DNA from: a virus | Virus record (IMG/VR): IMGVR_UViG_3300045988_153078 | Reading direction: 5' to 3' (one strand) | DNA length: 60,638 nt | Shown here: positions 1-60,638 of the stretch, piece after piece | Layout: every line of letters starts with the position of its first letter | Position numbering within the stretch: the stretch's first letter is position 1 | Position numbers and translations under genes: made by a program | The notes under the pieces: model-generated | Told to the model about the DNA's origin: nothing | Seen by the model: only the letters and a program-made list of their open reading frames with translations | Databases searched by the model: none

Positions 1-55
1 CTACGGCAGCGCAACGGTGGAAGCCTACGGCAGCGCAACGGTGGAAGCCTACGGC
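1..55 (+). repeat. 24-nt tandem repeat (about 2.3 units), same unit as the array at the window end
   Basis: ctacggcagcgcaacggtggaagc twice, then ctacggc. Positions 1-37 are identical to the last 37 nt of the window. Confidence 0.95.
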
Positions 56-178
56 GATTCTTATGTAGAGGATTGTATAGGGAATATACGTCCCCAGTCA
101 GATTACGCCATAGTTAAGGACTATTATAGCCACAAGATATATATCAAAAAAGGGAAATTTGAAATTATTGAAGTATAA
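2..178 (+). CDS. C-terminal fragment of the octapeptide-repeat (GSATVEAY) protein; continues the ORF left open at 60638
   Basis: Frame 2 reads YGSATVEAYGSATVEAYGDSYVEDCIGNIRPQSDYAIVKDYYSHKIYIKKGKFEIIEV, with TAA at 176-178. It is absent from the ORF track because it has no start codon inside the window. Confidence 0.75.
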   Translation, partial: YGSATVEAYGSATVEAYGDSYVEDCIGNIRPQSDYAIVKDYYSHKIYIKKGKFEIIEV

Positions 179-185
179 GATAGTT

Positions 186-330
186 GGTGGTATGGCGGAA
201 CAATGAGAGACGCTAATTGAGTACGGTTAATCGTAAAGTGAAATTCTTTGCTAAGTGTTAGATAGGTTGAAACTAAAACCTGACAATCCGTATCAATCCT
301 ATCATGCAGGTGCAAGTCCTGCTACCACCA
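186..330 (+). ncRNA. tRNA-like element 1: acceptor and T-arm with an expanded, branched anticodon-side domain
   Basis: ggtggta (186-192) pairs with taccacc (323-329). The T-arm is gcagg-tgcaagt-cctgc (306-322). The discriminator is A330. A 10-bp helix joins 216-226 and 288-297 (g221 bulged) and encloses hairpins 233-251 and 264-281. Confidence 0.45.
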
Positions 331-349
331 CAAACTAAAATTATAAACA

Positions 350-829
350 ATGCCATACTACATAAAAAGAGCCAAGGCTAAGAAGAAAGACAAGCCTTTA
401 CCTCTGTTTGATAAAGTAGGGGTAACAGTAAAGAAGAAGCCGGATTTGAAAGCTAAACTCGACAAAGAGTTTTCTCTTTTCATCCGGCTTCGTGATGCAA
501 TGCCAAACGGGTATTTTAGATGTATCTCGTGCGGACAGATAAAGCCTTTTACACAAGCAGACTGCGGGCACTATTTCAGTCGTACACACCTGGCAACACG
601 TTTCGATGAAAATAACTGCCATGCTGAGTGCCGTCACTGCAACAGGTTCAAAGCCGACCATTTGGAAGGCTATCGGGTGAATCTAATTGCTAAAATCGGT
701 CAACAGAAGTTTGATTTGCTGAAAGTCAAAGTTGCCAGCACTTCCAAAATGACTGATTTTGAGTACGAACAGCTAATCAAGTATTACAAGGCCCTTAATA
801 AGAAATTACGAAAGGAGAAAGGATTATGA
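350..829 (+). CDS. ninG: NinG/Rap-like recombination endonuclease
   Basis: FSLFIRLRD, CISCG..CGHYFSR..NCHAECRHCN; Cys/His pattern and basic N-terminus typical of the lambda NinG family. Confidence 0.7.
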   Translation: MPYYIKRAKAKKKDKPLPLFDKVGVTVKKKPDLKAKLDKEFSLFIRLRDAMPNGYFRCISCGQIKPFTQADCGHYFSRTHLATRFDENNCHAECRHCNRFKADHLEGYRVNLIAKIGQQKFDLLKVKVASTSKMTDFEYEQLIKYYKALNKKLRKEKGL

Positions 830-1272
830 GAACAATTAAATTTAGAGGTAAACGCATCAAGGACGGCAAATGGATATATGGAAATATTGCCAATTATTCT
901 TCTAACTTTTGCTCGTTAAACATTAACAAACTTGTAATCTTTGAGAATATAGCAAGTTTTACAACAGATAACTTCGGATTTGTTGTAAATGATTGTGAAG
1001 TTGCCAACAACACAGTCGGGCAGTTTACAGGACTGATTGATAGGAACGGCAAAGAGATTTATGAAGGTGATATTGTACAACTAGACTATATTACAACGAG
1101 TGGAAAACACCGCATAGGACTTTCATTTGAGGTTAAATGGTGTACCCAAGAAGGATGCTGGGTCGGATGGGATGGCTTTGTAGAAAACACTCTTCAACAG
1201 ACACGCAAAATGTTTGTAGTTAAAGGTAATATCCATGACAATCCCGAACTATTGAAAGGAGAAGCAGAATGA
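826..1272 (+). CDS. YopX family protein (paralog 1 of 3)
   Basis: MRTIKFRGK...VGQFTGLIDRNGKEIYEGDIV...GNIHDNPELL; ATGA overlap with the upstream gene. Confidence 0.75.
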   Translation: MRTIKFRGKRIKDGKWIYGNIANYSSNFCSLNINKLVIFENIASFTTDNFGFVVNDCEVANNTVGQFTGLIDRNGKEIYEGDIVQLDYITTSGKHRIGLSFEVKWCTQEGCWVGWDGFVENTLQQTRKMFVVKGNIHDNPELLKGEAE

Positions 1273-2441
1273 CTTACCAACTACGTGATTACCAACAGAA
1301 AGCTTCTGATGCTGCTGTTTCTTTCTTCAACAACAAGGCGAAGAAAACAAATGCCATTATGGTGTTACCTACGGGCAGCGGAAAGTCGCTTATCATAGCG
1401 GATATAGCCGCAAGGCTTGACGGTCATACCTTGGTGTTCCAGCCCTCGAAGGAAATACTCGAACAGAATTTCAAGAAACTCTGTTCATACGGCATTCTTG
1501 ATTGCAGTATCTATTCAGCATCCTTTAACTCAAAGGAGATAAGCCGGATAACATTTGCCACCATCGGCAGTGTGAAGAATCATCCCGAACTGTTTACCCA
1601 CTTCAAGAACATCATTGTGGATGAATGTCATCTTGTAAACCCCAAAGAGGGAATGTACAAGGATTTTTTTGATGCAGTGAAGTGTAAGGTTCTTGGACTG
1701 ACAGCAACGCCATACCGTTTAAGCTCCAGCCGTGATTTCGGCTCCATGCTGAAATTTATCACTCGGACAAAACCTCATGTCTTTTCAGAGGTCATTTATC
1801 ATGTACAGGTATCAACCCTATTAGATATGGGCTACTTGGCGAAGTTGGATTACTATTCAATGAATCCTTCAGGGTGGAACGAACTCAATTTGAAGGTAAA
1901 TACCACTGGTGCCGACTACACAGATAAGTCAGTCCAAAGAGAATATGAACGAATTGACTTCTACGGTTATCTCGTTCATATCGTCCAAAGGCTGATGAAT
2001 CCCAAAGCAGGTGGTAAGAGAAAAGGCATTTTAGTATTTACCAAGTTCTTGAAAGAAGCCGAACAGCTTACGTGGTCCATTCCCGGATGCGCTATTGTTT
2101 CGGGTGATACTCCCAAATCTACTCGTGAAAGAATCCTTGCTGCGTTCAAATCTGGTGAAATCCCGGTCGTTGCCAATGTCGGAGTTCTGACTACTGGTTT
2201 TGATTATCCCGAGCTTGATACGGTTGTTATGGCCCGTCCTACGATGTCACTTGCTATGTGGTATCAGATAGTTGGTCGGGCTATTCGTCCACATCCTCAG
2301 AAAGAGGTTGGATGGATTGTAGATTTATGTGGAAACATCAAACGCTTCGGTGAAGTATCTGATTTAAGGCTTGTTGATGGAAGCAATGGCAAATGGGCCG
2401 TTTACTCCAAAGGTAGACAACTAACTAATGTGAGATTCTAA
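1269..2441 (+). CDS. SF2 DEAD/DEAH-box DNA helicase
   Basis: Walker A LPTGSGKS, motif II DECH, motif III TATP, C-terminal helicase motifs TTGFDYP and QIVGRAIR. Confidence 0.85.
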   Translation: MTYQLRDYQQKASDAAVSFFNNKAKKTNAIMVLPTGSGKSLIIADIAARLDGHTLVFQPSKEILEQNFKKLCSYGILDCSIYSASFNSKEISRITFATIGSVKNHPELFTHFKNIIVDECHLVNPKEGMYKDFFDAVKCKVLGLTATPYRLSSSRDFGSMLKFITRTKPHVFSEVIYHVQVSTLLDMGYLAKLDYYSMNPSGWNELNLKVNTTGADYTDKSVQREYERIDFYGYLVHIVQRLMNPKAGGKRKGILVFTKFLKEAEQLTWSIPGCAIVSGDTPKSTRERILAAFKSGEIPVVANVGVLTTGFDYPELDTVVMARPTMSLAMWYQIVGRAIRPHPQKEVGWIVDLCGNIKRFGEVSDLRLVDGSNGKWAVYSKGRQLTNVRF

Positions 2442-2539
2442 TATGAAAAGTATAAAAGAAGTAATTAAGGACATTGAGCATATTCCAAAGTATCCCCAAA
2501 GTGGAGAATATAATCTGTATTACCTAATAAAATGTTTGT

Positions 2540-3079
2540 ATGGCACGTATACGAACCATTAAGCCAGAATTTTGGGAAGATACAAAAATAGGGCGTATAA
2601 CAAGGGATGCAAGACTAATTTTAATATTTCTATGGTATTCATCTGATAATGACAACAAGTCTAACTACACATTAGATTTTGTAAAAAAGGGAGCTAATTT
2701 GCACAGGTACGGAAAAATTATTCATGAGAAAGTCATACAAGAATTATCAGATAATGGATTAGTCGAAATATTAGATAGCAAATATCTAAAGTTAATACCA
2801 AGAAATATTCTAGGTATAAGGCGTTCAGATAGATTCGATGTACAAGACTGGGGAGAGTGGAAGAAAATTAGTGAGATTGTCTTTAAAAGGGATAATTATA
2901 CTTGTTTCTATTGCGGACGGTCTGATTGTAAAATGGAGATAGACCATTTATTGCCTGTATCAAGAGGCGGAAGTGATAATATTTCTAATTTGGTTACTTC
3001 ATGCAGAAGATGCAATGCGCAGAAGCATGATAAAACTTTAGACGAATTTTTGGAATGGAGGAAATGCAATGAGAGATAG
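2540..3079 (+). CDS. HNH endonuclease domain protein
   Basis: C-terminal CFYCG..EIDHLLPVSRGGSDNISNLVTSCRRCNAQKHDK; N-terminal IRTIKPEFW motif. Confidence 0.75.
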   Translation: MARIRTIKPEFWEDTKIGRITRDARLILIFLWYSSDNDNKSNYTLDFVKKGANLHRYGKIIHEKVIQELSDNGLVEILDSKYLKLIPRNILGIRRSDRFDVQDWGEWKKISEIVFKRDNYTCFYCGRSDCKMEIDHLLPVSRGGSDNISNLVTSCRRCNAQKHDKTLDEFLEWRKCNER

Positions 3080-3851
3080 TTTTATTTTTTATAGAAGTTT
3101 CTATGAAGCAATAAAGGATCTGCCGAGAGATATTCAGGGTGAGATTTACACGGCTATAATGGAGTATAGCCTATATGGTAATGAAGCTGAGAATCTAAAG
3201 CCGGTCGCTCGTAGTATCTTCACTTTGATAAAACCTCAAATTGATGTCAATAACAAACGTTTTGACAATGGATGTAAGGGTGGAAGACCAAAAAACGATA
3301 ACCAAGAAGAAACCAAGCCAAAACCAAACGATAACCAAGAAGAAACCAAGCCAAAACCTAATTATAATGATAATAAGAATAAGAATGTAAATGAATATAT
3401 CCCCCCTATAATCCCCCAAGGGGATGTAGCACATTCAGACGAGCATCATGAAACGATAGATTATAATGCTCTTATGAATATATTCAATAGGATGTTTGAA
3501 AACAAACTCCCTAGAATATCATCTATGACGGATAAGAGGAAGAAATCTGTAAAAGCAAGGGCTTCCGAACACGGGAAAACATCAATAATGGATGTTTTCA
3601 ACAACGTGGCCCAGTCTGCATTTCTTCTAGGACGCAATAACCAAAATTGGAGATGTGATTTTGATTGGATATTTAAACCGACAAATTTCATAAAAATATT
3701 GGAAGGAAACTATAATGGGACAAGACTTAGTAAAAATCAACAGGATAGCGAGCAGCGAAAACGTGATTCAGTTCTTGCAGTCGCTACAACCGTCAGAGAA
3801 GCTGCCGCAAAAAAGAGAAAGGAACTTGAAGCAGAAGGCGTTATTGAATAA
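3069..3851 (+). CDS. Replication organizer/initiator-like protein
   Basis: N-terminal FIFYRSFYEAIKDLP and C-terminal NWRCDFDWIFKPTNFIKILEGNY resemble phage replisome-organizer termini. Contains a 2 x 33-nt tandem duplication (NDNQEETKPKP). Confidence 0.5.
   Translation: MRDSFIFYRSFYEAIKDLPRDIQGEIYTAIMEYSLYGNEAENLKPVARSIFTLIKPQIDVNNKRFDNGCKGGRPKNDNQEETKPKPNDNQEETKPKPNYNDNKNKNVNEYIPPIIPQGDVAHSDEHHETIDYNALMNIFNRMFENKLPRISSMTDKRKKSVKARASEHGKTSIMDVFNNVAQSAFLLGRNNQNWRCDFDWIFKPTNFIKILEGNYNGTRLSKNQQDSEQRKRDSVLAVATTVREAAAKKRKELEAEGVIE
3294..3359 (+). repeat. Perfect 2 x 33-nt in-frame tandem duplication
   Basis: aacgataaccaagaagaaaccaagccaaaacc repeated head to tail. Confidence 0.9.
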
Positions 3852-4407
3852 ATATCCTGATCCTGCACAATTTATTCTTGATTACAACCCTGATTTGCAA
3901 TTCAAACTTGTCAGATGTAATGCAACTCATTCAGAACTGGCATTGAATGACAGTATTCCAAGCTTAGGGTTATTGTCTTCCACTTACGGAGATGAAACCC
4001 CGATAGAATGGCTAAAGATACAGTTTGGTTCACTGAACGACTTTGCGGAGGTATCGACTAAGATAACAAAAGAACAACTCTCTGAACTATCAGAGATATT
4101 TCTTTCGGAGTATTACTACATCAATACCGCTGAGATTTGCTTTTTTATTGCACGATTCAAGGCCGGCAAGTATGGAAGATTTTACGGAGCAATAGACCCC
4201 ATGAAAATAACAAGTGCGATGTTAGACTACATATCCGAACGAAGAAAGGATATTGAGCGTAAAGAAAGGGAAGAATACAGAATGCAGCGTGAGAAAGAGA
4301 TAGAAGAACGTGGGAATAACAGGATCTCTTATGCTGAATATCAAGAATTGAAACGCCGGGCGGAATCCGGAGATGAAAAAGCCAGAAAAATGCTAATGTC
4401 CTCATGA
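3844..4407 (+). CDS. Hypothetical protein in the replication module; start uncertain
   Basis: The tracked ORF starts at 3715 and would overlap the upstream gene by 137 nt. TTG at 3844 is the first start near the upstream stop. The C-terminus is a charged coiled coil. Confidence 0.5.
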   Translation: MNKYPDPAQFILDYNPDLQFKLVRCNATHSELALNDSIPSLGLLSSTYGDETPIEWLKIQFGSLNDFAEVSTKITKEQLSELSEIFLSEYYYINTAEICFFIARFKAGKYGRFYGAIDPMKITSAMLDYISERRKDIERKEREEYRMQREKEIEERGNNRISYAEYQELKRRAESGDEKARKMLMSS

Positions 4408-4589
4408 AAGTAACTATCTACTGGGAGAATAAGTCTACTCCTGTTCTCCGTAAGAGAATCCGTGATCGATTTGGCATTCCTCACTATATGTCTGTAAATG
4501 GTGAGACTCAGGCAGAAATAAGCGAAGAGGATATGCTGGATCTGATGGAGTTGGTTAAACGAGGCTTTATAAGTTTAAGAAATAAATAA
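4404..4589 (+). CDS. Hypothetical protein
   Basis: ATGA overlap with the upstream gene; same-strand dense packing. Confidence 0.55.
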   Translation: MKVTIYWENKSTPVLRKRIRDRFGIPHYMSVNGETQAEISEEDMLDLMELVKRGFISLRNK

Positions 4590-4593
4590 AATC

Positions 4594-4986
4594 ATGTTAG
4601 TAGGAACAACAAATCTTAATACGACGCTCAACCTAACCTACGTGTTGACTGACGTCGTGGAAACGCTTCTATACGATTTGAGAAGTGAAATGGGAAAACA
4701 AGGCTATGAATTGCGTCATGATGCAAAACGCAACTTCAACACAGCAATAGCCGCGATCCGGAAATTGAAACAGGACGTTGACAAGACGCAATTATCCACA
4801 CAGGAAAACTTCGGAAATGACTCCGATTGTCTTCTTGCCTTCATTAAATTGTTAATAGATCGCTGCGGTGATGATGACAAGAAAATGTTTGAGTTTTATA
4901 ATTATATCAAGCGGTATCCGTCGCAACTCGGATTGGAACTATCGGATGAAAAGTGTGTGTTTGCGCATATTTTCGAGAATAAATAA
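4594..4986 (+). CDS. Hypothetical protein
   Basis: 130-aa ORF, tightly packed on the + strand. Confidence 0.6.
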   Translation: MLVGTTNLNTTLNLTYVLTDVVETLLYDLRSEMGKQGYELRHDAKRNFNTAIAAIRKLKQDVDKTQLSTQENFGNDSDCLLAFIKLLIDRCGDDDKKMFEFYNYIKRYPSQLGLELSDEKCVFAHIFENK

Positions 4987-5014
4987 CCATCATAACAGTT
5001 TAGAAAGGAATAAA

Positions 5015-5806
5015 ATGATAATAGCGTGGTTTTCTTGCGGTGTAACATCCGCAGTCGCTTGTAAGATTGCACTTAGTCTATACGATGACGTGCAGCTCTA
5101 TTATATTGAAACTGGCTCCGGGCATCCGGACAACGCTCGTTTTCTATCTGATTGTGAAAGATGGTACGATCAGCCTATTCACATTATCCGAAGCGACAAA
5201 TACACTTGCGTAGCTGATGTCCTACGGAAAGGTTTTATCAATGGTGCGCATGGTGCTGCTTGTACTCTTGAACTTAAAAAGAAAGTCCGGTACAAGTTGG
5301 AAAAGGAACTTGGTTCTTGGGACGGTCAAGTTTGGGGATTCGATTATGAACCAAAAGAGATTAACCGAGCTATCCGATTAAAGCAGCAGTACCCAGACAC
5401 AAAGCCACTGTTCCCGCTTATTGAAAAGCAGATTACGAAGCCGGATGCCATGGGGATACTTTGGAAAGCAGGGATTGAAATCCCTGCTATGTACAAGATG
5501 GGCTACAATAACAACAACTGCATCGGTTGCGTGAAAGGTGGTATGGGATACTGGAATAAAATCCGGAAGGATTTCCCGGAAGTGTTTGCTCAAATGGCAC
5601 AGATTGAGCGTGATGTTGGAGCTACCTGTCTGAAAGATAAAGATGGGCGTATCTTCTTGGATGAACTACCGACATGGCGGGGAGATCCAGTGGAAGAGAT
5701 TATACCGGATTGCTCGCTTATCTGCCAAATTGAATTTCAAGAGATCATCGACAGGCAGGTAAAACGAGTTTTGAAAGGAGAAATTAGTATTAACGATGTA
5801 GCCTGA
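5015..5806 (+). CDS. PP-loop / PAPS-reductase-like ATP pyrophosphatase family protein
   Basis: N-terminal IIAWFSCGVTSAVA resembles the SGGxDS PP-loop. Cys cluster NNCIGCVKGG near the C-terminal half. Start moved to ATG 5015 (gaaaggaa upstream) to avoid overlap with the 4594 gene. Confidence 0.5.
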   Translation: MIIAWFSCGVTSAVACKIALSLYDDVQLYYIETGSGHPDNARFLSDCERWYDQPIHIIRSDKYTCVADVLRKGFINGAHGAACTLELKKKVRYKLEKELGSWDGQVWGFDYEPKEINRAIRLKQQYPDTKPLFPLIEKQITKPDAMGILWKAGIEIPAMYKMGYNNNNCIGCVKGGMGYWNKIRKDFPEVFAQMAQIERDVGATCLKDKDGRIFLDELPTWRGDPVEEIIPDCSLICQIEFQEIIDRQVKRVLKGEISINDVA

Positions 5807-5828
5807 AAGGGCTCAAAACAGAGTAGAT

Positions 5829-6266
5829 ATGAAGATAATAGCCAAACAAGATTCAGAGGGTGAGATACTGAAGCAACAGGACGAACTTCTTCTGCGAGAT
5901 TATGAAAGAGCGGTCGCATCCGGTTGCTTCCAAGGCACGCTTGAAGAATTTAAAGAATTTCGGGAAGTTGGCTGCTGGGGAATTATCAGCATGAATCGGG
6001 ACGATTTTTCAGACTTTTCTCAAATCCCTAATGGGTTAGGGGGTGATGCGAACGGTGCTTCTGGTCCTTTGGGGGTAAGCTCCGGATCTGCCTTTATTCT
6101 TGTTCCCCGAGAATGTAAGTATTGTAAGGTAGCTTCTTTCCCTACTCTTGAGATGGCAGAACATTTTGTTTCTGAGAATCCCCACATGACTGATATCGAA
6201 ATTATCACAGAATGTGAATTTGTAAAAGCATATAATGATAGGTTTTATCCATTTAACCGATTATAA
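5829..6266 (+). CDS. Hypothetical protein
   Basis: 145-aa ORF. Confidence 0.55.
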   Translation: MKIIAKQDSEGEILKQQDELLLRDYERAVASGCFQGTLEEFKEFREVGCWGIISMNRDDFSDFSQIPNGLGGDANGASGPLGVSSGSAFILVPRECKYCKVASFPTLEMAEHFVSENPHMTDIEIITECEFVKAYNDRFYPFNRL

Positions 6267-6280
6267 ATACTCAAATAGTT

Positions 6281-6430
6281 ATGATAGAAATATTAGAATT
6301 TATCTTTCAGAGTTTCTGGCATTGGCTAGGCACCGTAATACTTATAGCTGTCATTCCTGTTCCGTTTGGGAGTATTCGAACTCTGTTACGTATAAAAAGA
6401 GATGCAAAAAATAAAACTGAGAAGATATGA
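6281..6430 (+). CDS. Small membrane protein (49 aa)
   Basis: Hand-translated MIEILEFIFQSFWHWLGTVILIAVIPVPFGSIRTLLRIKRDAKNKTEKI; one TM segment; ATGA overlap with the next small ORF. Confidence 0.4.
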   Translation: MIEILEFIFQSFWHWLGTVILIAVIPVPFGSIRTLLRIKRDAKNKTEKI

Positions 6431-6564
6431 AAACATTGATAATTTATAATTCAATAGATGCACCTTTGCAGTATGCAATAGTAGAAGGTGATTATTCTGA
6501 TTTAAACGGAGTCTGTATTAATTCTTTTAATTATCAAGATATAGAAGAAAAATTTAATTCATAA
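6427..6564 (+). CDS. Small hypothetical protein (45 aa)
   Basis: Hand-translated MKTLIIYNSIDAPLQYAIVEGDYSDLNGVCINSFNYQDIEEKFNS. Confidence 0.3.
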   Translation: MKTLIIYNSIDAPLQYAIVEGDYSDLNGVCINSFNYQDIEEKFNS

Positions 6565-6698
6565 CCAACATCAGTTGAGTAAGTGACTCACCCAATCAAC
6601 TTTGAACTAAAAATATTAATTCATTAGAAAACAAGTAATGAGGCAAATCGAGCCTTATAATTCGATAATCGTTCTTTGATGTATTGGATTTACCGCTT

Positions 6699-6788
6699 AA
6701 TAGTTGTCAACTATTAAAAATGCAAAAATAACATCTTATTTTTGCGTTTTTAATTTGTGTATGCAAAAATAAACCATTATATTTGCAT
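6699..6788 (+). promoter_or_regulatory. Tandem Bacteroides-type promoters embedded in inverted repeats
   Basis: Three inverted repeats: aatagttg-t-caactatt (6699-6715), gcaaaaataa-catc-ttatttttgc (6722-6745) and atgcaaa..tttgcat (6761-6788). TAnnTTTG boxes at 6737-6744 and 6778-6785. The 12-nt direct repeat atgcaaaaataa occurs at 6720 and 6761. Confidence 0.55.
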
Positions 6789-6830
6789 TACAATAATAAA
6801 ACAAGTAACAACTATTAAAAAATAACGATT

Positions 6831-7073
6831 ATGAAAACTGAAAAGTATGAAATTTTAAATGCTGCAAAATCAAACGGTTCTCTTGACGAATTAACTGGTT
6901 ACGATTATGTTGACTGTGAGTTTCCTAATAATGGCATAGACTACAGTAATGCTATCGTAATGGAAGATGAAGAGAATTGGTTTATTGATCTTGGCACCGG
7001 CCTTGGTTTCGCACAATATTCAAAAAGCGACTTCACTCTAAAAGAAGCAATTGATAACGAGACCAATGACTAA
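6831..7073 (+). CDS. Small acidic hypothetical protein
   Basis: 80 aa, rich in D/E. Confidence 0.55.
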   Translation: MKTEKYEILNAAKSNGSLDELTGYDYVDCEFPNNGIDYSNAIVMEDEENWFIDLGTGLGFAQYSKSDFTLKEAIDNETND

Positions 7074-7296
7074 AACATTCGTTCTCCTATTTAAAGAGCC
7101 GATGAAGATACATACCTATTCATCTTTATCAGCTATCTTCGAAGAGTTCACAAAGGACGAATTAGGTGTTGCTCTTTCAACTTTGCAAAAAAGGGATTTT
7201 TCTTTTGACTCCTACGATAATGAAAAAGTTCACATAGAGCTTAGTCTAACCAAAACACGAGGTGACATAATAAGAGAGAAAGAGAAGTTTCTATAG
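7066..7296 (+). CDS. Hypothetical protein
   Basis: ATG at 7066 overlaps the upstream stop (atgactaa). The track starts at a TTG at 7051. Confidence 0.5.
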   Translation: MTKTFVLLFKEPMKIHTYSSLSAIFEEFTKDELGVALSTLQKRDFSFDSYDNEKVHIELSLTKTRGDIIREKEKFL

Positions 7297-7310
7297 TTAA
7301 TATAAATTTA

Positions 7311-7340
7311 GGCGGTAAGTTCAATCTCACCGCCTTTTTT
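7311..7340 (+). terminator. Rho-independent terminator
   Basis: ggcggt (7311-16) pairs with accgcc (7329-34), followed by tttttt. Confidence 0.7.
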
Positions 7341-7502
7341 GTGTCCGGGCGGTAAAAGTTCGGGCATTTTTTATTTAACTAAATAAAGTACAGAAATGAA
7401 TGAAATTATAATCATTAACGGCTATGAGTATACAAAGGATGAGTTTGATGCCATAGCGGCATTTGTAGGAAGCGATATTAATTAACTAATAACTAATCAG
7501 AT

Positions 7503-7658
7503 ATGAAGAAAAGAATAAGAAATAAAATGATGAATAATATTGGAAGGTATAAACTACACCAGTATTTGAAATATGCTCGACAATGGACTGTTACAGTTGA
7601 CTATAAATGCCATTTATACTTGATTTTGGATAATGGAAAAATAGTAAGAACTGATTAA
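7503..7658 (+). CDS. Small basic hypothetical protein (51 aa)
   Basis: Hand-translated MKKRIRNKMMNNIGRYKLHQYLKYARQWTVTVDYKCHLYLILDNGKIVRTD. Confidence 0.35.
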   Translation: MKKRIRNKMMNNIGRYKLHQYLKYARQWTVTVDYKCHLYLILDNGKIVRTD

Positions 7659-7677
7659 CTCAAAAATAAAGATAGAT

Positions 7678-7902
7678 ATGAATAAAGAAATAAGTAATAT
7701 CGTTGTGATTGATAGGGATGATTACGATGAATTAGTAGAAAAAGCAAATACTGTTGATGCTGAAATTCAAAAACAAGCAAAACAGGTGTTTATGAAAGAA
7801 AACGAAGTTCCTGTAAGAATAGAATTTAATGAATATCGAAATAACAGAAATTTCACTGCTCCTATCGGATTTATCAGACATTCGGATAGTAATAATATTT
7901 AG
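7678..7902 (+). CDS. Hypothetical protein
   Basis: 74-aa ORF. Confidence 0.5.
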   Translation: MNKEISNIVVIDRDDYDELVEKANTVDAEIQKQAKQVFMKENEVPVRIEFNEYRNNRNFTAPIGFIRHSDSNNI

Positions 7903-7941
7903 GAAGCGTTAGACAAAATAGAACCTCAAATTAAAGAATGG

Positions 7942-8139
7942 ATGGATGAGAACCTTAGTATGTTTGACAAGAAATTGAGGGATAAATATATTACCGAAAA
8001 GAATTGTATAGGATTGAGTAAGCGAGTTACCAATTTAGAAGAGAAGTTGAAAAGGTTAAAGATTAAATATACCTTTTTGTTTTCCTATGCAGTTATCATT
8101 TCTGCTATTGTATTTTTCTTGCTAACACTTTTAAAATAA
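7942..8139 (+). CDS. Small C-terminally membrane-anchored protein
   Basis: Coiled-coil N-terminus and TM segment FLFSYAVIISAIVFFLLTLL. Confidence 0.5.
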   Translation: MDENLSMFDKKLRDKYITEKNCIGLSKRVTNLEEKLKRLKIKYTFLFSYAVIISAIVFFLLTLLK

Positions 8140-8151
8140 AACGGAATAGTA

Positions 8152-8421
8152 ATGAGCAAAGTATATTATAACCGTCGCATTTGGCTTAACTCTGAAAATT
8201 CACGCTCGACTGGGAGTGTCGTTTGCTTTGATGGCAAAACTGAATTTTCGGACGGTGCTGACCGGGATTCATTCATAGAAATTGCCGATTGCCACGGAAA
8301 GGTGCGGCTTCACAAGTCAAGCGATGATAGCGTAACCGAGTTTATACAAAAACTATCTATGCTGCGCAATGAAGTAGATTCTTACATCAATCATCTCAAA
8401 ACTAAAGTAATTAACGAATAA
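8152..8421 (+). CDS. Hypothetical protein
   Basis: 89-aa ORF. Confidence 0.5.
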   Translation: MSKVYYNRRIWLNSENSRSTGSVVCFDGKTEFSDGADRDSFIEIADCHGKVRLHKSSDDSVTEFIQKLSMLRNEVDSYINHLKTKVINE

Positions 8422-8431
8422 CTAGATAGAA

Positions 8432-8611
8432 ATGAAAGAATCACATACAGGCATTGGGATATGCCATTGTTACCAATGTCGAATGGATAAGAAGCATTGC
8501 AGTTCTAAAAAAAGAAAGTTTGAGAAACGGGCTATAAATAAGTTCCGTCGGAAACAATTGAAATTAGATGAAATAATAAAATGCAATCATATCGGAAAAT
8601 ATTGGGCTTGA
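8432..8611 (+). CDS. Small Cys-rich basic protein (59 aa)
   Basis: Hand-translated; contains CHCYQCRMDKKHC and is lysine/arginine rich. Confidence 0.35.
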   Translation: MKESHTGIGICHCYQCRMDKKHCSSKKRKFEKRAINKFRRKQLKLDEIIKCNHIGKYWA

Positions 8612-8647
8612 TCCCAATGTTTCCCGATTTTAAAAAAGGATCTAATT

Positions 8648-8995
8648 ATGAAACAGACATTAGAAGAAGCGGCAATAGCATTTGCGAATAAATGCCATAC
8701 TGCAAATATTAAAGGTGGTCTTGATTACCCCTATGATGAACTTGATATGAGAAATGCGTTTGAAGCTGGTGCGGAATGGCAGGCAAAGCAATTATCTTGC
8801 GTAAGTGTATATGAAAAATTGCTGGAATCTAACAAAGATGATTTTTTAAGCCATCATATAGATAAGGTCAAAATGCGAATAATTCGCATTGTAGCTAGTG
8901 ATGCGCACGCAGTGACTTTTCAAACACTTGGACAGTATAGAGGTTGGCTAATGAAAGCTATTAACGAGTTAGATTACCCAATACCTGAATTATGA
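8648..8995 (+). CDS. Hypothetical protein
   Basis: 115-aa ORF. Confidence 0.55.
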   Translation: MKQTLEEAAIAFANKCHTANIKGGLDYPYDELDMRNAFEAGAEWQAKQLSCVSVYEKLLESNKDDFLSHHIDKVKMRIIRIVASDAHAVTFQTLGQYRGWLMKAINELDYPIPEL

Positions 8996-9426
8996 GTAGA
9001 ACACCTAAAATAAATAGAGTTTGGAATAAGCAGGAAAAGCGGATAGTCCGGCTTCTCTATCGCCAAGGATTTGATATAGACTTATCAAACTTGTATTGGG
9101 CCTCCTATAAAAAGACAGGAAAGAAGTACAGACGTAAAGGTTCTACGTTTAGCTCTCCGGGTTATCGTGACGAAGTTTATTTTTGTATTAAGGACTATTG
9201 GGGAGAATATGATGAGCATTCTTTAGTTGACTCCTTTATAGAAATGAAGACATGGGAAAATATTCCTGATGACGTACTAAAGAACTGTGATGATATGTGT
9301 AAAGTATATTCGCTATCAAATTTCCAATGTAAAAGTAGAAAGTGGCTGATTAAATACTTGTCAGCCCTTCCCACCGTTAGATGTGATTCAAAGATAAATA
9401 AAATATTAAAAATTACCACCGACTAA
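8992..9426 (+). CDS. Hypothetical protein
   Basis: 144-aa ORF; ATGA overlap with the upstream gene. Confidence 0.55.
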   Translation: MSRTPKINRVWNKQEKRIVRLLYRQGFDIDLSNLYWASYKKTGKKYRRKGSTFSSPGYRDEVYFCIKDYWGEYDEHSLVDSFIEMKTWENIPDDVLKNCDDMCKVYSLSNFQCKSRKWLIKYLSALPTVRCDSKINKILKITTD

Positions 9427-9437
9427 AATAGAAAATA

Positions 9438-10163
9438 ATGAAATATATGGGCGGTAAGGCAAGGATTGCTAAAAGCATCCTACCTATAATCCTAAAGGAT
9501 AGAAAAGAGGGACAATACTACGTAGAACCCTTTGCTGGCGGATGTAATATTATTGATAAAGTAGTAGGAAATCGCATTGCCAATGATAGTAATCCATATT
9601 TGATACGAATGTGGGAAGCATTAACAAACGGTTGGAATCCTCCTTTGGTAATAGAAAGAGACCAATACAATGATGTTCGTGATTGTTATAATCGCAAAGC
9701 AGACAATTATCCAATGAACTATATTGGATGGGTTGGATTTGTTGGAAGTTATAACGGGCGTTTCTTTGACGGAGGATATAGCGGACATCGTGTTAAAATA
9801 AGAACAGGATTTAGAGATTATATCTCTGAGGCAATTAGAAACATTCTATGTCAAGTAGATGGATTAAAGGGGGTTTGTTTCTTAAATAAAGATTATAAGG
9901 ACTTAGTGTTACCATCTTGCTGTATTATATACTGTGACCCGCCTTATGATGGCGTAAAGAAATACGCCTATTCGATAAATAATACAGAGTTTTGGCAATG
10001 GTGTAGGGATAAGATAGCAGACGGACATAAGGTCTTTGTTTCAGAATACAATGCGCCTAATGATTTTGTCTGCATTTGGGAACAAGGCGTAAAAACGACA
10101 GTTAATCAATCTATAACTAAAAATGCAGTTGAAAGGCTGTTTGTACATGAATCGCAGTTATAA
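9438..10163 (+). CDS. dam: DNA N6-adenine methyltransferase (Dam-like, D12 class)
   Basis: N-terminal MKYMGGKARIAKSILPII, FAGGCN, catalytic DPPY in IIYCDPPYDG. Confidence 0.85.
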   Translation: MKYMGGKARIAKSILPIILKDRKEGQYYVEPFAGGCNIIDKVVGNRIANDSNPYLIRMWEALTNGWNPPLVIERDQYNDVRDCYNRKADNYPMNYIGWVGFVGSYNGRFFDGGYSGHRVKIRTGFRDYISEAIRNILCQVDGLKGVCFLNKDYKDLVLPSCCIIYCDPPYDGVKKYAYSINNTEFWQWCRDKIADGHKVFVSEYNAPNDFVCIWEQGVKTTVNQSITKNAVERLFVHESQL

Positions 10164-10180
10164 TTTAAAGCTATGGAAAA

Positions 10181-10492
10181 ATGAAATTAAATATGAAAGC
10201 AAGACTAAAAACAAATGGAGAGATTGTAGAGGTTGAGGACTTATACGATGATGGGACTGCCTTAGTGAAAGACAGATATTTCAAAGTGTCAGAACTTGAC
10301 TTTGAAGATTTTGAAACTATTGATTGGGAACAGAGGCGTTATGAAATAGCGAAAGCCGCTATGCAAGCCAATCTGTCTAACCCTGAAATTCTTCAGTTTA
10401 TCACTAAAGAGGGTGTGCCAATAGAGAGAGTTGCCAAATGTTCCATTCAGTATGCAGACGCTCTTATTAAAGAATTAAAGAAAGGAGATTGA
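10181..10492 (+). CDS. Hypothetical protein
   Basis: 103-aa ORF. Confidence 0.55.
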   Translation: MKLNMKARLKTNGEIVEVEDLYDDGTALVKDRYFKVSELDFEDFETIDWEQRRYEIAKAAMQANLSNPEILQFITKEGVPIERVAKCSIQYADALIKELKKGD

Positions 10493-10493
10493 T

Positions 10494-11027
10494 ATGGATA
10501 CAAAACGGACATTGTACGAAATAGAAATTGCATTATCTAAACATGACAGCTTTAATTTTATCCGGAATATAATAGCTTTCAATGTAAACGGATTATCTGC
10601 GTCATTAAATATATTCCATGAATGCGATATGCTTGTTTTATCAAAAGCGGGATATCTAACAGAAATTGAGATCAAGCGTAGTTGGTCTGATTTCTTAGCT
10701 GATTTCAAGAAAACACATTCACATGAGGGAAACGGTATTATCAAGTATTTCTATTATTGTATTCCATCCTGTTTACTTCAACAAGCTTATGATAAATTGG
10801 ATGAATTAAAAGCTTCCTATACAGGGATAATAACATACGATGAAGACATGGATATAACACTTCATGGGCATAGATCTGTCACTCATGATGGAAATTATTC
10901 ATATCATTTTGTTGAGCAACACCCATATCGTAAGTTGTTTCTTGAAGAACAGCTTCAAGTAGCTCGTTTCGGTGCAATGCGAGCAATAAAATTAAAGGAA
11001 AAGTTGATTAATAGCCATTTGGCGTAA
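10494..11027 (+). CDS. PD-(D/E)XK nuclease-like protein (MmcB-like)
   Basis: ECDMLVLSKAGYLTEIEIKRSWSDFLADFKK fits the D...E-x-K core followed by the DF..D.K pattern of MmcB-like proteins. Confidence 0.5.
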   Translation: MDTKRTLYEIEIALSKHDSFNFIRNIIAFNVNGLSASLNIFHECDMLVLSKAGYLTEIEIKRSWSDFLADFKKTHSHEGNGIIKYFYYCIPSCLLQQAYDKLDELKASYTGIITYDEDMDITLHGHRSVTHDGNYSYHFVEQHPYRKLFLEEQLQVARFGAMRAIKLKEKLINSHLA

Positions 11028-11040
11028 AACTGATAAAATA

Positions 11041-11601
11041 ATGAATTTAAACGAACTTCGTGACAAAGCCTATAGGATAGCTTATGATCATGGCTTTCAT
11101 AATAAGGAATTAAGTAATGCCCATTGCTTAATGTTAGTGATCACAAAGCTTTCCGAAGCTGTAGAAGCTGACAGGAAAGATAAATATGCCGATATAGGGC
11201 TGTTCAAAGAATGGCAAAGCAACCCTCTTCCAATATCAGAAGAATTACGAATAAGTCTATTTAAGCAAGACTTTGAGGAATTTATCAAAGGCACAGTAGA
11301 AGAAGAACTTGCCGATGCTGCTATACGACTGTTAGATCTATGCGGGCTACGTAACATTGAGTTAGAAAACGATTGTCTGGATGATGAAGTGCTTGAAGAA
11401 TATACGCGAATATTCATTGGCAAAACATTCACAGAGTCTATTTTCAATATTACTAAAAATCTTATTGATAGAGATATATCCTACTCTCTAATTAAGATTT
11501 TCGGGCTTGCTAAGCATCTTGATATTGATTTGCTCTGGCATATTGAACAGAAACAAAGATATAATGAATTAAGAGTGTATAAACATGGAAAAAGATGTTA
11601 A
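11041..11601 (+). CDS. MazG-like nucleotide pyrophosphohydrolase
   Basis: EEELADAAIRLLDLCG, a metal-binding helix motif typical of MazG-type NTP-PPases. Confidence 0.5.
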   Translation: MNLNELRDKAYRIAYDHGFHNKELSNAHCLMLVITKLSEAVEADRKDKYADIGLFKEWQSNPLPISEELRISLFKQDFEEFIKGTVEEELADAAIRLLDLCGLRNIELENDCLDDEVLEEYTRIFIGKTFTESIFNITKNLIDRDISYSLIKIFGLAKHLDIDLLWHIEQKQRYNELRVYKHGKRC

Positions 11602-11603
11602 TC

Positions 11604-12011
11604 ATGAACAGAGAAATAATATTTAGAGGAAAAAACATATACGATGACGAATGGATGTATGGCTCCCTTATTAAGTTAGAAAATGATAGATATGCTGTTA
11701 CTCCATCCTTAAATAATATAGAAATAGGGAAAAGCATCAGTATGTATGAAGCTTATTTTGAAACAGTAGGCCAGTTCAGCGGTATAACAACTTCAGGAGA
11801 TGGCGACCCAGAACGGATCTATGAACATGATATTGTAGGGTTTGTAGATATTGATCAACATGTTGTAGCAGAAGTGATTTTTGAAAATGGAAGTTTTTGT
11901 TTCAGAGATAAAGAAGGACAAGTATACTATCCATGTGACGTACAATGTGTTAGTGTGTTGGGAAATAAGTTTGATAACCCTAGATTAATTAAGGAATTGA
12001 AAAGGGAATAA
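11604..12011 (+). CDS. YopX family protein (paralog 2 of 3)
   Basis: MNREIIFRGK...VGQFSGI...IYEHDIV...GNKFDNPRLIKE. Start set to the second ATG by analogy with the paralogs. Confidence 0.7.
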   Translation: MNREIIFRGKNIYDDEWMYGSLIKLENDRYAVTPSLNNIEIGKSISMYEAYFETVGQFSGITTSGDGDPERIYEHDIVGFVDIDQHVVAEVIFENGSFCFRDKEGQVYYPCDVQCVSVLGNKFDNPRLIKELKRE

Positions 12012-12013
12012 CT

Positions 12014-12217
12014 ATGGGAAACAGAAGAAAGTTAGCAATAGCTAATATGTGCCGCAATTTTTTACACTATCACGGTTTTATAACGGATAGTGAAAATCAA
12101 AAAGTTCACCAAAGGATAATGAAATGGCAGGATAAAAATAAGGTTTTCATTTCAGAAGCCCAATTAGAGTCTGTCGATTTTACCTATGATGATAATGCAA
12201 AAGAAAAGGAGGACTAA
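12014..12217 (+). CDS. Hypothetical protein
   Basis: 67-aa ORF. Confidence 0.5.
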   Translation: MGNRRKLAIANMCRNFLHYHGFITDSENQKVHQRIMKWQDKNKVFISEAQLESVDFTYDDNAKEKED

Positions 12218-12219
12218 CT

Positions 12220-12609
12220 ATGGGATTTACAACACCATGTTTTATTAGAAAAAATACGGAAGAACTTCGTAAGAAGTTAGAAGATATAGGATATGCAGCT
12301 AACTTTTCAACAAAAGATCACGATGTGATATATGCAGAAGCTACATTCGGAGTATACTTTACAATGTTCTCGTCTAATATACCACAGCTAATGAATTTTG
12401 CGTATGATTGTGGTGAGAACGAAGCGTTGTTTTTGGCTATAGCCGCATTGAGTGATGATACAGACAAGAACCAGTGGTTTACGGATGGTTACTTATGGTT
12501 TGAATGTGGTGATGAAATGTGTGATGAAACTATTGAATATTATCTTAATGAATATGGTAGAAAATTTCACAAGGCTACGGTAGAAGAACTTATTAATCAT
12601 TTTAAATAA
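12220..12609 (+). CDS. Acidic hypothetical protein
   Basis: 129-aa ORF. Confidence 0.55.
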   Translation: MGFTTPCFIRKNTEELRKKLEDIGYAANFSTKDHDVIYAEATFGVYFTMFSSNIPQLMNFAYDCGENEALFLAIAALSDDTDKNQWFTDGYLWFECGDEMCDETIEYYLNEYGRKFHKATVEELINHFK

Positions 12610-12620
12610 GAGGAAGAAAA

Positions 12621-12821
12621 ATGAATAGAGATCATAATAAATCCCTTTGCATGAAAAGATTGTTGAATTTACAACAAGACCATTTTAATAAACTTATAAT
12701 AAGTGAAGTTGCAGACCTAGGTTATTGTAACGGATATAATACTGTTCTTGATGCGGCAGAAAAGGTTTTGAGTGAGGAGGATTATTTTAAGGTTGTAAAA
12801 CAATTAGAGAAGGAAGTATAA
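12621..12821 (+). CDS. Hypothetical protein
   Basis: 66-aa ORF. Confidence 0.5.
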   Translation: MNRDHNKSLCMKRLLNLQQDHFNKLIISEVADLGYCNGYNTVLDAAEKVLSEEDYFKVVKQLEKEV

Positions 12822-12824
12822 GAC

Positions 12825-13259
12825 ATGAATCGTACAATAAAATTCAGAGGGAAAACGGTTAATGGCAATAAATGGGTGTATGGAGATTTGCTTCATATTG
12901 CGGGAGGATATATTATCTATCATGGCTCTCAAAAAGATTGTGAGATTACTACCGGCAAGCATGCTTCTGTTGAGTTGCTTCATGATGAAATCTCTGTTGT
13001 TGTTCCAGAGACCGTCGGGCAATTTACCGGTTTATTCGACAAAAACGGAAAGGAGATCTATGAAGGGGATATACTCCTTTTAAAAGATGAAACAGATCAA
13101 GAAGATCCTGGTGAATGCTATGAAGTTGGATTAAAAAAAGGATGTTTTGGGTACATTTCAAAATATGGAGGCGAATTACTTTCATTTTGTGACTATGAAA
13201 TAGAAGAAGATATTGTTGGTAATGTTTATGATAATCCAGAGTTAATCAAGGAGGAATAA
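12825..13259 (+). CDS. YopX family protein (paralog 3 of 3)
   Basis: MNRTIKFRGK...VGQFTGLFDKNGKEIYEGDILL...GNVYDNPELIKEE. Confidence 0.75.
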   Translation: MNRTIKFRGKTVNGNKWVYGDLLHIAGGYIIYHGSQKDCEITTGKHASVELLHDEISVVVPETVGQFTGLFDKNGKEIYEGDILLLKDETDQEDPGECYEVGLKKGCFGYISKYGGELLSFCDYEIEEDIVGNVYDNPELIKEE

Positions 13260-13446
13260 CGATGAAAGGAAAGATATATAAAATAACTATACGTCAAATA
13301 TCGTTTATGATAGGATGGTTCCCACATGCGGATAAATGGTACCACAAATTCCAGATTATCTATTAATCAAGTTTTTATATTAGGAGAAAAATAATTATAT
13401 TTGTAATGTGTATTATGTTATACATAACTCAGACTAACGAAAAGAC

Positions 13447-13932
13447 ATGAAGCTAAGACCTAAACAAGAAAAATTCTGTAATCTTTATATCGAGACCAGT
13501 AATGCTTCTGAAGCATATAGAAAGGTATATTCGTGCAAAGGCTCCAGTGATAAAACTGTATGGGAGGCAGCATCTAAGTTGGTTTCAAAGCTGTCTCCCA
13601 GAATACAGGAGCTCCAAAGTGAATTAAGAAAGAAGTCAAATATTACTAAGGATCGCGTACTTGAGGAATTGCGGTGTATTGCATTTGCTGATATCCGTGA
13701 TTTCCTGAGTATAAGAAATGGTATGGTGATATTTAAAGATTCATCCGAATGGACTGAAGAAATGGCGCGTGCAGTAGAAAGTGTTAAAGTTACCAAGGAG
13801 GGGATTGAATTAAAGTTGAATGGTAAGAGTTGGAGCATATCTCGTATTTGCAAGATGCTGGGATATGATGAACCGACAGAAGTTAATATAAAACAAATGT
13901 TGCTTGATATTGATACGGGGACGGGGGATTAA
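13447..13932 (+). CDS. terS: Terminase small subunit
   Basis: LRPKQEKFCNLYIETSNASEAYRKVY, typical of the Terminase_2/P27-type small subunit N-terminus. Lies directly upstream of TerL. TAtaTTTG box about 40 nt upstream. Confidence 0.8.
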   Translation: MKLRPKQEKFCNLYIETSNASEAYRKVYSCKGSSDKTVWEAASKLVSKLSPRIQELQSELRKKSNITKDRVLEELRCIAFADIRDFLSIRNGMVIFKDSSEWTEEMARAVESVKVTKEGIELKLNGKSWSISRICKMLGYDEPTEVNIKQMLLDIDTGTGD

Positions 13933-15944
13933 TGGAAAAGGTATCTATTAGTTATAGAAAGTTTAATCCAAATTTTCATCATCTTAGGGAAGCTATGAAA
14001 GATGATGATATAAGGTTTATCTTCCTCTATGGAGGTTCTTCATCGGCAAAGTCTTTTTCTGTAGCTCAGGCTATGTTGATAGAATGTCTTTCAGGGGGTA
14101 ATAATACGCTTGTATTTAGAAAAGTAGGTTCTTCTATTGCTGATAGTATTTATAAGACTTTTCAGGAGGCGGTAAGGTCCCTTGGAGTATATAGACTATT
14201 CTCATTTAGAGAGAATAAGATTATTTGTTTTAACGGGTCCTACATAACATTTAAGGGATTGGATGATTCTGAGAAAATAAAAGGATTGGAGAGTTATAAA
14301 TATGTTGTCTGTGAAGAATTGTCAGAGTTTAAAGAAGAAGATTTCAAACAGATAAAGAAGCGTCTTAGAGGCCGGAAAGGACAGAAAATCATTTCAATGT
14401 TTAATCCTATTGAGGAAGAGTGTTGGATTAAAAAAAATGTATTTGATAAAGAGCAGTTAAAAGAGGAGTCAAATGACTTGTATGGTATATTGAGAGATAA
14501 TGAAACAAAGAAGATTCTTCCTAAAGAATTCTCAATGATTGCTAGAAAATGGAAGAATACAGAAAGGCTTTTGAGAAATCCTAGAACGGGAATTGAGGAA
14601 ATTCATGCTCCGGATACAGTTATAATGCAATCAACTTACCTCAATAATTTCTGGGTAGTTGGCAGTCCGGATGGGCAATATGGATTTTATGACCGGCAGG
14701 CGGTTGCTGATTTTGATAAAGATAGGACAAGAGATTATAATTACTATCGTATATATGCGCTTGGGGAATGGGGTAAAATAAAGACAGGTGGAGAGTTTTT
14801 GCATGCATTTGATTCTGGTAAGCATAAGAACATATGTCCTGTAACAGAAGGAATTCCTTTGCATATTTCTGTTGACAATAATGTTCTCCCATATATCAGC
14901 GTATCAATGTGGCAACATGAAGAATTGGAGTTAAGGCAAGTTCATGAAATCTGTGCTGAAGATCCGTTTAATACGGTAACTAAAGCAGCCGAGTTGACAC
15001 GTACATGGCTGGAAGGAATCGGATATGACGATGTGGTATATTTGCATGGAGATGCGAGTACCAGAAGCGGAAATACCATTGATGATGAAAAGCGATCTTT
15101 TCTGGATAAATTTATAGATGTGTTGGAAGAAACTTTTCGGGTGGTTGATATGGTCCCTAAAAAGAACCCTCCTGTTGCTATGTCGGGAGAGTTTGTGAAT
15201 GCTTTATTAGAGGGTTTCCAGGGAATATCTGTGTCTATTGATGAATCATGTAAGAAGTCTATACAAGATTACGAGAATGTAAAGAAAGACACTAATGGAG
15301 GAATATTAAAAGCTCGGATTAAGGACAAGATAACAAAACAGAGTTACGAGGAGTTTGGGCATTTAACAGACTGTTTCCGTTATGTGTGTACAGATATATT
15401 CCGGGAACAGTTTTTATCATATTCAATGGCAAGGAAGAGAAATACACATAAGAAAGAAAATATGAAATATTATAATGTAGGAATAGCAATAGAAGGAGAT
15501 TCTATAGTTTATATCATGCCGGATTGCAATGGTAAGTTTATAATGATACATGCGATCTATGGAACTGAGGTCTTTATCGACGGAGTTTTATTTAGAGATG
15601 GATTTGATGCCGGATTAATGGAAGAGAAGCTCAAAGAATGGTTACCTGTCAGTACTGTTTTTGAAAGTCATAAATCATATTTCCAATTTGCAAGAGATGT
15701 GCGGGAATGGATGGATAATGTGCGGGCTACCAGCTTATATGCGAATATGGACCAAAGAATATCTGCAAATGAAGAATTTATAAAAGAGAGATTTAAATTT
15801 AGAAGTGATTATGATGATTATCCTGAATATCTTTCTTTTGTGGATTCAGTGATGGATTATAATGGTAAAGAGAACTATGAAGGGATTAATTGCCTGAGTG
15901 CTTTGGCTTCGGTAGTTGCAAGAACAATTAGGAATAATCAGTAA
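13932..15944 (+). CDS. terL: Terminase large subunit (PBSX-like) with an extra C-terminal region of about 170 aa
   Basis: Walker A-like LYGGSSSAKS, Walker B-like YVVCEELSEF, nuclease-region motifs ISVDNN and GHLTDCFRYV near aa 480-495; the ORF then continues to aa 670. Confidence 0.85.
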   Translation: MEKVSISYRKFNPNFHHLREAMKDDDIRFIFLYGGSSSAKSFSVAQAMLIECLSGGNNTLVFRKVGSSIADSIYKTFQEAVRSLGVYRLFSFRENKIICFNGSYITFKGLDDSEKIKGLESYKYVVCEELSEFKEEDFKQIKKRLRGRKGQKIISMFNPIEEECWIKKNVFDKEQLKEESNDLYGILRDNETKKILPKEFSMIARKWKNTERLLRNPRTGIEEIHAPDTVIMQSTYLNNFWVVGSPDGQYGFYDRQAVADFDKDRTRDYNYYRIYALGEWGKIKTGGEFLHAFDSGKHKNICPVTEGIPLHISVDNNVLPYISVSMWQHEELELRQVHEICAEDPFNTVTKAAELTRTWLEGIGYDDVVYLHGDASTRSGNTIDDEKRSFLDKFIDVLEETFRVVDMVPKKNPPVAMSGEFVNALLEGFQGISVSIDESCKKSIQDYENVKKDTNGGILKARIKDKITKQSYEEFGHLTDCFRYVCTDIFREQFLSYSMARKRNTHKKENMKYYNVGIAIEGDSIVYIMPDCNGKFIMIHAIYGTEVFIDGVLFRDGFDAGLMEEKLKEWLPVSTVFESHKSYFQFARDVREWMDNVRATSLYANMDQRISANEEFIKERFKFRSDYDDYPEYLSFVDSVMDYNGKENYEGINCLSALASVVARTIRNNQ

Positions 15945-16244
15945 TTGTTTGATCTTCCGGTTCTCTCTCTACTTTCAGAAAGAGTATAAATAGGATATAT
16001 CCCTTTACACGCTTTCTGAGCCGGTTCACGTAAGAAGTTCCGGCACCTTCTGAACCTTCCTCTTATTAGTTCTGTTCTATATGATAGATGTGATTTAGCT
16101 GATAATCATATTGGTATTAGTTAAAATTATCGTCTTGATGGTAAATTTAGTGATGATTTAGTGTGAGATACTGACTGATTTACTATATTTGCAACGTGAT
16201 AACATTATAATGTAACGCATCTAAATAATAAATACTGATTTAAT

Positions 16245-16388
16245 ATGAATACTCACAGCCCATTAGTAATTGAGAAACCTTCACAAAAGCTTCTTGAATT
16301 TGTGAGGGAATTGGAGCGCAGGAAATGTGAAACTAAAAATGATCTTTTAACTAAAAAGGATAAGTATTTCCCTACTAAGGAAAATTAA
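16245..16388 (+). CDS. Small hypothetical protein (47 aa)
   Basis: Hand-translated ORF; TAtaTTTG box in ctatatttgcaacg about 55 nt upstream. Confidence 0.35.
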   Translation: MNTHSPLVIEKPSQKLLEFVRELERRKCETKNDLLTKKDKYFPTKEN

Positions 16389-16440
16389 TGAATAAGTTTT
16401 TAGATGGATATTTCCGTTTTTGTGAGTTTAAAATTAGATT

Positions 16441-16475
16441 CTATAAATAAAGGGAGAGTGTGTTTTGCTCTCCCT
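16441..16475 (-). terminator. Terminator hairpin for the minus-strand small gene
   Basis: agggagag (16451-58) pairs with ctctccct (16468-75). On the minus strand it is followed by ttatttatag. Confidence 0.6.
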
Positions 16476-16484
16476 TCATCATAT

Positions 16485-16673
16485 CTACCGTCCTTTTTTC
16501 TCTATTTTCATGAACACATTGCGTCTGCTTTTTGCTTCAGCCTGCTTTGTCCGTTCATTGAGGATAAGTTTGAGTTCATTGAGTTCCTTGTGCATTCTAA
16601 GGATATCGTCGGTAAGTGATACGACACGGCTCAGCAATACCATGTCCATATTGGTATATTTTGAAGTTTCCAT
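16485..16673 (-). CDS. Small coiled-coil protein, paralog of 51784-51948
   Basis: Shares LTD....KELNELK....NER...MKIEK with the small ORF downstream of the CI-like repressor. Confidence 0.6.
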   Translation of the reverse strand: METSKYTNMDMVLLSRVVSLTDDILRMHKELNELKLILNERTKQAEAKSRRNVFMKIEKKGR

Positions 16674-16961
16674 ATAGCTTTTTATTTAGAATTTCATTTA
16701 GATTAATTTCGTTTTCTTCGTCGAGATCCCGGGAGCCGTATTGCTCCCGGGGTGTTCATCCCCTAACAGAGATGTTCGCCTGATTGGTAGTCGAAGCATT
16801 ATATATAATCAATCGTTGTAGAAGAACGATTCTCCTTTCTTCCGTGTGAGCCTGTAACCTGTGTACAGACAAACCAATATTAATATAATCTCTATCATAA
16901 TTTTGGAATATAGTTGTGGCTGTCGGGCATTTAAACCGACCGCTGATAGTTATGTAATAGA

Positions 16962-17879
16962 TTAGGCGGCTGGATTCGCCTCACTCTTTATCTGCTTGAT
17001 GGCTTTCTTCACGTTCCATTCATTCTCGTACAATGCGATGATGAAACGCACACCTTTGGGAGTCCATACTGTATATACACTTGTTCCTGTCGAACCGTCA
17101 GAACGTGTATACGTCTGTGTACGGGTAGCATGAATTCCCCAAGTAGAGAAAGGAGAATATAGTAACCATTGACCGGACTGTTTGTAAAGGATACCAATTT
17201 CTTTCATTTTCCTGTGAAGCTTCTCCGCATCCATTCCGATTTGCTTAGCCACCTGTGTGGAGGTAAGCGTGTTGACCGATTGCAAATGGTTATCGTAGTA
17301 GTTAACTTTCGGGGCTGCTTGCTTGATTTCCTCTGTTTGAATCTTGATGGTGGCTTGCTGCTGCTCGGTTTGGGCTTCGAGCTTGGCTCTCTCTTCACGT
17401 TCTTGTTTTAGTTGTGTGGCGAGATGAATAACCAGATCGGGATTGTCGATCATCTGTTCAAGAGTGGGCTGCGTGGCGGTCATGCCGTATCGCATTAATT
17501 CATCAAGTTTTTCGGTACACCATAATTTTAAATCAATGTCCAACCATTGGCAAAAATCAACTACTATTAACCTGTGCATCCAAGTGCCACCTCCGTTATG
17601 TGACGAGCCTACTTTTGATATAACTAATTGATTTTCAGAAATACCATATTTTCTTGTAATTGCATTAATTAATTGATTTGTAGCAGGTAAGGATAAATAA
17701 TCATTAGGACGCTTCCCATATATTTTAGCAAGCTGTGTGGCGTTAACCATAACGTCATCTTTGGTGTCAAAAAGGACATCGTTCCCATTATAGGAGAAAG
17801 TCTTGCTCGTCTCGTGAGCGAACGCAGTTTGTACGGTACTATTATTCCCGTTCAAATAGATTTCATTGTTCTGTAGCAT
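16962..17879 (-). CDS. Antirepressor-type protein (KilA-N domain plus KilAC/ANT C-terminal domain)
   Basis: NATQLAKIYGKRPNDYL...GGGTWMHRLIVVDFCQWL (KilA-N); APKVNYYDNHL...LTSTQVAKQIGM...LHRKMKEIGILY (KilAC). Confidence 0.75.
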   Translation of the reverse strand: MLQNNEIYLNGNNSTVQTAFAHETSKTFSYNGNDVLFDTKDDVMVNATQLAKIYGKRPNDYLSLPATNQLINAITRKYGISENQLVISKVGSSHNGGGTWMHRLIVVDFCQWLDIDLKLWCTEKLDELMRYGMTATQPTLEQMIDNPDLVIHLATQLKQEREERAKLEAQTEQQQATIKIQTEEIKQAAPKVNYYDNHLQSVNTLTSTQVAKQIGMDAEKLHRKMKEIGILYKQSGQWLLYSPFSTWGIHATRTQTYTRSDGSTGTSVYTVWTPKGVRFIIALYENEWNVKKAIKQIKSEANPAA

Positions 17880-18166
17880 GTAATGAAATTATTTGTTATT
17901 AATAAAAAAGAGAAGTCATATCCATTCTTGCTACAGAACATCATTCGCCAAAGGCTATGATACACGGATACAACTTCTCTATATATTTTTAATATAGATT
18001 CTTTTAAGGCATAAAAAAATGCCTTGGGCATAATAAATAATGTTCTGTAGCACTGCAAATATAGATATTTTAGTTGAATACAAAAAATAATTATGGTAAA
18101 ATTTGGTCAGTATGTATCTATTTAATTATTTTGCACAATATTTTTTAATATTAAAATGTTATATTC

Positions 18167-19570
18167 ATGAAACGAACTATTTTATTGTTACTATCTATTG
18201 TTTCTGTTCTGTCATTAGCTTCTTGCGGTGATGATGACAAACCTGTTGTACAATCTATTGAAATTTCTAAAAGTGAAGCTTCAGTAAAGGTTGGAGAAAA
18301 AATAACTCTTACTGTCAGTCATTCGCCGGCAGATTTACCTGCTCCCGAATATGAATGGAATTCTTCTGATGAAACAATTGCAACTGTTGAAAACGGTATT
18401 GTTTATGGAAAGTCTGTTGGAGAGGTTACTATATCAGTTTCTTCTTTTAATCTAAAATTGAAAGATATATGTAAGGTCACTGTAACTCCAATTGAAGCAA
18501 CTGGTATCAAACTATCTGAGAGCGAGAAGATGATGACTACCGGTGAATCATTCCGTTTGGAGTATACGATAGAACCTGAAAATACTACCAACAAAGAAGT
18601 GGAATGGGAGTCTTCGGATAAAACTATAGCAACGGTTAATGCAGATGGCGAGGTTACAGCCGTTTCCGATGGTGAATGTACTATTACAGTCAAAGTCAAA
18701 GGAAGTGATACCTCCGCCAAATGTGTTGTTAAAGTGAATCCTATTAAGGTTACAGGAGTTACATTGAATGAAACAACTAAATCTATTGAAGCCGGCGAGT
18801 CATTTACTCTGACAGCTACTGTATCTCCCGAAAATGCAAAGGACAAAAGTATCAAATGGTCTTCCAGCGATCCTAATATTGCAAAGGTAGAAGACGGATT
18901 GGTGACTGCATTGGCAAAAGGTACATGTAACATAATTGCCACTACTAATGATGGGAATTTTAAAGCGCAGTGTACTGTGAATGTTTTGCCTCCTTCAGTA
19001 AAAGGAGTTCAGTTTACTGAATCCTCTATTAAGATATTGAATGGAGAAAATTACACATTAACATATTCTATTTTGCCTGAAAATGCAGAGAATAAAAATG
19101 TAAAATTTAGCAGTTCTGCACCCAACATTGTTTCTGTAGACAATAATGGAAAGGTTACAGCATTGAAGGAAGGCACTTCTACAATAACAATAACTACAGA
19201 AGATGGTGGACATACCGCTACTTGCGAAGTAATATCTCCTGGAATTACAGACTTTATTAATTTAAATATTTCTGGGGGTTCAGGAGCAGGACTTGTTATT
19301 ATTAATGGTTATATAACTGGTTCTTTGTATTGCCATATTACGAATACAAGCTCTAAAGAAATATCTCTTACTAAGTTTGAGGTAAAAGATGGATCAACAG
19401 GAAGCATCGTATTATACACTGACGAAGCCTCTAAACTGGGCTCTCTTAAGTCAGGGCAATCAACTAATCTTGGTGGTCAGATGAGGTATGTTTACCTTCC
19501 TATATTCACTTGGACATTTACCTATGAGGGTAAAGAGTATCAAGTATCTGAACAATATAAATCTTACTAA
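18167..19570 (+). CDS. Lipoprotein with four tandem Big_2 (bacterial Ig-like) repeats and a distinct C-terminal domain
   Basis: Signal peptide plus lipobox LLSIVSVLSLASC. Four repeats of about 85-90 aa, each with the pattern E..W.SSD..IA.V...G.VTA...G...I. Confidence 0.8.
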   Translation: MKRTILLLLSIVSVLSLASCGDDDKPVVQSIEISKSEASVKVGEKITLTVSHSPADLPAPEYEWNSSDETIATVENGIVYGKSVGEVTISVSSFNLKLKDICKVTVTPIEATGIKLSESEKMMTTGESFRLEYTIEPENTTNKEVEWESSDKTIATVNADGEVTAVSDGECTITVKVKGSDTSAKCVVKVNPIKVTGVTLNETTKSIEAGESFTLTATVSPENAKDKSIKWSSSDPNIAKVEDGLVTALAKGTCNIIATTNDGNFKAQCTVNVLPPSVKGVQFTESSIKILNGENYTLTYSILPENAENKNVKFSSSAPNIVSVDNNGKVTALKEGTSTITITTEDGGHTATCEVISPGITDFINLNISGGSGAGLVIINGYITGSLYCHITNTSSKEISLTKFEVKDGSTGSIVLYTDEASKLGSLKSGQSTNLGGQMRYVYLPIFTWTFTYEGKEYQVSEQYKSY

Positions 19571-19583
19571 TATCTTTTTTTCA

Positions 19584-19609
19584 GGCCGGGAGCAATCCCG
19601 GCCTTTTTT
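19584..19609. terminator. Bidirectional rho-independent terminator between convergent genes
   Basis: ggccggg-agcaat-cccggcc flanked by T-runs on both sides. Confidence 0.8.
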
Positions 19610-19706
19610 ATATCTTATCTGTTAGCTGATAAAAAAGGCAATGGAACCTAAATTCCATCGCCTTGAATATGCCTCCAAAGAGGTCTCGTGTAAACAAATG
19701 CCGAAA

Positions 19707-20111
19707 TTAAAGTTGTACCGCCAGCATTTCTCTCGCTGCCCGGTGTATGGCTTCCTCTATCTTAGCTTTTTGTGCCTCGGAAGCAAACGCTATCCTCTGC
19801 TTGTACTGGCGCATCAAAGAGGGATTAATGCCTGCGTACTTTGCAAAAGTAGATACGCTTATAAACTTGAAATTATCAAAGAATGAAGCTATATCATACT
19901 TATACTCAAACTCTACATTCTTCAGTTCCTCTGGCACTTCATTACCTTGCTCTTTAAGCATGGTAATATAGTCATCAATACATTCATGTAGTGATCGTTT
20001 GGCTTCATCAACGCTTTTTCCTTGACCGTTCAAGTTAAAACCGTCAAATTCCGGAACATAGACACTTATTGTCTTGTCGTCCCACATTTCAACAATAGCA
20101 ACCGTTTTCAT
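19707..20111 (-). CDS. hicB: HicB-family antitoxin
   Basis: The N-terminus (KTVAIVEMWDDKTISVYVPEFDGFNLNGQGKSVDEAKRSLHECI) is HicB/UPF0150-like. The C-terminus is HTH-like. Lies immediately downstream of hicA. Confidence 0.7.
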   Translation of the reverse strand: MKTVAIVEMWDDKTISVYVPEFDGFNLNGQGKSVDEAKRSLHECIDDYITMLKEQGNEVPEELKNVEFEYKYDIASFFDNFKFISVSTFAKYAGINPSLMRQYKQRIAFASEAQKAKIEEAIHRAAREMLAVQL

Positions 20112-20151
20112 ATTCCATTTATTTTATAATTCCGGTAAACAAATGTGCGGG

Positions 20152-20349
20152 TCATTTAAGACCCGCATCTTTCATCATGCTGTTAAGAGTGCCGCCTTTT
20201 ATCTCTTGAGAACCATGCCTGCCCACTCGGAAGTATTTTCCCGTTTTCGGACTGTACCATACGTCATGTTCTTTGCCGTGACTCACGAAATAGCAGCCTA
20301 TCTTTGCAGCCTTCTTTAAGAACTCTGTTGTTTTCATTTCAAAGAGCAT
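20152..20349 (-). CDS. hicA: HicA-family mRNA interferase toxin
   Basis: SHGKEHDVWYSP...RHGSQEIKGGTLNSMMKDAGL matches the HicA pattern (gsH...H...i..gtl..i.k.aGl). A minus-strand TAtaTTTG box lies within the palindrome caaatat-aac-atatttg at about 20362-20378. Confidence 0.75.
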   Translation of the reverse strand: MLFEMKTTEFLKKAAKIGCYFVSHGKEHDVWYSPKTGKYFRVGRHGSQEIKGGTLNSMMKDAGLK

Positions 20350-20747
20350 TTGTTTACGGGTGCAAATATAACATATTTGTTATAAATATAATAATAATAG
20401 AACATGTTTTTAAGCACACTTGGATGGTAAAGGACCCAAACCTTTTTATTTTTTAGTCAGTATCTCAGTAAGTAACAGTTACATTTTGTTTGTTTATAAT
20501 ATTCTTTAGTTTGTTTGTTTACTTACTTAATTCTATTATAAACCAATCTGTTAAATGAAATAAAAATAATAAATTCCATAAATAAAAAGTATATTGTTTA
20601 GGTAAATAATCAATAATATTATCTATATTTGCAGTGGAGAGTATCCACGGCATATAAAGGTATATGCTACCGTAAATCATAAAAGAACGAAAATACATAA
20701 AAACGGGAGTGGGTACGCCTTTGGGTGTATCCACTCTTTTTGCATAT

Positions 20748-22028
20748 ATGGGTAGCTGGTTTTCAAAAAAGGCAATGAATATGACCGATAAGGTTAATGT
20801 GGTTGAGAAGAGAGGTAATGATACATTCTATCTTACCAATCTTTTTGACTCGAAAGGTGCCATCTGGAAGACGGACTTTAATATGTCCCAAGCCATGGAT
20901 AAAGAAAACGCCTTGTTGTATTGTACTCCGTTCGCTACCGTTATAAGGAAGGTGGGAGCCATGTTTGCAAACGGAAGGGTTTACCTGACAGACTCAGAGG
21001 GTAACGATGTCACAGATCCGAAGCTGACCGCCTTGTTTAAGAAACCTAATCCGCTTCAAAATTCCATCGCCTTCTTCTCTCAAATAGAAATGGTTCTCCG
21101 GACGTATGGATACTGCCCTATATACACCAACCGTATTTTCAAGAAAGGTATTCCTCGGACGATGTGGATCATCCATCCCATGCATTTCCATCTGACCGGT
21201 ACCGGGAAATCTCTGGACCAGGTAGATCTGGACGGAATAGTCAAGGAGGCGTACGTTGAGTGCGGGACTGAGAAAAAGGTCCTTAACAAGGAGGAGTATT
21301 TTATCATTTACGACAGTGATATCCATATTCCTTGCAATGAAGGTGATGAGATAACGTTCGGTACGGCCGTAGACAGTTTGTCTATCCCTGTTTCAAACTG
21401 GATGGTTTCTATGCAGGCAAGTAATTCCCTGATAACGAATGGAGGCCCCAAAGGGATCATTTACAATAACGATAACAGTGAGACAGGTAACGCTTCGCTG
21501 AATTCAACCGAACAGGAATCACTTCTTGATAGATTCAAGCGGAAGTACGGGTTGATGAAAAGTCAGTTCCAGATTGCTGTCTCCCGTGCTAAATTAGGAT
21601 GGATTCCTTTGAATTATAATTCTGACCAGTTGAAACTTCATGAAGAGGATAAGAGGTGTACTGAAAAGATCGCTAATGCTATCGGTCTTAACCCGAGCCT
21701 TTTTAACGAAAGTAGGTTTGAGAACCAGGAATCGGCTAAACGTGCCGGTTACCAGGACTTGATCATACCTAACTCAGAAATAATATCGGAGGCTTTTACG
21801 GAAAATGTTTGTCCGGAAGGCACTATTATGAAAATTGATTTTTCGCATGTGGAATGTTTGCAGACGGATAAGAGTAAGTCTTCGGAAGTATTGCAAAGGG
21901 TAATGGATTCCATGATTAAGGGTAAACAAGCCGGTCTTATTACGGGGGATGAAGGAAGAAGCATCTTAGCTGAATATATAGATATTGATCCTGAAAAACC
22001 TAAAGGAGAATATGGAAACGAAGAATAA
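20748..22028 (+). CDS. Portal protein (HK97-type by synteny)
   Basis: About 430-aa ORF directly upstream of the prohead protease and major capsid genes. TAtaTTTG box at about 20624. The track start is a GTG at 20709; the first ATG is at 20748. Confidence 0.7.
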   Translation: MGSWFSKKAMNMTDKVNVVEKRGNDTFYLTNLFDSKGAIWKTDFNMSQAMDKENALLYCTPFATVIRKVGAMFANGRVYLTDSEGNDVTDPKLTALFKKPNPLQNSIAFFSQIEMVLRTYGYCPIYTNRIFKKGIPRTMWIIHPMHFHLTGTGKSLDQVDLDGIVKEAYVECGTEKKVLNKEEYFIIYDSDIHIPCNEGDEITFGTAVDSLSIPVSNWMVSMQASNSLITNGGPKGIIYNNDNSETGNASLNSTEQESLLDRFKRKYGLMKSQFQIAVSRAKLGWIPLNYNSDQLKLHEEDKRCTEKIANAIGLNPSLFNESRFENQESAKRAGYQDLIIPNSEIISEAFTENVCPEGTIMKIDFSHVECLQTDKSKSSEVLQRVMDSMIKGKQAGLITGDEGRSILAEYIDIDPEKPKGEYGNEE

Positions 22029-22752
22029 ATATAAAGGTAGAATTGGCAAGCAGACTAAGTCCTTTTCGTTTGAGACAAAGGATTTGTCAATTGACAGCGG
22101 AAGCCGGAAGATCTCGGGATATGCTGCCATATTTGGCAATATAGACAAGTCCGGAGATATGCTTATAAAAGGATGCTTCTCAAAAAGTATCCAGGACAGG
22201 GGACCGGAAAGTCCGGCTAATGATAAGATCATATTTCTGTGGATGCATGATATGAGTGAGCCTATAGGCCGTTTAACTGCATTGCGTGAAGATGAAAAGG
22301 GCCTGTATTTTGAGGCTTTGATTGACGATGTGGAACGTGGTAACCAGACTTTGACACAGCTTGAATCCGGAACACTGAACCAATTCTCTATCGGTTATAG
22401 ATACGTTTGGGAGAAATGTGAGTGGGATGAAGAAAGAGATTGCCTGATCGTAAAAGAGGTTGTCCTTTATGAAATCTCTGTTGTCTCAATCGGTGCCAAT
22501 GGTGAAACGGAATATCTGGGATTAAAGTCAGAAGAGGATTATCAAGACCGATATTGTGAATTGGTATCCGACATCGACGTCTTATGTAAAGGACTTAACG
22601 TCATAAAACAACAAGAGTTACAAAGGATCATTGCTAAAGCTATGTCACTTGCTTCTGCAAGGCCGGAAAGCAATCCGCCAGCAAAGGAAGCCGACGTACG
22701 TGGTAATAAGTCCATGTTTAATAAATTAAAACTAAAACAGGATTGCTTATGA
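22012..22752 (+). CDS. HK97-family prohead protease
   Basis: ISGYAAIFGNIDKSGDMLIKGCFSKSI, LWMHD..EPIGR, FSIGY. aaggag lies upstream of ATG 22012. Confidence 0.8.
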   Translation: METKNKYKGRIGKQTKSFSFETKDLSIDSGSRKISGYAAIFGNIDKSGDMLIKGCFSKSIQDRGPESPANDKIIFLWMHDMSEPIGRLTALREDEKGLYFEALIDDVERGNQTLTQLESGTLNQFSIGYRYVWEKCEWDEERDCLIVKEVVLYEISVVSIGANGETEYLGLKSEEDYQDRYCELVSDIDVLCKGLNVIKQQELQRIIAKAMSLASARPESNPPAKEADVRGNKSMFNKLKLKQDCL

Positions 22753-24107
22753 AATTAGGATTTTTGGACCTTATTGACACAAAGGGAATGTCTGAGGATG
22801 ACAAAAAAGTATGGGAGAAGATGGACAGCGCCTTGGCTGATTCTATCGATAAGGAGATAGGAGAGAAGATCAAGTCTTACCTTAACGATGAACTGAAAAT
22901 TGAGGATCTGCGTACATCTATTACTGAAGCGGTAAAATCGATCAGCGATTTCAAGAAAGAGAATAGCGAAAGGGCAGTTGATAAGAAAACGTTTGATGAA
23001 ACCATCAACAGTATCGAGGAAAGCCTTATCCGGATCAAGGCCGCTACGGAAAAGACCGGGAACGGTGAAATTGCTCTTAAGAGCATTGATAAACAGATTG
23101 AGGAACAACTGAAGGACTTTATCACGATTGAGAAAGGTGCCAAAGTGGTTGACTTGAAAGGTGCATGTAAAGCGTCTGCCGGTTATAAGAAAAGCATTAA
23201 TCTGGTACTGGACAGCAAAGCTGTTTCTACAGTAACCAGTACAGGCATTGCACCGCATTATAACAATACGGTAGATACAACTCTTTCTGTAGATCCGAAA
23301 GCTGAAACAGTGATTCGAAGATATGCAAATGTAGCAAGTATCAGTACGCGTTCGTTGACTTATGCCGAGTTCAAACCGGGTGAGGGTGATGCCAAATGGG
23401 TACCTGAAGGCGGACTGAAACCTAATATGGACGCAACACTTTCGGAAAAGAGCATTACTGCCGGCAAGGTTGCGTTGACTGTGAAGCTTACAGAGGAGAC
23501 TTTGACCGATTTGCCTCAGTTGGTAGCGGAGATCAGAGCGGAAATCATTAACCGTATCGGCATTACAGAAGAAGCGGGAATTATTTCTGGTACCGGAGCG
23601 GACGGACAGATTACAGGTGTATTTAAAGATCTTCCTTCATTCTCGCTTACCGGATTCAAAGTAGCTAAATCGCCCAATATGTATGATGCCATTGTAGCGG
23701 CATATACTCAGATTCTTTCTACAAGCAAGATGAATTATCGTCCTAACCTTGTATTGATGAATCCGATCGATTATGCGATGATGCAGCTTGAAAAGGATGC
23801 AAACGGACAATACTTGCGGCCGTTCCGTGTAGGTGATGAACTTATCAGAGGACTCGCGGTGGAAACGTCTACCGCCATCGAACAGGGTAAGTTCCGTATC
23901 GGTGATTTCAATTACCTGAATATTCGAGACTTGGTTCAACTGACCATTACTTTTGGTTGGGAAAACGACGACTTCACGAAGAACCTTGTAACCATGATCG
24001 GTGAAAAACGATTGATGGCATATGTAAAAGCGCAGTATAAAACTGCATTTGTGAGTGATTCATTTACTACGGTAATGGAGGCTATTTCTCCTTCAGTTGG
24101 TGGTTAA
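22749..24107 (+). CDS. Major capsid protein (HK97 fold) with an N-terminal coiled-coil delta domain
   Basis: Position after the protease, ATGA overlap, charged coiled-coil N-terminus of about 110 aa followed by a capsid-like body. Confidence 0.8.
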   Translation: MKLGFLDLIDTKGMSEDDKKVWEKMDSALADSIDKEIGEKIKSYLNDELKIEDLRTSITEAVKSISDFKKENSERAVDKKTFDETINSIEESLIRIKAATEKTGNGEIALKSIDKQIEEQLKDFITIEKGAKVVDLKGACKASAGYKKSINLVLDSKAVSTVTSTGIAPHYNNTVDTTLSVDPKAETVIRRYANVASISTRSLTYAEFKPGEGDAKWVPEGGLKPNMDATLSEKSITAGKVALTVKLTEETLTDLPQLVAEIRAEIINRIGITEEAGIISGTGADGQITGVFKDLPSFSLTGFKVAKSPNMYDAIVAAYTQILSTSKMNYRPNLVLMNPIDYAMMQLEKDANGQYLRPFRVGDELIRGLAVETSTAIEQGKFRIGDFNYLNIRDLVQLTITFGWENDDFTKNLVTMIGEKRLMAYVKAQYKTAFVSDSFTTVMEAISPSVGG

Positions 24108-24125
24108 ACATAAAGTAGGATAAAT

Positions 24126-24353
24126 ATGGGAAAAGAGTATAACATGGACCTTCATAAGCAGTATGAGGTTGAATTCATTAAAGACGTGAATTTCTTCAAG
24201 AAGGGGGATAAAACGAGTGTGAATATGCCGCTGGCGAGTAAGTTTTTCAAGGAAGGGAAAATCCGGGTGCCTAATAATCTGATGCAGGATGCAAAAGAGC
24301 TCGGATGTGAAGAACTGTTCGTTAAACCGGGTGATAATAAATTAAAAGAATAG
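24126..24353 (+). CDS. Hypothetical head-module protein
   Basis: 75-aa ORF after the capsid gene. Confidence 0.5.
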   Translation: MGKEYNMDLHKQYEVEFIKDVNFFKKGDKTSVNMPLASKFFKEGKIRVPNNLMQDAKELGCEELFVKPGDNKLKE

Positions 24354-24357
24354 TTAT

Positions 24358-24858
24358 ATGATAATTGACGGTACATACTTTAAGGGGACAATATCTATAG
24401 ATGGCTTGAATGTGGATACGGGGGCTCCTTCTATTACCCGTACTTCCATGGAAGACTATCTTAATAGTTTCATTGATACCTATGAGAAAGAGTATCTGAA
24501 ATTGGTGTTGGGAATGGATATGTGCCGTCAATTCATAAACTATCTGAAGGAGAACGGAGATAAAATTGATAAATGGGAGAGGTTGAAGGAATTTCTGGCC
24601 AAAGACGGTAAAAGCCCAATCGCTAACTATGTATTCTTTTACTTTGTAAGGAGAAACAACGTACATGTAAGTGGTGTAGGCACAACCGGCTCTGCGGATG
24701 AAGAACAGGCTGATCCTAATGTGGTCCTGATTCCGGCATGGAATGAAATGGTTGAGATGAATTATGATCTGCTTGATTTCTTATGCAAGGATGACAGCTA
24801 CGACGGGTTTTCGTTTGACCGTTCAATGTTGGAAGAGATTAACTTGTTTGGCTTATGA
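24358..24858 (+). CDS. Head-tail joining module protein (by position)
   Basis: 166-aa ORF, packed tightly. Confidence 0.5.
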   Translation: MIIDGTYFKGTISIDGLNVDTGAPSITRTSMEDYLNSFIDTYEKEYLKLVLGMDMCRQFINYLKENGDKIDKWERLKEFLAKDGKSPIANYVFFYFVRRNNVHVSGVGTTGSADEEQADPNVVLIPAWNEMVEMNYDLLDFLCKDDSYDGFSFDRSMLEEINLFGL

Positions 24859-25370
24859 TCGTAATAACGGATATATTCAGGGGAATAGTGGAACGCGTAT
24901 CAAAAGAGTATGGAAAGCATATCTCTTACATGTTCGGGGATTGGAATTATATTTCTGACCAGCTATTGATATGGAGTAAATCAAATGCCACTGCAAAATT
25001 GAAATATCCGGCCATATTTCTTTATTCTCCGATTGAGGAGGATAGGACCGATAAAAAATGGAAAATGTCACTTAGCCTTTTGCTTGTTGTAAATACACTC
25101 CCTTCATATACCAACGAGGAACGTTCGCGTATATCATTTGCCGAATGTCTCAGACCGATTTACGAGATATTGATCAAAGAGATCGGTAAAGAGCCGACTT
25201 TTGATATTATAAAGAATGTCCCTCACATGTATATCGAGAATTACCGATATGGTAAGGCAGGAGTTACTGGACCGGACGGGAAGCCATTTAAAGATTATAT
25301 CGACGGGATAAATATTAAGAATTTACAGATCACATTAAAAAAAGAAAAGTGTTATGGCGATAGAATTTAG
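24855..25370 (+). CDS. Head-tail joining module protein (by position)
   Basis: 171-aa ORF, ATGA overlap. Confidence 0.5.
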   Translation: MIVITDIFRGIVERVSKEYGKHISYMFGDWNYISDQLLIWSKSNATAKLKYPAIFLYSPIEEDRTDKKWKMSLSLLLVVNTLPSYTNEERSRISFAECLRPIYEILIKEIGKEPTFDIIKNVPHMYIENYRYGKAGVTGPDGKPFKDYIDGINIKNLQITLKKEKCYGDRI

Positions 25371-26211
25371 AGAATGTAAGGGGCAGGAAGACTTTAATAC
25401 CGGAAGGTCAAAGTGTGTTCTTGATCCTGGTAAGATTAAAGCGGTAATCCTTATTCCACGTGGTTTTAAAATCCCGAACGGACTGACCGCAGATAAGTTA
25501 GAAGAGTTGTGTCATGCAGACCGACCCAACCGTATTTATCCGATAAAGACGGTTGAGGAGTTTGCTCCTACTGGTGGTGAGGCCAACGTAAATGCAACCG
25601 GCTATGGTGGAAATAAAATCACCGGATATTCAGCTTATACAGCGGCGCTTACTCTGGATAATTATGATGCCAGCCTTAAAGCCAATCTTATGATGGCAAA
25701 AGGAGTGGAATTTGACGGAGTAATTGTTGATGAAGATAATGTGTTGTTCGGAACGAATCGCAATACTACGGGATTGAGTGGTATCCCGCTTTCGGGAGTA
25801 TATCCGAGTGGCCAGGATTGGGATTCTTCCGGTCAGGAGGCCAATCTGGTCGTAAACCTGATGTTTAAGGATTACGAGAAATACATCAAGACAGCAGACA
25901 TCATGGCCCTGACGTTTGATGTAGTGGAAGCATTGAAAGGGCTTGTGTTCGTTGACCTGGTGAAAGTGGGAGAGAATAAGTACAAGTTGATTGAGCACTT
26001 CGGAGGACTTAATGTTACAGGGTATTATGCGGATGCTCTTTCTAAAAGTGCCGAAAAAAGTTTCGACGGTGGTGTATCTGCTATTACCTACGATAATGGT
26101 GAATTGACTGTCACCGCTACAGGAACTCCTTCTTTGAAGAAGCCTTCTGAACTTCAAAAAAACGGTATTGTCGGTATTGAGCAGAAAGAATCGTATGATT
26201 CAAGTCTTTAA
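25354..26211 (+). CDS. Candidate major tail protein (by position and size)
   Basis: 285-aa ORF between the head-completion genes and the tape measure. Confidence 0.45.
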   Translation: MAIEFRECKGQEDFNTGRSKCVLDPGKIKAVILIPRGFKIPNGLTADKLEELCHADRPNRIYPIKTVEEFAPTGGEANVNATGYGGNKITGYSAYTAALTLDNYDASLKANLMMAKGVEFDGVIVDEDNVLFGTNRNTTGLSGIPLSGVYPSGQDWDSSGQEANLVVNLMFKDYEKYIKTADIMALTFDVVEALKGLVFVDLVKVGENKYKLIEHFGGLNVTGYYADALSKSAEKSFDGGVSAITYDNGELTVTATGTPSLKKPSELQKNGIVGIEQKESYDSSL

Positions 26212-26230
26212 CTTATAAATACAATACAAC

Positions 26231-26416
26231 ATGATTGTAGAAGGCGTGAATTTCATAGAAAACGAGGTCGTGAAGTGGAAACGAAAGGACTTTATCGATA
26301 CTCACAAAAAAATATTCTTCTTGAACAGGGAAGAATTTGAGAGAGAAAAGATTCTGGGTGATATCTATGACCGGATAAAGGGAATACTTCCGGATAAGGG
26401 TAAGATGATTGATTGA
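26231..26416 (+). CDS. Hypothetical protein
   Basis: 61-aa ORF. Confidence 0.4.
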   Translation: MIVEGVNFIENEVVKWKRKDFIDTHKKIFFLNREEFEREKILGDIYDRIKGILPDKGKMID

Positions 26417-26471
26417 CAGGGTGAAGGGGATGGATTTTTATTAGTTCATCCCCTTTTAAATTACATGGGAT

Positions 26472-26996
26472 ATGGCAACATTAAGCGATGCGGCTGATAA
26501 TTTTAAACTGTTTGTTGGAGGACTTGAGAAAGTTGTAAAACACACAATTCAGAGTAATGCTGATTTGGTGCAGGACTTTATCCGGCAACAATTGTATTCA
26601 GGGGTGAACGGTCGTGGCAAACCTTTAAGGCCAACTTATCTCAATGATCCTTTTTTTAATTCGGAAGATGCGGGCAGATGGTTCCATAACGCTGAAGGCT
26701 ATATGAAATGGAAAATGGAGAAAACACCCCCGACTCCTTCTTATCTATTCTTGCCACCACGTGATATGAAAACTCCAAACCTTATAATCCGTGGAGACTA
26801 TTATTCTTCTATTACTGCTATCCCAATTGATGACGGATTGAGGATAGAGTCTGTCGGAGTCTCTTTTGGGGATGATATTGAAAAGAAATACGGCAGTATA
26901 ATACTGGCCGTAGGACCCGAAGCATTGGGGCATTTTATGGTTCATTTTATGAATCCCGCATTACGGGAATATTATGCAAAATTCGGTATACTGTGA
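26472..26996 (+). CDS. Tail-module protein (possible assembly chaperone)
   Basis: 174-aa ORF immediately upstream of the tape measure region. Confidence 0.45.
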   Translation: MATLSDAADNFKLFVGGLEKVVKHTIQSNADLVQDFIRQQLYSGVNGRGKPLRPTYLNDPFFNSEDAGRWFHNAEGYMKWKMEKTPPTPSYLFLPPRDMKTPNLIIRGDYYSSITAIPIDDGLRIESVGVSFGDDIEKKYGSIILAVGPEALGHFMVHFMNPALREYYAKFGIL

Positions 26997-27178
26997 GCTG
27001 TTGGTGTGATAATAAAAAAAGGATGCAGGATATAGAGAGAGTCCGAAGTCTTGCACGCATAGCTGCCAAGATGGATCACTCTGTGTATGTGCTGTATGAA
27101 AGGAAAGACGGAACCTTTGATTTTCTACCGGAAGGTATTGAATTCTATGGAACGTTTGTTGAATTGGTATTTTATTAG
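26993..27178 (+). CDS. Small ORF in the -1 frame relative to 26472-26996
   Basis: GTG start. Its frame is open from 26882, which overlaps the end of the upstream gene. Confidence 0.35.
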   Translation: MSCWCDNKKRMQDIERVRSLARIAAKMDHSVYVLYERKDGTFDFLPEGIEFYGTFVELVFY

Positions 27179-27230
27179 AATAAGAAGTAATAACCATCGT
27201 GTGAAGGGGCACGATACAAAATTTTAAATT

Positions 27231-30200
27231 ATGGCGAATGAATTTAAAATAACGGATATTGTTGATAAAAAAGCTTTTGATGAATTAACTATCCTGATTG
27301 CTAAATTTAATGAAACCAAAGAGGCTTATGTGAATCTTACCAAAGATTTGGCAGGAGGTCTCAGAGTAAAACCGGGAGATCTTAAGGAATTAGCGGATAA
27401 AACAGAGAAGTATACCGGTATAATGAACCAATTGATTACTACTCAAAACGAACTGTCTGATATACAAGGTAGATACAAGGGTTTACTTAAGCAAATAGAA
27501 GAACAAACGGAGAAAAATGTAAAAGCTATTCTGGAAGAAGCAAAAGCTAATAAACTAAACAAAGATGCAGAGTTGGCAGCTCAAAAGATTGAGACGGAAC
27601 GATTAAGGCAAAAAAAATTAATAAATCAAGAAAATAAAAGATATAAATATACAGTAGAGGAGGGAATTTCAGCCCTTAGAATGGAAATTAAAACACTTCG
27701 GGATGCTGAGGAGCAGAATAAAATCCTTCGTGCCGCAAGAAAAGAAGTAGATATAACTACAAAAGAGGGTACTGAAACTATAAAGAAGTTTAATGAAGTC
27801 ATAGATCGTAACGATTCATTGATTAAAAAGAATTCTGATTCTTTAGTTCAGTCAAAGATGAATGTCGGCCGTTATAAAGAAGATATAAAAGCTGCTACAT
27901 CGGAGATATTAAAAGGTAATGTCTCTCTCAAAAACATGGGTAATCTGGCCAAGAGCACCGGAGGTCTATTAAAATCCAGTATGGGAACCGGATTACAAGA
28001 AGTCAGGATTGGAGTGGGTTCAATGATTAAGGGAATGGTAGGTGCACAGGCTGTTATTTCCGGCATACAACAAATGATAGGTCTGTTTAAATCGGGAGTA
28101 AGATCTATTATAGATTTTGAAGCTGCAAACAGTAATCTTTCTGCAATTTTAGGAACTACCTCTAAAAATATAAAAGATCTCACCGCAGATGCTCAACGCC
28201 TAGGGGCAGCTACTAAGTATACTGCTTCTGAAGCTACCGGACTACAAATAGAATTAGCCAAATTAGGATTTTCCCGGAAAGAAATATTGCAATCGACTGA
28301 AGGTATTCTCAAGTTTGCTCAGGCAACTGGTGCAGAATTACCTGAAGCGGCAGCGCTTGCCGGTGCTGCACTACGAATGTTTAATGCTGATACTTCTGAA
28401 ACGGAAAGATATGTGTCGGCAATGGCTATTGCAACTTCAAAGAGTGCACTTTCATTTTCTTATCTTCAGACAGCTATGCCCATTGTAGGACCTGTTGCAA
28501 AAGCATTTAATTTCCAGATAGAAGATACTTTAGCATTATTAGGGAAATTAGCAGATGCCGGATTTGATGCTTCTATGTCTGCTACTGCAACGCGTAATAT
28601 TTTGCTTAATCTTGCCGATGGTTCGGGTAAATTAGCAAAGGCGCTTGGTGGTCCGGTAAAGACACTCCCTGAATTAGTTGCTGGACTTAAAAAATTAAAA
28701 GATCAAGGAGTAGATCTAAATACGACATTAGAGTTAACAGATAAGCGCAGTGTTGCTGCCTTTAATGCTTTTCTTACTGCTGCTGATAAAATAGTTCCAT
28801 TACGTGAACAAATTACAGGAGTTAAAGGAGAATTGGATGACATGGCTAATACAATGGGGGATAATGTTCAAGGAGCTATTGCCGGATTATCTTCAGCATG
28901 GGAAGCATTTATGCTATCATTTTCAAAATCTACAGGTCTGATGAAAGATGTCTTAGATTTTTTTGCAGAAGGATTAAGAGAAGTCGCGAAACAGTTGAAA
29001 TCATATAATCAGATGCAGGATGATGCGGAAAATGAAGCAGTAGCTAGAGCACAAAAGGAGTTAGCCACATCCGATGTTCTGAAAAAGAATCGAGAAAATA
29101 TGGCTCGACTGTATAAAGAAAAAATTAAGGAGGGGATGTCGGCAGATGAAGCTGCTATATCTGCTAAAGAAGAATATATTTCTTCATTGGAAAGTACTTT
29201 TGAAATTGAAAATAGGGCATATAAAACAGCAATACATGATCGGAAACAAGCTGAAGAGGAATTAAATAAAACGGGATTGTTTTATTTTAATTCATCAAAA
29301 GGATTGTCTAAAAAACAATTAAAAGAAAACGTTGAGACTGCAATTGTAGCCGCTGCTGGTAAAAAGGCAATAGCATCTATAACAGAGTCTATTATTGAGG
29401 ATTTAAAAAAAGTAGATCTTCAGCAAGAAGAAACAAATCAAAACTTAACAAAAGAATTAACGGATAAAGAAAAAAAAGAATTAGAAAAGGCTGAAAGAGA
29501 GCGATTAAAAATAAAAGAGAACTATCAGCAGTCTGAATTGGATCTGATGGATGAAGGCCTTGAAAAAGAGTTAGCAAAGATCAGTTTTGAATATACCAAA
29601 AGAATTGCTGCCATAAAGGGAAATAGTGAAGAAGAGATAAAAACTCGTGAAAATCTTTCTAAAAAAATGCAAGAAGCCATAGAAGACAAAACTGTATCAT
29701 TCAATTTAGACAAAGAGAAAAAGGACTTGTCTAATAGGCTTGAGCTTGTAAAGGAAGGGAGTGAGGAAGAGTTGGAATTAAGGCAGAGATTGCTTCTTGT
29801 TGAACGTGCAAGAGCAGTATATTATGCAGATAAGACAGGAGAAGATGTCGTTGCCATTCAAGAGAAATATGATAAGAAATCTATTGATTTGATGGCCAAA
29901 TTTGCAGATCTAAGGAATAAAAAACTGCAAGAGCAATATTCTATGGATGCTATAATAGCTTCAGCCAGTATGCAGGAAGAATTGGATGCCTTATCTGCAA
30001 AATACACTAAGGGAGGACTGATTCAAAGAGAGGATTATGAGCGTGAAAAAGCGAAAATAACGCAAAAATATGCCATAGAACAAGCACGGGCGGCTATTGA
30101 ATTGGCTAAACAACAATTAAATACTCCCGGATTATCCCCAGATGACAAACTTAAATTAGAAAGGAAGATAGCAGAGGCTGAGATCGCTCTTGCTAAAGAG

Positions 30201-31109
30201 GTACGTGATGCTGAAATTAATGCATATGAAGATACAGTAAAAGCGCATCAAAAGAAAATGAATAAGATTTCTGAAGGTATACAAATGGCCTCAGAAATAC
30301 TTAATGGATTTTCAGAACTTGGTTCTGCCATTTTTGATCGGAAAATCTCTGAAATAGAGAAAGAACAAGAGGCTAATGAAAAATCCGGAGAGGAAGAAAT
30401 AGAAAGAATAAAACAGTTGGCTGAAAAAGGGGCTATTACTAAAGAGGAAGCTGAGGAAAGGAAAAGAGTTGCTGAAAAGAAAACAGCGGCAAAGAATAAA
30501 GAATTAGAGAAAAAGAAAGAGGCTCTCCAGCAGAAACAGGCCAAATGGGAGAAGGCTAATGCGATCAGTCAATCTATCATAGCTACTGCACTGGCTGTTT
30601 CAAGAGCTCTCCCGAATATGGTTCTGGCTGCATTGGTTGGAGCATTGGGAGCTGCCCAGCTTGCGACTATTATTGCTCAGCCTATTCCCAAATATGCTAA
30701 GGGTACAGATAACCATCCCGGTGGGTTAGCTATTGTAGGAGATGGAGGTAAACATGAAGCTGTTGTAACTGACAGGGGAGCTTATATAACTCCTAATGTT
30801 CCTACTTTGATTGATTTGCCGCGTCGGGCAAAGGTTATTCCCGATGTAGATATAGAGAGGCGCAGTGATTTCCTGCCTCCTTTTGACAGGTTAGCTTTGT
30901 ATCGCAGCATGAACTTGCGTTCAGACATAGGTGCTTTGATGAAGGATGCCGAAAGGATGGGTGAGCCTATTACTGTGAATGTGAATAATGATTATAGAAA
31001 GTTGGAGCGTGAGATGCAGTCGTTAAACCGTTCGTTTGAAAAGATGGCTAAATACCAGAAGAAGGCTGCAAAAGAGGCCGAGCTAAGAAATATATCAAGT
31101 CGTATTTAA
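27231..31109 (+). CDS. Tail tape measure protein (TP901-type core)
   Basis: 1292 aa. The core region (SNLSAILGTTSKNIKDLT...ATKYTASEATGLQIELAKLGF...ATATRNILLNL) is flanked by long coiled coils. Confidence 0.9.
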   Translation: MANEFKITDIVDKKAFDELTILIAKFNETKEAYVNLTKDLAGGLRVKPGDLKELADKTEKYTGIMNQLITTQNELSDIQGRYKGLLKQIEEQTEKNVKAILEEAKANKLNKDAELAAQKIETERLRQKKLINQENKRYKYTVEEGISALRMEIKTLRDAEEQNKILRAARKEVDITTKEGTETIKKFNEVIDRNDSLIKKNSDSLVQSKMNVGRYKEDIKAATSEILKGNVSLKNMGNLAKSTGGLLKSSMGTGLQEVRIGVGSMIKGMVGAQAVISGIQQMIGLFKSGVRSIIDFEAANSNLSAILGTTSKNIKDLTADAQRLGAATKYTASEATGLQIELAKLGFSRKEILQSTEGILKFAQATGAELPEAAALAGAALRMFNADTSETERYVSAMAIATSKSALSFSYLQTAMPIVGPVAKAFNFQIEDTLALLGKLADAGFDASMSATATRNILLNLADGSGKLAKALGGPVKTLPELVAGLKKLKDQGVDLNTTLELTDKRSVAAFNAFLTAADKIVPLREQITGVKGELDDMANTMGDNVQGAIAGLSSAWEAFMLSFSKSTGLMKDVLDFFAEGLREVAKQLKSYNQMQDDAENEAVARAQKELATSDVLKKNRENMARLYKEKIKEGMSADEAAISAKEEYISSLESTFEIENRAYKTAIHDRKQAEEELNKTGLFYFNSSKGLSKKQLKENVETAIVAAAGKKAIASITESIIEDLKKVDLQQEETNQNLTKELTDKEKKELEKAERERLKIKENYQQSELDLMDEGLEKELAKISFEYTKRIAAIKGNSEEEIKTRENLSKKMQEAIEDKTVSFNLDKEKKDLSNRLELVKEGSEEELELRQRLLLVERARAVYYADKTGEDVVAIQEKYDKKSIDLMAKFADLRNKKLQEQYSMDAIIASASMQEELDALSAKYTKGGLIQREDYEREKAKITQKYAIEQARAAIELAKQQLNTPGLSPDDKLKLERKIAEAEIALAKEVRDAEINAYEDTVKAHQKKMNKISEGIQMASEILNGFSELGSAIFDRKISEIEKEQEANEKSGEEEIERIKQLAEKGAITKEEAEERKRVAEKKTAAKNKELEKKKEALQQKQAKWEKANAISQSIIATALAVSRALPNMVLAALVGALGAAQLATIIAQPIPKYAKGTDNHPGGLAIVGDGGKHEAVVTDRGAYITPNVPTLIDLPRRAKVIPDVDIERRSDFLPPFDRLALYRSMNLRSDIGALMKDAERMGEPITVNVNNDYRKLEREMQSLNRSFEKMAKYQKKAAKEAELRNISSRI

Positions 31110-31140
31110 ATCACCGTATAAAGGAGTACGGAACATTCTT

Positions 31141-31791
31141 ATGAAAACAAATCAAATTATGATTCGCCAAATGGGTGAATTTAAGGTAATTCAGAGAACT
31201 AAAGATGCGTTTTTCAATGCTACAGATTTACTAAAACATTGGAATAAGTATAGTGGACAACAAAAGCAAATGGTGCACTATACCGATAATTCTTCGACCA
31301 AAGAGTTTATAAGAGCTTTAATATCAGAGGAAATGTTTAAAGAACGTAATTCCGTTCTTATACAATCAAGAGGAAAGAATGGTGGGACATGGATGCATCC
31401 TTTGCTTTTTATTGATTTTGCAATGTGGCTCAACCCAACTTTCAAGGTAAAAGTTCTCAAATTTGTCTATGATGAAATGATAAAATGCCGCAATCTTGCC
31501 GGTGATGCTTATCCTGCTATGTGTCGTGCCGTTTGTTCAATACTCCCTGGGGATATATTCCCCAAAAAGATTAAGGACTTAGCCAAGTCTCTAAACATCA
31601 TAGTTTATGGCAAACATGAATTAGAGATGCGTAATAAAATTGGTGATGAAGCTAAAATACGCGAATTGTATGAGTTGGAATTACAGATAGCTCAATGGAT
31701 TGAGCTCGGATTCATTAAAGATTATAAAGGTTTGAAAGAGACTTTGAACAAAGTGTATTACAAAAAGTATCCTAATATTTTGCCGCTCTAG
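31141..31791 (+). CDS. KilA-N domain protein
   Basis: FNATDLLKHWNKYSGQQK...GGTWMHPLLFIDFAMWLNPTFKVKV. Confidence 0.7.
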   Translation: MKTNQIMIRQMGEFKVIQRTKDAFFNATDLLKHWNKYSGQQKQMVHYTDNSSTKEFIRALISEEMFKERNSVLIQSRGKNGGTWMHPLLFIDFAMWLNPTFKVKVLKFVYDEMIKCRNLAGDAYPAMCRAVCSILPGDIFPKKIKDLAKSLNIIVYGKHELEMRNKIGDEAKIRELYELELQIAQWIELGFIKDYKGLKETLNKVYYKKYPNILPL

Positions 31792-31792
31792 C

Positions 31793-32368
31793 ATGATATA
31801 CACAGATCTTGATAGAATATCCCTCCGAATATTCATAGATGTATTTTGTGGAAATTCGGACGCCGTGTGTGAAGGAGATTATAGTGAAGATGAAAAGCAG
31901 AAAGCGGCGTCCGGATTGGTTAATGAATATATGTCTATAGTTGGGAAGAAGGGAATATTGGCTGAAGTTTCTAAGAAGAATGAAATTATCAGCCTTGTGA
32001 TAAAGATACAGTTGATGAACTGCTGCCGTTATCTTACTGAAGAGAAGGAGTGGTCTACAGTTTGTTCGATTCTCAATGATATGGGATATAGTCTTGATCC
32101 TAATGATCACAATAAGATATGCAGTAGGATTGAAGCTATTTTATCTAACAGTAGATTTCGGGTGGATAAGATCATGTCAGAACAATCCGACCTCCCTAAG
32201 TCGGCTATTATGGATAGGGATTATTTTGTGAGAGAAAGAGTGGCCGTAATGCAACATTTCAATATGCATATTGATCCGGATTCATTTTCCGCAAAGGAAT
32301 ATGCCTATATGGTAAAGAGGATGTGTGATGATGTTGATTTGCGTCTGAAATCATTAAAAAGAAAATAA
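31793..32368 (+). CDS. Hypothetical protein
   Basis: 191-aa ORF. Confidence 0.5.
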   Translation: MIYTDLDRISLRIFIDVFCGNSDAVCEGDYSEDEKQKAASGLVNEYMSIVGKKGILAEVSKKNEIISLVIKIQLMNCCRYLTEEKEWSTVCSILNDMGYSLDPNDHNKICSRIEAILSNSRFRVDKIMSEQSDLPKSAIMDRDYFVRERVAVMQHFNMHIDPDSFSAKEYAYMVKRMCDDVDLRLKSLKRK

Positions 32369-32369
32369 T

Positions 32370-34313
32370 ATGTATTATAAATGTGAGTTATTAGTTGATG
32401 GATACTCGTATCAGGTAACGGATAACCTGGTCAATTGGGACGACATAACCACTTCTTTTAAGAGGGGGGATTATGATGGAGTCGTAAGATCGTTCTCTAC
32501 AAAGTTTGAGTTTTCTAATGCTGCATATAATTTATTAAAACGTGTATTCCGGGATAAATATCTGCAAGCATCTGCGAGTGTGGTGTTTTACACAAGAAAT
32601 AATAGTTGGCTCTGGAATGAAAGATTCCGGTGTTCGTTAGATTTCTCCACATTTCAAGATGATGGGAATACCATATCTATCAGTGCTGTAGATGACAGCC
32701 TGGCCGCATTGATAAAAGCTAAAAAGGGAACACAGTATGAATATGCTGTGAGCGAACTTACAGAAGGCAAATACTTGTACTATGATGGTATAAAAATGAA
32801 TCAGAATGTGAACTGGTTGGTTGCCGGGAATAGCATTGAGGATTCAACGGATATATCAGTGAAGTTAGAGGCTGCATTACTAAACCAAAAATACTTTCCA
32901 TTAGTGGTTGGGGCAAGTGAAACATCTATAGGTGGATATATTACATATGGAGATACCTTTCAGCAAGATGTATCTAAAAAAGATAAAGACACTTTCCTTT
33001 TCAGAGCGGAAAGGAATATTACCTGTTTTTTAAATGTATCTATTTCATTTAAAGTGGCTGCAAATAAAGCTCTATCCATGCAGCTTATAAAAGTTGGTTT
33101 AGACGGCAGTGAAACGGAAATAGCGGGAACATTTGTTAATGATGAACATCCAGAAACTATTTTCTTACTTTCATATATGAATAATATAACATTACTTGAA
33201 GGAGAGTATTGCTTTATCAAATATGGATCTATTAAAGAAATGACTTTGACTATCAGAGACCCTTATATTAGTCTAAATTGGGATGCAAGAATAATACCGG
33301 TCAACATTGATATAGTTACTCCTGTCAAGCTTCTAACCCGGCTTCTTCAAAGTATAAATGGAGGGCAGGAAGGAATTACAGGAGAGATCGTTTCAGGGGT
33401 AGACAAGAGATTGGATGAATGTATGATAATTCCTGCTGAGAGTGCAAGAGGTCTGAAAAAGGCAAAATTATATTGTTCGTATACAAAGTTTGTTGATTGG
33501 ATGCAGTCGGAGTTTGGCTTTGTTCCTGTGATAGGGGAAGACAAGGTTACATTTGTACATAGAAGTAGTCTGTTTTCAAAAAACATAGTAAAAGATTTCG
33601 GTGACAATATACGGTCGTTTGAATATAGCGTAAATTCTTCCTTGATTTATTCCCGGGTACGGGCCGGTTATGACAAGCAGGATTATGACAGTGTGAACGG
33701 ACGTGATGAATTTCATTTCACAAATGAATATAGTACCGGAGTGACTTTGACTGATAATTCCCTTGAATTGATAAGCCCGTTTCGGGCTGACGCATACGGA
33801 ATAGAGTTTTTGGTTCAGAAAAGGGGAGAGGATACTACGGATAGTGATAGCGACAATGACGTATTCTTTGTTAATGCAAGGCTTGCTTCAATAGATGGCG
33901 GATACCGTCTTATACGTAAGATAAATGGTGGTCCATCCATTTCCGGGGTAATAAGTCCCGATACAATGTTTAATGCTGTATACTCTCCACGTTATATGAT
34001 AGAGGCTAACCGGAAGTTTATTGGTGCATTTACCAACACATTGGACTTTTCGTCTTCTGATGGTAACAGCGACGTTGTTATTGATGGAGTATCCGAGAAA
34101 ACGGATATCCAGTTGACGGAAGGAGAGAGGCTGTTTACTGTTGGCGAGGTTTCAGTAGAGTCCGGAGATATGAAAGCTCCTGATGATCTCACAGGATTAA
34201 TATCTATAGAGAAGGGAGGAGAAACATATCATGGGTATATTAAAGACGGTAAGTTTAATTACGGCCGTTCTGAAGCTGCTAAATATACTTTGATAGTGGA
34301 GAGTATAAAATAA
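32370..34313 (+). CDS. Tail protein (distal tail/baseplate candidate by position)
   Basis: 647-aa ORF downstream of the tape measure. Confidence 0.5.
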   Translation: MYYKCELLVDGYSYQVTDNLVNWDDITTSFKRGDYDGVVRSFSTKFEFSNAAYNLLKRVFRDKYLQASASVVFYTRNNSWLWNERFRCSLDFSTFQDDGNTISISAVDDSLAALIKAKKGTQYEYAVSELTEGKYLYYDGIKMNQNVNWLVAGNSIEDSTDISVKLEAALLNQKYFPLVVGASETSIGGYITYGDTFQQDVSKKDKDTFLFRAERNITCFLNVSISFKVAANKALSMQLIKVGLDGSETEIAGTFVNDEHPETIFLLSYMNNITLLEGEYCFIKYGSIKEMTLTIRDPYISLNWDARIIPVNIDIVTPVKLLTRLLQSINGGQEGITGEIVSGVDKRLDECMIIPAESARGLKKAKLYCSYTKFVDWMQSEFGFVPVIGEDKVTFVHRSSLFSKNIVKDFGDNIRSFEYSVNSSLIYSRVRAGYDKQDYDSVNGRDEFHFTNEYSTGVTLTDNSLELISPFRADAYGIEFLVQKRGEDTTDSDSDNDVFFVNARLASIDGGYRLIRKINGGPSISGVISPDTMFNAVYSPRYMIEANRKFIGAFTNTLDFSSSDGNSDVVIDGVSEKTDIQLTEGERLFTVGEVSVESGDMKAPDDLTGLISIEKGGETYHGYIKDGKFNYGRSEAAKYTLIVESIK

Positions 34314-34406
34314 GGTGAAATTGTTCATAATTACGTTTTTAATTCATATATTTGCTACGATAACACAGGTCAAGAGGCTTGTAACCCAAATTCGGACTAA
34401 AGGACT

Positions 34407-35279
34407 ATGATTAAGATAGGTGATATATGCCCATTGTTCTTTTCGCCAGTTAAGGACAAATATGCAATCGATGTAGATTACATTCAGAGGTTTCATACAA
34501 CTGATAAAATACTCCTGCAAATATTTGCGGATGACGGAGAAGTAGCTTCAGCCTCTCTTAACGATCTTATCAAAGGAACTTCTTCCAATATCCAATTTCA
34601 GACTTATGAGGTAAATGCATCTGTTATGATGTATTATGTCGTGTTTACTTCACTTCCGGATTCAATCTATAGTATAACTTTTGAAAGGAAAGAATCTGAG
34701 CCATTTGAAGTATGTTCCGATTCCAATATCCTGGAAGAAACCGCACTGATTCGCTATTCACACAAAGATAATAATTCTGCTTTTGATAATATCTTCTGGA
34801 TAGGAGATACTCAACAGGTATTCGAATGGAGAGTGGAAGCTGGGTTTAAGCCGGCAGGATATTCCGCAAAGATAGATAATGAACAATACCGCAATCAAAG
34901 ACAAGAAATAGAAGAGTTATATGCTGTTCCCTATGATTCGTATGTACTTACAATAGGAAACTCGTGTGGTGTCCCGTATTGGTTCGGAAGGCATCTTAAC
35001 CGGATATTGTGTGTGTCTATGTTTGATGTGAATGGAGAGAGATATGTAAGGTCCGAGAATTCTGTTCCAGAGATAAGTCAGGTTATGGAAGACAGCCAAA
35101 TGTTTTTCGTGACTATTGCATTGGAACCACAGGAAAATTCTATTTCCGGTGTTGGCGGTGCTCCTGAGCAGGCGAGCAGCGCATCTATTGTCGGTTTTGT
35201 CGTAAATAACCCGAAGGAGGGGGAAATGTTGAAATATAAAGAAAGCGAAGCGGCATTCATAAATCCTTCACGAATTTGA
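34407..35279 (+). CDS. Hypothetical tail-module protein
   Basis: 290-aa ORF. Confidence 0.5.
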
Positions 35280-35280
35280 C

Positions 35281-38200
35281 ATGAAAAAGAATATAAGCAA
35301 AATACAATGGTTTGGTTCAGAAATTGAAAACGGAAAAGCAAAAGCTCCCGTCATTTCTCCTGATTCTATGTCGCATTTGGAAGGGCTTAATCAAGGAGAA
35401 TTTTATATCTGTAATGCAGACGAAGATCCGGCTATATTTATACGTACCAACAGGGATAATGTAGTAGCGTTTAAGCTTGCTGCGGATGTTGACATGGAGG
35501 CTTTGAAAAAGGTTTTTCTCCGGAAAGACCAAAACGACACCACCCCCTACAAACTTACCATCCGTGGTGGCATTGAAACCGGTTGGGACCAATCTCAGGC
35601 AGCGCCTACCGCTTCTCTCTCTGAGGATGGCATATTAAACGCTGCCGCAGCTATACTGAAGGAATATATCTCTTCTCCAAAGTTTATTCCTGGATTTACA
35701 GGAGAAGGTGCCAAACTTTATAAGGACGAAGCCGGTAACTGGACTTTGGAATGTGACATCGTTACCGTCCGCAAGATGATGAAGGTATTTGAACTGATCA
35801 TTCAGAAAATACGCTCAGTTAACGGTGCATTGGTGATCAGCCAGAGCAACAGTAAGGTTGTAGAGGTGACGGAAGATGGCGAGTATTACGTCCTCGACTT
35901 CGGTGACGATCAGCCAACATTTCAAGCGCATGACCTTGTAAGACACCAAGTATTTAGCGGAAACGAAGTAGAATACTATTGGGTAGAGATTGATCGTGCA
36001 GAAGGATCTAAGGTTTGGATTCTGAAAAGTGAGTTTAATGGCGTTGTTCCTAAGCAGGATGACGAATTGGTACAAATGGGCAACACTCAGAATGTGGCCC
36101 GACAGAGCTTGATTTATTTATCTGCCGAGGAAGGCAGCCCACAGAATGAAGGTTTGGGTGAATATTCGTCTTTGCCGGCTACTGTAGAGGATGAAACGCA
36201 GACTATTCATACTATATATTCCGGTACGGTAGATGGAAAGTATTTTAAGTCGGACTTGATAGTTGCGTCTGACTTTAGTACAGCCAGCCTTAATTTCTAC
36301 AAGTCAGCTTTACTCACTTCTCCCGTATGGACGAAACTAAACGCTACACCTTATGAATTTACCCTATTGCAGGATTTGTTCTACTGGAATGGCGGATATG
36401 TCTATGTAGCTGATATTTACTCGACCGGGACATTATCGGCAATAGGATATTCTTCCGACATCAACAACTTGTTTACCGGTTCCATGGCTGTAAGCGATTT
36501 GGATGCCGGTGTTAACTTCTACACCTATGAAAAGGGAAACATGGGTTTTGACGATGATCATTTCTACATCGGTTGGCGTGGAAGTAAAAGCAGCAGGGAT
36601 TATATGGTCAAGTTTGCCATAGACAAGTCCGGAACTGTCACCCTGTATAAAGAGGATATGGTCTATACAAAGGCTATGCGTATCAGTGGAAATTATATGT
36701 TATCTTCAGACAGACTGTCTTTGGAAGTTAGGAATCTTAAGGATTCTCAGTTCTCCGTATATGACATAGATGATACCATGACTGATGCAATCTGCTACAA
36801 ATCCGCTTGCTTCCTTGTGTTTACTTCAAAGAGCTACTATTCTATTGAAAATGGAAGTATAACGAAGAAGGAATATGATTTAGGAGGTAAGACAATAGGA
36901 ACTGTCTCTAACAGCGTCTTAGTTAGTGGTGTGGTGTATGCTTACACTACTAAAGGATATGTATTGACTTTTAAGGACGGTGCCCAGATAAGCACCCCGG
37001 AACTGTTTGCCGATTCAGAGCAAAACGGAGAAGCCGGCCGGATTTTCAATGACGGTAAAAATGTGATTGTCGATATATCTACGCCTAACGCTTATTTTGC
37101 TCCTGTTGTCCAGCCTGTCGCAAATGGCCATCCTGTGATCGATATATTGGATGGGGTTAATTCAAAGACATTTGAAGGGAAGCTGAAAACGAGAATAGGA
37201 TATTTGGGAGGCATTACGGATACTGATTTTCCCGCAAGTTATCAACCTTCGGGATATGGTATATACTCTATCAACGCTTTCCTAAAAGGCATCTTTATCC
37301 TTCGCAACGGAAAGACCATCGAACAGGAGTTTGAGTCAACCAACAAGGAAATAGACATCGCCAAAACCGATGCGAAAGCTGCCCAAGACAGATTAAACAC
37401 CTGGGCAGATGATGGTGTTATATCCCCGACCGAAAAGACTGCTTTAAAACAGGAGATGGAGGCTTTGAAAGCGGAGAGAGATTCCATCCTTGCTAACGCG
37501 TCCCGCTATGGGATTGATACCGTTGCTTATCGGAATGCTTTCAACGATTACTATCATGTGCTTGAGACCCATTCGGCAAGTGAGCCTGAAAATATACCGG
37601 TCAGCGCTTCATTTAAGGCTCTTCAACAGGCTTATTATGATCAGCAGAGGGTAATTATAGACGCTATCAATTCTGCTTCATATTCTTATGTTGGGGAAAA
37701 GGTTAAGATTGAGACTGACACGATTATGGAGGCTTTACCCGGACAGATTACGTTGGCTGTGAAGGGTGAGGTGAGTAAGGTGAAGGTGGGGGATGTTAAC
37801 TTGCTGCAAGATAGCAACCATACTTTGAGTGCTAACCCCTATCAATTGGGGGCGTATAAATATGATGTTCACTTAGTGAAAGGTAAATCTTATACGCTGA
37901 CCGTTTGTTACAAGTGCGCAGATTCGGACGGTGTATTAGCGTATAATAATCCTTCATACGGATATTTAGCATATTTCAATAAGAGCGAAGAAGAAACAAT
38001 TGTTTCTAAAAAGATAACTCCATCATATGATGATGCAACGTATTTCTATTTTTATAAATTACCCGAAAAGCAAACAACGGGGACGTATGTAAAATGGGCT
38101 GTAATTACTGAGGGTGATATTGGTGTCGCTAATTGGATACCGTCTGCAACTGAAAAAAAGCTAAACATAGGAGGTGAAAATCTTTGTTTAAACTCTGGTA

Positions 38201-40365
38201 TATGCATTTCTGGGGTAAACCGGACTGAACGTATAGGAATGTCTAAATATTGGCGTGATCTGAAAGGCAAGAAAGTTACTATTTCTTTTGATTACGAATA
38301 TAGTAATTTGGAATTAGGTGGTAATAGTAGAGTAGGACTTGAGGAAGGTGTATTTAAAGACGGAACATCAAACTATTATTATATAGGCGCATGGAAGTAC
38401 TTTGATTCTACCTCTTTAAAATCTGATTCAGGTAGATTTGTTCATACTATAACTGTTCCCAATGATATAGCAAATGCGGAAAATATAGGTATAAATTTCA
38501 TTACACAAATTGGGAACAATACTACTATGAAAATATGTAATCCGCAGATAGAAATAGGTGATACAGCTACAGGATGGAAGCCTGCACCTGAGGACGCTGT
38601 AGCAGTGGCCAAAACCTACACCGACTCAGAGATAAAAGTGACGAAAGGGTTAATTGAAAGCAAAGTCTCCCAAACCGATTTTGACGCTCTCGGACAGGTT
38701 GTATCCAATCAGGGCACTGAGATTTCTCAGACTAAGACGGATATTAACCTCGTATCAACTGTATCGGGTAATGCACGTTTGATTGCCCTTGCTATGAGTA
38801 AGGGGAAGATGCTTTATCGTGATCCGGAGTTTAGGAGCAGCACGAATGGCATTATTAGATATACTAATGGTGACACTGGAAATGTAGTTGTTGAGAGAAC
38901 GACGGATGTTAATCTGCCTAATCAATCCGGATATAAATTGAAGATTACAACTTCAGGACCTGCTACTCCGGGATTGGGTGGCTTCTATTTTGGAACTCAA
39001 ACAAGCGCTAATGCCGTATTTATAACTCGGTTTATTGCATGGATTCCCGCAGGACGTGCAGTTGGGTGGGCTTCAAATGCTACGGGTAACGGTGGTACAT
39101 CAAAATGGCTTACTAACAATGTTGGTACTGGTGATTGGGAAGAATATGCGTATTATGTCAAGTGCGGTTCAAGTGGGACATTCTCTTCTACTAACTTCTT
39201 TTATTTATATGGAGGTGATGGCAGTTTACCCGTCACCTGGTACCTTGCCTTTGCCACAGTATACGATGCCGGCTCTATTGATGACACTCCTACAAAGGAC
39301 GAACTAAAGACCGGTATTACTATTAAGCCGGGTGCTATCAATATATTCGGGCAGGATATCAGTATCGCCGGCATGGTTACTTTTTCCGGCTTGTCGGCAT
39401 CCGAACAGCAAAATTTCAAGGGTAATACAGGACCGCAAGGCCCGCAGGGTCCCCAAGGTCCAACTGGACCTACCGGTGCTACTGGTGCTACCGGATCTAT
39501 TGGACCTATTGGTCCGCAGGGACCGCAGGGATCTCAGGGGCCTAAAGGAGATAAGGGAGACACTGGTCCACAAGGACCTCAAGGACCGCAGGGATTCTTG
39601 GACGCTACCGCTATGCGTAACTTGCAGAATGATTTCGCAACGAAGCTCGGATACTCTTCGTATGATCAAATGGCTTCGTATGCTACTCAGGGAAAAACTA
39701 TTATCAATGGTGGATTGATTCGAACGAACTTGATTGATGCTACAGCTATCGTAGTTAATGCTCTGGCGGCTGGTCGAATTACAACTGGAAACATTACGGT
39801 AACGAATGGTGCTCAAATTGGGTATTTTACTATTCAAGATAACGGATTGTATTCAGATGGACTATCTACTGTGATTACGATGAAAAATTCTTCCGGTCAG
39901 GTTATTATAATACCTCAGATGATTACTATAACTCGTAATGACGGTGGAGCATCTATATCTACATCAGGTAATAGCTATGTGGATCTGAACGGTACAAATA
40001 TAAATCTTGCAGGCACCGTGGCAGTCAATATCAATAGTAAGTTGATTACTAATGGTATCGTCAAGATGACTCAGGGGTTAATATTTAGAACTCGGGTTAT
40101 ATCATCATCTATCGCTTTGGATAGTAGTGATTGCTTTGTTGTATGTACTAATTCTGGTAGTATAAATGTTACCCTTCCAGGATATCCAGAGGTTGGGCGA
40201 TTTATCTATGTTCGTAGAAGGAATGGAAGTGTAACTATTTATGGTGGAACAAGTAGTATTTACTCAAACAAAGTATTATCGTCAGCTACTTTAGGTAATA
40301 ACTCAGACCTATTTATGTTTGTCTTTGATGGGACATACTGGATTTTAAATTATTGTGGAGTTTAA
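35281..40365 (+). CDS. Large tail fiber / host-specificity protein with a collagen-like tract
   Basis: 1694 aa in the tail module; 19 uninterrupted Gly-X-Y triplets near the C-terminal quarter. Confidence 0.75.
39421..39591 (+). repeat. Collagen-like Gly-X-Y repeat coding tract (19 triplets)
   Basis: [58 protein letters not shown]. Confidence 0.9.
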
Positions 40366-40381
40366 TATAAATATATAGAGT

Positions 40382-40720
40382 ATGAAAATAGATTTTAGAA
40401 AGATCGTGGTTAACGATATCGAAGGCAATGTCTTGATGAAAGAGGTTGAGAAGAAAGACTCTGATGGCAACATTGTCGGAACGGAGAGAGTGATTGATTA
40501 CAAAGATGTAAGCAAGGACTTAGGTAATGCTATTTATTTCAATGCGCGTGATATCCAGGAACAAGATTTAGGCCGGAAAATATATTTTGAAGGTGAAGTT
40601 GAAGTAGATGAATCTAACGTTGATTTGATTAGAGGATTATCAGATCAGATTTTCTTTGCTTATATAAAGTTTCCCCTCTTCAAATTGCTGGATTCAGCTT
40701 TGAATCAAAACAAAGAATAA
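40382..40720 (+). CDS. Hypothetical protein
   Basis: 112-aa ORF. Confidence 0.5.
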   Translation: MKIDFRKIVVNDIEGNVLMKEVEKKDSDGNIVGTERVIDYKDVSKDLGNAIYFNARDIQEQDLGRKIYFEGEVEVDESNVDLIRGLSDQIFFAYIKFPLFKLLDSALNQNKE

Positions 40721-40749
40721 ACTTATTATGAACTTAAAATTAAAATGTT

Positions 40750-41100
40750 ATGAACGAAGAGATTAAAATTGTAGCTACTGGTACAACAGAAGTAAATAGC
40801 TTTGAAGGAACTTCTTTAAGTATTCCGACCGTTAAATATTCGATCAGATATACTTCAATCAATGGTAACAAACAGTCGATATTTGTCGGTGTAACCGATA
40901 ATGCAACAGAAACGGTTCCGAACGCTGATGGAGATGGCACACACGAAGAGATCAGAGAAATGCAGTTGGGAGAGGTAAGATATGACCCGGTTCCAACTCC
41001 GCAGATAACTACTGTTAGTTTTATCTATACGAAGAACTTTGAATGTTATATGTCTGATATCCGTAAGATCATTGACCAGATCACCGGCGATAAGTCATAG
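40750..41100 (+). CDS. Hypothetical protein
   Basis: 116-aa ORF. Confidence 0.5.
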   Translation: MNEEIKIVATGTTEVNSFEGTSLSIPTVKYSIRYTSINGNKQSIFVGVTDNATETVPNADGDGTHEEIREMQLGEVRYDPVPTPQITTVSFIYTKNFECYMSDIRKIIDQITGDKS

Positions 41101-41214
41101 CATAAAAAAGCCCACCTCACCTTCACAGGCAAGATAGGCTCACGCATTTATCTAGTTTTAATCTAATTATGTAATCTGATTACAAATGTAGTATTATTAT
41201 TTAAAAAGACAAAT

Positions 41215-41682
41215 ATGCAAGACAAATCAATACATCAATTCTCTTCTGGTTTGTTTGCTCCTGTAGCCGGAAGTTTCGTAATGGAAGCTATAGAGCACAT
41301 GATCCCATGGTTGATCACTATGTTCTTTGTGATACTGTGTGATTTGGCTACGGGATGCAGGAAGAGCTTATTGATGGGTGAGCACGTGAGGTTTAGTAGG
41401 GCTTGGCGGGCTACAATGGGTAAGATGGTTACTTATTTTAGCTTTGTAATCATGGTGGTGATGATAAACGAGGCCAGTGGTGGAAGATATAACATTGATA
41501 TATTTGCTTGCTTATCTGTCTGCTTTATCGAAGGTTGCTCTATCATATCGAATATTCTTAAGCCCAAGGGATATGATTTTAATCTGATAGTAGCTATTGG
41601 GTTATTCGCTAAAAAGGTATTCAAGATAGAGAAAGAAGATTTAAAAGAGGTGATAACTAAAAAGGAGGAGGACAAAGAATGA
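41215..41682 (+). CDS. Holin (phage holin family, multi-TM)
   Basis: Several hydrophobic segments (IPWLITMFFVILCDLATG, VTYFSFVIMVVMI, FACLSVCFIEGCSIISN). Lies directly upstream of the amidase and overlaps it. Confidence 0.65.
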   Translation: MQDKSIHQFSSGLFAPVAGSFVMEAIEHMIPWLITMFFVILCDLATGCRKSLLMGEHVRFSRAWRATMGKMVTYFSFVIMVVMINEASGGRYNIDIFACLSVCFIEGCSIISNILKPKGYDFNLIVAIGLFAKKVFKIEKEDLKEVITKKEEDKE

Positions 41683-42272
41683 ATGATATGAAAGTTCTAA
41701 TTGACAATGGACATGGCGAGAATACACCGGGAAAGTGTTCACCGGACGGAAGGTTACGTGAGTGGGCTTATTCCAGAGAGATAGCGGATATGGTCGTTTT
41801 CGGGCTGAGAAAGCATGGTGTTGACGCGGAACGCATTGTGAAGGAGGACGTGGATGTTCCATTGTCTGAGCGTTGCAAACGTGCTAATAATATTTATCGC
41901 GATTCTCAAAAGAACGCTATTCTGGTATCCATTCATTGCAATGCGGCCGGTAACGGGACAAGTTGGATGAATGCTCGGGGATGGGGTGTATATGTCAGTG
42001 ATAATGCTTCTTTTAATAGCAAAAGGTTAGCTTCCTCCCTGGCACAAGCAGCAGTAAGTAAAGGTGTGACAGTACGCAAACAGACTCCGGATGTGGACTA
42101 TTGGGTGCAGAATTTGGCTATTTGCCGGGATACGAACTGCCCCGCTATATTGACAGAGAACTTCTTCCAGGACAACAAGGAAGACGTGGAGTTCTTATTG
42201 TCGGCTGAGGGCAAGCGGACTGTGGCAAATATTCACATAGAAGGTATTATTAACTATTTAAATTCAAAGTAA
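41679..42272 (+). CDS. N-acetylmuramoyl-L-alanine amidase (endolysin, Amidase_3-like)
   Basis: VLIDNGHGENTPGK, LSERCKRAN, ILVSIHCNAAGNG. Confidence 0.8.
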   Translation: MNDMKVLIDNGHGENTPGKCSPDGRLREWAYSREIADMVVFGLRKHGVDAERIVKEDVDVPLSERCKRANNIYRDSQKNAILVSIHCNAAGNGTSWMNARGWGVYVSDNASFNSKRLASSLAQAAVSKGVTVRKQTPDVDYWVQNLAICRDTNCPAILTENFFQDNKEDVEFLLSAEGKRTVANIHIEGIINYLNSK

Positions 42273-42273
42273 C

Positions 42274-42564
42274 ATGGCTCTAACAGATTTAACTTTCAGC
42301 AAACAGGGTGAAGCTTATGTATCGGCCCCTGTGCAACTTCAATCGGATGCAGGCCTTCATCTTGAATTTGCAAGTGAAGATAAGGAAAGAAATAACGTCG
42401 CTCTGTTTCAGAGTATGACAAATGTGAATTATGTTCCTTTCGGATCATATAACCATGTGGGTAGCACAATAGATGTTGCTATTACAGGAGTGATCCCGGG
42501 CATGTATATCAAAGTGCAGTCTATCTCACAGCCTACTTTGGCTAAAATTCTTGTATCGGAATGA
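42274..42564 (+). CDS. Hypothetical protein
   Basis: 96-aa ORF. Confidence 0.5.
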   Translation: MALTDLTFSKQGEAYVSAPVQLQSDAGLHLEFASEDKERNNVALFQSMTNVNYVPFGSYNHVGSTIDVAITGVIPGMYIKVQSISQPTLAKILVSE

Positions 42565-44021
42565 AAGTTTCAATCAATCAGGTAAAGATTAACCGCGTTG
42601 GCATTAACACGGCTCAGGTTAGGGGGATACGTTTGTCTTCTGCTGTTGCTGATCGTGGTCATAAGGTTGATTTTCCTCTCTCTGATTCCCTTGTGGATTA
42701 TTGGAATTTTGGAGGGAAATCCAATTTTGATAAGGATAGAACAACTGTAACAGGATTGTTGGGCAACGTACTAACAGCATATAACTTTGTATGGAGTTTA
42801 ATGTCAGGGTATGGAGGGTATAATGAAAATTATCTGACTTATTCTAAAGTTGAGAATGTGTTCGTAACAGATGACCATAGTATTACTATAATGAATTTTG
42901 TTCCGGCTAATAAATGGGTTGTTTCTAAATATGGTAATTCTGCATTTAAATCAACTAAGATAAAAGTAACCGGACTTACAGCTGATAATCAGTTAGAGTA
43001 TGGCTACTCTCCTTCATTGGAAGGAGCAAGAGTAATGATGCCAATACCAAAAGACGGAATATACGATTTGCCAGAAAGTGTAGTTAATCAAAATACATAT
43101 AGTATTGGATTCTTTCTTAGGAGTACATTAACTAAGAATGTAACAATTGAGCAAATTCCTCTATATGAAGGAGCTATTGTTACGGATGGTGTTGACGATT
43201 ATCTAAAGCTTGATAAAACAGGGTATAAAGTTGGAACAGTTATCTTTAAACATACTCCTATAAAGACAGGAGATTCAGTAAGATATGTATTTAATATAAA
43301 TACTACCAGTGTTTACGCATGTTATAGAATTGATTCTACGTTTGCAAATAATTTTAATAGATATAAAACTATAGAAGATTATACAGTTGGATTCATTACC
43401 ACTCCAAGATTAGCAGAAACTCCTTTAATTATTGGTTGTCATTCGTCTCTTAAAGAGTTTCTATCTATGGCTCTTTATAGTATTGCTATTTACGACAGAG
43501 CCCTATCTGATCAAGAAGTACAAGAAGTTATCAACTTCATCAATTACGGTAGCACCAATCCGATATTTGCGCTGAACTTTGATAATTTCGCCTATAAAGC
43601 AGTTGATTATCCAGATTTTGCTACTGGCAAAGTTACAACAAATAAAATTGTTGTAGATAGCACAACTGAGACCTTTAACGGTGCTATTGCGGTAGCTATG
43701 AATCCCGAAGCAGATACCGGAGATCCTATTGAAGTACCGTCTTACAAAATAAAAGTCACAGGACTTAATCAGTATAGTGTTGGTGAAGGTAATTGGGCAG
43801 TTGGATTAATGGGAATGATGATTGATTCAACTAAAGACCCTTGGACTTATCCTATATCTAAAGATGGAGTTTACGATATACCGGCAATTTCATTGAGTGA
43901 TGGGATTTATAATTTAGGAATAATGGCTCAAATCGCAATCGACAAGCCTATTGAGATAGAAGTCCTCTACGATAAGAATGTCACAAAGAGCTTTCCGGAG
44001 AACAAACAAATATTCCCTTAA
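42561..44021 (+). CDS. LamG/concanavalin-like lectin domain protein
   Basis: ALYSIAIYDRALSDQEVQEV resembles the terminal strand motif of LamG-type domains; 486 aa. Confidence 0.4.
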   Translation: MKVSINQVKINRVGINTAQVRGIRLSSAVADRGHKVDFPLSDSLVDYWNFGGKSNFDKDRTTVTGLLGNVLTAYNFVWSLMSGYGGYNENYLTYSKVENVFVTDDHSITIMNFVPANKWVVSKYGNSAFKSTKIKVTGLTADNQLEYGYSPSLEGARVMMPIPKDGIYDLPESVVNQNTYSIGFFLRSTLTKNVTIEQIPLYEGAIVTDGVDDYLKLDKTGYKVGTVIFKHTPIKTGDSVRYVFNINTTSVYACYRIDSTFANNFNRYKTIEDYTVGFITTPRLAETPLIIGCHSSLKEFLSMALYSIAIYDRALSDQEVQEVINFINYGSTNPIFALNFDNFAYKAVDYPDFATGKVTTNKIVVDSTTETFNGAIAVAMNPEADTGDPIEVPSYKIKVTGLNQYSVGEGNWAVGLMGMMIDSTKDPWTYPISKDGVYDIPAISLSDGIYNLGIMAQIAIDKPIEIEVLYDKNVTKSFPENKQIFP

Positions 44022-44037
44022 AGTTAATAAGAAAGTT

Positions 44038-44265
44038 ATGAAATACGTAATTGTAACAGTAGAATGGTGCCTGAATCACGGTGTTGTGGTCCCGGCACAA
44101 GCAAGAAGATCAGTTGACGGGTTGAAAGTTATCCTGCATGAAGATTATATCGATCCCGTCTTGAGAGAAGACGATGACATGATCTCGTACCGTCATGATT
44201 CGTCCGAGCTGAGGAGTATATTGAGCGGTCCTGAGTGGACGGTCCCACAAGAGGGGGGATTATGA
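44038..44265 (+). CDS. Hypothetical protein
   Basis: Start moved to ATG 44038 (MKYVIVTVEW...). ATGA overlap with the next gene. Confidence 0.45.
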   Translation: MKYVIVTVEWCLNHGVVVPAQARRSVDGLKVILHEDYIDPVLREDDDMISYRHDSSELRSILSGPEWTVPQEGGL

Positions 44266-44657
44266 AACGGTTGATATTTGTCGTTTTGCTGGTGTCGGCA
44301 ATGTGTTTCACCGGATGTAGGACTACTCAATACGTGCCGGTTGAAACCATTAAGACCGAGTATAAGACCCGTGACAGTATCCGTATTGACAGCGTGTACC
44401 GCCGTGACAGCATTTATGTAATAGACAGGGGTGATACAGTGTACACATACAAGGATCGATATCTCTATAAGTATTTATATCTTAATCGCATTGATACTGT
44501 GATTAGGACGGACAGTATCCAGATACCTTATCCGGTTGAAAAGGCGTTGACCAGATGGCAGAAGGCAAAGATAGAACTTGGCGGATGGGCATTTGGCGGC
44601 TTGATATGTATCGCTATTATTTTATTGTATATCTGCATTAAAAGGAAAGGAGGATAA
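44262..44657 (+). CDS. Candidate unimolecular spanin (N-terminal lipoprotein signal plus C-terminal TM anchor)
   Basis: MKRLIFVVLLVSAMCFTGC lipobox; C-terminal WAFGGLICIAIILLYICI followed by KRKGG. Confidence 0.45.
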   Translation: MKRLIFVVLLVSAMCFTGCRTTQYVPVETIKTEYKTRDSIRIDSVYRRDSIYVIDRGDTVYTYKDRYLYKYLYLNRIDTVIRTDSIQIPYPVEKALTRWQKAKIELGGWAFGGLICIAIILLYICIKRKGG

Positions 44658-44916
44658 TATGAAATAATATTCTGATTTGCCGGTGGTAGAATGCCGGCAT
44701 AGGAAACATCATTAACAAACGTGACTCTTTGGGGGATAGAGTAAAAATAACCCCCGACACATTAAAGTTGACGCCAATCAATACTTTAATATACCAAAGC
44801 ATACATCGGTTGTGTCAGGGGTATAATATCCTTAACATTCCAAAGTATGCTTTTGTTATTTTAGTATATTTGTACTGATTGGCAAAGGCAAAAATACAAC
44901 AAAAAATTAAATTACC

Positions 44917-45213
44917 ATGTGTAAGTCTGAAATTTTTGCCGAAATAATAAATCTTGTAGAAAAAGAGACTGAAGTTTCTACCGAACTAATCCTTTCATCA
45001 AGTAAAGTGACAGAAGTTGTTGATGCTCGTTCTATAGTAGCACATCTTCTTTCTGAATATGGGTTGTACCCCGAACAAATAGCTCCTCTATTGCACAAAA
45101 CATCAGCCAGTATCCGTTATCTTATATCCAATTTTGATAGGCGAAAAGATAGTAATAAAATGATTGCAATATATCTGCAAAATATTTGTAAATCACTTGA
45201 AAACAACGACTAA
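44917..45213 (+). CDS. DnaA C-terminal-domain-like HTH protein
   Basis: VVDARSIVAHLLSEYGLYPEQIAPLLHKTSASIRYLI resembles the Bac_DnaA_C helix-turn-helix. TAtaTTTG box at 44865-44872. Confidence 0.45.
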   Translation: MCKSEIFAEIINLVEKETEVSTELILSSSKVTEVVDARSIVAHLLSEYGLYPEQIAPLLHKTSASIRYLISNFDRRKDSNKMIAIYLQNICKSLENND

Positions 45214-45284
45214 TTTACCTTCCTTCTGATATCTATTTTTGTGATGCGGTTAATATTGACCGTATAATAACAAAATATAAAAAT

Positions 45285-46268
45285 ATGGGTGGAGATAAAA
45301 CTTTTGTATTCACGCCTGAAGCCGGCGCTTCGGGTGGTGGACTAAACTCAATCCTTGCAATGATCCCGGGGATGTTGAAAGGAAACGGACTTGATCCGAA
45401 CCTGGTTGCTGCTCTGATGAATGGAAACAAGAATCAAGATGCTTGGGGTGGCGGTGGCTGCTGGTGGTTGTGGATTATTGTATTGTTCTGGTTGTGGGGT
45501 GGAAATGGATTTGGCAATAACCGTAACGGTGGCGGACTTCCTTCAGAATTGAATAATGACGCCGGACGTGAACTGCTTATGTCAGCTATTCAAGGTAACG
45601 GGACTGCCATCAACCAATTGGCTAGTTCTTTGAACTGTTCTACTCAACAGTTACAGAGTGCATTATGTAATGTGCAAGGCGCTATTGACAAGATCGGTGG
45701 ACAGATCGGTATGTCCTCACAACAGATCATCAACTCCGTTCAGAGTATGGGTGCATCAATTGGTCAACAGATTGCAAGTTGCTGCTGCGATGTTCGTACA
45801 GCTATCGAAAGACAGGGCTCTGAAACTCGTTTACAGAATTGCCAGGATATGAACATCCTTACCAACACTATGACTCAAAACACAATGAATCTGCGTGATG
45901 GCAACTTGGCAAATACACAAGCTATTCTGAATAAGCTGAACGACTTCCAGTCTTTGTATCAAGCTGATAAAATGGATCGTTTGACTGCCGAAAACCTTGC
46001 TCTTAAAGGTCAGATTTCTCAGGCAAACCAAAATGCCTACATTTCTGCAACGATTCAGGCAAATACGGCTCCTATCGCCGGTGCTCTCAATAACTTGCAA
46101 AGTGAAGTTGATTCTATTAAGTGTAAGATGCCTCCAACTGTTTCTGTTCCATATCCGCAGCTCCAGGCTTTCAATCCTGAATGCTTCCGTGCTGCTGCAT
46201 TTGGAGCCTATGCCGGAGATGCAATGTATGGACGTAGTGGATGCGGATGTAATAACTACTGGGGTTAA
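45285..46268 (+). CDS. Unassigned protein: Gly/Trp-rich TM segment, Q/N-rich repeats, Cys-rich tail
   Basis: GGGGCWWLWIIVLFWLWGGNGFGNN; a long Q/N/S-rich region; CCCD; C-terminal GRSGCGCNNYWG. Confidence 0.55.
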   Translation: MGGDKTFVFTPEAGASGGGLNSILAMIPGMLKGNGLDPNLVAALMNGNKNQDAWGGGGCWWLWIIVLFWLWGGNGFGNNRNGGGLPSELNNDAGRELLMSAIQGNGTAINQLASSLNCSTQQLQSALCNVQGAIDKIGGQIGMSSQQIINSVQSMGASIGQQIASCCCDVRTAIERQGSETRLQNCQDMNILTNTMTQNTMNLRDGNLANTQAILNKLNDFQSLYQADKMDRLTAENLALKGQISQANQNAYISATIQANTAPIAGALNNLQSEVDSIKCKMPPTVSVPYPQLQAFNPECFRAAAFGAYAGDAMYGRSGCGCNNYWG

Positions 46269-46288
46269 CAGTAAGAAAGGAGGTAATT

Positions 46289-46705
46289 ATGTGGCCTAAC
46301 TTTTTTACAGGTTTCCCCTTCCTTTTTCCGACACTTGGAAGAAATAACCTGAATACCCTTCCTACTGTAGGGGTAACAGTCAGTACAGAAAATGTAGTTC
46401 TTGAACTTCCGAACCATGCTTTTCGCAATCGGGATTATGTCGGTGGATTTTATGTGAATCTGCGTCAGTCTATTCCTGCTGGAACAACAGGAACTTTGCC
46501 TGTACTGCTTGGAACGAATGGTGATACCAGACCTGTTCTGACTTATGACAATAAGCCTTTATTGGTTGAAAATTTGTCAGGAACGGGTATCTATGAAATC
46601 CATTACAACAAGTATTCAAATGAAGTATTTCTTGTAAGTGGAGGATATAAGGCATCGCCGACAGCTGCGTCTGCCGCCTCGGAAAGTGTCTCAAAAAGTA
46701 AGTAA
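46289..46705 (+). CDS. Hypothetical protein
   Basis: 138-aa ORF. Confidence 0.5.
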   Translation: MWPNFFTGFPFLFPTLGRNNLNTLPTVGVTVSTENVVLELPNHAFRNRDYVGGFYVNLRQSIPAGTTGTLPVLLGTNGDTRPVLTYDNKPLLVENLSGTGIYEIHYNKYSNEVFLVSGGYKASPTAASAASESVSKSK

Positions 46706-46755
46706 GAACTGAGAGTAGGGGATATTCCCCTGCTTTCTTAAAAGAGAAGTGATTT

Positions 46756-47286
46756 ATGTTCAAAGATTTAAATGAAGGTGCATTGGTTCATATAGTAGAT
46801 GCTACTAATATACCAATATATTATCAAGGTGTTCTTTCTAAAAAAGGTCCACAATACATTCCACAACCGCAACCAGGGCAACAATTTAATCCGATGATGC
46901 AAGTGTTTGATCTGGTTGTGTCTGTAAATGGTGGTAATCAGAATTTTAAAGGTGTACCTTGCATGTCAGAAATAGCGACACATGAGGGGGTTACAATTTC
47001 TTGTTCACAAAGTGCATTAAAGTCTGTTGTTGACGATATATATCGTAAAAGTGTCAATGCTATTCAAAATATTGATAAGGAGCGCAACACTAAAACAGCG
47101 TGTGAAAGTATTTTTGAACAAATTGATCCAAGTATTGCGAAAGCAAAGGATCAGGAAAAGAAGATTGCAGACCTTCAAAAAGAGCTATACGAGCTCAAGA
47201 AAGGTATTCCTACACTTGAAGATATTAAGGCACTCTTTATGCAATCTCAGAACAATAGTACTAACAACGTAAAAAAAGAAAAATAA
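46756..47286 (+). CDS. Hypothetical protein with a C-terminal coiled coil
   Basis: 176-aa ORF. Confidence 0.5.
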   Translation: MFKDLNEGALVHIVDATNIPIYYQGVLSKKGPQYIPQPQPGQQFNPMMQVFDLVVSVNGGNQNFKGVPCMSEIATHEGVTISCSQSALKSVVDDIYRKSVNAIQNIDKERNTKTACESIFEQIDPSIAKAKDQEKKIADLQKELYELKKGIPTLEDIKALFMQSQNNSTNNVKKEK

Positions 47287-47287
47287 T

Positions 47288-47551
47288 ATGGGATGGAGAG
47301 TATTTGGCGAAGGCCACAGCTTCGGTGACAACGAAGATATGGAACGCGAAGTAGAGCGTGCATACAAAGAAGGTTGCCGTGAAGGTTATGAAAAAGCCAT
47401 GCGGGAAATGAACCGTGGTGGATATGGCGAGCGTTACAACGACGGACGTATGAGCGGTGGCGATTACAATGATCGGGAATACGACAGGGATTCGTACGGG
47501 GAAAGACGTGGAGTCAGAGGTACGGGACCGTATTCAAGATATCGCCGATAA
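47288..47551 (+). CDS. Low-complexity R/G/Y/D/E-rich small protein
   Basis: GGYGERYNDGRMSGGDYNDREYDRDSYGERRGVRGTGPYSRYRR. Confidence 0.45.
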   Translation: MGWRVFGEGHSFGDNEDMEREVERAYKEGCREGYEKAMREMNRGGYGERYNDGRMSGGDYNDREYDRDSYGERRGVRGTGPYSRYRR

Positions 47552-47611
47552 CGATATGAAGGGGACGTTGTTCCCCTTCTTTAAATTGAAAACAATTAAA
47601 ATCTATTATAT

Positions 47612-48031
47612 ATGCATAGGGAAAGACTTGATATTTACGAGAAGAAGCCGTTTGGGATGGATGAATATCTAGCTAATAACGGATGGCATTTTAGCAAAAA
47701 GATGTGTGAGTTTGCTGTTTCTTTAATGGAGTGGAAGAACCAGAACGGAGAAAAAGAAAAGCTTCCCGCAATGTCTAAAGACGATGTGGACGCAATGTTA
47801 ACCAAATATGGTGTAACTCTTAAAAATAAGATTGGTTATGACTATGTATATGTAGCTAACATGTGCAAAGCCGACTTCCTTAAATCATCCGTACCAAACG
47901 AACAGTATCAGGCGTTGTACATCAAAGATACTATTGATGATCCGGATGGATACGACGGTAAGGAAATGACACGTTGGTATGCGGATACGATAGGAATGGG
48001 AATACCGGTTATGTGGTCTGATCTGATGTAA
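47612..48031 (+). CDS. Hypothetical protein
   Basis: 139-aa ORF. Confidence 0.55.
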   Translation: MHRERLDIYEKKPFGMDEYLANNGWHFSKKMCEFAVSLMEWKNQNGEKEKLPAMSKDDVDAMLTKYGVTLKNKIGYDYVYVANMCKADFLKSSVPNEQYQALYIKDTIDDPDGYDGKEMTRWYADTIGMGIPVMWSDLM

Positions 48032-48032
48032 A

Positions 48033-48476
48033 ATGATATACCGAAGGATATACATACAAAAATACGATTGGGTGGTTAATATATTCTATGCAGTCACTTG
48101 TTATTGGACATACCGGATCATGGAGTCCCTGGAAAGTATAGAATGTCCGGATGATATCCTCCGATCTTCATACCACAACTTGATGTCTTGCAAGCTGGAT
48201 ACTGGACTGACTTATTCGAATTATAATAGGAAAGAGAGCGTCATGGTAATAGGCAAGACATCATCTCCGGGGGAATTTCTTAACTCCTTTGATCATGAAA
48301 GAAAACATTTGGAAGCCCATATTGCACAGGCATACAGAATTTCACCATTTGGGGAAGAAATTGCCTATTTGTCCGGGGATATAGCACAAATGTTGATTAA
48401 AGACGTGCAACTGTTTATCTGTGATTGCGGAAAGCACAGAAGAATCATAAACGAACAATGTAAATGTCATGAATAA
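48033..48476 (+). CDS. Hypothetical protein
   Basis: 147-aa ORF. Confidence 0.5.
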   Translation: MIYRRIYIQKYDWVVNIFYAVTCYWTYRIMESLESIECPDDILRSSYHNLMSCKLDTGLTYSNYNRKESVMVIGKTSSPGEFLNSFDHERKHLEAHIAQAYRISPFGEEIAYLSGDIAQMLIKDVQLFICDCGKHRRIINEQCKCHE

Positions 48477-48621
48477 AATATTAAAAGCGATATTGTCCGG
48501 AAAATCCAAATCAGAAGTGATAGATCTATTATCGGATGAAGACAAAGCGATGTTGGATATGACCTCTAAAATGGTTGGGATGACCAGGCAGCAGAGGAGA
48601 AAATTAATGCGAAAGAAATGA
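48469..48621 (+). CDS. Small hypothetical protein (50 aa)
   Basis: Hand-translated MNKILKAILSGKSKSEVIDLLSDEDKAMLDMTSKMVGMTRQQRRKLMRKK; overlaps the upstream stop. Confidence 0.35.
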   Translation: MNKILKAILSGKSKSEVIDLLSDEDKAMLDMTSKMVGMTRQQRRKLMRKK

Positions 48622-49023
48622 AGAAGGATAAAGTAGACATCTTGATAGACATCGTCGATTCTGATATTCCGTATTGCGCTTTCTGTGCGATATTGGCGCG
48701 GGTATATTGGATGTTGTGAAAATGTTCTATTTTTCATGTGGTGAAATTATAACCCCCGTGATTTTTCTGATTAATTACTTGTTTTTAGTTCTGTTTTTCA
48801 TCTTATGAGATAAAATAGGCCTTTTTTGATTATTCTCAATGTATATTTGACATTTCTGAAATTATTTATATTTTTGTAATGGCGATACAGTTTGAGGAAA
48901 CGCATGAAAATATTAAGTATTTCCATAGAGTTGGGAATATGTAAACAGTGCCGAAAGATCCTCAAGCGTTCGGTGCTGTTTTTTTATATTCCCATGTGTG
49001 AAGGGGCACATTACGAAAATTGT

Positions 49024-49728
49024 ATGAATGATATTCAGATTTTCAAAAATGAACAATTTGGCGAAGTCCGGATTGTAATGAACGAGAGTAATGAACCTTT
49101 GTTTTGTGCAAAGGATGTAGCGACTGCATTGGGCTATTCTGATACAGCTGATGCAATACAAAGGCATTGCAAATCAGGCAAAAAGGTGTTTTACCCACAT
49201 GGCAATGGAATTGGTGGTACTAATATGGTATATATTCCAGAAAAGGATGTATATCGGCTTATAATGAGAAGTAACCTCCCTAATGCTGAACAGTTTCAAG
49301 ACTGGGTGTGTGATGAGGTATTACCTTCAATACGTAAACATGGTATCTTTGCGACCTCTGACTTTATAGAAGAGGCCCTAAATAATCCTGATGCCATGAT
49401 AGCGGCTCTCACGAAATTGAAACAAGAACGGTCAGCACGCATTGAAGCAGAGAAGCAGGTAGCTGTTCTTACTCATGTAAATAAAACCTATACATGTACG
49501 GAAGTTGCCAAAGAATTGGGACTTAAATCGGCAATTGAACTTAACAACCGTTTAAAAGAACTTGGCGTACAATATAAAGTTAATCAGACGTGGGTACCAT
49601 ACACCAAATACTCTACACTTGGCTGGTTTGATATAAAGCAAGAGGTTGCTGACAATGGCCATATTATCTACCATAGAAAGATTACCGGAATAGGGAGACA
49701 AGGTATCATCAATCTTATTAATCCTTAG
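49024..49728 (+). CDS. Antirepressor (Bro-N domain plus KilAC/ANT C-terminal domain)
   Basis: IQIFKNEQFGEVRIV..EPLFCAKDVATALGY (Bro-N); TCTEVAKELGLKSAIELNNRLKELGV (KilAC). Start set to ATG 49024 rather than the tracked non-ATG start at 48892. Confidence 0.75.
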   Translation: MNDIQIFKNEQFGEVRIVMNESNEPLFCAKDVATALGYSDTADAIQRHCKSGKKVFYPHGNGIGGTNMVYIPEKDVYRLIMRSNLPNAEQFQDWVCDEVLPSIRKHGIFATSDFIEEALNNPDAMIAALTKLKQERSARIEAEKQVAVLTHVNKTYTCTEVAKELGLKSAIELNNRLKELGVQYKVNQTWVPYTKYSTLGWFDIKQEVADNGHIIYHRKITGIGRQGIINLINP

Positions 49729-49745
49729 TTCTTCAAAATATTGGC

Positions 49746-49780
49746 AGCTGTTGATACACTGTTTCAACAGCTTGTTTTTT
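49746..49780 (+). terminator. Rho-independent terminator
   Basis: agctgttga (49746-54) pairs with tcaacagct (49764-72), followed by tgtttttt. Confidence 0.75.
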
Positions 49781-50000
49781 CTTTGTTTGTAAGTGTTTGT
49801 ATAATAGAGTGCTATTGTTAATTGTCTTACTCCCAAACAGGGAGAAGCGTTAATAGTTCGGATTTCTTCGGGTTCACAAAAAAGATAGTCTGTTTTAACT
49901 ATGTTTCTGTTCTGTTATGTATTGACTATCAGTGCTTTATTGTGTAAATGGCTTTAAGGGAAGTGATTTTCCGCTTTTTCTTTTCAATCGTTATACTTGC

Positions 50001-50030
50001 TACTTTTGATTTAAAACGCTACTTTTGTTT
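50001..50030. repeat. Left copy of the 30-bp inverted repeat flanking the integrase gene; holds two ACTTTTGNTT direct sub-repeats
   Basis: 50011-50030 is the exact reverse complement of 51453-51472. Extended to 30 bp, 28 of 30 positions match. Confidence 0.85.
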
Positions 50031-50074
50031 GCAGTTGTTTCAACATTGTTTCAACATAACTAAAATCATATACT

Positions 50075-51406
50075 ATGGCAACAACATTCAGAATAGAGGC
50101 GTGCTCTTCCAGAAAGAGGCAAGATGGGACATATAATGTGAAGATACGGGTGACTCACAATAGAAAGATAAAAAGGATAGCAACATCAATCTATGTGAAG
50201 AAGGAAGATATGACGAGAGGGATGAAAATAAAAAATCAATCAATCCTTGACGAGCTTAACAAGATTATAGATTCATATCGTTCCAAATGCAATATACTAT
50301 CTTTGTCTATCAATTCCATGTCAATTGAAGAGGTTGTAGAATTTGTAACCAGAGTAGAGGAGGATAAAAAAGACATTGATTTTATACAGTTTGCCCGGGA
50401 GCATATTGAAAAAATGGATGCAGAAGGAAGAAAGGGTACCTCTTCTAATTACAAATGTACTATTAAAGCAATGATAGAATTTACCGGAAGGGAAGTAATC
50501 GGTGTGTCTGAGATAACTTATAAATTCTTAAATGACTTTTCTAAATTTATAATAGAAAAAAAAGAGAAAGCCAACAAAGAAGCTATTGCAAAGGGAAGGA
50601 GAGTAACATCAAATTGCATGTTATGCAAGTATACGTCTTGCATTAGGCATCTATATAATCAAGCAAAACTAAAATATAATGATGAAGAACGTGGAGTGAT
50701 AAGAATCCCATGGGCCCCATTTGCTAAATTTAAAGTACCACGGGAGGAGGTGGCGAGAAAGAGGGCGATACCACCTTTTATAATTAAAATGATAGCAGAT
50801 CTGCCATATAAATACAGAAGTAATATGAGAAAAAGCATAGAACAGAATTGCCGGTATAATTTAGCAAAGGACTGTTTCATATTATCTTTCTGTTTGATAG
50901 GAATGAACTCTGTCGATTTATATAATTGTGATGAATTGAAAGACAATATGATAAAGTACTTTCGTACAAAAACAGCTACAAGAAGGGATGACAAAGCAGA
51001 GATTCATGTAAAGGTAACCCCATTCATAAAAAATCTGATGGAAAAATATGAAGATAAGACAAAGCAGAAAGTTTTTCGGTTTAGCAGAATGTATGTAAAT
51101 CACACCTATTTTAATTCTGCTATAAACCAAGGCCTTAAGGAAATAGAGAAGGATATCAATGCGGAACTGAAACGAATGGGGAAAGATATAGTGATAGATG
51201 ATCTTGAGTTTTATGCTGCCCGTCATTCATGGGCAACTATAGCACGCAATGATTTGAAAATTGATAAGTATGTAGTACATGAAGCTCTAAACCATGTAGA
51301 TAGCAAAATGAAAATCACTGATATTTATATTGAGAAAGATTTCACTATGATTAATGAAGCTAACCGGAAGGTAATCGATTATGTTTTCAATAATCAAATG
51401 ACGTAA
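50075..51406 (+). CDS. int: Tyrosine recombinase / phage integrase
   Basis: C-terminal catalytic region FYAARHSWATIARND...HEALNH...ITDIYIE (R, HxxR, H, Y); a Bacteroides-type long N-terminal arm/SAM-like region. Confidence 0.9.
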   Translation: MATTFRIEACSSRKRQDGTYNVKIRVTHNRKIKRIATSIYVKKEDMTRGMKIKNQSILDELNKIIDSYRSKCNILSLSINSMSIEEVVEFVTRVEEDKKDIDFIQFAREHIEKMDAEGRKGTSSNYKCTIKAMIEFTGREVIGVSEITYKFLNDFSKFIIEKKEKANKEAIAKGRRVTSNCMLCKYTSCIRHLYNQAKLKYNDEERGVIRIPWAPFAKFKVPREEVARKRAIPPFIIKMIADLPYKYRSNMRKSIEQNCRYNLAKDCFILSFCLIGMNSVDLYNCDELKDNMIKYFRTKTATRRDDKAEIHVKVTPFIKNLMEKYEDKTKQKVFRFSRMYVNHTYFNSAINQGLKEIEKDINAELKRMGKDIVIDDLEFYAARHSWATIARNDLKIDKYVVHEALNHVDSKMKITDIYIEKDFTMINEANRKVIDYVFNNQMT

Positions 51407-51452
51407 ATGTTGTTAAATTATTAGTTTTATTGGTTAAATAACTGTTATTAAA

Positions 51453-51482
51453 AAACAAAAGTAGCGTTTTAAAACAAAAGTT
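51453..51482. repeat. Right copy of the 30-bp inverted repeat flanking the integrase gene
   Basis: aaacaaaagtagcgttttaaaacaaaagtt. A further direct copy of acttttgttt lies at 51549-51558. Confidence 0.85.
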
Positions 51483-51600
51483 TGAGAAAGCTATTCATGA
51501 ATTAGCGAAAGAACTATGTACAGTTCAGTTTTGATTAAAATATCAATGACTTTTGTTTGACGACATTTTCTGTACATGTCATCGGAAGATGATTATTGCG

Positions 51601-51633
51601 AGCCCGGGATGATATTTCCGGGCTTTCTTTATT
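51601..51633 (+). terminator. Rho-independent terminator downstream of int
   Basis: agcccgg (51601-07) pairs with ccgggct (51618-24), followed by ttctttatt. Confidence 0.6.
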
Positions 51634-51783
51634 ATATTAGGTCAAGACCAGGATGATGACTGAAGCGCGATAACAAAAGGCATATAAGCTCCTGAGAAAA
51701 AGAATGTGCATGAAATAATAAAGCAGGGCTAATTACAGTCCGGCTTTTCTGACACTATATAGTACAATCAACGTTCTCAATTC

Positions 51784-51948
51784 TTATTTATTCTTTTCTA
51801 TTTTCATTGGAATAATTCGTTTGCTGCCGAATCTTTCATTTAATGTAGGATGAACTTGTTCTTTTAATTCGTTCAGTTCTTTACGTAGCTTAAAATACTC
51901 GTCTGTTAGGGTAATCAGACGCTTTAATAATAATTCATACATCTCCAT
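51784..51948 (-). CDS. Small coiled-coil protein (54 aa), paralog of 16485-16673
   Basis: Hand-translated MEMYELLLKRLITLTDEYFKLRKELNELKEQVHPTLNERFGSKRIIPMKIEKNK; below the ORF-track size cutoff. Confidence 0.55.
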   Translation of the reverse strand: MEMYELLLKRLITLTDEYFKLRKELNELKEQVHPTLNERFGSKRIIPMKIEKNK

Positions 51949-52123
51949 AGCTTAAGGATTTTAATTTGTTATTTATATCTTGAGAATCGTTTTATATAAA
52001 CACTTTCGAAAAATGAAAGTTTGAGGAGGAATGTATGTTTCTCAGCATAAAAAGTGTAATTTATTTTTAGAGAGTTTCAGATAAAGATATAATTTGTTTT
52101 GTTTTTGAATAAATATGATGAAA

Positions 52124-52531
52124 TTATACGGCTTCTCTCGTGGATGCTTCTGCTTTGAGGCGTGCATTCTCTAATTGAAGAGCTCTGATTTCTTTGTCTC
52201 TTTGAGATAGTAATTCTTCTGTTTGACGGGTGTATTCTTCCAGCAGCTTTTCGTAAGTGGTTTTATTGGTGATGCGGTTAGATTCAGGTAACTCCTCAGT
52301 AGAAATAAATATGCTACCTCGGCCGGTAATGATATAGTTAGCATTTACATTAGTATAATGAGAGCAAAATGCGCTGATTATATTAAGAGATGCTCCTGAA
52401 ACTCCTCTTCGGATTTGAGATATTCTTTCTTTGGTAATTCCTTTAACGTTATTCCAAATAGAATAATCTGATATTCCCATTACATTTATTATTTCTAAAA
52501 ATCTTTCAGAATATTCATTGTATGCATTCAT
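52124..52531 (-). CDS. CI-like phage repressor (HTH) with a coiled-coil C-terminus
   Basis: FLEIINVMGISDYSIWNNVKGITKERISQIRRG...NANYIITGRGSIF resembles the phage CI repressor HTH family. An operator-bearing divergent region lies upstream. Confidence 0.65.
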   Translation of the reverse strand: MNAYNEYSERFLEIINVMGISDYSIWNNVKGITKERISQIRRGVSGASLNIISAFCSHYTNVNANYIITGRGSIFISTEELPESNRITNKTTYEKLLEEYTRQTEELLSQRDKEIRALQLENARLKAEASTREAV

Positions 52532-52547
52532 ATTAAATAATTTTTGA

Positions 52548-52572
52548 GGTGAATAAAAATATCACTATATTT
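52548..52572 (+). promoter_or_regulatory. Operator/promoter unit, copy 1
   Basis: The element reads gtgaataaaaatatcactat fused to a TAtaTTTG -7 box. It matches 53104-53123 at 19 of 20 positions and lies 17 nt from the CI-like gene start. Confidence 0.65.
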
Positions 52573-52592
52573 GTATTATAAAACTATAATCC

Positions 52593-52685
52593 CATGAAAA
52601 AGGAAAATGAGAATTTTATAAAACTTAACTATCTGTTTTTGATGTTTGGATTCATCTTAGAAAAAATATCAAGTATTTTTTCTAA
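52593..52685 (+). CDS. Very small hydrophobic ORF (30 aa) downstream of operator/promoter copy 1
   Basis: Hand-translated MKKENENFIKLNYLFLMFGFILEKISSIFF; convergent with 52682-53032. Confidence 0.2.
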
Positions 52686-53032
52686 GTGAATTTGCCTATT
52701 AGGTAGCCTATTACTGTGAAAATTGGAGGAATTATAAATTTATTGTATTCTTTCCACCATTTCCTGTAATATTCCCATACATATCCTCCTGAAGAAATAA
52801 ATTCCGCACCTTTAGCTAATAGGTAGACCTCTATTTCGTCATCCTCAGGGCATACAGGTCCTCTGATATATCGATCTGCTATCATTTCCTTAATTAATCC
52901 TATTTTAGTATACCATTCCAATTTAGATAAATTGCCTCTTTTTATTTTGGTATACTCTAAATTGATTTCTTTTAATATTTTATCTTTCTCTCTACTTTTG
53001 TGATAGAGATGCAATATTCTAGAATTCCACAT
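52682..53032 (-). CDS. C-terminally membrane-anchored protein in the lysogeny module
   Basis: 116 aa; C-terminal FIIPPIFTVIGYLIGKFT. Confidence 0.5.
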   Translation of the reverse strand: MWNSRILHLYHKSREKDKILKEINLEYTKIKRGNLSKLEWYTKIGLIKEMIADRYIRGPVCPEDDEIEVYLLAKGAEFISSGGYVWEYYRKWWKEYNKFIIPPIFTVIGYLIGKFT

Positions 53033-53070
53033 ATAAAGATGTATCGTTAGCTATAATTGTTAAAAAATCA

Positions 53071-53128
53071 TATAGTGATAGTTTTATTCACTTTAAATCT
53101 TGTAGTGAATAAAACTATCACTATCTTT
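53071..53128. promoter_or_regulatory. Perfect 20-bp inverted repeat operator overlapping the rightward early promoter
   Basis: atagtgatagttttattcac (53071-90) and gtgaataaaactatcactat (53104-23), separated by a 13-nt spacer. TAtcTTTG box at 53121-28. Confidence 0.7.
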
Positions 53129-53134
53129 GCATCA

Positions 53135-53692
53135 TCAAAATCAGTATCTCAGTACCGATTTCCAAATATACAAAAGAAATTTGAAAAATCAATTCTGGGG
53201 GACAAGTCTTAAAGGAACTTGGTAGATTTTGATAGCGCTCTTGCATCAGTTTACAGCTTCTCCTTTTTTAGTGAGCGGAACTCTACATTCCGGATGCAGA
53301 CATGTTGGACATCTCCGTGTGAAGATGCACGGTACCGTACAATGGGGCAATCATGCAACTGCCCGAGGGGAAACAGTACGATGGAGTACCCGGCATGATA
53401 ATCGTGAGCGTAATGCGCTGCTTGTAGGTAATGGGAAGCCTTTCACGATGAAAAATAATAATCAGCACAGATTTATGAACTAATGTAAAGCGTCCGATAC
53501 AGTCCTATATGAATCGGTATAAAGTATGTAGTGTTGGGGGCGGCTACACACGCTTAACAAGATATACGAGATCGCCTCGCGTCAGTAGGCGGATTTCCTT
53601 CCCGTAAAATTCGGGCGAAGAAACGTATTGTTGCGTTGAAGGAAACAATTTAAATAGATGGTTATTCGGAAATTCCGAACAACCACCACCAA
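53135..53692 (+). ncRNA. Candidate large structured ncRNA (boundaries approximate)
   Basis: No credible ORF between 53033 and 53918. GC is locally elevated (31 of 60 in 53281-53340 by hand count). Helices include 53401-07 with 53443-49 (closing a three-way junction), hairpin 53660-53684 (9 bp plus 1 mismatch) and hairpin 53598-53620. Confidence 0.4.
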
Positions 53693-53881
53693 GGGATAAA
53701 ATGGTCATAGGGAGCTAAGACTAAATGAACGGAAGTTCCAAGTGTACATAAGAATGGATGTCATCAAGACCGGTGCTGTTAGTAACAGGTTGAGTAGTTT
53801 AAGAATCGTAGGATAACCAATATACGGACGAAAGCGAGAAAGCAGACGATACTTGTGCAGGTTCGAATCCTGCTTATCCCT
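53693..53881 (+). ncRNA. tRNA-like element 2
   Basis: The acceptor gggataa (53693-99) pairs with ttatccc (53874-80). The D-arm-like hairpin is 53703-22, with a GGG loop. A GNRA hairpin gaac-ggaa-gttc occupies 53727-38. The T-arm is canonical: gcagg-ttcgaat-cctgc (53857-73). Confidence 0.45.
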
Positions 53882-53918
53882 CAACCCTTATAGTAATTTA
53901 AAATCATATATAATAACT

Positions 53919-54131
53919 ATGAATAAAATAAGTAAAGCAGCGCTATGCGTGTCGGCAATAATAGTATTATTGGGATATGCCGGAAGTTTTGAATATGCGG
54001 AAGAGATAGTGTACTCTCTTACTGAAAAGCAATATGAAGCGATAAAGAATGATTTAGGAGGCAAAGCAAGTGATAAGCAAATAGCAATGAAATATCAAGA
54101 AAATAAAGAATATTATGACTCGATTAAGTAA
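53919..54131 (+). CDS. Small protein with an N-terminal signal/TM segment (70 aa)
   Basis: MNKISKAALCVSAIIVLLGYAGS... Start moved to ATG 53919, because the tracked start at 53853 would overlap the tRNA-like T-arm. Confidence 0.45.
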   Translation: MNKISKAALCVSAIIVLLGYAGSFEYAEEIVYSLTEKQYEAIKNDLGGKASDKQIAMKYQENKEYYDSIK

Positions 54132-54360
54132 TAAGGAGAAAATTAATAATACAGAAATGATACCTTCAAAAGACAAACCGATCAGTAAAACGATCAATAA
54201 CATGAAAGTTGGGGATGTAGAAAAGTTCCATATCTCTAAGAGCCGATCTGTTAAGAACAGAGTCTATGACTATAATATTGAGCACATTGAAGAGGGCTTC
54301 TTGTGTAAAACGTGTGTCGAAAGGGACAAATTTATTATATGTGTGAAAAGAGAAAAGTAA
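54115..54360 (+). CDS. Hypothetical protein
   Basis: 81-aa ORF. Confidence 0.45.
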   Translation: MTRLSNKEKINNTEMIPSKDKPISKTINNMKVGDVEKFHISKSRSVKNRVYDYNIEHIEEGFLCKTCVERDKFIICVKREK

Positions 54361-54460
54361 ATATACGCCAAGTTCCTTTAAGACTTTGCGTGTTAAGTAG
54401 CCTGTGAAGGTGAACATTGTGAATTTCGTTTTTAACTCGATGTCAGTTTTGCGGCTGACA

Positions 54461-54526
54461 GGGCGGTAAGTATTCTAGGTGAAACGCTGCATATCAGAAA
54501 GACAGGTTCGAATCCTGTACCGTCCA
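54461..54526 (+). ncRNA. tRNA-like element 3: 66 nt with a truncated anticodon arm, G3:U70 and A73
   Basis: The acceptor gggcggt pairs with accgtcc, with g54463 opposite t54523. The D-arm places GG at canonical positions 18-19. The anticodon arm is only 3 bp with a 5-nt loop (54487-97). The T-arm is acagg-ttcgaat-cctgt. Confidence 0.5.
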
Positions 54527-54578
54527 CACTCGCGAGGGTAGTTTATTTATTTAGAATTTTAGATTTAGATTATCAAGT

Positions 54579-54607
54579 CCTGCATCAGGCGTGATGCAGG
54601 CATTTTT
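54579..54607 (+). terminator. Rho-independent terminator
   Basis: cctgcatca-ggcg-tgatgcagg (9-bp stem), followed by cattttt. Confidence 0.8.
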
Positions 54608-54642
54608 CTTACCATGATGTTTAATTTTTATATAATATACCA

Positions 54643-54942
54643 ATGAAAGTGACGCTGGATTTATACCAATTGAAGAATATAATATCTGATATGGTGCAAG
54701 TAGGGTATATGAATGCGGTGAAATGCTATGAACCGACAAAAGATAGCATCAGTAGGAGAGAAGTGGCCAGATGGTTTGTCAATATGAATTTGGATACCGA
54801 GCTTATACGGCAAATGGAGGATGTGGGGTTGATCAAGGGTAAACGAAAAGGTTCCGGCCGAAATTCTCCTATCTATTATTCGAAAGCGGAAATAAAGCAA
54901 GCTTTATGTACAATACAAATGAATAAGTATATTAACGTATAG
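54643..54942 (+). CDS. HTH protein, possible excisionase/early regulator
   Basis: SISRREVARWFVNMNLDTELIRQMEDVGLIKGKR...IYYSKAEIKQAL resembles excisionase-type HTH proteins. Confidence 0.35.
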   Translation: MKVTLDLYQLKNIISDMVQVGYMNAVKCYEPTKDSISRREVARWFVNMNLDTELIRQMEDVGLIKGKRKGSGRNSPIYYSKAEIKQALCTIQMNKYINV

Positions 54943-54947
54943 ATATT

Positions 54948-55193
54948 ATGACACAATTTGAATTAGAACAGGGCTTAAATGCTCTTCGTAAAGACCTATT
55001 TGCAGCCGATAGCATGGATGAAGCAACAGCCTGTAGAGTTTACAACGTAGATTGTAAGGCTGATATTATCGAGGTGATAAAAGAAGAAATTGCGACTTAT
55101 GAAACCATCCTTTCAAGGTCTGTTGTGGTTGAAGACAGTGGTATGGATTATGATGCTCTTTGTGAAGTTCAAGGATTGAGCCGATACGCATAA
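54948..55193 (+). CDS. Hypothetical protein
   Basis: 81-aa ORF. Confidence 0.5.
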   Translation: MTQFELEQGLNALRKDLFAADSMDEATACRVYNVDCKADIIEVIKEEIATYETILSRSVVVEDSGMDYDALCEVQGLSRYA

Positions 55194-55249
55194 TACTACT
55201 CTTATAAAAGGATGAAAACAATTATAATTATCTTTTAATTCATATAGTT

Positions 55250-55873
55250 ATGGACGGATTAAATTTATATCAAAAGATACAGGCTGTTTCCAACGAGGTA
55301 AAGAACATCGAAAAAAATATGACCGTTGGTGCCGGTAGTTATGCCTATAAGGCTGTCCAGGATATAGATGTTACTCTTTGTGTGAAAGATGCCGAAACGA
55401 AATACGGTATAGTAAGTATTCCGGTTAAGCAAGAATTGATTAAATCAGAGGTGATAAGAACTATAAAAAAAGAAAATATAGAATCTATCACTTATGCTGA
55501 TATCGTTAAGATGACTGTAAGGATCATCAATCTTGATAAACCAGAGGAATATATAGAGGTTGAAAGTTTCGGGCGTGGGCTTGACAGCGGAGATAAGGGA
55601 TTTGGCAAGGCTTCTACTTATGCAAGAAAATATGCTTTACTAAACGCATATAAAATAGCAACGGGTGAAGATCCGGATGATGTAAAATCAAAAGAGATGC
55701 TTGCGATGAAAACACTTGATGAAAAAAGAGTTATAGTGAGCAATTTCCTTTTATCTGATAATAACAAATGCACCAGTTTTCTTCAGCGGTTCAACAAAGG
55801 TTCTATTGAGGAACTTGATGCGAAAGAGATTGAAATGATTTATGACGGTATGAGAAAGAGAGGTATTGTATGA
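55250..55873 (+). CDS. erf: ERF-family single-strand annealing protein
   Basis: YKAVQDIDV... and GFGKASTYARKYALLNAYKIATGEDPDD. Confidence 0.75.
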   Translation: MDGLNLYQKIQAVSNEVKNIEKNMTVGAGSYAYKAVQDIDVTLCVKDAETKYGIVSIPVKQELIKSEVIRTIKKENIESITYADIVKMTVRIINLDKPEEYIEVESFGRGLDSGDKGFGKASTYARKYALLNAYKIATGEDPDDVKSKEMLAMKTLDEKRVIVSNFLLSDNNKCTSFLQRFNKGSIEELDAKEIEMIYDGMRKRGIV

Positions 55874-56490
55874 TAGAAACAATGTATATAGGAAGTGGAG
55901 ATATTCATGCATTATTATCAGGCAAGAATACGAAATCTCACATCTCTCTTATGCAGCGTTTTGTTAGTGGTGAAAAACCTTATTATAATGCCAAATGCAG
56001 TCCTATAGACGCTCTTAGAACCGGTGCTATATTAGAGGAAAGGTTTCTTGCTTTCTTGCCTATGTGGTATTTCCCTCAATATGTCGTTCATTGCAAAGAA
56101 ATGGATGTATTCAAGGCTTCTCTTGATTTTGCAGAGATAAAAGAAGGAAAATTGAATGATTTCATTGAGTTGAAGACTGTTTATCTAAACGATTATGTCG
56201 ATAACATACAGCCTATAAAAGGGGATAACGCCAAGTTACTTGAATATCTCAAGAAAAAGCATAAATCATACTACAATCAAGTACAGGAGCAATTGTATTG
56301 CTCAGGGCTAAATTCATGTACTCTTACATTCCTCTGCGTTAATTCTTATAACGATGAAGAGAATATTCATAGAAAAATATCAGAAGATGATTTTACGAAA
56401 GTGAGGATATCAAGAGATGAGCAAACTATAGAATATATTAAAGAAAGAGGAATGATATTCCAACAAATTAAAGATTTTTATACCAAATAG
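55870..56490 (+). CDS. Candidate PD-(D/E)XK exonuclease partner of Erf
   Basis: LDFAEIKEGKLNDFIELK (D..E.K-like). Position between the erf and ssb-like genes. Confidence 0.35.
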   Translation: MIETMYIGSGDIHALLSGKNTKSHISLMQRFVSGEKPYYNAKCSPIDALRTGAILEERFLAFLPMWYFPQYVVHCKEMDVFKASLDFAEIKEGKLNDFIELKTVYLNDYVDNIQPIKGDNAKLLEYLKKKHKSYYNQVQEQLYCSGLNSCTLTFLCVNSYNDEENIHRKISEDDFTKVRISRDEQTIEYIKERGMIFQQIKDFYTK

Positions 56491-56493
56491 ACT

Positions 56494-56943
56494 ATGGCAA
56501 ATCAAATAACCGGACGTATTTTATCTATCAGCAATACCGTCCAAATCCAATCCAAAAACAGTGGAGCTACATTCACTAAACGGGAGTTCCTGTTGGACGC
56601 TACCACCTATGATCCTTATACCAAGGAGCGTAGCGAGTATGAAAATATTATTCCCTTAGAGTTCTCAGGCGATAAATGCACCGAACTTGACCGTTTTAAA
56701 ACCGGTGATGTTGTTACCGTGTCATTTGTTCTACAGGGGCGTTCCTGGTCTACTCAGGACGGGGAGCTTAAACGTATGGTGTCCATCCGGTGTTATAAAA
56801 TAGAAGCGCGTGGCGGTGTATCGCAATCCCCACAGACTGCACCAGTACAACAACCAGCACCACAGCCGACTTATCAGCAACCGCAGAACTTTCAGCCACC
56901 AGTTGATGCAAATGGTAATGCAAAGGACGATTTACCTTTTTAG
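56494..56943 (+). CDS. DUF3127-like single-stranded DNA-binding protein
   Basis: OB-fold-like N-terminus (ITGRILSISNTVQIQSKNSGATFTKREFLL), P/Q-rich linker, acidic SSB-type tip DDLPF. Confidence 0.65.
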   Translation: MANQITGRILSISNTVQIQSKNSGATFTKREFLLDATTYDPYTKERSEYENIIPLEFSGDKCTELDRFKTGDVVTVSFVLQGRSWSTQDGELKRMVSIRCYKIEARGGVSQSPQTAPVQQPAPQPTYQQPQNFQPPVDANGNAKDDLPF

Positions 56944-56946
56944 TAT

Positions 56947-57384
56947 ATGTTGTTCGATTTGAAGAATGAATATCAGATACCCAAATTCAAGGAGTATGTA
57001 AACAAGCTGTTTAGTGAACGTGCGGTGGTGGAAGTGAAAAAGAAACTACCTAACCGCACGCTTGCCCAAAACAGCTATTTACATCTTCTTTTAGGGTATT
57101 TCGGTAGTGAGTATGGTTGCAGCCTTGACGAAGCCAAAATAGACTTCTATAAGAGGACTTGCAACCGTGATTTATTTGAACGTAAAACGGTCAACAAGAA
57201 GGGCAAGGAAGTAATCTACTTGCGCAGTTCAGCCGAACTGACAACAGGTGAAATGACCCTGAGTATTGACCGCTTCCGTAATTGGAGCGCATCGGTGACA
57301 GGTATCTATCTGCCGGCTGCAAATGAACATCAAATGCTGATTTATGCCCAGCAAGAAATTGAACGTAACAAAGAGTTTATTTAG
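56947..57384 (+). CDS. ninB: NinB/Orf-like recombination mediator
   Basis: NRTLAQNSYLHLLLGYFG and SSAELTTGEMTLSIDRFRNW parallel the lambda Orf RSLDQN...LG and STS..EF patterns (from memory). Confidence 0.45.
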   Translation: MLFDLKNEYQIPKFKEYVNKLFSERAVVEVKKKLPNRTLAQNSYLHLLLGYFGSEYGCSLDEAKIDFYKRTCNRDLFERKTVNKKGKEVIYLRSSAELTTGEMTLSIDRFRNWSASVTGIYLPAANEHQMLIYAQQEIERNKEFI

Positions 57385-57386
57385 CT

Positions 57387-57608
57387 ATGGAAGATTTATT
57401 CGGAAATGAGATAAAGCCAATCAAGATATACAACCGTGATAGTGCCGGTAGATTTTCTGATGAAAAGACAGCGAAGTATGAGCGTGCTTTGAAGGATGCT
57501 GGCAAATACAAACAGATGTATCTTGCTGCTCAATCCCGAATGAAAGGAATGGCTAATATGCTGAGGATGAAAGAAGAACTAATTTCTAAAATGAAAAATA
57601 ATGGATAA
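57387..57608 (+). CDS. Hypothetical protein
   Basis: 73-aa ORF. Confidence 0.5.
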   Translation: MEDLFGNEIKPIKIYNRDSAGRFSDEKTAKYERALKDAGKYKQMYLAAQSRMKGMANMLRMKEELISKMKNNG

Positions 57609-58032
57609 ATTTTTAGGTCAAGAAATCCCCGAAAAGGAAAGATGGCAGTTCCTACAGGACAATGCCGATGCAGTGGAAGAGATTGGCTATACACATCGGT
57701 TTACACCGGATGAATTAGCACAAAAGAAAGAATCTCTTGCTGAAACCTCAATCAAAATCAATGATATTGAGATAGAGAAAAAAGAAGCTATGGAAGCATT
57801 TAAGGCTGAATTAAAGCCTTTAAATGAAAAAAAACAGGAACTTCTTGAAAACATAAAGAAAGGCTCTGAATATGTTGAAAATGAAGAGTGTGTGAAGATT
57901 CTCTATCATGAAGAAAAAATGGCCGGGTATTACAACAAACTTGGTGAGCTGGTTTATTCCCGTCCTATAATGCCGCAGGAAATGCAAAGAACTATTTTTA
58001 ATATTAATCGTAAAACAGGAACAGAATCATGA
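57601..58032 (+). CDS. Hypothetical coiled-coil protein
   Basis: 143-aa ORF. Confidence 0.55.
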   Translation: MDKFLGQEIPEKERWQFLQDNADAVEEIGYTHRFTPDELAQKKESLAETSIKINDIEIEKKEAMEAFKAELKPLNEKKQELLENIKKGSEYVENEECVKILYHEEKMAGYYNKLGELVYSRPIMPQEMQRTIFNINRKTGTES

Positions 58033-58766
58033 GCGAAAACAAAATCAACTTGGTTGTGCCGAAAGATTATAACGGCAAACCTATCGAAGTAGTGTTAAGA
58101 GAAGGTAAAGCACCCGTAGCACTTGACCCGAAAGAACCGGAAAGAGTGGTTATCAATGGAACAATAGACGCACCTTTCAGATGGTTAGAGAAACGTGTCG
58201 AACTGATTAATCAGAAAGAGACGAACATTATCGTAAACCGTGATAAGATGGGGCTGGCTCTGACGATTGATGAAACCAGCTACTATCAGACAGAAATCAA
58301 CGGCATTTTGCAGCCTTCAAAAGAAATGCTGGAGTTCGGCATCAATACAGATAAGAATTGGGAACCTATCAAATTGTCACAGTTTTTGAAGATGCACCGA
58401 GCTTTCTTTACTGACAAGTCGCAGAACATGATGCTTGTTTCTACTTTGAAGAGCTTCAAAGCAAAGGTAAACCAAGACATTGAGCGTAGTAAAGAAGAAA
58501 ACGGAAGCAAAGTGGATAATTACTCACAGGTGGTTGATTCCAACCTTCCAAAATCTTTCAAACTAAACATTCCTCTTTTCAAAGGTTTTGCCAACGAAGA
58601 GATAGAAGTTGAGATTTACGCTGATGTGGACGGTCGTGATGTATCTCTTTCTCTTGTGTCCGCTGGTGCAAATGAAGCCATTGAAGAATACAAGAACAAG
58701 GTGATTGATGAGCAACTGGATGCTATCAGACAGATTGCACCAGACATTGTAATCGTTGAGGTGTAA
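58029..58766 (+). CDS. Hypothetical protein
   Basis: 245-aa ORF. Confidence 0.6.
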   Translation: MSENKINLVVPKDYNGKPIEVVLREGKAPVALDPKEPERVVINGTIDAPFRWLEKRVELINQKETNIIVNRDKMGLALTIDETSYYQTEINGILQPSKEMLEFGINTDKNWEPIKLSQFLKMHRAFFTDKSQNMMLVSTLKSFKAKVNQDIERSKEENGSKVDNYSQVVDSNLPKSFKLNIPLFKGFANEEIEVEIYADVDGRDVSLSLVSAGANEAIEEYKNKVIDEQLDAIRQIAPDIVIVEV

Positions 58767-58768
58767 CA

Positions 58769-58936
58769 ATGAGAAAGCACATTTATTTAATTCTGTTTCT
58801 GGTAGTCGGAATATCTATCGGAAACAGAATATTCAATCACCTCAACGCTTGGCTGGGCGTGGTAATAATATCAGCCACAGTGATTTATTTCGTTTATAAA
58901 CTAATTAAAAATTTGAAGAATGAAAAGATTGATTAA
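58769..58936 (+). CDS. Small two-TM membrane protein (55 aa)
   Basis: Hand-translated MRKHIYLILFLVVGISIGNRIFNHLNAWLGVVIISATVIYFVYKLIKNLKNEKID. Confidence 0.35.
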   Translation: MRKHIYLILFLVVGISIGNRIFNHLNAWLGVVIISATVIYFVYKLIKNLKNEKID

Positions 58937-59726
58937 TCTAATGCTGGTCTGTATGACCTTAGTGGTATTTGCTTCATGCGAAAGAGTAGCCCCTAATTAT
59001 GCCGGTGTTCTAATGGAGAACTATGGGAAGCAAGGAAAAGAGGATTTTAAGGTAGTGTCCGGTAAAGTTTCCACTTGGGAATGGGGCACTGAATTGTTTC
59101 AAGTTCCATTGTTTGACCAAAGAGGGGAATTTGCTGAACCTGTCACATTGAAGGCTGCTGATAACACTGAATTTAACGCACGTCCTACTTATTCTTATAA
59201 AGTTATCAAGAATAGAGCTATAGATGTTGTATTCGATAACAAACATATAGATAAAGCTGATACAGAATCAGGAAAAGACGGGTTTATGCAAAGCCTTGAA
59301 GATAATATACTTGAACCTCGTATTTATGATTTAATCAAAGAAGAAAGCCGTAAGCACAAGACAGACAGTTTAATGGCTGACGGTGGTTCTCTTCTTTTTG
59401 AAAAGCGGTTGGAGCAGATTGTGGATAAAGAATTTGAGAAAAGAGGGCTTCAATTGCTGACTTTTTCTGCACAGCTTGAATTTTCAAAGGCTGTGCGTGA
59501 GAAGATTGATAGTCGTAATGAGGTGAATACCAATATATCTGTATTAGACCAGCAGATTGCAGAGCAGAAGAAACGCAACGAATTGGAGCAATTAAAAACA
59601 GAACAGGCTTTAATTACTTCAAGGGGTTTGACTAAAGAAATCCTATATAAACAGTTTATCGACAAATGGGATGGGAAAACGCCAATTTACGGAGCTATTC
59701 CCGATTTGATTAAGTTACAGAAATAA
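58920..59726 (+). CDS. SPFH/Band-7 (prohibitin-like) domain lipoprotein
   Basis: Lipobox LVVFASC; ERVAPNYAGVLMENYGK...; the central region resembles an SPFH domain and is followed by a coiled coil. Confidence 0.5.
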   Translation: MKRLINLMLVCMTLVVFASCERVAPNYAGVLMENYGKQGKEDFKVVSGKVSTWEWGTELFQVPLFDQRGEFAEPVTLKAADNTEFNARPTYSYKVIKNRAIDVVFDNKHIDKADTESGKDGFMQSLEDNILEPRIYDLIKEESRKHKTDSLMADGGSLLFEKRLEQIVDKEFEKRGLQLLTFSAQLEFSKAVREKIDSRNEVNTNISVLDQQIAEQKKRNELEQLKTEQALITSRGLTKEILYKQFIDKWDGKTPIYGAIPDLIKLQK

Positions 59727-59774
59727 CTTTGTTAACCTGCCTGCTCAGTCTGTGAAGATATGGCGGGCAAACAT

Positions 59775-59901
59775 GGATAAGTGACAGAATGGTATTGTAA
59801 AGAGGCATGCTACACCTCGAAAAACAAATGTAGTGCTGCCCGTAAATCAGGGGTCTGCTCGTAAATAATGCTGATTGGTGGTTCGAGTCCACCCTTATCC
59901 T
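59775..59901 (+). ncRNA. tRNA-like element 4
   Basis: The acceptor ggataag (59775-81) pairs with cttatcc (59894-900). The D-arm is canonical: acag-aatggta-ttgt (59784-98). The T-arm is canonical: ggtgg-ttcgagt-ccacc (59877-93). Between them are an extended irregular hairpin (59804-40, 14-nt loop) and a second hairpin, aatcag...ctgatt (59845-76). Confidence 0.5.
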
Positions 59902-59930
59902 CCCATTTTACTAATTAACATGAATATACG

Positions 59931-60638
59931 ATGAAAACATTCGAAGAACTGAAAGAAGACCTATTAACCCGCGCTAAAAATGCAGGAGCGTGCCAAAGAG
60001 GTTATGCAATGGGATTAAGAAGCGAAACTAAAGCTGACTTACTGATAGCTATTACCGAAAATTGGTTTTGGGTATTTAGGGACGAAAAAATAGTTGATGC
60101 TGAATACTTGGAAGATAATTTTACCGAAGAAGAATTATTGCAAGCTGGTATTTACATCCGAGGCATACATAAGGTTAAAACTTCTTCATTTGCCTTCGGC
60201 AGCGCAACGGTGGAAGCCTACGGCAGCGCAACGGTGGAAGCCTACGGCAGCGCAACGGTGAAAGCCTGCGGCAGCGCAACGGTGGAAGCCTACGGCAGCG
60301 CAACGGTGAAAGCCTACGACAGCGCAACGGTGAAAGCCTACGACAGCGCAACGGTGAAAGCCTGCGGCAGCGCAACGGTGGAAGCCTACGACAGCGCAAC
60401 GGTGGAAGCCTGCGGCAGCGCAACGGTGAAAGCCTACGACAGCGCAACGGTGGAAGCCTACGGCAGCGCAACGGTGGAAGCCTACGACAGCGCAACGGTG
60501 GAAGCCTACGGCAGCGCAACGGTGGAAGCCTACGACAGCGCAACGGTGGAAGCCTACGGCAGCGCAACGGTGGAAGCCTACGACAGCGCAACGGTGGAAG
60601 CCTACGGCAGCGCAACGGTGGAAGCCTACGGCAGCGCA
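59931..60638 (+). CDS. Octapeptide-repeat protein, N-terminal part (open at the window end; continues at 2-178)
   Basis: ATG 59931. A unique N-domain of 89 aa is followed by 18 full (G/D)SATV(E/K)A(Y/C) units. There is no stop before 60638, and 708 nt is exactly 236 codons. Confidence 0.8.
   Translation, partial: MKTFEELKEDLLTRAKNAGACQRGYAMGLRSETKADLLIAITENWFWVFRDEKIVDAEYLEDNFTEEELLQAGIYIRGIHKVKTSSFAFGSATVEAYGSATVEAYGSATVKACGSATVEAYGSATVKAYDSATVKAYDSATVKACGSATVEAYDSATVEACGSATVKAYDSATVEAYGSATVEAYDSATVEAYGSATVEAYDSATVEAYGSATVEAYDSATVEAYGSATVEAYGSA
60192..60638 (+). repeat. 24-nt tandem repeat array, about 18.6 units
   Basis: The unit is gcctacggcagcgcaacggtggaa. The only variation among units is G/A at three fixed positions. 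Confidence 0.95.

Follow-up and report, generated by a model that had tools for sequence, protein, structure and literature searches.

A predicted structured non-coding RNA on an invertible DNA segment in the early region of a temperate phage of Bacteroides fragilis

The temperate phage genome analyzed here (IMG/VR record IMGVR_UViG_3300045988_153078; the whole stretch of 60,638 nucleotides is referred to as the window) carries, behind an early promoter, a block free of credible genes that comparative evidence identifies as a real, previously undescribed structured non-coding RNA outside every Rfam family. The block resides on a 1,183-bp DNA segment, shared with a tRNA-like cassette and two small ORFs, that inverts exactly and frequently in natural populations. 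We consider it fairly probable that the block gives rise to an early-transcribed, stable non-coding RNA of a B. fragilis temperate phage that is processed at tRNA-like elements and whose expression is varied by the inversion. The key features are summarized in Table 1, and the evidence for each is described below.

The phage and its host

The genome is that of a temperate phage, with a tyrosine integrase (50075-51406) and a cI-like regulator encoded on the - strand (52124-52531). Other phage genes in the window encode an ERF recombinase (55250), NinG, a helicase, terminase subunits, a prohead protease, a holin, an amidase and anti-repressors. The large terminase shows at most 45% identity to any GenBank phage, the nearest named phages being those that infect Flavobacterium, and blastn against 50,697 GenBank phages returned no match. 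The annotations of the small ORFs adjoining the block point to Bacteroides fragilis as the host. The exact sequence of the 70-aa ORF, which belongs to a protein cluster with 53 members, is found on 700 contigs and is annotated as a B. fragilis hypothetical protein; this ORF matches no Pfam or PHROG family. A neighboring 99-aa protein is unchanged in 1,788 blocks of a public assembly collection, among which are chromosomal contigs as long as 5.6 Mb and NCBI assemblies of B. fragilis.

The interval of interest, 53033-53918, is bordered by a leftward 116-aa gene on one side and the rightward 70-aa ORF on the other. An earlier note on this DNA, which was based on the letters of the window, placed an operator-controlled promoter before the block, and this assignment holds: the -7 box TATCTTTG overlaps a perfect palindrome, with local folding z-scores of -6 to -7, that is likely to be a repressor operator.

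Table 1. Features of the early region of the phage, with positions in the window
Feature	Position	Strand	Remarks
Perfect 21-bp palindrome	53072..53124	.	arms 53072-53092 / 53104-53124, 100% complementary
-7 promoter box TATCTTTG, Bacteroidota-type	53122..53129	+	sole consensus TAnnTTTG on the + strand from 53122 to 59724
Invertible DNA segment, 1,183 bp	53204..54386	.	contents: predicted RNA, tRNA-like cassette, two small ORFs
Left inverted repeat AAGTCTTAAAGGAACTTGG, left crossover site	53204..53222	.	inversion breakpoints of relatives exactly here
84-aa ORF, TTG start	53229-53483
61-aa antisense ORF, GTG start	53283-53468
Conserved structured non-coding RNA (predicted)	53296..53650	+ in this orientation	homologous in lineage S, partly in lineage T
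5' domain	53345..53399	+	hairpin 53345-49 / 53360-64
Three-way junction A	53401..53449	+	closing stem H2 53401-07 / 53443-49; hairpin 53408-18; second hairpin within 53420-41
A-rich linker between junctions	53450..53493	+	starts GAAAAATAA, includes CAGCACAGAT
Three hairpins	53494..53591	+	H5 53494-98 / 53513-17; H6 53524-32 / 53543-51; H7 53573-77 / 53587-91
Three-way junction B	53594..53645	+	closing stem H8 53594-600 / 53639-45; hairpin 53601-15; hairpin 53622-37
Variable cassette slot	53648..53860	+	holds hairpin 53657-87 and most of the large tRNA-like RNA
TLS1, 188-nt tRNA-like RNA	53693..53880	+	acceptor stem, two arms, variable-length long arm, T arm with GGTTCGAATCC
ORF, 70 aa, N-terminal hydrophobic segment	53919..54131	+	inside the invertible segment
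ORF, 81 aa	54115..54360	+	inside the invertible segment
Right inverted repeat CCAAGTTCCTTTAAGACTT	54368..54386	.
TLS2, short tRNA-like element, 66 nt	54461..54526	+	G3:U70 acceptor pair and T arm; outside the invertible segment; read from sequence
Terminator-like hairpin, then CATTTTTC	54579..54600	+	between TLS2 and the next ORF (54643)

The block is non-coding

Only short, mostly non-ATG ORFs are present in 53033-53918, so that the original observation of an interval without a credible ORF stands, and 53135-53918 contains no conserved reading frame. The stop-free frames differ among lineages W (that of the window), S1, S2 and T, and a 1-nt indel falls within the 84-aa ORF among haplotypes that are 97-100% identical. 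In 10 assemblies, the + strand of the block is left without a called gene. The antisense 61-aa ORF is called as a gene in four relatives (L093, L097, L098 and L100); the corresponding frame stops early in L076, and the open frame of lineage T is in another register. A search of the six-frame translation of 53200-53700, submitted as one concatenated query against 5.8 billion proteins, gave no match, a negative that is unreliable because the same search missed the 61-aa antisense ORF that is present in the collection. The non-coding verdict accordingly leans on the comparison of frames between lineages.

Composition, folding energy and known RNA families

The arguments from GC content and helices in a single sequence with which the block was originally proposed are weak by themselves. 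The block is indeed locally GC-richer, at 0.44-0.48 in 200-nt windows vs 0.22-0.36 in the flanks, but this enrichment is unexceptional because the whole window has a GC content of 38.1%, compared with 42.8% in 53135-53692, and 14% of windows of that size match or exceed the latter value. The folding energy is no better than that of shuffled sequence over most of the block. For 53130-53900, the folding z-scores of -1.05 (+ strand) and -1.93 (- strand) do not rise above chance; locally, the z-score is about 0 for 53150-53500 and about -2.2, a modest signal, for 53500-53700.

None of the families of Rfam 15 matches anywhere in the window at gathering thresholds. At E<=10, the matches in 52900-54100 are limited to chance microRNA hits on the operator palindrome and a tRNA match of 14.9 bits at 53788-53881, and ARAGORN detects neither tRNA nor tmRNA in the window. 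By both Rfam thresholds, GOLLD, ROOL, tmRNA, group I introns and other ribozymes are ruled out, and the kinship with GOLLD or ROOL that had been suggested for the block is left unsupported. A degenerate tRNA array or tRNA pseudogene likewise finds no support, either in Rfam at E<=10 or in the frame comparison. With no match in Rfam 15, the RNA appears to be undescribed and narrowly distributed.

Architecture and conservation of the RNA

The core of the predicted RNA comprises at least ten helices, including two three-way junctions. The conserved part measures about 350 nt in the lineage of the window, compared with about 225 nt in the lineage where it is most reduced; the earlier proposal of a large structured RNA filling the block of about 0.55 kb is thus retained as to structure and scaled down in size.

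Close relatives of the window, 97-100% identical, carry little information on structure. Scans for four core patterns over viral and metagenome contigs recovered true homologs only in lineage W and in two diverged lineages, S (L067 and L076) and T (L077 and L089); pattern matches in L074, L084, L088, L090 and L091 lie in GC-rich coding DNA and are due to chance. Lineage S is 78-79% identical to the window over 53337-53644, and lineage T retains the core only. In both S and T, the inverted repeats are lacking, the block is oriented like the neighboring ORFs and tRNA-like elements, two or three ORFs come before it so that it does not adjoin the promoter, and it is preceded by the remnant of a T arm and acceptor end. 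In lineage T, an ORF follows the block directly, with no terminator in sight. In all three lineages, then, tRNA-like elements or their 3' remnants flank the block.

Eleven helices written for the window were located in the other lineages by string search, and compensated changes were found in H2, H5, H6, H7 and H8. The closing stem of junction A, H2, reads ATCGTGA/TCACGAT in the window, ATCGCGA/TCGCGAT in lineage S and AACGGA/TCCGTT in lineage T, so that the 7-bp stem noticed in the single sequence as closing a three-way junction is borne out by three compensated versions. H8, which closes junction B, is TTTCCTT/AAGGAAA, TTCCCTT/AAGGGAA and TTCCCGC/GCGGGAA in the window, S and T, respectively, and H5 is CCGAT/ATCGG, CCGATA/TATCGG and CGCGC/GCGCG; each of these three helices accordingly exists in three complementary versions. 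H6 and H7 are absent in lineage T. In H6, a G-C pair of the window lineage is replaced by A-U in lineage S, and H7 changes from CGCCT/AGGCG in the window to TGCTC/GAGCG in lineage S, with two compensated pairs and two G-U substitutions. All placeable substitutions in H2, H6 and H7 between lineages W and S retain pairing.

Some of the unpaired elements are conserved as well. Loop and junction sequences such as GAGCGTAATGCGCTGCTTGTAGG are identical in all three lineages while the surrounding stems change; both GAAAAATAA and CAGCACAGAT of the A-rich linker are also found in lineage T, and conservation extends to the 7-nt-loop hairpin CCCG-TAAAATT-CGGG (53601-53615). Of the bulged hairpin originally drawn at 53598-620, this 7-nt-loop hairpin survives; the bulged extension is lost, and the long-range stem 53594-600 / 53639-45 is kept instead. 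The 5' hairpin has a 5-bp stem in the window lineage and a 4-bp stem in L067 and L076. Its loop at 53350-56 (ATCATGC) is able to pair with 53393-99 (GCATGAT), which might form a pseudoknot; the 7-bp pairing is invariant, and covariation gives no guide here.

Quantitatively, 94.1% of the cells in the 3' domain are paired, vs 31-49% with slid partners, and 12 pairs change on both sides, vs 1-3 with slid partners; shuffles of this domain give 2.6 +/- 1.3 such changes, and 0 of 500 reach 12. In junction A, 92.3% of cells are paired vs 25-67% with slid partners. Two covariance models, R1 and R2, built from structure-fitted alignments, match only the three lineages, R1 (junction A) scoring 80-102 bits in W, S and T. 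The covariation rests on few independent events because there are only three lineages, with four distinct sequences of junction A, and the alignments in which it was counted were fitted to the structure. The block, at 78% identity, is no more conserved than the neighboring genes (79-85%). The proportions of paired cells on the two strands (94.1% vs 93.5% and 92.3% vs 94.2%) do not tell the strands apart, and neither do G-U pairs; that the RNA is read on the + strand is suggested by its context. Overall, the support for the structure from compensatory change is good but not final. The core of the earlier note, a structured non-coding RNA that lies behind an early promoter and runs into a tRNA-like element, is in this way backed by comparative evidence.

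The tRNA-like elements and the variable cassette

The tRNA-like module that had been recognized at 53693 is also corroborated. In RNAalifold on 6 variants, TLS1 folds with 45 pairs, 10 of which show compensatory change, including pairs of the acceptor and T stems. Its only resemblance to the tRNA model of Rfam is the 14.9-bit match given above, and ARAGORN does not report it. In other phages, the 188-nt tRNA-like RNA stands alone, adjoining a tRNA gene.

The slot that holds most of this RNA is variable. In nine relatives (L014, L018, L019, L021, L028, L029, L093, L095 and L097), it is occupied by a tRNA-like gene of 84 nt whose anticodon loop measures 8 nt, and in L027 by a 118-aa ORF. The hairpin at 53660-84, formerly counted as a part of the folded RNA, belongs instead to this cassette and is missing from many close relatives; read on the - strand, 53687-53657, it appears terminator-like in a scan.

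The short element TLS2 has counterparts in L067 and L076, in which G3:U70 is kept and the fourth pair is compensated, and in L045, where the counterpart scores 45 bits against the Rfam tRNA model. A tmRNA is ruled out by the negative results of ARAGORN and Rfam; moreover, TLS1 has G3-C70, and TLS2, which does have G3:U70, is only 66 nt long. The 3' end of a tRNA-like element was also considered as the phage attachment site and rejected, given that the prophage junction lies near 49830.

The invertible segment

The block and its cassette lie between two 19-bp inverted repeats that are 100% complementary and 1,145 nt apart. With up to 3 mismatches allowed, the window contains these two copies and no others (0.01 expected). 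Of 37 distinct related contigs, 18 have the segment exactly inverted with respect to its two flanks and 19 have it unflipped; of ten chromosomal contigs, six are flipped and four unflipped, and both orientations occur in chromosomal contigs of 0.2-5.6 Mb, including those of Bacteroides fragilis. The flipped L007 and the unflipped L011 have five SNPs in common, that is, one haplotype exists in both orientations, and the inversion is seen with both cassette types (L095). Together, these observations imply that switching is recent and frequent, which points to a site-specific recombinase. With bounding inverted repeats, both orientations and breakpoints in the repeats, the segment is probably an invertible DNA switch (inverton).

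Among about 50 ORFs of the window that were scanned, the tyrosine integrase is the only such recombinase, and no invertase was found within the segment or adjoining it. The prophage junction near 49830, in the integrase attachment region upstream of the integrase gene, bears no resemblance to the repeats. A scan of GTDB genomes with the 19-bp repeat gave 11 single chance matches in unrelated organisms; paired copies of its 17-bp core were found, among viral contigs, only in this phage lineage, and a literature search for the repeat sequence found nothing. One class of B. fragilis inverted repeats has the motif AGTTC-N5-GAACT; the repeat here reads AAGTTC-CTTTA-AGACTT. In B. fragilis, a distant master recombinase flips many regions (PMC5903667). 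The recombinase that acts on the phage segment would be trans-acting and is probably host-encoded. The earlier note did not detect the invertible segment around the block, nor that the tRNA-like module is a swappable cassette.

A model of expression, and its rivals

We propose that the early promoter, in the orientation seen here, would transcribe the folded RNA first, together with the large tRNA-like RNA, the two small ORFs and the second tRNA-like element. tRNA-processing enzymes would then cut the transcript at the tRNA-like elements, RNase P presumably just before G53693, and these cuts would release the RNA as a discrete stable molecule. Site-specific recombination between the 19-bp inverted repeats would flip the 1,183-bp segment; the sense products would then be off, and the early transcript would cross 1.2 kb of antisense cassette sequence, an antisense leader that, with the present cassette type, would contain a terminator-like hairpin. 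Because the segment flips, sense products are expected in one orientation only, and the inversion probably has an on/off consequence for the RNA and its neighbors.

The same arrangement could be read differently, with the folded RNA serving as a cis-acting leader of the early operon, for example, by processive antitermination in the manner of the put RNAs of phage HK022 or EAR; RNA polymerase would read through 54579-54600 into the early genes, and flipping would gate the lytic program. The block does lie downstream of the only consensus early promoter, with no other TAnnTTTG on the + strand before 59724, a terminator-like site separates the cassette from the next ORFs, and the terminator-like hairpin on the - strand would meet transcription in the flipped state. 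Nevertheless, we consider such a leader unlikely: this latter hairpin is part of the cassette that many relatives lack, the block of about 350 nt is several times larger than put and EAR elements, and lineage T shows no terminator after it. A role in read-through at 54579-54600 is, in particular, not favored because the block is not beside the promoter in the other lineages. Distinctly less probable is that the helices act in DNA, as hairpins of single-stranded DNA or protein-binding sites (a replication or packaging signal, or an accessory to inversion). Pair counts are equally good on both strands, and the block sits in an invertible segment near replication and recombination genes, ERF among them; however, a pair of three-way junctions whose closing stems vary in a compensated way is characteristic of RNA, the direction of the block is constant relative to the flanking transcription units, and its conservation in lineages S and T, which lack the inverted repeats, argues against an inversion accessory.

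Comparably improbable, if by a hair less so, is that the block is a non-functional spacer or decayed sequence in which the apparent covariation results from chance and alignment fitting. The folding z-scores near 0, the unexceptional GC content, the identity no higher than that of neighboring genes and the limitation to three lineages would all fit such a sequence. Against this stand the retention of pairing by all placeable substitutions between W and S in H2, H6 and H7, the three complementary versions each of H2, H5 and H8, the drop to 31-49% paired cells in the slid-partner controls, and the identity of GAGCGTAATGCGCTGCTTGTAGG and similar loops across lineages in which the stems around them vary. 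It is very improbable, finally, that the interval encodes a small protein, namely the antisense 61-aa ORF, a hypothetical protein in some NCBI B. fragilis genomes. B. fragilis accessions of the protein collection include its exact sequence, and four relatives have the gene called, as noted above; yet the start codon is GTG, the cluster consists of 4 members, all from this phage, indels of 1-2 nt separate the lineages inside the ORF, and neither L076 nor lineage T maintains the frame. The reading that we prefer, therefore, remains that of a processed early non-coding RNA on a switchable segment.

Relationships to known elements

The same layout recurs in relatives with a 67%-identical version of the 99-aa protein: promoter, small ORFs and an ORF-free block of about 420 nt, after which come a tRNA-like cassette that varies, a small membrane ORF and a tRNA-like element with a G3:U70 pair. 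The blocks of these relatives are nearly invariant in sequence, and those of L032, L034, L036, L045 and L050 match the DUF2693-FD RNA (RF02926) with 56-78 bits. The position of DUF2693-FD is equivalent, downstream of the early promoter and before the variable tRNA-like cassette, and its 49-nt structure, a 7-bp closing stem with two hairpins, is similar to junction B of the window (52 nt). However, the window has no match to RF02926 (threshold 44.5 bits; none at E<=10), the conserved nucleotides differ, and nhmmer and the models R1 and R2 detect no homology between the window block and the blocks of the L045 group. Folded RNAs of separate origin thus seem to occupy this position.

GOLLD and ROOL are multi-helix non-coding RNAs of unknown function that are often found in prophages beside tRNA genes, with which they are possibly co-transcribed (PMC5737381). 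Like GOLLD (RF01998) and ROOL (RF03087), the block described here lies in a prophage, that of B. fragilis, and is flanked by tRNA-like elements. The RNA of the window differs from both in having no Rfam match, in its neighbors, which are atypical tRNA-like elements rather than standard tRNAs, in its size of about 350 nt (ROOL measures about 580 nt, GOLLD about 800 nt), in the host phylum, Bacteroidota, and in its location on an invertible segment. In eukaryotes, the 3' end of MALAT1 is formed by RNase P at mascRNA; the window RNA is, similarly, followed directly by a tRNA-like structure that may set its 3' end, although MALAT1-mascRNA is a eukaryotic system and the cleavage in the phage is a prediction.

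Only recently has inversion been proposed, on the basis of metagenomes, for viral genomes in general (PMC13501310). In B. fragilis NCTC 9343, inversion of region Q sets two hypothetical protein genes either along or opposite to the transcription of the genes around them (PMC3090145), and this region is located in a putative phage-associated region (Cerdeno-Tarraga et al. 2005, as described by Patrick et al., PMC3090145). Compared by description alone, region Q fits 53204-54386 with its 70-aa and 81-aa ORFs; no RNA was described there. On this descriptive comparison, region Q is probably a switch of this kind and may possibly be this very switch, and the inversion itself may have been noted already in 2005. 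For the RNA content of the segment, the literature search found no earlier description.

The G segment of phage Mu and the C segment of P1 are invertible segments of temperate phages that are bounded by short inverted repeats and occur in both orientations in a population; they switch tail-fiber genes and adjoin the gene for a serine invertase (Gin and Cin, respectively). The segment in the window likewise belongs to a temperate phage, has short inverted repeats and is found in both orientations. Unlike the Mu and P1 segments, it carries an RNA, a tRNA-like element and two small ORFs, is located in the early region and has no invertase nearby.

Biological implications

That close relatives swap tRNA-like genes at a hot spot suggests a contest with host functions that act on tRNAs. 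A more far-reaching interpretation, to which we assign only a low probability, is that the inversion is a heritable switch in the early-operon leader of a very common B. fragilis prophage. If so, one orientation would make a folded RNA that acts on transcription or on tRNA-related host defenses, plus the tRNA-like RNA, and the other would leave the early transcript blocked or unprocessed; clonal lysogens would then differ in whether and how the prophage enters lytic growth. Phase variation through DNA inversion would here, for the first time, be seen to control both a non-coding RNA and a phage developmental program.

The phage is widespread, as the 1,788 blocks that include NCBI B. fragilis assemblies attest, so that the system should be open to experiment. 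The predicted folded RNA, undescribed so far, and the 188-nt tRNA-like RNA join the few known RNAs of gut Bacteroidota phages, and both lie on a segment that inverts within the early region of a temperate phage; the classic phage inversions, those of Mu and P1, concern tail fibers.

tRNA-like elements and the variable slot

The large tRNA-like RNA of 188 nt, in which the acceptor, T and extra arms covary, received no call from either Rfam or ARAGORN. It is found across several unrelated phage contexts and, in some of these, lies directly 3' of a tRNA gene. The coordinates of this and the other features are given in the Table below. The short tRNA-like element has the alanine identity pair, G3:U70, together with a reduced anticodon arm, and is kept across the phage lineages, with compensation of one acceptor pair.

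Among close relatives, the slot that holds the large RNA in the window is a swap hot spot with three alternative contents, one of which is a tRNA-like gene with the acceptor GGGCGGT/ACCGTCC, which also includes G3:U70, and an anticodon loop of 8 nt.

Table. Locations of the features in the window and in related contigs (L-numbers)
Feature	Location	Details
Large tRNA-like RNA	window 53693-53880	188 nt
Copies of large tRNA-like RNA	L004 401-612; L005 14165-14376; L010 10829-11040; L012 913-1124; L036 5724-5887; L046 4464-4657; L050 8724-8917	
Short tRNA-like element	window 54461-54526; L045 4623-4691; L067 about 6515-6590 (- strand)	
Slot content 1	window 53648-53860	large tRNA-like RNA
Slot content 2	L014 1809-1892; L029 1177-1260	84-nt tRNA-like gene
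Slot content 3	L027 3778-4134	118-aa ORF
CCTGTGAAGGWGAAC	window 54402-54416; L067 about 6650 and about 6190 (- strand)	
Tandem repeat	window 60192-60638	24-nt unit, 18.6 copies, 94% matches
Long NinG gene	L094 11877-12300; L095 10630-11964; L100 12093-12300	
NUMOD4/HNH_3 homing-endonuclease genes	L093 8329-8943; L097 12063-12300; L101 11979-12300	
ORF-free block unlike that of the window	L045 3790-4215; same region in L032-L050	about 420 nt

Other features of the genome and its relatives

The 61-aa antisense ORF inside the structured RNA (53283-53468, - strand) carries the label "hypothetical protein" in several GenBank genomes of B. fragilis, probably a mis-annotation. On either side of the integrase gene lies a 29-nt inverted match (49999-50027 / 51453-51481) that may mark arm-type binding sites; chromosomal contigs place the point of phage/host divergence at about 49830. 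The tandem repeat extends past the window end and overlaps a - strand ORF (60175-60615). In the early region, homing-endonuclease genes are present in some relatives and missing from others. NinG comprises 159 aa in the window vs 444 aa in some relatives, where it yields weak Pfam intein matches (Hint, Intein_splicing).

Motif and block in diverged relatives

The motif CCTGTGAAGGWGAAC is located immediately 3' of the structured RNA block or the right inverted repeat, with a second copy farther downstream in L067, a contig of a diverged lineage that lacks the repeats. A similar sequence, CTGTGAAGATAG, sits within a hairpin of the L045 group, relatives of the same layout with a different ORF-free block. 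The first 150-180 nt of the latter block are near-invariant, whereas its flanks are 75-78% identical. Because this block, with its near-invariant start, contains the Rfam motif DUF2693-FD, that motif may be one portion of a larger RNA.

What the first reader, a model, noticed from the sequence alone, without database searches (positions are those of the whole stretch)
54461..54526. Anticodon-less 66-nt tRNA mimic carrying the alanine identity set (G3:U70, A73)
The acceptor stem is 7 bp (gggcggt with accgtcc), and its third pair is G54463:T54523. The discriminator is A54526. The T-arm is canonical (acagg-ttcgaat-cctgt). The D-arm places GG exactly at positions 18-19.

Only 11 nt occupy the place of the 17-nt anticodon arm: a 3-bp stem ctg/cag with the 5-nt loop catat. 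The element therefore cannot decode a codon.

Established knowledge: AlaRS charges acceptor helices that carry G3:U70 independently of the anticodon, and the tmRNA tRNA-like domain uses the same determinant. This suggests a chargeable but non-decoding RNA. Whether it acts as a decoy, a processing signal or something else is speculation.

No CCA is encoded; the sequence after the discriminator is cact.
Basis: partly seen in the sequence, partly recalled or inferred. Interest (0 to 1): 0.72.

Follow-up and report, generated by a model that had tools for sequence, protein, structure and literature searches.

The report
Phage tRNA mimic lacking an anticodon
A very common Bacteroides fragilis prophage encodes a 66-nt tRNA-shaped RNA that keeps the mark for charging with alanine but has no anticodon arm; the closest described thing is the "tRNA-like-domain-only" tmRNA of mycobacteriophage DS6A, and its role (probably interference with ribosome rescue, or a tRNA decoy) is untested.

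Summary
Window 54461-54526 (+) folds as acceptor stem, D-arm and T-arm, with G3:U70 and A73. A 3-bp/5-nt stub stands where the anticodon arm should be. ARAGORN calls nothing. Rfam's tRNA model matches end to end (29.7 bits), but only in sensitive mode.

It is not a one-off decayed copy. All 47 copies from B. fragilis prophages are 66 nt long. Diverged relatives (L106, L409) also carry anticodon-less forms, with compensatory stem changes.

Sub-tRNA-length tRNA-like elements in viral contigs are strongly biased to G3:U70: 7 versus 0 in complete scans, 11 versus 1 in truncated scans.

The closest known relative is the TLD-only tmRNA of phage DS6A. However, the window's element keeps a tRNA-like D-stem, so tmRNA membership is not shown.

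The G:U pair is not absolute. It is A3:U70 in 4 of 47 copies and G3:C70 in one relative.

The best reading is a processed, probably alanine-chargeable, non-decoding RNA that acts in trans. Charging and function are inferred, not shown.

The element lies 75 nt outside a previously unnoticed 1.18-kb invertible DNA switch.

The parts
54461..54526 (+). 66-nt tRNA-like RNA gene. It has a 7-bp acceptor stem (G3:U70), discriminator A73, a D-arm (3 bp plus an A.A mismatch, G18G19), a 3-bp/5-nt stub instead of the anticodon arm, and a canonical T-arm. No CCA is encoded.
   Evidence: Sequence. Rfam tRNA model positions 1-71 at 29.7 bits. Fold. 47 copies, all 66 nt. Covariation with relatives.
54442..54459 (+). 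Leader hairpin GTCAG-TTTTGCGG-CTGAC, ending 1 nt before the mature 5' end. A hairpin directly upstream is also seen before the L106 68-nt and L418 76-nt elements.
   Evidence: The role is inferred: end of the upstream transcription unit, or context for 5' processing.
54399..54411 (+). Motif AGCCTGTGAAGGT (pattern AGYCTGTGAAGRT) between the right inverted repeat and the element. The only other exact copy in the window (59747-59759) lies 16 nt upstream of another tRNA-like closure. It is also present upstream of the L106 element.
   Evidence: 4 matches at up to 1 mismatch against 0.23 expected; 0 of 100 shuffles reach 4.. Function unknown (promoter, operator or RNA loop motif).
54579..54608 (+). 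Terminator-like hairpin CCTGCATCAGGCGTGATGCAGG followed by CATTTTTCTT, 53 nt after the discriminator. It is the probable end of the transcript that carries the element.
54368..54386 (.). Right 19-bp inverted repeat (CCAAGTTCCTTTAAGACTT) of the invertible segment 53204-54386. This is context: the element lies 75 nt outside it and never inverts.
53204..53222 (.). Left 19-bp inverted repeat (AAGTCTTAAAGGAACTTGG) of the invertible segment. This is context: the segment's orientation decides whether ORFs 53853-54131 and 54115-54360 are read towards the element.

Best explanation
This is a genuine small-RNA gene of a temperate Bacteroides fragilis siphophage. The RNA keeps the acceptor stem, D-arm and T-arm (the elbow of the L-shape) and the alanine acceptor identity (G3:U70, A73). 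A 3-bp stub replaces the anticodon arm.

Proposed life cycle:
1. It is transcribed at the head of the rightward early region. Transcription either reads through from the adjacent invertible segment when that segment points right, or starts at its own signal near the AGYCTGTGAAGRT motif. It ends at the hairpin at 54579-54608.
2. RNase P cuts at G54461, and the 3' trailer is removed.
3. CCA is added by the host enzyme, as for B. fragilis tRNA genes that lack CCA.
4. AlaRS, which ignores the anticodon, can charge it.
5. It cannot read a codon. It therefore acts in trans by occupying factors that recognise the acceptor/T-arm half of tRNA-Ala or tmRNA.

The best precedent is a TLD-only tmRNA, which inhibits trans-translation, perhaps by titrating SmpB.

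Shown: the structure, its maintenance, the family and its G:U bias, and the genomic setting. Inferred: transcription, processing, charging and target.
For: - Structure and end-to-end tRNA-model match.
- Not a lone decayed copy: 47 copies are all 66 nt, and their only changes are in loops or keep pairing.
- The syntenic relative L106 (ERF 67% identical, same gene order, homologous upstream flank) has a 68-nt anticodon-less form with CCA encoded.
- L409 and L410, found through the ERF protein with no constraint on pair 3:70, carry 70- and 64-nt anticodon-less forms with G3:U70 and A73.
- 94.6% of stem cells are paired, against 39-48% for slid controls. 7 of 16 pairs change on both sides. 0 of 500 shuffles reach the covariation score.
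- Ala specificity of this acceptor frame: U70 gives tRNA-Ala in 3 of 3, C70 gives Val or Tyr in 117 of 117.
- Class-level bias: perfect-stem, non-ARAGORN short elements number 11 of 118 (U70) versus 1 of 115 (C70), and 7 of 13 versus 0 of 10 in complete scans; p = 0.005 and 0.0075.
- Precedent: the DS6A TLD-only tmRNA, and inhibition of tmRNA by such a molecule (PMC4131195, PMC11915505). The DS6A element was located at JN698994 28478-28557.
- The host tRNA-Arg gene also lacks an encoded CCA.
- Established knowledge: AlaRS, RNase P, the CCA-adding enzyme and EF-Tu all accept acceptor/T-arm minihelices.
Against: - There are no expression, processing or charging data.
- G3:U70 is lost in 4 of 47 copies (A3:U70, on two backgrounds) and in the L431 copy (G3:C70). 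Charging may therefore be dispensable. This is compatible with the report that TLD-only inhibition does not need charging, but it weakens the 'chargeable' part.
- The element keeps a tRNA-like D-stem, and Rfam scores it best as tRNA, not tmRNA. SmpB binding is therefore doubtful.
- Rfam's tmRNA model also cross-hits an ordinary tRNA-Ala, so the tmRNA hit of the 78-nt relative does not prove tmRNA descent.
- Related phages have a non-Ala, non-canonical 76-nt tRNA-like RNA at the same slot. This argues for a role of tRNA shape in general.
- Divergence among the 66-nt copies is too shallow to show purifying selection: the 150-nt downstream flank varies even less.
- No partner protein (SmpB, aaRS or nucleotidyltransferase) was found among the 40 ORFs tested.
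Confidence: 0.5

Rival explanations
1. Generic tRNA-shaped processing or stability module. The element serves in cis as an RNase P/RNase Z cleavage site (tRNA punctuation) or as a 3' protective structure for the early transcript carrying ORFs 53853-54131 and 54115-54360. The Ala-type acceptor is merely inherited from a tRNA-Ala ancestor.
For: - In the window's orientation the two small ORFs are bracketed by tRNA-like closures at 53693-53881 and 54461-54526.
- Related phages keep a tRNA-like RNA of a different, non-Ala type at the same slot.
- G:U is lost in some copies.
- A terminator follows directly.
Against: - The strong, specific excess of G3:U70 among short tRNA-like elements in unrelated phages is not needed for processing.
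- The element stays in place when the ORFs are inverted away from it, in about half of all copies.
- The 78-nt and tRNA-array members sit in quite different contexts.
Confidence: 0.2
2. Decoy or sponge for a host factor that attacks or senses tRNA through the acceptor/T-arm. Candidates are tRNA-directed toxins or defence nucleases, CCA-end modifiers, or stringent-response sensing. On this view it is not specifically aimed at SmpB/tmRNA.
For: - This phage group carries several different non-decoding tRNA-like RNAs: window 53693-53881 and 59775-59901; the 84-nt and 76-nt forms; and Leu-like forms with a triloop in the anticodon position.
- The element sits at the start of the early region.
- It is established knowledge that phages carry tRNAs to counter tRNA-targeting defences.
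Against: - Most characterised tRNA-directed defences cut the anticodon loop, which is absent here.
- No literature precedent for an anticodon-less decoy was found.
- No specific target can be named.
Confidence: 0.15
3. Decayed tRNA-Ala pseudogene: a relic with a 6-nt deletion in the anticodon arm and no function.
For: - ARAGORN gives no call.
- The Rfam score is borderline.
- The fold z-score is unexceptional.
- G3 to A variants exist.
- There is no measurable excess conservation over the flanks.
Against: - No homologue has a normal anticodon arm.
- Diverged relatives (67-85% ERF identity) retain perfect acceptor and T stems through compensatory changes, and each has its own short hairpin.
- Many unrelated phages have independent short G3:U70 forms, and hardly any G3:C70 ones.
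- L106 encodes CCA.
Confidence: 0.07
4. Recombination site: attP, or a secondary att or cassette-exchange site that copies part of a host tRNA or tmRNA gene.
For: - The integrase targets a tRNA gene: tRNA-Arg(TCT) abuts int in L378, L382 and L383.
- The variable cassettes in the neighbouring slot end at tRNA-like 3' ends.
Against: - att sites need only the 3' part of a tRNA gene. Here the 5' strand is present and pairs 7 of 7.
- The element is 3 kb from int and has an invariant position and length in 47 copies.
- It matches neither the tRNA-Arg at the att site nor the inversion repeats.
Confidence: 0.03

Closest known systems
TLD-only tmRNA of Mycobacterium phage DS6A (tmRNA Website tmID 11587; PMC4131195, PMC11915505)
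   Same: It is phage-encoded and has a 7-bp acceptor stem with G3:U70 and A73, and a canonical T-arm. It has no anticodon arm and no tag reading frame, and is of sub- or near-tRNA size (80 nt at JN698994 28478-28557). It is not called by ARAGORN and is not annotated in the GenBank record. A molecule of this design is reported to inhibit tmRNA, perhaps by titrating SmpB.
   Different: DS6A, like the 78-nt form in L001/L014/L018, has no D-stem. It has tmRNA-type motifs (GGUCGAC ... GCAC) and a long P2-like helix. The window's RNA keeps a tRNA-type D-arm and has only a 3-bp stub. Rfam scores it as tRNA rather than tmRNA. The host phylum differs (Bacteroidota rather than Actinomycetota), as does the genomic setting.
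CDS-less tmRNAs of organelles (jakobid and other mitochondria, Rfam mt-tmRNA; ~65-bp genes in Mallomonadaceae plastids; PMC11915505)
   Same: They are about 65-nt alanine-type tRNA-like domains without an mRNA part. They are thought to act with SmpB although they cannot supply a tag.
   Different: They are cellular or organellar genes that co-occur with a dedicated SmpB and descend demonstrably from full tmRNAs. No such descent or partner is shown here.
tRNA-Ala and the alanine minihelix/microhelix substrates of AlaRS (established knowledge: Hou & Schimmel 1988; Francklyn & Schimmel 1989)
   Same: The acceptor determinants are the same: G3:U70, A73, G1:C72 and G2:C71. Real tRNA-Ala(CGC) genes with exactly this acceptor stem exist (L271, L278, L346).
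   Different: There is no anticodon arm, so no decoding. Position 4:69 is C:G rather than the G:C of E. coli tRNA-Ala. The tertiary core is non-canonical (A8, an A12.A23 mismatch).
Other non-decoding tRNA-like RNAs (phage T4 stable RNAs species 1 and 2; mascRNA from MALAT1; viral 3' tRNA-like structures) - recalled from memory, not tested
   Same: They are tRNA-shaped, are processed by tRNA enzymes and do not take part in decoding.
   Different: They have different architectures and, where known, different roles. None is defined by an Ala acceptor combined with deletion of the anticodon arm.

Membership tests
tRNA (Rfam RF00005) | Acceptor stem, D-arm and T-arm in cloverleaf register | tested here: met
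   The model matches positions 1-71 at 29.7 bits against a gathering score of 29, but only with sensitive filters. It is not reported in the default gathering run.
tRNA (Rfam RF00005) | Anticodon arm: 5-bp stem with a 7-nt loop that presents an anticodon | tested here: not met
   11 nt (3 bp plus a 5-nt loop) stand in place of 17 nt. ARAGORN gives no call. All 47 copies are alike.
tRNA (Rfam RF00005) | Mature 3' CCA and aminoacylation | not testable with these tools
   CCA is not encoded (CAC or CGC follows A73). The host tRNA-Arg gene also lacks it. The L106 relative encodes CCA.
tmRNA, TLD-only form (as in phage DS6A) | Acceptor stem with G3:U70, discriminator A73 and a canonical T-arm | tested here: met
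   The same features are present in DS6A.
tmRNA, TLD-only form (as in phage DS6A) | D-loop analogue without a D-stem, with tmRNA-type conserved motifs; tmRNA is the best-scoring model | tested here: not met
   A D-stem is present (G10:C25, U11:A24, U13:A22) and covaries to 4 bp in L106 and L391. The best Rfam clan member is tRNA, not tmRNA. The 78-nt relative does score best as tmRNA (29.8 bits, below the gathering score of 47), but that model also hits a plain tRNA-Ala.
tmRNA, TLD-only form (as in phage DS6A) | Helix P2 emerging where the anticodon arm would be | tested here: inconclusive
   Only a 3-bp stub is present in the window (4-5 bp in L106 and L409). There is a 7-8-bp helix in the 78-nt form and a longer one in DS6A.
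tmRNA, TLD-only form (as in phage DS6A) | Binding to SmpB and effect on trans-translation | not testable with these tools
   No SmpB gene was found in the phage ORFs tested.
Alanine identity set (AlaRS substrates) | G3:U70 wobble pair plus A73 in a 7-bp acceptor helix | tested here: met
   In this exact acceptor frame U70 marks tRNA-Ala (3 of 3) and C70 marks Val or Tyr (117 of 117).
Alanine identity set (AlaRS substrates) | Conservation of G3:U70 across homologues | tested here: inconclusive
   It is kept in 43 of 47 copies, in L106, L409 and L410, and in the 84-nt paralogue. It is A3:U70 in 4 copies and G3:C70 in L431. The class-level enrichment is strong.
Alanine identity set (AlaRS substrates) | Aminoacylation by AlaRS | not testable with these tools
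   This needs an in vitro charging assay or an acid-gel or periodate assay in vivo.

The most novel reading that the evidence does not exclude
Phages of many lineages carry a so far unrecognised class of alanine-type, aminoacylatable but non-decoding mini-tRNAs. The class is distinct from tmRNA and comes in two architectures: a D-arm plus stub hairpin, as here, or TLD-like with a long helix. These RNAs would manipulate ribosome rescue or another acceptor-end-sensing host pathway. In this abundant B. fragilis prophage, the RNA would be the first product of the rightward early unit and would be coupled to a DNA-inversion switch whose orientation tracks the integrated versus free state.
Probability: 0.2. 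Interest if true: 0.8.

Novelty: new variant of a known kind. Interest (0 to 1): 0.55.

Why it matters
Standard tRNA finders and annotation pipelines miss these genes. ARAGORN, default Rfam and GenBank all miss both this element and the DS6A one.

Yet they are common. This element alone sits in a prophage whose neighbouring gene is indexed in 1203 blocks of public assemblies, mostly human gut, and at least a dozen further families turned up in limited scans.

If the RNA is charged and engages SmpB, EF-Tu or the ribosome, it would be a natural, compact inhibitor or re-router of trans-translation. That pathway is essential or near-essential in many bacteria and is a drug target.

The RNA is also a ready-made natural test of alanine identity, because A3:U70 and G3:C70 variants already exist in nature. 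Finally, it marks a phage group with an unusual repertoire of non-decoding tRNA-like RNAs next to an inversion switch in the lysis-lysogeny region.

Tried and rejected
- **Host identification by genome scan.** It still gave the U70=Ala / C70=Val,Tyr control. The host was then identified through cluster names.
- **Host tmRNA or tRNA-Ala comparison.** This was not possible.
- **Rfam tmRNA hit as proof of tmRNA descent.** Rejected after the same model hit a normal tRNA-Ala(GGC) in L107.
- **A covariance model of TLD-only forms to score the window.** Not built, because acceptor plus T-arm alone would make any Ala-type tRNA score.
- **attP hypothesis.** Rejected.
- **Larger ncRNA hypothesis.** The 420-nt conserved non-coding stretch has no significant folding signal (z = -1.1 and -0.65) and no Rfam hit.
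- **Sigma-70 promoter scan.** Uninformative for Bacteroides. A near-match to the Bacteroides -7 box (CAGTTTTG, 54444-54451) was seen by eye only.
- **Cultured relatives.** None in INPHARED.
- **Primary paper.** Mao et al. 2009 is not in the library, so it is cited second-hand through PMC4131195.
- **Literature searches** for anticodon-less tRNA-like decoys, mini-tmRNA and B. fragilis prophage inversions returned nothing specific.

Full report
**1. The observation**

Window 54461-54526 (+) reads GGGCGGUAAGUAUUCUAGGUGAAACGCUGCAUAUCAGAAAGACAGGUUCGAAUCCUGUACCGUCCA.

- a 7-bp acceptor stem whose third pair is G54463:U54523;
- discriminator A54526;
- T-arm ACAGG-UUCGAAU-CCUGU;
- G18G19;
- an 11-nt CUG-CAUAU-CAG stub where a 17-nt anticodon arm belongs;
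- CACU after the discriminator, so no CCA.

ARAGORN finds no tRNA or tmRNA anywhere in the window. Rfam at gathering thresholds reports nothing. With sensitive filters the tRNA model aligns end to end (model 1-71) at 29.7 bits. That is just above the family's gathering score of 29, and only the anticodon arm is collapsed.

The minimum-free-energy fold is the cloverleaf minus the anticodon arm. Its energy is unremarkable (z = -1.58). The structure persists when 226 nt of context are folded.

**2. Genomic setting**

The window is a roughly 60.6-kb, apparently circularly permuted genome of a temperate siphophage. Identified genes include:

- small and large terminase, capsid-decoration and tape-measure-size ORFs;
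- a Bacteroidota-type integrase at 50075-51406;
- Bro/ANT antirepressors;
- ERF recombinase at 55250-55873;
- NinG and YopX.

Its proteins are named in Bacteroides fragilis genome records. The same prophage is integrated in 200-550-kb gut metagenome contigs, next to tRNA-Arg(TCT) in some of them. The 81-aa protein just upstream of the element is indexed in 1203 blocks of public assemblies. No cultured relative exists in INPHARED.

The element follows ORF 54115-54360. It is preceded by a hairpin (54442-54459) and followed by a terminator-like hairpin with a T-run (54579-54608).

**3. Is it a one-off decayed tRNA?**

No.

*Population data.* A scan anchored only on the flanks, pooled with all other loci, gives 47 copies, all exactly 66 nt. 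There are four variable sites:

- G3 to A, in 4 copies on two haplotype backgrounds;
- a U16A17 to A16U17 swap in the D-loop;
- U34 to G in the stub loop.

Nothing breaks a stem. Divergence is too shallow to prove selection, since the downstream 150 nt vary at a single site.

*A syntenic relative.* L106 has ERF and the next protein 67-70% identical, the same gene order and a homologous upstream flank. At the same place it carries a 68-nt form with a perfect D-arm, a 4-bp/4-nt hairpin instead of the anticodon arm, G3:U70, A73 and an encoded CCA.

*Relatives found without presupposing G:U.* I fetched 60 loci through the ERF protein and scanned them for any T-arm plus 7-bp acceptor closure.

- L409 (ERF 85% identical) has a 70-nt form with G3:U70, A73, a compensatory 4:69 change and a 5-bp/4-nt hairpin.
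- L410 has a 64-nt form with the identical acceptor.
- No relative has a normal anticodon arm.

*Covariation.* On a 7-sequence alignment, 94.6% of stem cells are paired, against 39-48% in slid controls. 7 of 16 pairs change on both sides. No shuffle out of 500 reaches the observed covariation score.

**4. Is the alanine identity meaningful?**

*In this acceptor frame.* In bacterial genomes, tRNAs with this very frame (GGGCGGU...ACCGNCCA) are tRNA-Ala when N70 = U (3 of 3) and tRNA-Val or tRNA-Tyr when N70 = C (117 of 117). The single wobble pair therefore carries the identity, as established for AlaRS.

*Across viral contigs.* I searched for sub-tRNA-length closures (gap too short for an anticodon arm) with a GGGC... 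acceptor.

- Two complete scans with a tighter pattern gave 7 of 13 for U70 against 0 of 10 for A/C/G70 (p = 0.0075).

Short, anticodon-less tRNA-like elements in phages are therefore overwhelmingly of the alanine/tmRNA type.

*Exceptions.* The pair is not inviolable. It is A3:U70 in 4 of 47 copies and G3:C70 in the L431 copy of the L106-type element.

**5. The family and the known precedent**

The short G3:U70 elements fall into two architectures:

- **(A)** a tRNA-like D-arm plus a stub hairpin (window, L409, L106, L391-393) or no hairpin at all (L094, L029);
- **(B)** no D-stem and a longer helix in the anticodon position (the 78-nt form in L001/L014/L018, L388, L390/L397, L410).

The 78-nt form shares the window's acceptor stem exactly and has a compensatory T-stem. 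It sits in the head module of an unrelated environmental phage. It scores best against Rfam's tmRNA model, with the 292 central positions deleted (29.8 bits, E = 1.6e-8). I treat this with caution, because the same model also hit a plain tRNA-Ala(GGC) in L107.

The literature holds one precedent. [quoted passage not shown] 2009, which I could not read). About 65-bp CDS-less tmRNAs occur in some organelles (PMC11915505). I located the DS6A element at JN698994 28478-28557. It is 80 nt long, has G3:U70 and A73, and belongs to architecture B. It is unannotated and is not called by ARAGORN.

**6. Membership versus mechanism**

The window's RNA fails the tRNA definition because it has no anticodon arm. 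It also fails one defining tmRNA-TLD feature, because it keeps a covarying D-stem and scores best as tRNA. I therefore do not file it as a tmRNA. It shares with the DS6A type everything that matters for AlaRS, RNase P, CCA-adding enzyme and EF-Tu recognition. All of these accept acceptor/T-arm minihelices (established knowledge).

The most likely mechanism is a processed, CCA-tailed, probably alanylated, non-decoding RNA. It would act in trans on a factor that reads the upper half of tRNA-Ala or tmRNA. Interference with trans-translation is the only experimentally precedented option.

The natural A3:U70 and G3:C70 variants suggest that charging may be dispensable. That fits the report that inhibition does not need charging, but it fits a purely structural role equally well.

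**7. Rivals**

- *Cis-acting processing or stability module.* This is the strongest rival. In the window's orientation two tRNA-like closures bracket the two small ORFs. Related phages (ERF about 65% identical) carry at the same slot a different, non-Ala, non-canonical 76-nt tRNA-like RNA, which ARAGORN calls 'tRNA-???' with a 4-base gggt and an 8-10-nt loop. It does not explain the G:U bias across unrelated phages, nor the fact that the element stays behind when the ORFs invert.
- *Decoy for tRNA-directed host systems.* Possible, but without a nameable target or a precedent.
- *Pseudogene and att-site readings.* Poorly supported (sections 3 and 2).

**8. Things found on the way**

*The invertible segment.* The element lies 75 nt outside a 1183-bp invertible segment (53204-54386) bounded by perfect 19-bp inverted repeats. 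Both orientations are common. Among contigs longer than 140 kb (integrated prophages), 10 are flipped and 1 is window-like. Among phage-length contigs, 4 are flipped and 11 are window-like (p = 0.0017). The caveat is that IMG/VR phage-length contigs may be trimmed proviruses.

In the window's orientation the segment's two small ORFs point at the element and the ERF operon. When flipped, they are co-directional with the genes on the integrase side.

*Contents of the segment.* It contains a conserved 420-nt non-coding stretch followed by a cassette slot that holds alternative tRNA-like elements:

- a 189-nt closure in the window;
- an 84-nt G3:U70 form in L012 and L380;
- the 70-nt anticodon-less form in L409.

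*Other items.* A third tRNA-like closure lies at 59775-59901. The motif AGYCTGTGAAGRT precedes both the 66-nt and the 127-nt elements, and also the L106 element.

**9. Verdict**

The finding is real and is not ordinary, but it has a documented relative. It is a new architectural variant, in a new host phylum and in a very abundant prophage, of the phage TLD-only / alanine mini-tRNA idea. The evidence gathered here indicates that such RNAs form a broad, overlooked class. Function remains inferred.

Noticed in passing
window 53204-54386 (inverted repeats 53204-53222 and 54368-54386): A 1183-bp invertible DNA segment is bounded by perfect 19-bp inverted repeats. It lies between the lysogeny-side genes and the early rightward operon. 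It is flipped in about half of all copies. Integrated contigs split 10 flipped to 1 window-like; phage-length contigs split 4 to 11 (Fisher p = 0.0017). It may be an inversion switch tied to the lysis-lysogeny state. The only recombinase seen among the ORFs tested is the integrase at 50075-51406.
   Followed up: partly
window 53650-53885 (closure 53693-53881): A variable cassette slot lies inside the invertible segment. The window has a 189-nt tRNA-like closure: GGGATAA/TTATCCC acceptor, G3:C70, U73 and a canonical T-arm. Near-identical phages instead carry an 84-nt element with the GGGCGGT acceptor and G3:U70 (L012 9175-9257; ARAGORN 'tRNA-??? tgcg'), a 156-nt variant, a 70-nt anticodon-less form (L409), or about 495 nt of other sequence (L385). 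The cassettes end at the tRNA-like 3' end.
   Followed up: partly
window 59775-59901: A 127-nt tRNA-like closure has a GGATAAG/CTTATCC acceptor, U73, T-arm GGTGG-TTCGAGT-CCACC and a D-arm-like GACA-GAATGGTA-TTGT. A long insert lies between the D region and the T-arm. It is conserved in L405-L408, where changes in a 4-bp-stem loop alter a possible anticodon (GCU versus GUU). Neither ARAGORN nor Rfam calls it.
   Followed up: partly
window 53229-53650: A roughly 420-nt stretch has no credible ORF and is more GC-rich than its surroundings. It is conserved at 78% identity in L409 and always lies directly upstream of the cassette tRNA-like element. It shows no significant folding z-score and no Rfam match. 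It may be a leader or promoter region, or a new ncRNA.
   Followed up: partly
window 54399-54411 and 59747-59759 (also L106 about 1963-1975): The motif AGYCTGTGAAGRT occurs shortly upstream of tRNA-like elements, usually in the loop of a hairpin. There are 4 matches at up to 1 mismatch in the window, against 0.23 expected.
   Followed up: partly
window 53072-53124: A perfect 21-bp inverted repeat with an 11-nt spacer (ATAGTGATAGTTTTATTCACT / AGTGAATAAAACTATCACTAT) lies just right of the leftward ORF 52682-53032. It may be an operator or a bidirectional terminator next to the left inversion repeat.
   Followed up: no
L411-L433 (relatives with ERF about 65% identical), e.g. L420 about 7510-7620 and L418 3420-3496: Related Bacteroides phages carry further non-decoding tRNA-like genes. 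One type has class-II/Leu-like 5' halves (GGTAYCGTGGCGGAAYTGGTAGACGC...), is 96-146 nt long, and has a 5-bp/3-nt triloop hairpin in the anticodon position and A73. Another is a 76-nt TGGCAGA...G73 element with an 8-10-nt loop containing GGGUU. AlaRS and LeuRS both ignore the anticodon, so both types could be chargeable.
   Followed up: partly
L094 63-119, L029 4023-4080, L050 4430-4483, L107 5676-5734, L082 8743-8793: Unrelated phage contigs hold 51-59-nt G3:U70/A73 elements. Some have the anticodon arm deleted outright, leaving acceptor, D-arm and T-arm. Several lie inside large tRNA arrays of big phage contigs that also encode RNase P RNA (L107 4030-4350, 208 bits) or a full tmRNA (L029 4843-5286, 89.9 bits).
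   Followed up: no
L386 (JN698994) 28478-28557: The TLD-only tmRNA of phage DS6A, mentioned in the tmRNA literature, is not annotated in the GenBank record and is not called by ARAGORN. It lies between gp33 and gp34.
   Followed up: yes
L378 11571-11645, L382/L383 10883-10957; L376 about 9536-9723: The prophage uses at least two integration contexts. In one, it lies next to tRNA-Arg(TCT) and an ABG_transport/DcuC-family gene (440-aa integrase variant). In the other, it lies next to DUF2589/LytTR genes (443-aa integrase, as in the window).
   Followed up: no
L383 2288-3274, L385 8089-9075: Some otherwise near-identical prophages replace the ERF recombination module with a different module that includes a reverse transcriptase (RVT_1) or an HNH/NUMOD4 endonuclease, a few kb downstream of the 66-nt element.
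   Followed up: no
L106 1504-1552 and 1761-1811: Two copies of the Rfam DUF2693-FD RNA motif (65 and 62.7 bits) lie between the homologue of ORF 53853-54131 and the 68-nt anticodon-less element in the syntenic relative. The motif was not detected in the window.
   Followed up: no
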